Shown here piece by piece: positions 1-24,000 of a stretch of 24,000 nucleotides of DNA. The translations under genes were made by a program, and so were the position numbers. The notes under the pieces are model-generated. The model searched no databases and was not told the DNA's origin. It saw nothing but the letters and a program-made list of their open reading frames with translations. The stretch covers positions 32,047-56,046 of the forward strand of contig NZ_QOCW01000018.1 in the NCBI RefSeq assembly GCF_003318295.1. The letters are read 5' to 3'. How positions within the stretch are numbered: the first letter of the stretch is position 1; each line of letters begins with the position of its first letter. Source of the stretch: Bacillus taeanensis. Its GTDB lineage: Bacteria > Bacillota > Bacilli > Bacillales > UBA6769.

Positions 1-13
1 CTTTCCCCCTCTA

Positions 14-325
14 TTAAAATGGTTGAAAGATCTGGATAAAGACCTCATAGTTATGGTTGTATGTTACCGTGAAGGCCACGTCATCCTTACCGGTCGTTTC
101 ATCATGTATTTCTTTAATTCCGTTGAGCGGTAAACAAAAATAGTTTCCCGTTATCGGCTCACTAACCATCAGTCGTTCCGGATGAAAGTGAACATCACCA
201 CATTTAACACGACTCATAAAGCTAAACCCCGCCCTATCTTCCATCTTATCCTGTAAGATTGCGTCAAAATTTTTCCCTTCATGCGCCTTTATCATTGTGA
301 TCAGTTTTCTCGCTAATTCCTTCAC
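14..325 (-). CDS. hypothetical protein, no family recognised
   Basis: ORF 14..403. The ATG at 403 has no RBS. A GGGGGGAG Shine-Dalgarno precedes the GTG at 325 (alternative ATG at 295). No motif recognised. Confidence 0.4.
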   Translation of the reverse strand: MKELARKLITMIKAHEGKNFDAILQDKMEDRAGFSFMSRVKCGDVHFHPERLMVSEPITGNYFCLPLNGIKEIHDETTGKDDVAFTVTYNHNYEVFIQIFQPF

Positions 326-420
326 TTTCACTCCCCCCTCGGTAATTTCATTATAAAAAGCTAAAAAACAATAGTGAAATACAAATAAACTATCGACAGG
401 CATTCAAAAAATGAATACAC

Positions 421-450
421 AAAAAGAGGCTGTCTCCATAGTGACAGCCC
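421..450 (-). terminator. rho-independent terminator downstream of the LysR gene
   Basis: Stem GGCTGTC (428-434) / GACAGCC (443-449). It is followed on the minus strand by a U-run (plus-strand A-run 421-426). Confidence 0.6.
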
Positions 451-456
451 CTTCAA

Positions 457-1341
457 TTAAATACCCTTCTTAAAATCCAATTTTTTAACAAAGTTAACAA
501 ACTCTTTAATCGCTTTTATTTCAAGAGATTCTTCATAATAAAGCATCCACGTTTTCCTTACAAGTGGTTTCCCGTTTTCATCCTGAAGCTTCATATAATA
601 TAAACTTTTATTATCCTCCACAAGTACACTCGGAAGAATCCCATATCCTAACCCATTCATTACCATTTCTTTGCATGTATCTGCTTTGTCAACTTCCATC
701 CCAATCAACGGAGGCTCAGAAAAGGTTCTAGTCCACCAATTATCAATTAATGATTTTAAGGTAGGATCGGTGTCATATTGAGTTCTTGTCATCGACGGTA
801 AATCCTGAAGCGCTATTTTTTCTTTTGAAGTGATGCAAATATTTTCTTCAAATAGAAGCTGCTTAGCTCCTCCCCAGTGATAATCTCCTCTCACAATTCC
901 AATGTGAACGTCACGATTATAAACATGGTTAAAAGCTTCATGACTCCATCCGGTTGTAACTTTATAGTTTACTTTTGGAAACTGTTCACTAAACAGCTTT
1001 AAAAGTCCTGGCAGCTTATGTCTTGTAATGTAATTAGAAACTCCTAACCTTAACGTTCCTCTTATTTCGTTATCCATGTTTTGAACCGTTTCTTTAATAT
1101 GACGAAGACGAGCAAGCATTTCATCTGCACATTTCACCAAATATTCTCCTTGTGGGGTAAATTGAACTCCTTTCGTTCCTCTACTAATAATCGCTTGATC
1201 GTATTCCTTTTCTATTTGTTGAATTCGCTTCGTTAACGAAGGTTGTGAAATATATAAACTTTGTGCTGTTTTTGTAATGTTCTTTTTTTCATACAAAACT
1301 TTTAATATTTTCCAATCGCGTTCATCCATACGGTCCTCCAT
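457..1341 (-). CDS. LysR-family transcriptional regulator
   Basis: 294 aa. N-terminal wHTH signature (NITKTAQSLYISQPSLTKRIQQIE) followed by a LysR substrate-binding-type C-terminal half. Confidence 0.85.
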   Translation of the reverse strand: MEDRMDERDWKILKVLYEKKNITKTAQSLYISQPSLTKRIQQIEKEYDQAIISRGTKGVQFTPQGEYLVKCADEMLARLRHIKETVQNMDNEIRGTLRLGVSNYITRHKLPGLLKLFSEQFPKVNYKVTTGWSHEAFNHVYNRDVHIGIVRGDYHWGGAKQLLFEENICITSKEKIALQDLPSMTRTQYDTDPTLKSLIDNWWTRTFSEPPLIGMEVDKADTCKEMVMNGLGYGILPSVLVEDNKSLYYMKLQDENGKPLVRKTWMLYYEESLEIKAIKEFVNFVKKLDFKKGI

Positions 1342-1511
1342 AAAGCTTTACAGGTAGATTTTTCTTTTACATTTATTAAACCATCGCACAATTTCTATAA
1401 AATCAGAAAAGCCACTGAGACAGAAAACTTGCCTCTTTTCCCATTTTAAAAGATTGAACTTGTCCCCTTAGTTCTTATTAATGAGTTAAAGAGTATGATT
1501 AAATGTCTTTC

Positions 1512-1781
1512 CTACATTTGAGTGATTCCAGTTACTAAAACCCAAAAGAATAAAACACTAAAAGATAAAGCAATTGTCAGTACTGCCAAAGTTATAAAAC
1601 GCTTTTTAATCAAACATACAACTGAAACAAAAATGCCGATTGCAGGAATCCCCAACCAGACGATATCCTGTAATAACTCGCTTTTTGATCCGATAACGCC
1701 AAGAAAATTAGTAAAAAACATCACCAACCAAAGAATTTGCAGTGCGAATACACTTTGTAGAGATAATTTAGTATTTAACAT
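1512..1781 (-). CDS. small integral membrane protein (hypothetical)
   Basis: 89 aa with about 3 hydrophobic helices. AAGGGGAG SD lies 6 nt upstream of the ATG at 1781. Confidence 0.55.
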   Translation of the reverse strand: MLNTKLSLQSVFALQILWLVMFFTNFLGVIGSKSELLQDIVWLGIPAIGIFVSVVCLIKKRFITLAVLTIALSFSVLFFWVLVTGITQM

Positions 1782-1863
1782 CCCAGTCTCCCCTTAACAA
1801 ATCCAATTAATTTTCTTCCACTATACCGCTTTTACTGAAACGTAAAATAGATTAATATTCTCT

Positions 1864-2370
1864 CTAGCCGACTTTCCCAACCATAACTGCCGCAGCTTTA
1901 TTTTCACGAAACCCAAATTCTATATTTATCTTATTTTCTTTATCAAAATAGCCAACCGTATTTAAGCCGCCTTCCACTCTTTCATAATAATTTTGACCAT
2001 ACTCTTTGATTACTTCTTCTTTTGTATCTCCAATTTTAATTCCTTTAGCCGTTTCATAATGTTTAGTGAAGTAATAGCGAATTACTTTGTCTGCCGCGAT
2101 TCCAAACTCTATCTCGTCATAACTTAAATATTTTGACTTTGGATTTGCTATTTCTTCCACATCATTCGGCTTTCCAAAAGCAGCTGTAACATCGTTTTCC
2201 GTTGAATGTATTGAAATAGATTTTACCTTTTCAGCCGACAAATCAATACTTTTCGTATCTTCATAAAAATCCATCGTGTCTTTTGCGAAAGGATCGTATC
2301 CTATTACAAATACAAACAGTAGGACACTCAAAATCTGTGCTGTTACTTTTATCATTCTTTTCAACATCAT
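1864..2370 (-). CDS. hypothetical membrane-anchored/secreted protein
   Basis: ORF 1864..2376. N-terminal hydrophobic anchor (VTAQILSVLLFVFVIG) then a soluble domain. Start probably the ATG at 2370. Confidence 0.55.
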   Translation of the reverse strand: MMLKRMIKVTAQILSVLLFVFVIGYDPFAKDTMDFYEDTKSIDLSAEKVKSISIHSTENDVTAAFGKPNDVEEIANPKSKYLSYDEIEFGIAADKVIRYYFTKHYETAKGIKIGDTKEEVIKEYGQNYYERVEGGLNTVGYFDKENKINIEFGFRENKAAAVMVGKVG

Positions 2371-2403
2371 CCGCACCCATTCAATGTGAAAGTTTTTATG
2401 TAA

Positions 2404-3219
2404 CTAGAAGAAAATTAAAAGCAATACGCCGACTCCGAAGCAGTAGTATGTAAAATAAATTAGTTTTCCGTTTTTCATAATGTTCATAAACCACTTTAAC
2501 GCAAAATACGTCATGAAAAGCGTTGCCAAAAATGCCGCTGCATACGGAAGCGCTAAGTCTGCTTTATTCGGTTCATTTAAAAAGTCTGAAAAACCAAGTA
2601 TGACACCGCCAAGACTTACCGGGATATACAGCATAAACGAAAAACGAAGCGCTGTCTCTTGTTTCATGCCAACTGCAAGTGCTGTAATAATCGTTGCTCC
2701 TGAACGACTGATGCCTGGCGTTAACGCGGCAGCCTGACCTAAGCCAACAAGAAACGCATCTTTTATGGTAAGATGCTGTTCGTCTTTTCTTCCTTTACTA
2801 TTTCGAATCAACCACAGTGCTGTACCTGTCACAAAGAGCATCAAGGCAATTGTTGTGATAGTCACATTTTCAGCAATATAGTCATTTAGCAGTATCCCAA
2901 GAACACCCGCTGGAATTGTGCCAATGATGATGAAGAAAATAAAACGAAAATCACTTTTAAAGCGCGAATTTCTCGTTTTCAAATAATACATCGAGTTCAC
3001 GATCAGTCTGATGATATCTTGTTTGTATATGTAGAGAATCGCAAGCAGTGAAGCGGTATTTGTTAAAATCGCAAACGTAAATCCTTGTTCACCGAGACCC
3101 AACATTTCACTCGCAATCATCACATGTCCGCTCGACGAGACCGGAATTGGTTCGGTAAAGCCCTGCACGAGCCCGATTACGATCATTTTAATCATATAGA
3201 TAAACTCTGATTCCCCCAT
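2404..3219 (-). CDS. uppP: undecaprenyl-diphosphate phosphatase (BacA/UppP)
   Basis: 271 aa polytopic protein. Carries the UppP signatures GLVQGFTEPIPVSSSGH and PGISRSGATI. Confidence 0.9.
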   Translation of the reverse strand: MGESEFIYMIKMIVIGLVQGFTEPIPVSSSGHVMIASEMLGLGEQGFTFAILTNTASLLAILYIYKQDIIRLIVNSMYYLKTRNSRFKSDFRFIFFIIIGTIPAGVLGILLNDYIAENVTITTIALMLFVTGTALWLIRNSKGRKDEQHLTIKDAFLVGLGQAAALTPGISRSGATIITALAVGMKQETALRFSFMLYIPVSLGGVILGFSDFLNEPNKADLALPYAAAFLATLFMTYFALKWFMNIMKNGKLIYFTYYCFGVGVLLLIFF

Positions 3220-3301
3220 GTTATCCCCCTAGCTAATTGTTAACGGTTATAAAGCAGACTCCCATCAGTGAGGGGTTTTCATCATCCCCATTGATCATGT
3301 C

Positions 3302-4144
3302 TTACTGCCCGTGATGACGCGGTAAAAATTGACCAGCCTCTATCCTAGCAGCATTTTTTCCCTTAACCTGCTTTAATGTCGCTACAATCAGAAAGCTAAC
3401 AATTACTAATAACAGCCATGAACTTACCTTTCCGAGATGCACGATACTCCATGCCTCGGTTTGGTTCGGATATTGCCACGCTCCAAAGAACGTTGCGATA
3501 TTTTCAGCGATCCATATAAAAAAGCCAATGAGCACAAATGAAAGCGCGAGCGGCATACGATAGCGAGTTCCACTAACCTCGTATGTAACCGATGATTGCC
3601 AAAAGACGATCAGTACAAGTCCGGATAACCACCACCGAACGTCAATCCAATAATGGTGGGTGAAAAAATTTAAATAAATTGCCGATGCAAGCGGTACAAC
3701 AACTAAAAACGGCGGCCATTTAACTAGCTCAACGTTAAGCCTCCGCCACGCCTGGCAAAGATAACTCGCTACACTTGCGTACATGAACCCACTGTACAAA
3801 GGCACTCCGAAAATTTTAAAAATTGCTTCCTCCGGATAAGACCAAGAGCCCATTTGCACTTTGAATAGTTCAAGCGCAAGTCCGATCAGGTGAAACAATG
3901 TGATTACCTTTAGTTCATCGCGTGTTTCAAGCCCGGAGCGCACCATCCACCACTGCATCAAAAGGCAGATGATCAAGAGCCAGTCATACCTCGCGAGGAA
4001 CGGAAGCGAGATGAGTTGTGTAAAAGCCAAAGATGCAAAAATAACGACAGGAAACAAACATGATAAGGCCTGTTCCCAGCCAAAACGAATGAGTTGTTTT
4101 AGTGCTCTCATAATTTCTGCCTCCAACGTTTTTTTGAATATCAT
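3302..4144 (-). CDS. DUF817-family integral membrane protein (YoaT-like)
   Basis: 280 aa with multiple TM helices. Sits next to an HTH/DUF2975 pair, as I recall for B. subtilis yoaS-yozG-yoaT. Family assignment is from memory. Confidence 0.65.
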   Translation of the reverse strand: MIFKKTLEAEIMRALKQLIRFGWEQALSCLFPVVIFASLAFTQLISLPFLARYDWLLIICLLMQWWMVRSGLETRDELKVITLFHLIGLALELFKVQMGSWSYPEEAIFKIFGVPLYSGFMYASVASYLCQAWRRLNVELVKWPPFLVVVPLASAIYLNFFTHHYWIDVRWWLSGLVLIVFWQSSVTYEVSGTRYRMPLALSFVLIGFFIWIAENIATFFGAWQYPNQTEAWSIVHLGKVSSWLLLVIVSFLIVATLKQVKGKNAARIEAGQFLPRHHGQ

Positions 4145-4169
4145 GTAAGTCCTGCCCTATTTATTAATC

Positions 4170-4385
4170 TTATGAATCTTCATCGCTGCGGTATTCTAAA
4201 ATATCGCCTGGCTGACAGTCTAACGCTTTACAAATTGCCTCTAACGTTGATAATCGAACCGCTTTCGCCTTACCATTTTTTAATATAGAAAGATTCGCCA
4301 TTGTTATTCCAACACGCTCAGATAGTTCTGTTACACTCATTTTCCTTTTAGCCAGCATCACGTCAATGTTGATTATAATCGCCAT
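4170..4385 (-). CDS. XRE/Cro-type HTH transcriptional regulator (YozG-like)
   Basis: HTH segment MSVTELSERVGITMANLSILKNGKAKAVRLSTLEAICKAL. GAGGTG SD lies 6 nt before the ATG at 4385. The SD overlaps the stop of the upstream gene, suggesting translational coupling. Confidence 0.8.
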   Translation of the reverse strand: MAIIINIDVMLAKRKMSVTELSERVGITMANLSILKNGKAKAVRLSTLEAICKALDCQPGDILEYRSDEDS

Positions 4386-4395
4386 TGTATTCACC

Positions 4396-4878
4396 TCAGA
4401 CCGTTAAATCATTTTCTGATTTTATATCGATCGCTTCTTTTAAAAGTTTTTGAAGAACAGCCGCAAACACTGCTATTACCATTGAAGCAAAAATGATGAT
4501 CATTCCAATCAGGATGACACCTGGCGCATCATCTACTTCGCCGATGAGATAGAAAATCGGCATGTTGATTACATAGATAATACTAATTGCAATCGCACAA
4601 TATTTAATAGTTTTTAAAGCTTTTACCGAAATTTGGGAGAACGCTTTGTTTGTATCAATATAACTTAACAATTTAAAAGCTTGATACAGTGCAAAGTAAA
4701 AGGGAATTGCCGCGGCATACAAACCGATTAACGTGTAATATTTCATAAAAGCTACATCCGCAGCTAATTGCGCCGCATAATCCGCAATCTCAGGCACCAA
4801 AAAGATGCACACAGCAAGAACCGGAAGCCCAATTATAATCACCGCGATCTTTAAAAAAAGTGTTGTTCCTCGTTTCAT
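4396..4878 (-). CDS. DUF2975-like membrane protein (YoaS-like)
   Basis: Four predicted TM helices, co-transcribed with the small HTH gene. GAGGTG SD precedes the ATG at 4878; the track start at 4896 has no RBS. Confidence 0.65.
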   Translation of the reverse strand: MKRGTTLFLKIAVIIIGLPVLAVCIFLVPEIADYAAQLAADVAFMKYYTLIGLYAAAIPFYFALYQAFKLLSYIDTNKAFSQISVKALKTIKYCAIAISIIYVINMPIFYLIGEVDDAPGVILIGMIIIFASMVIAVFAAVLQKLLKEAIDIKSENDLTV

Positions 4879-5010
4879 GAAAAGCACCTCACTCATTTAT
4901 TGTCATTTTAAATCTAACACGTTATTTATCGTTTTACAATAAATTTTTATTTATTTTTATAATATTATTATTGTTATGGAATTATTCGTTTTATTTTAGA
5001 CAAAGAAAAA

Positions 5011-5042
5011 AAGCATTCCTTCTGACAAAGAAATGCTTTCTA
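5011..5042 (-). terminator. probable rho-independent terminator
   Basis: Imperfect stem GCATTCCTT / AAGAAATGC with a 6-nt loop, followed by a U-run on the minus strand (plus-strand A-run around 5006-5012). Confidence 0.45.
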
Positions 5043-5166
5043 AATTTAAGATTTAATTGATAAATGATTTAATAAACACACCTTAATATATTGTATAAAA
5101 GCAGCGGGAACAGGTATCTTTCTTCTTTTTCCAGTTTAGAGCATACAACATGTCTCCTTGGCTTCA

Positions 5167-5478
5167 TTATTCGTAATAAGGTTTATATGTAAAAGGAATA
5201 AATCTTCCTAAAATCCCTATCCCCTCTACAAATGTGAAACCACCATCTTCTCTTTCTAATTCAGTTCCTATTTTATTGAACAAAAAATAATCATCGATTT
5301 CTTTGCTTACCACTTTATAATGAATCGAGTTCAATAGACACTCATTTCCGCTGCATTCTATATTATACTCACTTGTTAACCAGTCATCAAAAGTATGGGG
5401 AGATGGTTTTGTAACGGCAAGAATTATTAGGAACAGTATTAAGCAGGTGGCAATCATTAATTTTTGTTTCTTTTTCAT
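5167..5478 (-). CDS. hypothetical membrane-anchored protein
   Basis: 103 aa with an N-terminal signal/anchor (KKKQKLMIATCLILFLIILAV). AAGGGGAAG SD lies upstream of the ATG at 5478. Confidence 0.6.
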   Translation of the reverse strand: MKKKQKLMIATCLILFLIILAVTKPSPHTFDDWLTSEYNIECSGNECLLNSIHYKVVSKEIDDYFLFNKIGTELEREDGGFTFVEGIGILGRFIPFTYKPYYE

Positions 5479-5640
5479 TTAAAAGCTTCCCCTTTTAATT
5501 TATCAAGATCCTCAATAATTACATTCGTATAAGCGATCACCTAGTATTTTATAACTTATCAAACTAACTTCATTTCTTTAACAAGAAAAGCAGTATCTCT
5601 TATTCCACTCTTGAACCTGTTATTTTAAAGGGATTGTTGT

Positions 5641-5802
5641 TTACCTTTCTTGTTGTTTCTTACAATATAAAAAAGCAGCTAAAAAACATCCAAATCCTAT
5701 TATATTCATAATTATATTACCTATATCGCCAATACTATTAATCGTTAATCCAATCAAAAAACTACCAAACAAAATAAATAGGATTGCAAAAACCAACTTC
5801 AA
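5641..5802 (-). CDS. possible 53-aa two-helix membrane peptide (below the ORF-track cutoff)
   Basis: Hand translation from TTG 5802: (M)KLVFAILFILFGSFLIGLTINSIGDIGNIIMNIIGFGCFLAAFLYCKKQQER*. AGGA lies about 9 nt upstream. Alternative TTG start at 5811. Confidence 0.3.
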   Translation of the reverse strand: MKLVFAILFILFGSFLIGLTINSIGDIGNIIMNIIGFGCFLAAFLYCKKQQER

Positions 5803-5915
5803 ATTATCCAATCCTGGTTAAATCCGACTATATAAAACCATCTAAATTCATATAAAATAACTAAAATCATGTTTTATTATAGAAAAAACAGATCTAACCA
5901 GATTCACCTCCTTTT

Positions 5916-7163
5916 TTATTCATGTTTATTCAAAAAATAAATGTGGTTAAAACGCCATAAAAGCTTAAGGCGGTTTATTCCATATCTTTTTAAAACCTTT
6001 CCTTCAGTCGTCGTCAGGTTACACTGCTTCTTTTTAGGATAAAGTGCTGTGATATATCCTTCATAGACGTCCCCATTTCGTTTCGTATAACGGACAAAGT
6101 CTCGATGGTGAAAATCATTGACTTTGTCTATTTTCTTTTTGGAACGTCTTCTCATCGGTTTGATGCACCAATCCTTGATGTGACACTGCTTAGAAGAAAC
6201 GTGTAACTGGGAAAGAACAATGGCATCGTTTGAATGGGATTTTCCAATTGCCCAGTCTATCCGCCGATTGGCCGTATCTCCTCCTGTTGTGAGCGTAAGA
6301 GGCCCGATTTTTTTCAATTCCTGTTGAAAATAAGTTTTCCCCTGCATCACGTGCATCGCATCATGGAAAGCGATCTTTTTTCCACGAATCTTTTTGAAAA
6401 ATCGTTCCGCATGATCCGATTCTTCTCCTGTTACTTGTTCGTGACAAGAGGAACAGAGTGTGATGAAGTTGTGTATCGAGTCAGAGCCTTGTAAACGTCT
6501 AGGAATAATATGATGAACTTCTAAGCGACAATGAGTATTTCCACAATCTTGACACGTAAAATGATCTCTCATTAACGCTGCTTTTCGTAAGTTTTCATCT
6601 AATCGATTGGATTTTTGATAATCCCACTGATAAGGTTGACTGCCTTTTTCCAACTTACGAATATCAATCATCACATTTTCTAAATGAATGTGGTTCACGC
6701 GAGTCCATTTCATTAGTTTGTTTAACAAGCGTAATGTTGCTTCTTTTTTTTGTTTGATACTTGGTGGGGTACGACCTTCTCTTGTTGATGATGAACGGTT
6801 ATGAAACCGTTTTGGACGATTTTTTTTGTGAGAGCGTTTATACCTTCTATAACTTCTTCTTGTGTCCATTTTATCTTTTACATCGGTGCGGTGTTCGATT
6901 GTTCCTTTAAAGACCGGTTTGTTTTTTGTTTGGCATTCTTGCACAAGGGCAATGCCAGTAAATTTAGAGCCATCATCGATATTAAAATGAATCAGTGTTT
7001 GATCGATTTTTTCGTCTGCCACTTCCTTAAAAAGTTGAATGACCATTGGAAACTTGTTGATGAGTGCTGCTTTGTTTTTTCGAATAAGAACCCAACCGCG
7101 ATTTTCATTTGTCGGAGAGAGTTTCCTTCCTTTTCCATCTAACACAAAACAGTATGAGACCAT
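5916..7163 (-). CDS. iscB: IscB-type RNA-guided endonuclease (OMEGA effector; RuvC with inserted HNH)
   Basis: 415 aa, uninterrupted, with AAGGAGG SD 10 nt before the ATG at 7163. PLMP-like N-terminus: CFVLDGKGRKLSP...FPMVIQL. RuvC-I: NIDDGSKFTGIALV (D63). Arg-rich bridge helix: RRSYRRYKRSHKKNRPKRFHNR (residues 102-123). RuvC-II: HIHLENV (E162). HNH with zinc knuckles: CQDC...EVHHIIPR...N232...CSSCH (C204/C207/C237/C240, H217/H218). RuvC-III: GKSHSNDA (H310, D313). Basic C-terminal tail. Collinear by eye with my recollection of OgeuIscB. Confidence 0.88.
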   Translation of the reverse strand: MVSYCFVLDGKGRKLSPTNENRGWVLIRKNKAALINKFPMVIQLFKEVADEKIDQTLIHFNIDDGSKFTGIALVQECQTKNKPVFKGTIEHRTDVKDKMDTRRSYRRYKRSHKKNRPKRFHNRSSSTREGRTPPSIKQKKEATLRLLNKLMKWTRVNHIHLENVMIDIRKLEKGSQPYQWDYQKSNRLDENLRKAALMRDHFTCQDCGNTHCRLEVHHIIPRRLQGSDSIHNFITLCSSCHEQVTGEESDHAERFFKKIRGKKIAFHDAMHVMQGKTYFQQELKKIGPLTLTTGGDTANRRIDWAIGKSHSNDAIVLSQLHVSSKQCHIKDWCIKPMRRRSKKKIDKVNDFHHRDFVRYTKRNGDVYEGYITALYPKKKQCNLTTTEGKVLKRYGINRLKLLWRFNHIYFLNKHE

Positions 7164-7391
7164 CTCTGGTCAGCCTCCTTCGAAAAGGGGATTGTTCTCC
7201 TTGCCAAAGTCATCAGACGGGATGTGTGCGTTCGCTGTTTCGTTTCCAAGAGGTAGGAAACAGTCTTACTTAGCACTCATAGAGCCTCAGACTGGAGAAA
7301 CATCCAAGGGTATGTCTGAACCGCTCCCTGACAACGTAGTTCATCATGCTGTCTTTCTTTCAAAAGACTACACTCACTGAGGCTTGAAAGC
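7164..7391 (-). ncRNA. candidate omega-RNA (HEARO-type) scaffold of IscB; the 5' end may extend to about 7475
   Basis: Abuts the iscB start on the same strand. About 47% G+C by hand count for 7164-7380, versus about 32% for 7381-7500. Perfect 8-bp long-range pairing AGCCUCAG (7384->7377) / CUGAGGCU (7290->7283). The first arm lies in the loop of a 7-bp stem, CUUUCAA (7390->7384) / UUGAAAG (7363->7357). Further hairpins at 7242-7261, 7300-7315 and 7177-7188. Confidence 0.6.
7174..7180 (-). promoter_or_regulatory. Shine-Dalgarno of iscB (AAGGAGG)
   Basis: Minus-strand AAGGAGG lies 10 nt upstream of the ATG. Its first four nt form the 3' arm of a CCUU-UUCG-AAGG hairpin (7177-7188). Confidence 0.7.
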
Positions 7392-7402
7392 ACAAAACAG
7401 TT

Positions 7403-7464
7403 CATATAAAACCAAGTCCTCTCGATTTTATATGATTTTTTACGGTTTTATACGAAATAAAACC
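7403..7464. repeat. two adjacent perfect AT-rich hairpins (possible IS200/605-type subterminal structures or the 5' part of the omega-RNA)
   Basis: Plus strand: CATATAAAA (7403-7411) / TTTTATATG (7426-7434) with a 14-nt loop. Also GGTTTTAT (7444-7451) / ATAAAACC (7457-7464) with a 5-nt loop. An alternative 9-bp pairing is possible between 7405-7413 and 7444-7452. Confidence 0.5.
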
Positions 7465-7548
7465 AACTGTTCCGAGCTCCTTATATTTCATGTGTGATTT
7501 TGACATTCTTATTGCACGATCCAGCTTGGTTTGCTCTTAAGAGAAGTT

Positions 7549-7683
7549 TTACTTATTTTTGATTTCTTCTAACAAGGAAATAATCTTTTCGTTTTGTTCA
7601 ATTAAGGTATTGTTCTGCTGTCTCATTCTTGTAAAATCGAATAAGAACACTATTAAAATAATTATTATAAAGACCATAGACAT
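7549..7683 (-). CDS. possible 44-aa small membrane protein (below the ORF-track cutoff)
   Basis: Hand translation: MSMVFIIIILIVFLFDFTRMRQQNNTLIEQNEKIISLLEEIKNK*. GAGGTGA SD lies 5 nt before the ATG at 7683. One TM helix plus a charged helix. Same strand as iscB and directly upstream of it. Confidence 0.45.
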   Translation of the reverse strand: MSMVFIIIILIVFLFDFTRMRQQNNTLIEQNEKIISLLEEIKNK

Positions 7684-7781
7684 TTATTTCACCTCAAATC
7701 TACTATTTCTAACCTAACACTTATACTACCATAAAAATCCATATTTGTTGTTGGACTATTTGGAAGTACTACAATAAGCAA

Positions 7782-7808
7782 AAGGAGTTGTCGTTGTGAC
7801 AACTCCTT
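7782..7808 (-). terminator. strong hairpin, possible terminator
   Basis: Perfect 11-bp stem AAGGAGTTGTC / GACAACTCCTT with a 5-nt loop. The minus-strand version is followed by TTTGCTT, a weak U-run. Confidence 0.35.
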
Positions 7809-8097
7809 ATTCTACTCTTACACTCCGTTAACTTAAAAAGCCAAAGGGACAGGTAAATTGGCTCTTCGAATTATAATCTAGAAAAGAAAACTTATGTTTA
7901 CTATAATAAGAAGATAGAAATTGTTCTTACTGCGTTGGATGGTACGCATTGCTAAGTTAAAAACCATCATTAAAGCACCGGAATAAAACCTTGCGAAAAT
8001 CGCTTTATTATCCGGACAGTACGTCAAAGGAATGAAAAGAGTAAAGAAAAAAGCTGCTCATCAATGGTATTGACTGCAGCCTGTAAATGGGTTTAGT

Positions 8098-8316
8098 TTA
8101 GACATTTCCTACTGTATTTGAATCGAAAACATCTGGATCTACCGCATTGGAAATACTGATTCCATTATTATTTAGTACCAAATTCCCTGTACCACTACCA
8201 GATCCTGCAATTGATTTTGATGTCTCTTCAGGGGAAATCTGCAGTGTATTTCCAAAGTTTACAGTTCCACCATTTGAGAGAAATTGAAAAGGTCCAACTA
8301 CAACAGATGGCAACAT
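8098..8316 (-). CDS. GerPA/GerPF-family spore germination protein (orphan copy)
   Basis: MLPSVVVGPFQFLSNGGTVNFGNTLQISPEETSKSIAGSGSGTGN... matches the remembered GerPF pattern (MPSVVG...SP.E..K...GSG). GGGAG SD precedes the ATG at 8316. Confidence 0.7.
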   Translation of the reverse strand: MLPSVVVGPFQFLSNGGTVNFGNTLQISPEETSKSIAGSGSGTGNLVLNNNGISISNAVDPDVFDSNTVGNV

Positions 8317-8642
8317 CCTCACTCCCTTTTTGTTTTCATTTAAATAATTTATTTTATGTTTGAAACTAAAAAAAGTTACCGTCTTCTACCTTGGGGCAAG
8401 CCCATCGAGTTTTCTTGGCTTAATTTCTATAAAACAAAGCGCGATGCTCAAAAAGCGGTAACAGAAAACCCAAATGAATCATTAATAAATTGTAAATTTT
8501 GTAAAATTTCAGTAAATACTATTCCCTATTTTCTTCAAATGTTTTATGATAATTATGAGAGTTCTCTCTCACTCTCACTTCTTTTTCATACTCAATCGCC
8601 TGCCAGTATTTAGACTTCTCTCATTTAATTTAAGTTCGGCTC

Positions 8643-8674
8643 AAAAAGACCCTTCGCGCGCAAAGGGTCTTTTT
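8643..8674. terminator. bidirectional rho-independent terminator
   Basis: AAAAAGACCCTT / AAGGGTCTTTTT, a 12-bp stem with the GC-rich loop CGCGCGCA. A/T runs lie on both sides. No convincing CDS on either side. Confidence 0.6.
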
Positions 8675-9202
8675 GCTTACCTAGCCTCAGTTTGTTAAGA
8701 TGCTAGTCACCTGCCGATTCGACAAGTGATTTTTTTCTAAACACGAATTAACGACCACGTCTCTAAAGCTCGCAATTCTAGTACTGATCAAAATCTGCCG
8801 GCTTTGGACTTTTTCCTGTATACGTTTTCAATTCAGAGAAAGGCATGTCAATATGCATTGTAATGGCATCCAGCTAAACATTTATTCGATCCTTGTCCAA
8901 TTTACTGAACATTTAAAGTAGACGAAATTAAACGACCCAAACTAGATGTATTTATATTTTATTAAATCTTGTTTCGAAGCCTAGTTAATTTTTAATAACG
9001 CTAAATCCTAGATGAAATAGATAGAAAAACTCAGTCTAATTAACCCTTAAACTTAGTTTATCCGTCGCACAAATTAATTATATACTGCCAATTTAAAATT
9101 TTCAATTATTTAGCTCTTTGATTTTTTTCTTTTAAAGTTTATTAATTTTATGTTATCGGTTATTAACTAAATGTTAAAATTTTATAAATTTTTAAAAAAT
9201 AG

Positions 9203-9232
9203 TTGAATTCCCCAAAATATTTTCTTTATAAT
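9203..9232 (+). promoter_or_regulatory. near-consensus sigmaA-type promoter upstream of the abrB-like relic
   Basis: TTGAAT (9203-9208), 18-nt spacer, TATAAT (9227-9232). Confidence 0.45.
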
Positions 9233-9239
9233 AAGGACA

Positions 9240-9446
9240 GATATTAAGAGAAAAGATCCTGTTGAAATCTTTGTTGAGGGCGATAAGGTCATTCTGAAAA
9301 AGGATTCCCCTCATCAACCTTGCCAAGTTACTAGTAAAATTTTAGAAGAGAATCCGGCTGCAGCAGGAAGAAAGCCTGTATTAAGTTGAGAGGCAGTGGA
9401 GCAAATCATTCAAAAGCTATCATCAAAGCGAAAAGTTGAATCGTGA
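9240..9446 (+). pseudogene. AbrB/Abh-family transition-state regulator relic (N-terminal DNA-binding half missing, internal stop)
   Basis: Hand translation: DIKRKDPVEIFVEGDKVILKKDSPHQPCQVTSKILEENPAAAGRKPVLS*EAVEQIIQKLSSKRKVES*. It aligns with remembered AbrB ...GIAEKDALEIYVDDEKIILKKYKPNMTCQVTGEVSDDNLKLAGGKLVLSKEGAEQIISEI. There is an in-frame TGA at 9387-9389. No start codon or coding potential for the first ~28 residues upstream. Confidence 0.6.
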
Positions 9447-9533
9447 GCGACCTATTAGTGCCGTGAAGATCATCTCTACCCATTCTCTCTTATTTACATA
9501 AAAATATATGTTTGAAGCATCATTTTAAATCTC

Positions 9534-9598
9534 AAAAAAAAGCCATTCATCCCCTGCCAAACATTCTATTGAATGTTTGAGGAAGGGAACTTCTGGCT
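9534..9598 (-). terminator. rho-independent terminator of mqo
   Basis: Long imperfect hairpin with inner stem AAACATTC / GAATGTTT and outer AGCCA / TGGCT. It is followed by a U-run on the minus strand (plus-strand A-run 9534-9541). Confidence 0.6.
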
Positions 9599-9603
9599 GA
9601 ATT
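9577..9603. repeat. left copy of a ~27-nt inverted repeat flanking mqo
   Basis: The reverse complement AATTCAGCCAGAAGTTCCCTTCCTCAA matches 11831-11859 (AATTTCAGCCAGAAGTCTCCTTCCTCAAG) with one indel and two mismatches. Confidence 0.5.
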
Positions 9604-9650
9604 TTGTTAAACTTTTTTATTCAATGATCTTGGTTTCTGCATCGAAAGAA

Positions 9651-11186
9651 TTAACTTAAGACCGGCTCTTTTGCTTTGGCTTTGGTCTTTTCTTTTGCTT
9701 TTTCGCTTATGCTTAGACCAAGTGTCTGGGCGGTTAAAGTATGAATCTCTCTTAGAAGTTCTGGATTTTCCATTAGTGACACGCCATAAGAAGGAATCAT
9801 TTCTTTAATTTTCGGTTCCCACTCTTTCACATGATCAGGGAAGCATTTTTTAATGACTTCAATCATCACGTGAACGGCAGTAGAAGCACCCGGAGAAGCG
9901 CCGAGCAGTGCTGCGATTGAGCCATCAGCGGCACTGACAACTTCCGTACCAAATTGAAGTGTTCCTTTGCCAGCTTCAGTATCTTTAATAACTTGTACAC
10001 GTTGGCCCGCTACTACTAAATCCCAATCCTCGCTTTTCGCGTTCGGGATAAACTCACGTAACTCTGCTAGGCGCTGTTCTTTCGATAACATCACTTGCTG
10101 AATCAAGTATTTTGTCAATGCCATCTCTTTTGCTCCTGCCGACAGCATTGTTAAGAGATTGTCCGGTTTTATGGAAGTTACTAAATCAAACATTGAACCG
10201 GTTTTTAAAAACTTTGGTGAGAATCCGGCAAACGGTCCAAACAGCAGCGATTTTTTATTGTCAATAAATCGGGTGTCAAGATGTGGAACAGACATTGGCG
10301 GAGCACCAACCTTCGCTTTTCCGTATACTTTTGCATGATGCTGTGCTGTAACATCTGGATTATTACACACCATAAAGATGCCGCTTACCGGAAAACCACC
10401 AATATTTTTCCCTTCAGGAATACCGGACTTTTGCAGTAAATGGATGCTTCCTCCCCCGCCTCCGATAAAGACGAATTTGGCAGTATGGCGTTCGACAGTG
10501 CCGCGATCGAGATTGCGCACTTTCAATTCCCATAAACCGTCGCTAGTACGTTTAATATCACTTACACTATGTTTGTAGTTTAGATCGATATTTTTACTCT
10601 CTAAGTGGTCAAACAACATACGCGTTAAAGCACCAAAATTGACATCCGTTCCAGAGTCGATTTTAGTAGCCGCGATCGCTTCATTCGATGCGCGTTCCTG
10701 CATAATAAGCGGAATCCATTCTTTCAGTTTTTCCGGATCCTCAGAAAATTCCATCCCTTGGAATAAGGGATTGTTTGACAGCGCTTCAAAACGTTTCTTT
10801 AAAAATGTGACATTTTGTTCTCCTTGTACGAAACTCATATGAGGCAGCGGCATAATAAAATCCTGTGGATTCTCTATCAGCTTGTTGTTTACAAGATAAG
10901 ACCAAAACTGCATGGAAAGCTGAAACTGTTCGTTAATGTTTATAGCTTTACTAATATCAACAGATCCATCTGGTTTTTCTTTTGTGTAGTTAAGCTCGCA
11001 CAATGCCGCATGACCTGTGCCTGCATTATTCCATTCGTTCGAGCTTTCCTCTCCTGCTTTTGAGAGCTTCTCAAACACTGTAATTTTCCATTCTGGTACT
11101 AGTTCTTTTAAGAGTGTTCCTAAAGTTGCACTCATGATTCCCGCGCCAATTAAAATGACGTCTGTTTTAGTTTCTCTATTGCTCAT
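9651..11186 (-). CDS. mqo: malate:quinone oxidoreductase
   Basis: FAD-binding fold [15 protein letters not shown] near the N-terminus and Mqo-typical length. Start taken as the ATG at 11186 ([10 protein letters not shown]...) rather than the track start at 11234. Confidence 0.88.
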
Positions 11187-11830
11187 GTTTACCAACCTTT
11201 TCTCTAAAATTTGCCGAAAAGATGCAGGCGTCACACTAAGCTAAGGAGCCCTCTAGTCACACACATCTTTTCTGTATCAATGAACCATATCAAAGTGTAT
11301 TACTATCATTATACATTAAATTTTCTACTATTATCTGATAATTATAAACTATTTGAAGCTGATAAAAAAGTGAGAAGTCCTTTCAAAAGGCAGAGTTACA
11401 CCGATTTTTAACTTTATTTTCACATTTGTTCTCTTCCAAAAAGAAAACGCTGCTCTTCGACTTCGAATTGTTTTTTACTCGTATGAAAATGGATAATGCT
11501 TTTTCAAAAAATACACATTAATTTTTTTATATCCATCCGATGCTGTATTTAAACTTATATATTCTGTTATAAAAACCACTTTTTCAAATATTTGTTTCTT
11601 TTCGTTTGAGTAAGCAGCGATGGCCTCGACTTATACAAACTTATTAGGATCTTTCTTATCTCCGTCCACTTTAAAATGATTAATTTCTCAAATGTTCTTA
11701 CGCCTATCTTACCGCGACTTCTATCTTAGGGCAAGTCCACGAATGTTCCAAAAACATTGAGCAGCTCATATGGGTTTTTAGAGTTAAAGAGATTATGTAT
11801 ATGAGGTTTTTTATCTTACTATATTTAACG

Positions 11831-11859
11831 AATTTCAGCCAGAAGTCTCCTTCCTCAAG
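11831..11859. repeat. right copy of the ~27-nt inverted repeat flanking mqo
   Basis: See 9577-9603. Confidence 0.5.
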
Positions 11860-11941
11860 CGCGAAGCAGTAGGGAGGGGAGGTTCATGGAGACCTGAACC
11901 TATTGAGATATCCTCAAAAACAGCATGATAAAAACCAAAGC

Positions 11942-11983
11942 AAAAACCTAGTGAAAAGTTACAAAACTTCTCACTAGGTTTTA
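11942..11983. terminator. bidirectional terminator downstream of the WrbA-like gene
   Basis: Stem AACCTAGTGAAAAGTT / AACTTCTCACTAGGTT (one mismatch) with a 4-nt loop, flanked by an A-run and a T-run. Confidence 0.6.
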
Positions 11984-12016
11984 TTATTTGAAGCTTTTGA
12001 GACAGCTCCCTATCAT

Positions 12017-12628
12017 TTATTGATTAGCTTTTTTAACCCATTCTGCAACTGTTACAGTACGTTTAGCTTGCTGTTTCACAGCAGCTTGAACATCCTCTAC
12101 CATTTGACCATTTTGATCCACCGTAACACTTGTACCATACGGGTTACCACCTGCTCCAAAAGTAACCGGGTCTGTATAGCCTGGAGCTGCTACGATTGCT
12201 CCCCAATGATACATTGTTGTGTATAATGATAAGATTGTTGCCTCTTGACCACCATGAGGGTTTTGCGCAGAAGTCATTGCACTTACTACTTTGTTAACAA
12301 GTTTTCCATTAAACCATAGACCACCTGTCGTATCTAAAAATTGTTTCATTTGAGCCGGCATATTACCGAATCGAGTCGGGACACTAAAAATAATTGCATC
12401 TGCCCATTCAAGATCATTTAAGGTTACTTCTGGAACATCTTTTGTAGTTTCAACATGAGCTTTCCAACCTTCATTTTCATCGATAACTGATTGTGGAGCA
12501 AGTTCAGGTACTTTTAATACTTTCACTTCGGCACCAGCTTCTTTTGCACCTTCTTCAGCCCATTTAGCCAGTTGATAATTCGTTCCACCCATACTGTAAT
12601 AAATCACCGCTAATTTTATATTTGTCAT
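12017..12628 (-). CDS. wrbA: NAD(P)H:quinone oxidoreductase, type IV (WrbA-like flavodoxin fold)
   Basis: KLAVIYYSMGGTNYQLA...SVPTRFGNMPAQMKQFLD...NPHGGQE are WrbA signatures. AAGGAG SD lies 9 nt before the ATG at 12628; the track start at 12688 is less likely. Confidence 0.82.
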   Translation of the reverse strand: MTNIKLAVIYYSMGGTNYQLAKWAEEGAKEAGAEVKVLKVPELAPQSVIDENEGWKAHVETTKDVPEVTLNDLEWADAIIFSVPTRFGNMPAQMKQFLDTTGGLWFNGKLVNKVVSAMTSAQNPHGGQEATILSLYTTMYHWGAIVAAPGYTDPVTFGAGGNPYGTSVTVDQNGQMVEDVQAAVKQQAKRTVTVAEWVKKANQ

Positions 12629-12724
12629 TTTTTCTTTCTCCTTTATTGTTGAACTTCCAAATAATTTGGATAGAAAACCCATTTTCATACACCACCTAGT
12701 GCTTCTTTTTTTGAAATCTCTTTA

Positions 12725-13150
12725 TTAAGCAGCTTTTGTTAAGTCATTTTTTGAATCTCTTTGAAAAATCAACTGACTCACGGATAATAGTTTGCTTCCA
12801 TTGATGACAAGATAGATTGCTATTGCTAAGAATGCTAAATCTAACTCATATCCAGCCATTTGGCCGTTTCCTAATAAACCTACTGAAAGCTTAACTTTTA
12901 GTGTGGCTCCAATCATAAGAAGTGCAAACAAAGCAGATACAAGTCGAGTTCCTAAACCAATTACTAATGCAGCACCACCAATTAATTCAATAAGTGCTAT
13001 GCCATATGCCATAAATCCTGGTAATCCAATACTTTCAAACCATCCAACAATATTTTCAATGCCACCTTGGAACTTTACTAACCCATGAATGAAAAATAAT
13101 GCTCCTAATGTTACTCGTAAAAGTAGTGCTCCTAATTCGCTCTTAAACAT
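12725..13150 (-). CDS. DoxX-family membrane protein (MhqP-like)
   Basis: Four TM helices with a DoxX-like LLLRVTLGALFFIHGLVKF motif. ATG at 13150 follows a GGAGG; the TTG at 13168 overlaps the SD. Confidence 0.78.
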   Translation of the reverse strand: MFKSELGALLLRVTLGALFFIHGLVKFQGGIENIVGWFESIGLPGFMAYGIALIELIGGAALVIGLGTRLVSALFALLMIGATLKVKLSVGLLGNGQMAGYELDLAFLAIAIYLVINGSKLLSVSQLIFQRDSKNDLTKAA

Positions 13151-13190
13151 AACTAACTTAACCTCCAACTATATTTTTAAAATTAAATAA

Positions 13191-13793
13191 TTACAACTTA
13201 CGATACCACGCTGCTGCGGCTTCCACTTCTTCAGGAGTCAATTGATGACCTCTATCTTCCCAATGGATTTCTACATCTGCATGAGCCTTTTCTAATAACG
13301 ATTGTAATTCAGCCGATTCCAGCGGTGAGCAGATTGGATCATTTGTCCCAGCAGCAATGAACACCGACTTCCCGGATAAATCAGGAAGTTCAATTCCTTT
13401 TCTAGGCACCATTGGATGATGAAGAGCTGCACCTTTCAATGAATGTTGATAGTGAAAAAGCAAGCTAGCTGCTATATTCGCTCCATTTGAGTAGCCAATG
13501 GCAATCATATTACCCCTGTCAAATTCATACTTTGCTGCGGCTTCATCAAGAAACTCATGAAGCTCCTTTGTGCGGAACACTAAATCTTCTTCATCGAATA
13601 CCCCTTCAGCTAATCTTCTAAAAAAGCGGGGCATACCATTTTCTAACACATTCCCACGAACGCTTAATACAGATGCTTCATCATCAATTCTTCTCGCCAG
13701 GGGCAGCAAATCCAGTTCATTTCCTCCCGTGCCATGTAATAATAGGAATGTTGGTTTTGTAGAATCTTTTCCCTTATTAAATATGTGTTTCAT
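13191..13793 (-). CDS. phospholipase/carboxylesterase-family alpha/beta hydrolase (MhqD-like)
   Basis: LLLHGTGGNELDL and nucleophile elbow GYSNGA, 200 aa. Confidence 0.8.
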   Translation of the reverse strand: MKHIFNKGKDSTKPTFLLLHGTGGNELDLLPLARRIDDEASVLSVRGNVLENGMPRFFRRLAEGVFDEEDLVFRTKELHEFLDEAAAKYEFDRGNMIAIGYSNGANIAASLLFHYQHSLKGAALHHPMVPRKGIELPDLSGKSVFIAAGTNDPICSPLESAELQSLLEKAHADVEIHWEDRGHQLTPEEVEAAAAWYRKL

Positions 13794-13852
13794 TATTGAT
13801 CTCCCTTCCGTACATGAACATCGATATTTGGTATTTCTCTTCGGTTATTCAG

Positions 13853-14470
13853 TTATTTTGGTCGTTCAATGGAAAAAATCTCACCTATTTTGGCATAATT
13901 ACTACCAGCTAACCGGCTTACAGCAGCCAAGCCCTTTGGATCAATTCTGCCATTTTCATAAATGGCACTGTCAATGTGATAGTGAACAACTTTTCCGATT
14001 ATAAGATCACATCCGGTAGAATCTAAACCACCTAATTCTAAGGCATGTTCTAAGGAACACTCCATTCGAATTTTCGCTTCTTTTACACCAGGCACCGAAA
14101 TTTTCAAGCTTTCAACAGGCGTTAACTTTGCCAGCTCTATTTCGCTTTGGTCAGGAGGAAGGCTTGCGGCTGTTTGATTCACTTTTTCAACATTTTGTTC
14201 ATCTACAATATGAACCACAAATTCCTTAGATTCAATTATGTTCCTCGCTGTATCCTTTTGCTTCCCTTCTGTCCGTTGAACAGCCAATGAAATCATCGGA
14301 GGATTAGATGACACGATATTAAAATAACTAAATGGGGCTCCATTCAAAACACCATCTTTCGAAATGGTTGTAACGAAAGCAATAGGTCTAGGTATGATAC
14401 TTCCTATTAGAACTTTATAATTTTCTCTTTCAGAATTATTAGCTGGGTCTATCGAAAGCAAAGACATCAT
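13853..14470 (-). CDS. flavin reductase-like FMN-binding protein
   Basis: PRPIAFVTT...NGAPFSYFN...PPMISLAV pattern of the split-barrel flavin reductase family. Confidence 0.78.
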   Translation of the reverse strand: MMSLLSIDPANNSERENYKVLIGSIIPRPIAFVTTISKDGVLNGAPFSYFNIVSSNPPMISLAVQRTEGKQKDTARNIIESKEFVVHIVDEQNVEKVNQTAASLPPDQSEIELAKLTPVESLKISVPGVKEAKIRMECSLEHALELGGLDSTGCDLIIGKVVHYHIDSAIYENGRIDPKGLAAVSRLAGSNYAKIGEIFSIERPK

Positions 14471-14484
14471 TCCTTTTCATAAAA

Positions 14485-15423
14485 TCAGTCTAATTCTCTT
14501 ACTTCAAACGGCAGCAATGTTTGTTCAATCTTCCCTCTATGAGGCTCATACTTTGAAGGGAGCATTAATTTCCCTCCCATTGTTTCATGCGATTCATCAT
14601 GTGCGAACCCCGGAGGATCCGTCGCAATTTCAAATAGTATTTCCCCATGTTCTCTAAAGTAAATGGCATTAAAATAGTTTCTATCCTGTACTGGTGTAAC
14701 ACCATATCCATTCTCTGCAATATACTTTCGCCACTCTAATTGATCGCGGTCATCAGCAGCGCGCCATGCAATGTGATGTACAGTTCCCGCACCCATTTGT
14801 CCACGTCCTATAGAGGTTAACTTTAGATCAATGATATTTCCAATTTCAGCTGTAGAACGAAAGCGGGTGAAGTCTCCTTCCTTAGCAATTAATTCAAGTC
14901 CCATCACACTCTCTAACAATTCAGCAGTTTTATCCGGTTGAGCAGATAAAAGAGTTGCTCCTCCAAATCCTTTAATGGCAACTTCAGACGTTACTTCACC
15001 AAAACTCCATGAATTTACTTCTCCTTCTTCTCGTTCAACAATTTCTAAGTGAAGACCATGCGGATCGTCAAATTCCAAATATTGCTCTCCAAAGCGCTCC
15101 ATTTTAGTAAAAGGAATGTTGAACTTTTCCAGCCTTTTTTCCCAAAAATCCATGGCACCTGTAGGAACAACATAAGAAGTCACTCCTACTTGACCGTCTC
15201 CGATAATTCCTTGACGAGCTCCTGCCCATGGAAAAAATGTAATGATGGTTCCCGGCTTTCCACCTTCATTACCGAAATAAAGATGGTACGTACCTGGATC
15301 ATCAAAGTTCACAGTTTGTTTAACTAAGCGCAAGCCTAAAACTCCTGCGTAGAAATCTACATTCTCTTGAGGATGACCTACAATTGCTGTAATATGGTGA
15401 ATCCCCATTGTTTTCTTATTCAT
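14485..15423 (-). CDS. ring-cleaving (hydroquinone/catechol) dioxygenase, VOC/glyoxalase superfamily (MhqA/E/O-like)
   Basis: 312 aa with tandem VOC modules (GIHHITAIV...FY..VLGL; HHIAWRA). First gene of a six-gene minus-strand operon preceded by a MhqR-type palindrome. Confidence 0.82.
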   Translation of the reverse strand: MNKKTMGIHHITAIVGHPQENVDFYAGVLGLRLVKQTVNFDDPGTYHLYFGNEGGKPGTIITFFPWAGARQGIIGDGQVGVTSYVVPTGAMDFWEKRLEKFNIPFTKMERFGEQYLEFDDPHGLHLEIVEREEGEVNSWSFGEVTSEVAIKGFGGATLLSAQPDKTAELLESVMGLELIAKEGDFTRFRSTAEIGNIIDLKLTSIGRGQMGAGTVHHIAWRAADDRDQLEWRKYIAENGYGVTPVQDRNYFNAIYFREHGEILFEIATDPPGFAHDESHETMGGKLMLPSKYEPHRGKIEQTLLPFEVRELD

Positions 15424-15533
15424 TTTTTTAGCGCTCCTTTTTAGTTATAATCCGTATATTTATAGAAAGGTTGATAGCTTATTTTAACCGTACCTTTAAA
15501 ATTAAAATCTTTTCTTATTCATCCTAGTTTAAA

Positions 15534-15553
15534 ATATCTTGATTTCAAGATAT
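15534..15553. promoter_or_regulatory. perfect palindromic operator (MhqR-box-like) upstream of the dioxygenase operon
   Basis: ATATCTTGA-TT-TCAAGATAT, 9+9 bp, about 110 nt upstream of the dioxygenase start. Confidence 0.6.
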
Positions 15554-15572
15554 AAACTTAAAAAAATCAAAT

Positions 15573-16004
15573 TTATACTCTTTCCCTTACTTTCTTCAAA
15601 AGTCTAACTAAAGTCTCTAATTCATCACTATTTAACGAATCAAAAGTATAATCGACAAACTCTTCGTGTTCCGGCATAATTTTCTTCATTAATTCCATTC
15701 CATCTTCAGTTAATGCTGCATGTATTACCCGCCTGTCTTTAGGACAAGCATGTCTTTTTAATAGAGATTTCTGTTCTAATTTATCAATAATATATGTCAT
15801 GGAACCACTTGATATTAGTATGCTTTTTCCTATCTGTTGAATCGTTTGTTTACCTTTATGAAATAATACCTCTAGAACCGAAAATTCCGTAATCGTTAAG
15901 TGATTTCGAGTCATATCTTCCCTTATTCGTTCTTGTATAGCTCTAGACGTTTGCATGAAGACCATAAATGGATGGTTTGTGCATTTTCTCTCTATGTTTA
16001 CCAC
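15573..16004 (-). CDS. MarR-family repressor (MhqR-like)
   Basis: 143 aa with a winged-helix core LTITEFSVLEVLFHKGKQTIQQIGKSILISSGSMTYIIDKLEQKSLLKR. The start codon is uncertain because the GTG at 16004 overlaps a GAGGTGG. Confidence 0.78.
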   Translation of the reverse strand: MVNIERKCTNHPFMVFMQTSRAIQERIREDMTRNHLTITEFSVLEVLFHKGKQTIQQIGKSILISSGSMTYIIDKLEQKSLLKRHACPKDRRVIHAALTEDGMELMKKIMPEHEEFVDYTFDSLNSDELETLVRLLKKVRERV

Positions 16005-16029
16005 CTCTAGAAATTATCTTTAATTAAAA

Positions 16030-16047
16030 TATCTTGAATATGAGATA
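16030..16047. promoter_or_regulatory. imperfect copy of the same palindrome upstream of the MarR gene (autoregulation site)
   Basis: TATCTTGAATATGAGATA. It shares the TATCT...AGATA arms with the 15534-15553 site. Confidence 0.45.
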
Positions 16048-16249
16048 ATAGTAATACATTCAATCCTTCATGTCAATAACATTTTTTAGTTTTCTAAATA
16101 AACATACGGCCGCAGCCTACATTCATTTACAGATTTTCCGAACGAGAAAGCTCACCGCCTTTAGGAAAGGGAGAGATAGCCTCAAACCCTTACCTATCCA
16201 TATCAAAGACTTCTTCCCATTTCTTAAATAACGAACACTTTAACACGTG

Positions 16250-17113
16250 TTAGATAACTCTATTTTTCATTTTCTTCTCATTGCCGTTTACAAAATTTCT
16301 GATATATTCAAGCTGCTCTTCATTTGGTATTGTCTTCCGTTCCCCTTTAAATCTGGCAACTGCTTGATCAAAAGAAATGCTGTCACTAACAATCTTCCCG
16401 ATAAAAGTTAGCTCATCAAAAAAACGCCACATTTGTTCTTTTGTTTGCGGATCCTGATGTCCTGTCACATAATAATTCACATCATATTTTTTAATTTTGT
16501 TAAACAAGATCGTTAACTCGTCTTTGTCATAGCTCCATTCACCACTGTAAAAGTCCTGATAGATGCAATCTCCTAGAAACATTACTTTTTCTTCTGGAAC
16601 ATAAACAATCGACGAATCACGAGCATGAACGCCTCCTACATGCTCAACTACACACGTTATTCCGCCCAAATCTATTTCTATTTTTTTATAAAATGTGAAA
16701 TCCGGTACCTTCAACTCCAAATGTTCACGTGTAGGCATTTCACGTTTGATCATATCTCTGCAAAATTCAATTTCTTCCCCTGTCTCTACACGCTCATCTA
16801 ATGAAGCATCATCCCATTTCAGCGTTTTCAGATAAGCGATTTTCTTTTTCGTTTCATGATGACTAATCGTTGATATGTCCATTGTTTTCATACCAAAAAT
16901 ATGATCCCAATGCCAGTGTGTAATCACAACAAACTTAACCGGGGCTATATCCATCTCTTCCACCTGCTTGAGAAAATCGTTGGCATGTGCAGGTGAGTTT
17001 CCTGAATCAACAATTAAGCTAAAAGTACTTCCGCAAATTAAACCTAATGCAGGACGATCTGTTTCTGAATAATGAGGCATATAATACACTTTATTTGCTA
17101 GTTTTTTCAGCAT
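16250..17113 (-). CDS. MBL-fold metallo-hydrolase
   Basis: HxHxDH motif (ITHWHWDHIFG), 287 aa. Confidence 0.8.
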   Translation of the reverse strand: MLKKLANKVYYMPHYSETDRPALGLICGSTFSLIVDSGNSPAHANDFLKQVEEMDIAPVKFVVITHWHWDHIFGMKTMDISTISHHETKKKIAYLKTLKWDDASLDERVETGEEIEFCRDMIKREMPTREHLELKVPDFTFYKKIEIDLGGITCVVEHVGGVHARDSSIVYVPEEKVMFLGDCIYQDFYSGEWSYDKDELTILFNKIKKYDVNYYVTGHQDPQTKEQMWRFFDELTFIGKIVSDSISFDQAVARFKGERKTIPNEEQLEYIRNFVNGNEKKMKNRVI

Positions 17114-17334
17114 TGAAAGAACCTTCCTTCATATTTTTTCAAAAATCGTTTAAACATTTATTATCCTTTTCTTATCGCATTAATTGTTAGTAATCCTTAT
17201 TAATAAAAATGCGTAATTGGTAAGGATTCATAACGTATTTTACATGCTATGATATAAGAGTACTCCAAGGAAAGGCACAACACGAAACTTTTTTCGAGCC
17301 GTTTAGCATTTTATTAAAAGGAGTGGATAAGTTT

Positions 17335-17715
17335 ATGATTAGTAAAGTTGGTCAAATTATGTTGTATGTTACGAACCAAGATGAAGCTGTGAATTTTTGG
17401 ACAGAAAAAATGGGATTTAGCGTTATTTCAGAAGAAAATAACGGGCAAGGAATGAGATGGATTGAAGTCGCTCCAACAAAGGACGCAGACACAAGCATCA
17501 TTCTGCACAACAAAGAATTCGTTGCGAAAATGTCACCTGAATTAAATCTTGGTACACCTTCTTTAATGTTTTTCTCAAAAAATCTTGATGGATTACGGAA
17601 CGATTTAGTAAATAAAAATATTAAAGTCGGAGAAATTGTAGACATGCCTTCCGGTAGAGTATTCAACTTTGCCGATCATGAAGAAAATTATTTTGCTGTG
17701 ATGGAAAAAAATTAA
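17335..17715 (+). CDS. VOC/glyoxalase-family protein
   Basis: 126 aa single VOC module. AAAGGAG SD lies upstream of the ATG at 17335; the GTG at 17323 abuts the SD. Confidence 0.78.
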   Translation: MISKVGQIMLYVTNQDEAVNFWTEKMGFSVISEENNGQGMRWIEVAPTKDADTSIILHNKEFVAKMSPELNLGTPSLMFFSKNLDGLRNDLVNKNIKVGEIVDMPSGRVFNFADHEENYFAVMEKN

Positions 17716-18048
17716 AAGTACAATATGTTTTATATACAACGAGAGAGCAGCTTTCTCCTTTGAGACTGCTGCTCTCTTTTCACTTTCTAGACGATCATTA
17801 TTTTTTGATATTCTATTATATCTTCTCGTTTTTGAAAAATGAAAGATGCCAATTACCAAACATACCATACTTACTGCCCGAACAACTCCGGAAATACCGA
17901 TTCGAAGCCAAATTTCTTCCGATGCCATTGGGTGAAGATAATCAAACGAAATCGCTTTCAAGAAAAAAGAGATTGCAATTGAGAAAGATAGAAAATGCAG
18001 CACTGTCCACACGTATCCAGAGTGATTATTTTTATTTTTTATAACCAA
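17605..18048 (-). CDS. doubtful hypothetical membrane protein
   Basis: The N-terminal ~95 aa are hydrophobic. The rest of the ORF runs through the VOC terminator and 110 nt of the VOC gene. No clear SD. Confidence 0.25.
   Translation of the reverse strand: MVIKNKNNHSGYVWTVLHFLSFSIAISFFLKAISFDYLHPMASEEIWLRIGISGVVRAVSMVCLVIGIFHFSKTRRYNRISKNNDRLESEKRAAVSKEKAALSLYIKHIVLLIFFHHSKIIFFMIGKVEYSTGRHVYNFSDFNIFIY
17742..17781 (+). terminator. rho-independent terminator of the VOC gene
   Basis: AGAGAGCAGC (17742-17751) / GCTGCTCTCT (17768-17777), followed by TTTT. Confidence 0.6.
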
Positions 18049-18235
18049 AGTACCACTGTTTTAAAAAGCCAATTTTATGCTGCAAATTATGGTATCGTTA
18101 TTCAACTCTTCTGCCTTTTCTTCAATAAGAAAAGGCGAATACCCATGTTTAGTATTAACACCCCTTTAGCATAAGTGTTATCTTTACAATCAATATGCTA
18201 TAATTTGGAGTAAATAAAGATAGAGGTGACCACTC

Positions 18236-18706
18236 TTGGCGATACATGTTGTACTATATCAACCAGATATTCCGTCTAATACTGGAAATATTGCACGTAC
18301 CTGTGCAGCAACGGGTACAGCTTTGCATTTAATTCGACCACTTGGCTTTTCAACAGATGAAGAAATGTTAAAACGAGCAGGTATAGATTTCTGGCAATCT
18401 GTAAACATAACGTATTATGACTCATTGGATGACTTTTTTTCAAAAACACAAGGTGAGTTTTACTATATTGAGACGTTTGGTGAAAAAGCACATTCATCGT
18501 TTGATTTTAGTGATTTATCAAAGGAACATTATTTTATGTTTGGAAAAGAAACAACGGGTTTACCAAAAGATTTATTGAAAAAAAATAAAGATCACTTTTT
18601 GAGAATACCAATGAATGATAATGTTCGTTCACTGAACCTGTCGAGTACAGTTTCAATATTGGTGTATGAGGCTTTGCGCCAGCAAGGATTTCCCAATTTA
18701 CAATAA
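18236..18706 (+). CDS. trmL: tRNA (cytidine/uridine-34 2'-O)-methyltransferase TrmL (SpoU/TrmH family)
   Basis: VVLYQPDIPSNTGNIARTCAATG...LHLI.PLGF and the C-terminal knot region NLS..V.I..YEALRQ. TTG start with GAGGTGA SD 6 nt upstream. Confidence 0.85.
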   Translation: MAIHVVLYQPDIPSNTGNIARTCAATGTALHLIRPLGFSTDEEMLKRAGIDFWQSVNITYYDSLDDFFSKTQGEFYYIETFGEKAHSSFDFSDLSKEHYFMFGKETTGLPKDLLKKNKDHFLRIPMNDNVRSLNLSSTVSILVYEALRQQGFPNLQ

Positions 18707-18733
18707 AAAATCTTCCGTCTTGGAAGATTTTTT
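18705..18733. terminator. terminator after trmL
   Basis: AAAAAATCTTCC / GGAAGATTTTTT hairpin with T-run. Confidence 0.6.
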
Positions 18734-18744
18734 ATTTTATTTTC

Positions 18745-18891
18745 CATAAGAAATTTAAATTTCAAAGCGTTTTTCTCTGTACCAAACTCTTCAAAACCTA
18801 ATGAAGTGTACAGTCGTTTAGCTGATTCGTTCGTTGTAAGTATCGTTAATGTTTTTAATTTTTGTTCGTTTCCTTTTTTCATAGCTTTCAT
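18745..18891 (-). pseudogene. C-terminal fragment of a GNAT N-acetyltransferase (relic)
   Basis: ...KLKTLTILTTNESAKRLYTSLGFEEFG... resembles the beta5-alpha4 end of a GNAT fold. No motif A or N-terminal half is present. The frame then runs through the trmL terminator into trmL antisense. Confidence 0.4.
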
Positions 18892-18960
18892 TATAATATA
18901 ATTAACAAAATTATACAGATCCTTTTCGTTTCCGTATCATTAATAAAGGGAGAGATCAAA

Positions 18961-19734
18961 ATGAAAAACCAACACACCAAGGACGATTGGAATGCCAATT
19001 TATATGATCAAAGCCATTCATTTGTTTCAAAGCACGGAAATGATCTGCTTGAATTATTAGCTCCAAAAAAAGGCGAAAAAATTCTTGATCTTGGCTGCGG
19101 AACAGGCGATTTAGCGAACCAGTTACATAAACTCGGCGTTCATGTAATCGGAATTGATAAATCTGACAACATGATTTCTGAAGCGCAAAGTAAGTATCCC
19201 CATATAAAATTTATTGTTTCAGATATTACAGAATTAGAGTGGAATAACGAATTTGATGCTGTTTTTTCCAATGCCGTTCTGCACTGGGTGAAATCTCCCA
19301 AACATGCCCTCGAGAGTATTTATTATGTATTAAAAAAAGGCGGTCGATTTACGGCAGAGTTCGGCGGTAAAGGCAATGTTAGAATCATCACGAATGAAAT
19401 TATTAACCAATTCGAAAAGTTCGGGATTGACTATAAACCTGATTTATTCCCATGGTATTTTCCGAGTATCGGTGAATACGCATCGATTATGGAAAAATGC
19501 GACTTTCGAGTGATATTGGCGCAGCATTTTGATAGACCTACCCATTTAGAGAATGATTACGGATTAAGAAACTGGATTGAAATGTTTGCCGGTAGTATGT
19601 TTAGTGGTCTGTCTGAAACTATGAAAAACCGAATAATAGATCAAGTAGAAAGTAATTTAAAAGAAAACTTATATCATAACGGACGTTGGATCGCTGATTA
19701 CAAAAGAATTCGTGTGATCGGCGTTAAAGAGTAA
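18961..19734 (+). CDS. class I SAM-dependent methyltransferase (trans-aconitate methyltransferase-like)
   Basis: Motif I ILDLGCGTGDL. Start at the ATG at 18961 after AAGGGAGAG SD; the track start at 18862 lacks an RBS. Confidence 0.82.
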   Translation: MKNQHTKDDWNANLYDQSHSFVSKHGNDLLELLAPKKGEKILDLGCGTGDLANQLHKLGVHVIGIDKSDNMISEAQSKYPHIKFIVSDITELEWNNEFDAVFSNAVLHWVKSPKHALESIYYVLKKGGRFTAEFGGKGNVRIITNEIINQFEKFGIDYKPDLFPWYFPSIGEYASIMEKCDFRVILAQHFDRPTHLENDYGLRNWIEMFAGSMFSGLSETMKNRIIDQVESNLKENLYHNGRWIADYKRIRVIGVKE

Positions 19735-19741
19735 GAAAAGA

Positions 19742-19773
19742 AAGGCGCAATTCCTATTCAGGAATTGCGCCTT
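19742..19773 (+). terminator. terminator of the methyltransferase gene
   Basis: 13-bp stem AAGGCGCAATTCC / GGAATTGCGCCTT with a 6-nt loop. Confidence 0.6.
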
Positions 19774-19882
19774 ATCATGAAATAGCTTGTACAATAATTT
19801 TAAAGTTCCCGTATTTTTCTCCATCAAATCTACTCATTACTATAAGAAGCACCTACTCTTCGTAATCCTATAGTGCAAATGT

Positions 19883-20434
19883 TTAAAAAACCGGCGGCGT
19901 TACTGAAAATAGGATAACAGCAGTTTCATGAAAATTATTTTCCCATTTATGCTTCATATAGGCTGGTATTTTAACACTATCCCCTGTTTCTAATATGTAT
20001 TCTTCATCATCTAAAAACACTTTAACTTTCCCCTCTAATAGAAAAGCGACTTCTTCTCCTTTATGTTCTAATAGTTTCTCAGATGAAGATGTATGAGGCG
20101 GTACATTCATAATTGCAGCTGCCAGTGTTCCTGTAAAATCAGGGGATAATAACTCATACGATAAATTTTCAACAACCATTTTTTTGCGTTCATTTGACCT
20201 AACAACTAGATCTTCAGTATTCGTTTCTTCAAGTAAAAAACTAAAGGTAGGAACATCAAGGGCTTTTGCCAAAACCTTCAGAGTCTGAATGGAAGGATTA
20301 GCCAAACCCCGTTCAATCTGACTTAACATGGAAGGTGTTATTTCAGCTATTTTTGCTAATTCTCTACTGCTAAACCCTTTAGCTTTTCTGTATTTCTCTA
20401 CTTTCTTACCAATATCCAGTTCTCCCATCATCAT
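19883..20434 (-). CDS. XRE-family HTH regulator with C-terminal cupin sensor domain
   Basis: HTH FSSRELAKIAEITPSMLSQIERGLANPSIQTLKVLAKAL plus a cupin-like C-terminus (GEEVAFLLEG...GDSVKIPAYMKHKWEN). Divergent from the LysE/dsdA genes. Confidence 0.8.
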   Translation of the reverse strand: MMMGELDIGKKVEKYRKAKGFSSRELAKIAEITPSMLSQIERGLANPSIQTLKVLAKALDVPTFSFLLEETNTEDLVVRSNERKKMVVENLSYELLSPDFTGTLAAAIMNVPPHTSSSEKLLEHKGEEVAFLLEGKVKVFLDDEEYILETGDSVKIPAYMKHKWENNFHETAVILFSVTPPVF

Positions 20435-20577
20435 ACTCCTTTTAAATAAAATTTAAAATCATTTAATTTTATTAAATATAAATAAACATTTATTTAAACT
20501 TGTGTTAAACTACATTTAATATTAGTTAATTATATTTTACAAAGGATAACCATACAAGTCAGTAAGGAGTGAAAAAA

Positions 20578-21201
20578 ATGAATGAATTTTTTACGTTCTT
20601 CGTTCTTTCCTTATTTGTTGTAATGAGCCCTGGTATCGATACAGCACTTATTACAAAAAGAACTATTTCAGACGGAAGAAAAGATGGATATAAAATGGCT
20701 CTCGGTATTACAACCGGCTCTTTAGTGCATACTTTTGCCGCTGCTTTTGGACTTTCAGCTATTTTGATGCAGTCCGCTGTTGCTTTTGAAATTGTTAAAT
20801 ATGTTGGTGCCATTTACTTAATATATCTCGGTCTATCTTCTTTCATCTCAAGGAAAAAGAATAAAGAAAGCAGGATTGAAAAGGAAAACAATTTTGAATT
20901 GAAAAAGTCAGCCTTTAAGCAAGGTCTCTTCTCTAATGTACTCAATCCCAAAGTTGCCATGTTCTTCTTAACTTTTTTACCGCAATTTGTGAAAGCAGGA
21001 GAAAACACAGCACAACCACTTATTATCATGGGGGTTATTTACACACTGCTCTCCATTTCTTGGTTTTTTGTTTATGTCTTTTTTATTAACTATTTACGTG
21101 AATGGCTTCTATCTCCAAACGTACAAAGAATAATGGATAAAGCAACAGGTCTTGTCTTAGTTGGATTTGGATTAAAGCTATCCTTAGATAAACAACATTA
21201 A
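20578..21201 (+). CDS. LysE/RhtB-family amino-acid exporter
   Basis: SPGIDTALI motif near the N-terminus and 6 TM helices. AAGGAG SD precedes the ATG at 20578. Confidence 0.8.
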   Translation: MNEFFTFFVLSLFVVMSPGIDTALITKRTISDGRKDGYKMALGITTGSLVHTFAAAFGLSAILMQSAVAFEIVKYVGAIYLIYLGLSSFISRKKNKESRIEKENNFELKKSAFKQGLFSNVLNPKVAMFFLTFLPQFVKAGENTAQPLIIMGVIYTLLSISWFFVYVFFINYLREWLLSPNVQRIMDKATGLVLVGFGLKLSLDKQH

Positions 21202-21285
21202 AAATACTTGAAGCAGCTTGTTTGTGTTAAATTTAATTTAACTTTGCTTTGGTAGCCGTATTAAGTTAATTAGGAGGTTAACGAA

Positions 21286-22641
21286 ATGAAAGAGCTGGAA
21301 TCCATAGATCTGAAAATATTGAAAGAATACTATCCTTTACTGGAAAAACTTATTTCACTCGATGAACTATTATGGTTAAACCCGAGCCTTGAACCATTCA
21401 AAACCGGCATTAACAAGTGCCCTCTTTCTCAAAAGGATGTAAATGATGCCGAGGAAAGATTGAAACGGTTTGCGCCTTATATCGCGAAAGTTTTTCCTGA
21501 AACAGAAAAAACAAACGGCATCATCGAATCTCCTTTAGCGGAAATTCCAGCTATGAAACAATCGTTAGAACAAACTTACAATCAGCCTATTTTCGGGGAA
21601 TTACTGCTTAAGTGTGACAGCCACCTGCCGATTTCAGGATCGATTAAAGCAAGAGGCGGTATTTATGAAGTGCTCAAACATGCAGAACAATTAGCATTAA
21701 AGCATAAACTGTTAACAACTGAAGATGATTATGCGATTTTAGATAGCCAAAAATTTCGAACATTTTTTTCAAACTATTCCATTGCCGTAGGATCCACCGG
21801 AAATTTAGGTCTCAGCATCGGCATTATGAGTGCGAAGTTAGGTTTTAAAGTAACGGTTCATATGTCGGCTGATGCAAAGCAGTGGAAAAAAGATTTACTG
21901 CGAAGCAAAAATGTTCAGGTGATTGAATATGAAGCAGATTATAGTAAAGCGGTAGAAGAAGGCCGCCTGCAAGCAGAGCAGGATCCTACTTGTCATTTTA
22001 TTGATGACGAAAATTCGACTGATTTGTTTTTAGGATATGCCGTCGCAGCTTCCCGCTTACAAAAGCAATTGGAAGAGTTAGAGATTACCGTTGATGAAGA
22101 TCATCCTTTATTTGTGTACCTTCCATGCGGTGTAGGCGGTGGTCCTGGCGGGATTGCTTTTGGATTAAAGTTATTGTTTCAAGATCATGTGCACTGTTTC
22201 TTCGCTGAGCCTACCCACTCGCCGTGCATGCTGCTCGGCTTAATGACCGGCCTGCATGAGCAAATTTCCGTTCAAGATATTGGAATTGATAACATCACAG
22301 ACGCTGATGGACTTGCTGTTGGCAGACCGTCCGGATTTGTCGGTAAAACGATCGAACCGTTTTTAAGCGGCAGTTATACAGTGAGTGATGAAGAGCTTTA
22401 TAAATTATTAAAGGAACTCGCTGATACAGAAAACATTTATTTAGAACCTTCCGCACTTGCCGGTATGATTGGTTCGATCAAGTTATATAAAGAAGGCAGT
22501 GAGTACTTACAGAAGCATCTGTTAACAGAAAAAATGACGAGCGCCACACACATCGTTTGGGGCACCGGAGGCAACATGGTTCCTGAAGAAATGATGAAGC
22601 AGTATTATCAAAAAGGCTTGGATTTAATGTTAGAAGATTAA
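21286..22641 (+). CDS. dsdA: D-serine ammonia-lyase (D-serine dehydratase)
   Basis: 451 aa with PLP-lysine motif [13 protein letters not shown] and glycine loop [17 protein letters not shown] upstream. Confidence 0.9.
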
Positions 22642-22736
22642 ATCATTCAACACGGTGGTTCGTTAACCTTTGAAATCTCAGTTTTCATTCAGAAACCTCC
22701 ACCAGTTGTACTTAATGTTCTTAACAAGGTTTTAAG

Positions 22737-22775
22737 AAAAGGCTAATCGTTATAGCAATCGATTAGCCTTTTTTT
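22737..22775 (+). terminator. terminator of dsdA
   Basis: AGGCTAATCG / CGATTAGCCT stem followed by a T-run of about 7. Confidence 0.7.
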
Positions 22776-22982
22776 ACATAACTATTAATTTTTCCCGAAT
22801 TCTATATAATACGTTTCATGTTTTGACATATAGATTCCTATTAGCTTTTCAAAAAAACTACTTATTTCATTTTCATCTGCATTAACTCCATTTTTAAATT
22901 CTTTTAATCTATATAACTGTCATATTTTATTGATTTACTTACATATTAAATAGTCACACTGCATTTCTTTGTAAAATTGCTT

Positions 22983-23228
22983 TCAATCACTACCTGAAAT
23001 TACAAAATCATCTTCAAGTTCAGCTAATGTCATATCTGGCTTCACAACATCGCCTTCTTGAATATTTAATCTTAAAACTTTTCCACTTACGCCAATAGAA
23101 ACTTCCTCGATTTGTTCAGCTGTTCTTATAATAAACAACTTTTCCCACTCATAGACATATGCATCGGTTTTCACATAAACTTCTTCTACTTTTCCATAGC
23201 AAGGACAAAGTACTTTTTCGATGACCAT
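22983..23228 (-). CDS. small biotinyl/lipoyl-domain-like protein lacking the modifiable lysine
   Basis: 81 aa from the ATG at 23228 (AAGAGG SD). CPCYGKVEEVYVK...GVSGKVLRLNIQEGDVVKPDMTLAELE fits the barrel-sandwich hybrid pattern. The (E)AMK position reads RTAEQ. Confidence 0.55.
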   Translation of the reverse strand: MVIEKVLCPCYGKVEEVYVKTDAYVYEWEKLFIIRTAEQIEEVSIGVSGKVLRLNIQEGDVVKPDMTLAELEDDFVISGSD

Positions 23229-23260
23229 CCATATACCTCTTTTCTGCCATATAGATATTT

Positions 23261-24000
23261 TCACTTCGAAACTACTTTCTTTTCATCTAAGTCATCATCA
23301 TTATTATGTTGTGGTATAAAAGACTCTTTCTTCTTAAAACGATTTGAAATAATCGGGAAGAATAAAGCAACTAAAGCAATAAGAATAATGATTAAAGAAA
23401 TTGGACGTGTAAAGAATGAAAAGTAATCGCCATTCGTAATTAACAACTGTCTTCTAAAGTTTTCTTCCATCATCATACCAAGTACTAATCCTAAGATCAT
23501 TGCAGCAGGAGAAAATAAATATTTTTTCATAAAGAAACCGATTACACCAAAAAGAACCATAACCCACACTTGAAACAAATCATTTGCAACCGCATATGAA
23601 CCAATCACAGACAAGAGAACAATAAATGGCCCTAAAATGTAATAAGGGAGCTTTAAAATTGCTGCAAATGCTTTAACCCCAATCCGACCACCTATGAATA
23701 CGGTTACACTTGCAATTAACATTGAAAAGAAAATGCTATATAAAAGAAGCGGCTGTTCTGACATTAACTGCGGACCAGGCTGAAGACCTTGAAGTACAAG
23801 CGCCGCTAAAATAACTGCTGTTGTAGGACTCCCTGGAATTCCTAGAACTAGTGTTGGGATCATTGCACCGCCAGCAGCTGCATTATTTGATGATTCAGGG
23901 GCAATAACACCCTCTTCGGCACCTTCACCAAACTTTTTCTTATCTTTACTTGAACGCATCACTTCACCATAAGCAACAATTGAAGCAATAGAGCCGCCTG
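23261..24000 (-). CDS. tctA: tripartite tricarboxylate transporter permease TctA (C-terminal part; 5' end lies beyond the window)
   Basis: GGAMIPTLVLGIPGSPTTAVILAALVLQGLQPGP is a TctA signature. The ORF is open to the window edge. Confidence 0.82.
   Translation of the reverse strand, partial: GGSIASIVAYGEVMRSSKDKKKFGEGAEEGVIAPESSNNAAAGGAMIPTLVLGIPGSPTTAVILAALVLQGLQPGPQLMSEQPLLLYSIFFSMLIASVTVFIGGRIGVKAFAAILKLPYYILGPFIVLLSVIGSYAVANDLFQVWVMVLFGVIGFFMKKYLFSPAAMILGLVLGMMMEENFRRQLLITNGDYFSFFTRPISLIIILIALVALFFPIISNRFKKKESFIPQHNNDDDLDEKKVVSK

Follow-up and report, generated by a model that had tools for sequence, protein, structure and literature searches.

IscB is a small RNA-guided DNA-cutting enzyme and the ancestor of Cas9, and IscB-omegaRNA elements have been characterized since 2021. 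In such elements the scaffold is the right end of the transposon, the guide lies outside it and transcription enters from outside; an iscB element homes through cutting of the donor joint, and tnpA is found close to ~1.5% of iscB genes (Meers et al., bioRxiv 10.1101/2023.03.14.532601). Here we compare with these systems a locus from Bacillus taeanensis, contained in a 24,000-nt stretch of DNA (hereafter the window).

By both sequence and fold, the top match of the IscB encoded in the window was HfmIscB, for which a cryo-EM structure with omegaRNA and target DNA is available (PDB 9k2z, released 2026; residues 2-412, E 5.8e-141, 473 bits). Domain order, catalytic residues, and a compact size without a REC lobe are common to the two proteins, but HfmIscB is a separate ortholog with many substitutions. 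ISGst5 of Geobacillus stearothermophilus, which encodes GstIscB, is, as we propose for the window locus, a non-autonomous IS605-family element of Bacillaceae made up of iscB and omegaRNA only. Its scaffold likewise derives from the transposon end with the guide outside, is read from upstream transcription, and supports homing by donor-joint cutting. GstIscB, however, belongs to another IscB subclade, with catalytic residues D58/H209/H210 in place of D63/H217/H218, and its TAM is TTCAT (ATGAA in iscB orientation), whereas an AGG-like TAM is predicted for the window clade. At one Geobacillus locus (L090), elements of the GstIscB type and of the window type are nested one in another. OgeuIscB (PDB 7xht, 7utn, 8csz) has architecture and active sites in common with the window protein but is distant (E 1e-16) and longer (496 aa versus 415 aa), and the window IscB lacks ~30 residues that OgeuIscB carries from the bridge helix to RuvC-II; the TAM of OgeuIscB is NWRRNA (PMC12660989). 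Outside the IscB family, the IS607 TnpBs of Firmicutes with a RAGATH-18-derived guide RNA use a Shine-Dalgarno-like AGGAG TAM (PMC11061315). They are likewise OMEGA nucleases encoded by Firmicute transposons, but differ in having RuvC only, a 5' TAM with a 3' guide, and an associated serine recombinase.

Compared with these systems, the window locus is very probably a chromosomal, non-autonomous element of the IS200/IS605 superfamily (an 'ISC' element) that consists of iscB and its omegaRNA only and would operate by the homing mechanism set out below. Its features, with their immediate neighbors, are:

7549..7683, minus strand: upstream 44-aa ORF, a small membrane protein with annotated homologues on Bacillus-type plasmids
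7481..7496, minus strand: predicted guide CACACAUGAAAUAUAA, the flank immediately 5' of the scaffold and outside the element
7164..7480, minus strand: assigned omegaRNA scaffold (HEARO-like), starting GGAGCU, from a HEARO match, conservation, covariation, and folding
7480-7393, minus strand: 5' domain of the omegaRNA, a 10-bp stem and two hairpins
7392-7164, minus strand: core of the omegaRNA, ten covarying helices, the long-range pairs 7383-7381/7205-7203 included
5916..7163, minus strand: iscB, 415 aa, from profile, structure, and clade alignments
5816..5915, minus strand: iscB-distal element end (the left end in TnpA terms), from sibling comparison and an inverted repeat
5811..5815, minus strand: candidate TAM AGGAT, the first bases past the end of homology (...AACC/AGG)
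5641..5811, minus strand: downstream small membrane ORF, 56 aa from TTG 5811 or 53 aa from TTG 5802

An intact and compact IscB

The 415-aa ORF is a real, intact IscB with conserved active sites. It starts with ATG and runs without frameshift through 5916-7163 (minus strand), the ATG lying 10 nt beyond an AAGGAGG at 7180-7174. The NCBIfam equivalog for the RNA-guided endonuclease IscB (NF040563, guided_IscB) scored 274.4 bits, well above its cut-off (175 bits), aligning protein residues 5-316 with profile positions 1-312 of 314. Pfam RRXRR matched residues 6-184 (154 bits) and Pfam HNH residues 204-245 (38.6 bits), the latter inserted between RuvC-II and RuvC-III. Domains follow the order found in IscB, beginning with a PLMP-like N-terminus, RuvC-I (IDDG, D63), an arginine-rich bridge helix, and RuvC-II (LENV, E162), continuing with an HNH insert (VHHIIPR, H217/H218; CxxC pairs C204/C207 and C237/C240; N232 and H241), and closing with RuvC-III (HSNDA, H310 and D313) and a C-terminal beta-rich domain. 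In sequence alignments D63, E162, H217/H218, H310, and D313 coincided with the catalytic residues of OgeuIscB, and the RuvC residues D63, E162, H310, and D313 also with those of HfmIscB. Across 22 clade members the RuvC and HNH residues listed above were invariant, except for D63, which was kept in 21.

A REC lobe is absent, the alignment to TbaIscB and Cas9-type proteins skipping their inserts, and with 415 aa the protein falls within the size range of IscB (about 400-500 aa). The AlphaFold model, built on a 22-sequence alignment, was of moderate confidence (mean pLDDT 63.7) and TM-scores were low, yet the ranking of matches was unambiguous: the top ten were all IscB or IsrB complexes, followed at ranks 11-13 by weaker matches to type II-D Cas9 structures.

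The architecture that a preliminary description had read from this ORF thus agrees with solved IscBs in order and catalytic residues, and its frameshift-free gene behind a strong Shine-Dalgarno sequence, encoding a small protein without REC lobe, was recovered in full. Profile searches suggested there returned strong matches for IscB, RRXRR, and HNH alike, the nearest solved structures by sequence and fold were IscB-omegaRNA-target DNA complexes, and D63/E162/H217/D313 proved homologous to real catalytic residues. The PLMP-like N-terminal domain stood too: the RRXRR match and a conserved P17 support the domain, although the motif itself reads KLSP.

An identical protein is named 'RNA-guided endonuclease IscB [Bacillus taeanensis]' at NCBI, and B. 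taeanensis encodes two IscB paralogues on other contigs (90% and 89% identity); the identification is therefore correct but ordinary, and the kind of mobile element is well known. Given that the structure of a close ortholog is solved and the exact protein already named, the locus carries little weight as a discovery. It now has precise boundaries, a predicted guide, and a scaffold, and its intact, very compact IscB (415 aa) could serve as an editor candidate.

A conserved and covarying omegaRNA

On sequence evidence, the leader at 7164-7480 (minus strand) is the omegaRNA of the window IscB. The HEARO model of Rfam (RF02033), which the preliminary description had proposed to search with, did match this minus-strand leader over its whole length (model positions 1-211; E 9e-7), but its 40.8 bits fell short of the gathering score (83 bits), so that it was seen only in E-value mode; at the gathering threshold Rfam returned zero matches in the whole window. 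Because the HEARO score is under the gathering threshold, the assignment rests mainly on conservation and covariation. RNAs of clade relatives scored 37-45 bits against the same model. Rfam's HEARO threshold misses the omegaRNA throughout this Bacillota clade, and automatic annotation consequently leaves the RNA half of these loci unmarked. The long-range pairing and main hairpins of the model are present in the window RNA, which differs in carrying an extra 5' domain (7480-7424) past the match.

An nhmmer profile built from relatives matched the window solely at 7480-7164 (minus strand), and matched directly upstream of iscB in 91 of 91 related loci; the RNA of locus L001 is without its 5' half. 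Covariation was assessed with this profile, RNAalifold, and pair counts. The consensus structure was 94% paired as compared with 29-44% in slid controls (RNAalifold and pair counting), and compensatory changes were found in 31 of its 39 pairs among 63 sequences, with none of 500 shuffles reaching the observed values. The window copy itself forms 36 of the 39 consensus pairs. Folding of the leader gave -104 kcal/mol (z = -5.5), which 0 of 100 shuffles equaled. The last hairpin of the omegaRNA (CCCCUU/AAGGAGG) holds the Shine-Dalgarno sequence of iscB. The hairpin at 7262-7233 (GUUUCC/GGAAAC) was excluded from the pair counts because MAFFT offsets subgroups by one column; by eye it covaries clearly.

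The earlier suggestion of a structured leader acting as omegaRNA is upheld by the fold, the 91 loci, and the compensatory pairs, with one correction of extent: of the proposed interval 7164-7500 the scaffold reaches 7480, whereas 7481 to about 7496/7500 would be guide, not scaffold.

Predicted guide, element ends, and surroundings

The ends of the window copy were set from sibling copies in other genomes. In three Niallia copies and in other sibling sets, homology ends exactly before GGAGCT and after ...ACCAGG, and by this comparison the window element spans roughly 1.67 kb, from about 5813/5816 to 7480. The flank at 7481-7496, CACACAUGAAAUAUAA, occurs once in the window and is predicted to act as the guide, its length of 16 nt being taken from known IscBs. 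Right behind the iscB stop codon stands a conserved AAGGAGGTGA, and farther on an inverted repeat pairs 5814-5824 with 5891-5901 (10 of 11 bases complementary). Hairpins are found at both element ends and AGGAG-like motifs at both junctions, the distal hairpin beginning at the boundary. A 19-nt tandem duplication (5830-5870) enlarges the loop of the distal repeat to 66 nt in the window copy, as against tight hairpins in relatives, and the minimum-energy DNA fold did not pick this repeat (z = -0.3). In view of the duplication and the unpicked repeat, the window copy may no longer be mobilizable. The empty site is predicted to read ...CACACATGAAATATAA joined directly to AGGATTGGATAATTTG; when sought via plasmid homologues of the 44-aa ORF, the downstream synteny was not found.

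Neighboring genes in the window encode, among others, LysR, BacA/UppP, DUF817, Mqo, flavodoxin-like, DoxX, MarR, SpoU methylase, and LysE proteins, in keeping with the ordinary chromosomal setting described before. Searches of phage and plasmid DNA returned distant HNH/IscB gene fragments only and gave no indication of the locus on a phage or plasmid. The window holds no repeat-spacer array, and none of its ORFs of at least 80 aa matched Y1 transposase, cas1, or cas2. That this set is missing had been put forward as a distinctive trait; the absence from the window is real, but it is the normal state of iscB, ~1.5% of which lie near tnpA, and hence not special. Similarly, among 135 neighbor ORFs of related loci, no transposase family recurred, Y1 (HUH) TnpA included, and the neighbors of those loci had neither repeats nor cas genes. 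The absence of TnpA does not exclude membership of the IS200/IS605 superfamily, since it is expected of non-autonomous members. The iscB strand is shared by 113 of the 135 neighbor ORFs.

No promoter was identified for the omegaRNA, and the 68 nt that separate the 44-aa ORF from the scaffold yielded no call of a terminator-like site. Transcription of this ORF (7549-7683, minus strand) probably reads through into guide and scaffold.

Proposed mechanism and alternatives

Under the mechanism that we propose, transcription would enter from the co-oriented upstream small gene, giving a transcript with ~16 nt of flanking DNA at its 5' end as guide, followed by the ~317-nt scaffold from the element end. 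The scaffold would be bound by IscB, with its split RuvC, inserted HNH, bridge helix, and TAM-reading C-terminal domain but no REC lobe, and the complex would recognize an 'empty' site in which guide-matching DNA is directly followed by the TAM. Such a site would exist only after excision, or on a sister chromosome without the element. IscB would cut both strands there and homologous repair would copy the element back (homing or retention), while transposition to new sites would need a transposase acting in trans and encoded elsewhere in the genome. RNA-guided, TAM-dependent cleavage of double-stranded DNA by the window IscB is predicted from characterized relatives, as are the transcription and homing role of the locus. 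Copies are known as three paralogous proteins on three contigs in B. taeanensis and as three Niallia copies with different flanks.

The alternative that survives best, although we consider it unlikely, is that the locus is an immobile relic whose nuclease and RNA are intact but which is neither excised nor copied, being slowly lost to decay or else kept for a role at the level of the host. It would account for the tandem duplication and 66-nt loop at the distal end, where relatives have tight hairpins, for the transposase missing from the window, and for decay in related loci, of which L001 has lost the 5' half of its RNA and L004 has an ORF that stops at codon 347. However, the window ORF is full length with all catalytic residues present, its RNA keeps 36 of 39 consensus pairs, and the presence of three diverged copies in a single species points to mobility not too long ago.

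Less probable again, and in our judgment rather improbable, is a mover of the IS607-type serine recombinase kind in place of Y1 (HUH) TnpA, with crossover at the GG of both junctions. The ends of IS608 have a spaced hairpin geometry, unlike the terminal hairpin here, which begins right at the boundary. A GG at each junction (flank-A/GG/AGCT... and ...ACCA/GG/flank) would fit a serine recombinase too, and the predicted AGGAG-like TAM is the motif of most Firmicutes IS607 TnpBs (PMC11061315). Yet serine resolvases are associated with tnpB, not iscB (Meers et al., bioRxiv 10.1101/2023.03.14.532601), no resolvase family recurs in the 135 neighbor ORFs, and similar motifs at the two ends are expected of the Y1 mechanism too, the TAM flanking the left end and its counterpart lying within the right end.

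A miniature type II Cas9 effector, with its array and adaptation genes beyond the window, is scarcely credible: type II-D Cas9 structures do appear among the weaker fold matches (ranks 11-13), but it is transposon IscBs that match best, the protein is 415 aa long and lacks a REC lobe, its guide RNA and the leader of the gene are fused, and neither the window nor the neighbors of related loci have repeats or cas genes. Equally implausible is a stand-alone, McrA-like HNH homing or restriction endonuclease without RNA guide, suggested by the Pfam HNH match and by the older names 'HNH endonuclease' and 'McrA' that some homologues bear in their sources, for HNH is confined to residues 204-245 of a 415-aa protein that otherwise has the RRXRR/RuvC fold of IscB, and the conserved, covarying upstream RNA is left unexplained; the NCBIfam equivalog score, structure alignments, and RNA covariation contradict it.

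A probable Shine-Dalgarno-like TAM

For the non-autonomous iscB-omegaRNA element that we favor, the ends bear on target choice as well. Elements of the clade stop exactly at AGG/AGGAG, 5-9 nt ahead of a start codon on the same strand, so the TAM of the clade is probably Shine-Dalgarno-like (AGG/AGGAG). If confirmed, this would explain the operon position of the elements and mean that a very small nuclease has a simple TAM of the AGG type. More tentatively, and with doubt slightly outweighing belief, we suggest that the clade uses the Shine-Dalgarno core as both target and TAM, its elements inserting in sense orientation exactly between an upstream gene that is transcribed and the next gene's ribosome-binding site. 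Were this so, the position would feed transcription into the guide RNA and leave the downstream gene translatable, and every guide would consist of the 16 nt that immediately precede a ribosome-binding site. In a stronger version, the clade and the IS607 TnpB elements of Firmicutes, which target AGGAG, may have this target, and perhaps a transposase, in common; we know of no report linking IscB to those elements. In the window, the candidate TAM AGGAT (5811-5815) likely doubles as a Shine-Dalgarno sequence for the small ORF that follows downstream, whose TTG at 5802 lies 9 nt past AGGA and whose ribosome-binding site abuts the element end.

Identity of the IscB protein

The preliminary description had read the 415-aa ORF at 5916-7163 (minus strand, ATG start, AAGGAGG at 7180-7174) as an IscB nuclease with neither CRISPR array nor transposase. 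Pfam placed RRXRR at residues 6-184 (154 bits) and HNH at residues 204-245, and the ORF scored 274 bits against the NCBIfam equivalog 'RNA-guided endonuclease IscB' (cut-off 175). The top sequence match in the Protein Data Bank (PDB) was HfmIscB (9k2z, E 5.8e-141), solved with omegaRNA and target DNA bound, to which the window IscB aligned over residues 2-412; TbaIscB, several OgeuIscB entries, and IsrB came next. In these PDB alignments D63, E162, H217/H218, H310, and D313 coincided with RuvC and HNH catalytic residues, which were unchanged across 22 members of the clade (the window's subclade of Bacillota relatives) save for one sequence at D63. An AlphaFold model built from the 22-member clade alignment was of moderate confidence only (pLDDT 63.7); its top ten PDB matches were all IscB/IsrB ribonucleoprotein structures, with type II-D Cas9s next. 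Hence, profile, structure, and catalytic residues confirm the protein part of the preliminary description in every detail; the N-terminal motif itself, which it had called PLMP-like, is KLSP in this clade.

The reading as IscB is right but brings nothing new. The identical protein already stands at NCBI under the name 'RNA-guided endonuclease IscB [Bacillus taeanensis]', two paralogues (90% and 89% identical) are encoded elsewhere in B. taeanensis, on other contigs, and >1,500 homologues were recovered at E <= 1e-10. As a whole, the locus is an IscB-omegaRNA element, confirmed and intact, of a kind both known and already annotated; the one modest gain beyond expectation is that the clade probably has a target motif resembling a Shine-Dalgarno sequence.

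The omegaRNA scaffold

Rfam at gathering thresholds called no RNA anywhere in the window. In E-value mode, HEARO (RF02033) matched 7189-7423 on the minus strand over the entire model length, with 40.8 bits (E 9e-7 in a 1-kb search, 2e-5 in the whole window). Clade omegaRNAs (the window and related loci L003 and L006) scored 37-45 bits against a gathering score of 83 and are therefore unmarked by standard Rfam annotation, an omission that applies to the whole Bacillota clade.

For comparison, 91 related loci were taken from genomes and metagenomes. An iscB-upstream profile matched once in the window, at 7480-7164 (minus strand), and directly 5' of the iscB ORF in 91/91 loci. RNAalifold, applied to 63 distinct core sequences corresponding to window 7392-7164, returned 39 pairs in ten helices, long-range pairs among them. 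Paired cells amounted to 94.1%, versus 29-44% when the 3' partners were slid by 1-3 columns, compensatory double changes occurred in 31/39 pairs, and none of 500 shuffles came up to these figures. In the window sequence itself, 36 of the 39 pairs form; the remaining three look like a one-base register shift. The entire leader has a fold energy of -104 kcal/mol (z = -5.5). In its 5' domain (7480-7393), a 10-bp stem, CGGAACAGUU/AACUGUUUUG, carries two hairpins; this stem covaries, its Niallia counterpart being AUCAAC/GUUGAU. The iscB Shine-Dalgarno sequence lies within the last scaffold hairpin, as likewise described for IsrB (PMC9581776). One relative showed a sign of decay, the omegaRNA of L001 (3845-3999) being reduced to its 3' half.

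Element boundaries

Within a single Niallia genome, three copies (L004, L007, and L008) share sequence from GGAGCT on and diverge immediately 5', and other sibling sets behave in the same way, with homology starting at GGAACT or GGACT. The window scaffold therefore starts at 7480, which places the predicted guide in flanking bases 7481 to ~7496, CACACAUGAAAUAUAA, a sequence that is single-copy within the window. On the distal side, sibling homology stops at ...ACCAG(G), equivalent to window 5813-5816. Between these two limits lies an element of ~1.67 kb that carries only iscB, its scaffold, and an inverted-repeat-bearing end of ~100 bp:

5814-5824 with 5891-5901: inverted repeat of the distal end

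A 19-nt tandem duplication (2.1 copies, 5830-5870) within this end gives the terminal inverted repeat a larger loop than in relatives, and mobility of the window copy may be impaired. Just past the iscB stop codon, AAGGAGGTGA (5902-5914, minus strand) is perfectly conserved and recurs at the corresponding place in L001-L014 and L090. Its sequence equals that of an ideal Bacillus ribosome-binding site, yet no start codon comes after it; the terminal hairpin does instead. Possible roles are those of a binding site for a transposase, a DNA 'guide' used in end recognition, or a decoy. In L004 (4001-5229) the iscB frame stops at codon 347 while homology runs on to residue 410, a sign of decay.

A probable Shine-Dalgarno-like target motif

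Bacillaceae-type elements of the clade end distally exactly at AGG (...ACC|AGGNN) and Clostridia-type elements exactly at AGGAG (...A|AGGAG), with a same-strand start codon 5-9 nt beyond at junctions among the related loci (L001-L091). With element ends set blindly, as the limit of homology between sibling copies, a start codon within 16 nt, opening an ORF of at least 40 codons, was found at 23/28 distinct insertion sites, compared with 19% of same-strand positions picked at random from these loci. The scaffold-side end opens with a similar motif, (A)GGAGC, and together the two ends predict an empty site of guide + AGG(AG) + spacer + start codon. The clade probably uses the downstream gene's Shine-Dalgarno sequence as its target-adjacent motif (TAM). 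The window candidate is:

5815-5811, minus strand: candidate TAM AGGAT, 9 nt before TTG at 5802

Among Firmicutes, IS607 TnpBs are already known to use AGGAG as TAM (PMC11061315); no report of an AGGAG TAM for IscB was found in the searchable literature.

A natural example supports the Shine-Dalgarno-like TAM. In two Geobacillus loci (L090/L091), nested IscB elements span 2461-5630, a window-family element having parted a canonical HEARO RNA (2461-2682, 153 bits) from its own, other-type iscB just before the start codon:

about 2692-4327: inserted window-family element, just before the host iscB start codon
4337-5596: host iscB ORF, then ATGAA, the reverse complement of the ISGst5 TAM

A further locus, L015, resembles a deletion hybrid of the nested pair.

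Genomic context and transposition

No CRISPR-like array was detected in the window, and none of its ORFs of at least 80 aa matched Y1 transposase, cas1, or cas2. The absences noted in the preliminary description hold, but are the rule for the IscB family: according to Meers et al. (bioRxiv 10.1101/2023.03.14.532601), no more than about 1.5% of iscB genes have tnpA nearby. The window iscB has housekeeping neighbors. Around about 60 related loci, the 135 flanking ORFs included no recurrent transposase family, and 113 of them lay on the iscB strand. This agrees with the picture of Meers et al., in which the transposon right end is the source of the scaffold, the guide lies outside the transposon, transcription must enter from outside and upstream genes are therefore co-oriented with iscB, and the nuclease cleaves the donor joint that excision leaves, allowing the element to be restored by recombination. 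A 44-aa gene on the iscB strand of the window stops 68 nt short of the scaffold on its upstream side, and no terminator-like site was called between them; homologues of this gene are annotated on two Bacillus-type plasmids. The element may be moved by Y1 TnpA or, less probably, by a serine recombinase, for which GG at both junctions speaks.

Elsewhere in the window, stretches of ~1.3 kb (8330-9650) and ~0.8 kb (11235-12016) flanking mqo (9651-11234) contained no convincing gene, the longest ORFs being 85 aa (8356-8613, without Pfam match) and 66 aa, and no Rfam match; they could be degraded genes or long regulatory regions. A solitary gerPA/gerPF-family spore germination gene (8098-8322, minus strand, 74 aa, Pfam E 1e-16) had no further gerP-family ORF nearby. 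Near the window edge, the ORF at 23261-23962 (minus strand) matched the TctA transporter profile only in its C-terminal third (positions 269-423 of 423), possibly because the gene is split or truncated.

Follow-up and report, generated by a model that had tools for sequence, protein, structure and literature searches.

The stretch of DNA analysed here (the window, 24,000 nt from Bacillus taeanensis) raises the question of whether the leader of its iscB gene is the scaffold of an omega-RNA and, if so, where that RNA starts and stops and how it folds. The original prediction, made from the sequence alone, took positions 7164-7391 on the minus strand to be a structured omega-RNA scaffold of the HEARO type, GC-richer than its flanks, and pointed to a perfect 8-bp pseudoknot between 7384-77 and 7290-83. 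The call itself is right, and it is borne out by the IscB ORF, by a significant sub-threshold HEARO match, and by covariation in 75 homologues; the structural argument behind it is mostly wrong. Our reading is that ~7496->7158 on the minus strand is very probably the omega-RNA of a non-autonomous IS200/IS605-type IscB element at ~7481->5811, with its function assigned by homology. The gene and the two ends of the element lie as follows.

7163->5916, minus strand: iscB ORF, 415 aa, intact, with RRXRR and HNH domains (Pfam)
5811..5915, minus strand: distal part of the mobile element, with AATCTGGTT...AACCAGGAT as its closing sequences; the match to other copies runs out at ~5811
7481..7496, minus strand: putative guide segment CACACAUGAAAUAUAA, ~16 nt (length assumed), just outside the conserved element

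The product of the ORF matches the RRXRR (3.8e-45) and HNH (1.2e-9) families of Pfam. At NCBI, a protein with 100% identity to it is named 'RNA-guided endonuclease IscB [Bacillus taeanensis]', so it is already annotated as IscB there. The NCBI protein matches also include two further B. taeanensis IscB paralogues at 89-90% identity and Geobacillus IscB homologues at 63% identity. The closest relative with a solved structure is HfmIscB (PDB 9k2z), which aligns with residues 2-412 of the 415 at E = 5.8e-141, while OgeuIscB and other IscB structures match at ~1e-16. HfmIscB presumably uses an omega-RNA of the same sub-family as the window; our literature search found no paper describing HfmIscB, and the match to TbaIscB carried no RNA information. 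The acidic, histidine, and cysteine residues that are invariant in a 29-sequence alignment are all kept in the window IscB.

The genes around iscB are ordinary chromosomal ones (BacA, DUF817, an HTH protein, DUF2975, gerPA, and Mqo). Upstream of the omega-RNA, a small ORF (7683->7550) and gerPA are both on the same strand as iscB, and a promoter-like site at 7692-7664 belongs with the small ORF. A search for a terminator between the small ORF or gerPA and the guide found none. Because these upstream genes are co-oriented with iscB and are not separated from the guide by a terminator, read-through could supply a transcript that contains the guide.

To place the element ends, we used L001 and L026, two copies of the element in another Bacillaceae genome. 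By blastn, the window aligns with them from 7481/7482 to 5809/5811 at 77% identity. Similarity to the independent copies L001, L026, L011, and L014 stops at 7481/7482, which is the guide/scaffold junction; conservation starts at GGAGCUCGG (7480), and the sequence 5′ of 7480 is unrelated between loci. At the other side, the distal edge follows ...AACCAGGAT, where a 3-sequence consensus fold shows two hairpins enclosed by the inverted repeat AATC(C)TGGTT/AACCAGGATT. The element in the B. taeanensis chromosome thus appears, from these alignments, to extend over ~7481->5811. Its ends at 7481 and ~5811 are shared between copies and its distal end is structured, and the window has no tnpA; the assignment to the IS200/IS605 type is a probable one. 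The putative guide sequence is present once in the window, and its position relative to the scaffold is as in OgeuIscB (PMC9640706).

These ends change the limits of the RNA. At its 5′ end, the range 7164-7391 misses the guide as well as ~90 nt of the scaffold, and at its 3′ end it misses a start-codon hairpin. The contrast in composition that was pointed out is real, with 47.5% G+C for 7380->7164 against 32.5% for 7500->7381 (the whole window has 36% and the first 120 nt of the iscB ORF 39%), but the AT-rich 'flank' is the conserved first domain of the same RNA (7480-7387, 33% G+C). In agreement with this, the upstream regions of homologues align with the window over the whole leader, well past the proposed 5′ limit. 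The idea that the 3′ end runs into the iscB start is supported, with conserved structure that reaches codon 2.

Next we consider whether the RNA belongs to the HEARO family of Rfam (RF02033). A scan of the window at Rfam gathering thresholds gave no match. A permissive scan found a full-length match to HEARO that is significant (E = 9.2e-7), but its score of 40.8 bits does not reach even half of Rfam's gathering score (83 bits). None of 20 homologous loci reaches that score (0/20), and the HEARO model therefore under-detects the whole clade. The low score weakens formal Rfam membership and not omega-RNA function; by architecture and covariation the window RNA is a clear omega-RNA member, though undetected at the Rfam threshold. 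We note that the square brackets in the structure line of the HEARO alignment denote a nested enclosing helix and not a pseudoknot.

For covariation, homologues were collected by a profile-based scan of representative genomes, which gave 80 loci with 45-78% protein identity from Bacillaceae, Clostridia, Halanaerobiales, Lachnospiraceae, and others. One alignment of their upstream regions (A2) was made with MAFFT, is blind to structure, and holds 63 sequences. A curated structure was drawn from visible compensatory changes and then counted on the alignments. A covariance model of the clade was built from the curated fold and run on all loci, where it gave 77 matches, and the second alignment (A3) was fitted to this model and holds 75 distinct sequences. 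In the window, the clade model has a single match of 225 bits, within the range of the other members. The Rfam match and the parts of the curated fold are these.

7423->7189, minus strand: sub-threshold match to HEARO (RF02033), 40.8 bits, E = 9.2e-7, full model 1-211
7387..7480, minus strand: guide-adaptor domain (P1), 94 nt, AT-rich (33% G+C), with two sub-hairpins
7203..7383, minus strand: nexus stem, GCCU 7383-7380 / UGGC 7206-7203, which encloses the core
7338..7378, minus strand: junction hairpin on the 5′ side of the junction, AGU 7378-76 / ACU 7340-38, with a stem 7373-63 / 7356-46 and the loop UGAAAG
7209..7335, minus strand: central stem, GUUGUCAG 7335-28 / CUGAUGAC 7216-09, plus CGG 7323-21 / CCG 7220-18
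7278..7314, minus strand: nexus-pseudoknot hairpin, CAU 7314-12 / AUG 7280-78 and CCUUGGAU 7309-02 / GUCUGAGG 7292-85, with the loop 7301-7293
7226..7276, minus strand: second long hairpin (hairpin B), GUGC 7276-73 / GCAC 7229-26, GU 7269-68 / GC 7235-34, and GUUUCC 7261-56 / GGAAAC 7247-42
7196..7298, minus strand: true pseudoknot, loop UCUCC 7298-7294 / GGAGA 7200-7196, 5 bp
7177..7188, minus strand: terminal hairpin 1, CCUU-UUCG-AAGG, whose 3′ strand overlaps the Shine-Dalgarno GGAGG
7158..7171, minus strand: terminal hairpin 2 (start-codon hairpin), GACC 7171-68 / GGUC 7161-58

The RNA is strongly structured as a whole, with a minimum free energy of -110.4 kcal/mol for 7480->7150 (z = -4.84). 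On A2, the curated fold has 81.0% of cells paired vs 66.6% when shuffled and a covariation score of 0.411 vs 0.179 (0/500 shuffles), and when the partners are slid by 1-3 columns, pairing drops to 34-44%. On A3, 85.7% of cells are paired and the covariation score is 0.464, with shuffled covariation at 0.17-0.18 for both alignments. RNAalifold was not given the curated structure and still finds its nexus stem and pseudoknot hairpin, the hairpin at the start codon, and, in the second long hairpin, the inner stem. Covariation across the 75 homologous upstream regions thus supports the fold as the canonical omega-RNA layout.

At the 5′ end, the basal stem of P1 is GGAGC.UCGGAACAG / CUGUUUUG.GCUUU, with CUUUC (7390-86) closing the domain against the 5′ GGAGC. 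The domain folds at -36.9 kcal/mol (z = -6.7), and 56 of 57 homologues form at least 10 pairs between the first 15 nt and the last 22 nt even where their sequences differ completely. The HEARO match places its first hairpin differently (7423...), and this register was rejected in favor of 7480-7387, where the P1 basal stem forms in 56/57 homologues. The nexus stem that follows shows several kinds of base pair at two of its positions (CG:56 GC:7 UA:4 AU:1, and CG:61 UA:4 GC:1), and the juxtaposed A7384 and A7202 flank its base. In the junction hairpin, the AGU/ACU helix is paired in 98.5% and the stem 7373-63/7356-46 in 83%, the latter with changes on both sides in 9/10 pairs.

The central stem GUUGUCAG/CUGAUGAC is 92.7% paired and each of its 8 pairs has changed on both sides, and its CGG/CCG extension is weaker (62% paired, moderate support). 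Inside it, pairing in the nexus-pseudoknot hairpin is 99.5% for helix 6, 77% for helix 7, and 99.7% for helix 8; CUGAGG 7290-85 pairs with CCUUGG 7309-04 in the 99.7% core helix, and the whole hairpin corresponds to a hairpin of the HEARO model. In hairpin B, helices 10-12 are 89%, 88%, and 68% paired with changes on both sides in all pairs, and the register of the inner stem (68%) has moderate support. The alternative register CUGUUU(C)/(G)AAACAG, which is that of HEARO and of the original prediction, is only 35% paired and was rejected.

At the 3′ end, conserved covarying structure runs from 7480 to 7158 and thus across the AUG at 7163-61. The closing pair of terminal hairpin 1 is CG in 38 sequences and UA in 34. 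The start-codon hairpin, which has the A and U of the AUG in its loop and the G together with codon 2 in its stem, is 95.2% paired, has changes on both sides in 4/4 pairs, and is predicted by RNAalifold too. Both terminal hairpins lie beyond the 3′ end (7189) of the Rfam HEARO match. As a separate observation, these hairpins are missing from the Rfam model; they sequester the Shine-Dalgarno along with the start codon, and they show covariation with codon 2.

There is a pseudoknot in this RNA, as was proposed, but it is not the one that was proposed. The loop UCUCC of the nexus-pseudoknot hairpin pairs with GGAGA, which begins two nucleotides past the 3′ strand of the nexus stem. The pairing was left out of the covariance model. 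It is 92.3% paired vs 73.4% shuffled, with a covariation of 0.562 vs 0.239 (0/500 shuffles), slid controls at 40-57%, and changes on both sides in 4/5 pairs. Variants among the homologues include CGCUUU/AAAGCG, UCGUC/GACGA, and UUGUU/AACGA. Covariation scans for further pseudoknots, by single and by stacked columns, were dominated by clade-level noise and gave nothing convincing beyond the curated helices. In a search for partners of the hairpin B loop (7255-7248), the candidates for loops of the CCU type are the AGG of terminal hairpin 1 and the Shine-Dalgarno, and for loops of the AGG type the CCU strand of terminal hairpin 1; the polarity of these candidates reverses between clades, and the motifs are of low complexity.

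How does this fold compare with omega-RNAs that have been solved? The omega-RNA of OgeuIscB is known by cryo-EM (Kato et al. 2022, PMC9640706; also PDB 7xht, 7utn, and 8csz). Its order is guide, guide-adaptor hairpin, a 5-bp nexus stem with an A:A pair, and central stem; C93-C96 in the loop of its nexus-pseudoknot hairpin are paired to G155-G158, which lie directly after the nexus stem on its 3′ side, and its 3′ part is a linker with two terminal hairpins (PMC9640706). All of these elements are present in the window RNA, including the A/A juxtaposition at the nexus stem, and in both systems the omega-RNA is coded directly upstream of iscB. The window pseudoknot 7298-94/7200-7196 corresponds to C93-C96:G155-G158 of OgeuIscB (PMC9640706), and in both it is a pairing of 4-5 bp with the nucleotides immediately 3′ of the nexus stem.

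The two RNAs also differ in several ways. The OgeuIscB protein is only a distant relative (E = 1e-16, aligned over ~residues 114-323), and the window scaffold is ~320 nt vs 206 nt, which is ~110 nt longer. The adaptor is a branched 94-nt domain in the window and a 43-nt hairpin in OgeuIscB. The window junction hairpin lies 5′ of the central stem, whereas stem loop 3 of OgeuIscB lies 3′ of it, and the pseudoknot hairpin comes before the other inner hairpin in the window and after it in OgeuIscB. With HEARO RF02033, by comparison, the helix order is the same as in the window: first hairpin, enclosing stem, small hairpin, and an 11-bp stem with two hairpins. To fit the window, the HEARO model needs a 35-nt insertion in the small hairpin, and it misplaces the first hairpin inside the enlarged P1. 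RF02033 has been described as lacking downstream structural elements (Meers et al. 2023, 10.1101/2023.03.14.532601), and our two terminal hairpins past the end of the model are consistent with that gap.

Another close comparison is with the IscB elements of G. stearothermophilus (ISGst; Meers et al. 2023), which are Bacillota elements of the non-autonomous IS200/IS605 type, as the window element probably is. Both are oriented as the upstream host gene, an orientation reported for IscB elements (Meers et al., 10.1101/2023.03.14.532601), and the donor-joint targeting model would apply to both. A Geobacillus protein from our set, P0040, was considered as the GstIscB of Meers et al. and rejected, as its residues do not fit the D58/H209/H210 numbering. 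The RNA can also be compared with the crRNA:tracrRNA or sgRNA of Cas9. In both cases, a scaffold with a nexus-like core element places a 5′ guide for a nuclease with RuvC and HNH domains. Unlike the Cas9 RNAs, omega-RNA has no CRISPR array and no separate tracrRNA, and its guide is fixed by the insertion site; it is also much larger than Cas9 guide RNAs and takes over roles of the missing REC lobe.

Characterised homologues suggest how the locus would work. The transcript would start with ~16 nt of flanking sequence from outside the element that would act as the guide. This would be followed by the ~320-nt scaffold, that is, the branched guide-adaptor domain, the nexus stem, the junction hairpin, and the central stem, which holds the nexus-pseudoknot hairpin and the second long hairpin. 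The 5-bp pseudoknot joins the loop of the first inner hairpin to the nucleotides just 3′ of the nexus stem, and the two terminal hairpins overlap the Shine-Dalgarno, start codon, and codon 2 of iscB. Once transcribed and processed, the RNA would be bound through its scaffold by IscB (RuvC + HNH) to form an RNP, and the guide would direct cleavage of DNA that matches the element flank. The practical target would be the empty donor site left after TnpA-mediated excision, where recombination would then restore the element, giving the system a role in homing. This leaves the known working of IscB systems unchanged, and the practical value of the result is modest. It annotates an omega-RNA below the Rfam threshold, from a Bacillota clade whose IscB nucleases are compact (~410 aa), and the covariation-tested structure, the pseudoknot, the guide junction, and both element ends are input for the design of single-guide constructs for this ortholog.

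An active omega-RNA is not the only reading of the locus. It could instead be a decayed or immobilised relic in which an omega-RNA-like sequence and an iscB ORF are kept with no present guide-directed activity. A search for tnpA in the 24,000-nt window found none, and a search for a TAM beside the distal end in 14 loci found no consistent motif and no evident TTCAT, the TAM reported for ISGst (Meers et al. 2023). In addition, the shared flanks of L005, L009, and L034 suggest that some related elements were inherited vertically and sit at one and the same site in related genomes. These points would fit a relic, but iscB without an adjacent tnpA is the rule, as only ~1.5% are associated with it (Meers et al., 10.1101/2023.03.14.532601). 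Moreover, the ORF is full length and keeps the residues invariant across the 29 homologues, all RNA helices are intact in the window, whose clade-model score of 225 bits falls among those of the other members, and the two B. taeanensis paralogues at 89-90% identity suggest recent spread. On balance, we regard a relic as improbable and a functional omega-RNA as the better reading.

The 3′ hairpins bear on a second alternative, in which the region is no more than a structured leader of the iscB mRNA; it would control translation or stability in cis as a 5′ UTR and would have no guide function in trans. In favor of a leader are the overlap of terminal hairpin 1 with the Shine-Dalgarno, the covariation with the coding sequence of terminal hairpin 2, whose stem takes in the G of the AUG and codon 2, and a terminator-like hairpin with a U-rich tract flagged at 7177-7156. 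A leader role of the 3′ hairpins is compatible with omega-RNA function, however, and is not an alternative to it. A multi-domain pseudoknotted structure of ~320 nt that is kept down to 45-50% protein identity exceeds what translational control needs, its architecture corresponds helix by helix to the solved omega-RNA (PMC9640706) and to HEARO, and the boundary of the element is exactly where conservation sets in, beyond which, on the 5′ side, the sequence is variable, as a guide junction predicts. A leader with no guide function is therefore very unlikely, and the omega-RNA reading is retained.

Within the omega-RNA reading, the hairpins at the Shine-Dalgarno and start codon might work as a switch, either by tying iscB translation to the folding of the omega-RNA or the assembly of the RNP, or by fixing the 3′ end of the omega-RNA through attenuation, and together with the enlarged, branched adaptor they might mark a distinct Bacillota omega-RNA sub-family missed by Rfam thresholds. 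We think this doubtful; if such a switch did operate, the element would autoregulate its nuclease dosage.

We now return to the pairings on which the original prediction was built. Every oligonucleotide that it quoted is present on the minus strand where it was placed, so the question is only whether the pairings are conserved, and in the homologues both main helices are indistinguishable from shuffled controls. The 8-bp pseudoknot 7384-77/7290-83 is 67.7% paired vs 66.8% shuffled with a covariation of 0.064 vs 0.062, and the 7-bp stem CUUUCAA/UUGAAAG (7390-84/7363-57) is 60.9% paired vs 60.3%. The central pairs of the 8-bp pairing are unpaired in 57/68 and 46/68 sequences, with the same picture on A2. 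Where C7382 varies, the change is compensated by its nexus partner at 7204 (CG:56 GC:7 UA:4 AU:1, 1 unpaired), whereas its proposed partner at 7285 shows no compensation (9 unpaired, no double changes). The nucleotides of both pairings are used by other covarying helices: GCC 7383-81 pairs with GGC 7205-03 in the nexus stem, and UUGAAAG is the GAAA-type loop of the junction hairpin. Among 300 dinucleotide-preserving shuffles of the 228 nt, 42% contain a perfect 8-bp complementarity, and the mean longest stem is 7.4 bp.

The proposed fold could still be a real, lineage-specific alternative conformer in B. taeanensis, such as a folding intermediate or an inactive state, in which the stem 7390-84/7363-57 presents AGCCUCAG to CUGAGGCU at 7290-83; both pairings are perfect in the window, 7/8 pairs of the 8-bp pairing are kept in the closest relatives L001 and L026, and most homologues can pair its outer AGC/GCU part (both motifs being conserved), but with covariation at the shuffled level, compensation of C7382 elsewhere, every nucleotide claimed by strongly covarying helices, a perfect match so common in shuffles, and no use of the 8-bp pairing in the minimum free energy fold, such a conformer is highly improbable. 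The 8-bp pseudoknot and the 7-bp stem are chance complementarities, and the caution to be drawn is that a conspicuous perfect long-range complement arose by chance while the real pseudoknot is a plainer 5-bp pairing.

The smaller pairings proposed for the same fold gave similar results. AGUCUU/AAGACU is 49.2% paired vs 47.5% shuffled, UCAGAC/GUCUGA is 59.2% vs 60.1%, and ACAUACC/GGAUGU, CAUC/GAUG, and CUGUUUC/GAAACAG counted together are 52.0% vs 51.1%. The only one of the proposed helices that holds is GUUUCC/GGAAAC (7261-56/7247-42), which is conserved and covarying and forms the inner stem of hairpin B.

Past the point where the Rfam HEARO model stops, the omega-RNA continues into two further hairpins that run up to and into the start of iscB:

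7158-7188, minus strand: two terminal hairpins, past the end of the HEARO model

One of these hairpins overlaps the Shine-Dalgarno sequence, GGAGG, and the other is formed by a GACC/GGUC pairing in which GGUC consists of the G of the AUG together with codon 2. Among 75 homologues, this start-codon hairpin covaries with the coding sequence. Downstream of the terminal hairpins lies a U-rich tract, which is encoded by conserved YCFV codons. The terminal hairpins and the U-rich tract may serve in translation control or in defining the 3′ end of the omega-RNA.

In the second long hairpin, the loop UACCUCUU (7248-7255, minus strand) is able to pair with GAGG in the stretch that holds the Shine-Dalgarno sequence and terminal hairpin 1 (7174-7190, minus strand). 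Other clades have an AGG-rich sequence in this loop, which fits the CCU strand of terminal hairpin 1 instead. The match could reflect a tertiary contact, or it could be a chance agreement between low-complexity motifs. Lineage-specific insertions in several homologues (L021, L043 and L073, at columns 139-154 of the 63-sequence alignment; L025, L050, L061 and L064) reveal the positions in the RNA that tolerate expansion. In Niallia, an extra 16-nt hairpin lies within the stem of the pseudoknot hairpin, and in other insertion-bearing homologues the second long hairpin has extended loops.

The element's distal end is also structured, and we find it in three copies:

5811-5905, minus strand, in the window; 4247-4356 in homologous locus L001; 4244-4353 in homologous locus L026: distal element end, an inverted repeat and two hairpins

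The inverted repeat AATC(C)TGGTT / AACCAGGATT closes this end and encloses two AT-rich hairpins, and both repeat and hairpins are kept in all three copies. This structure is probably the transposon end recognized by TnpA. In the Neobacillus clade (L003, L005, L009, L010, L013 and L034; ~4290-4330), the element terminates in ...TTGTTACCAGG, and only 5-10 nt separate it from the ATG of a downstream, identically oriented host gene; in the window, the element end likewise coincides with the TTG codon at which a 56-aa ORF (5811 to 5641) starts. The terminal AGG of the element may be, or substitute for, the ribosome-binding site of the host gene.

At the opposite end, the guide lies directly downstream, on the same strand, of a short reading frame:

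7550-7683, minus strand: apparently unannotated 44-aa ORF (MSMVFIIIILIVFLFDF...), with a good Shine-Dalgarno sequence and a promoter-like site at 7692-7664

The ORF has no match in Pfam, and a strong terminator (7808-7782) precedes it. In the homologous locus of Neobacillus sp. PS3-12 (L002), a ZMP/ZTP riboswitch (2570-2649; 63 bits, above the gathering threshold) precedes the scaffold of the IscB element by ~35 nt, which places the element between the riboswitch and its former regulated target. Transcription of this guide would then be under riboswitch control.
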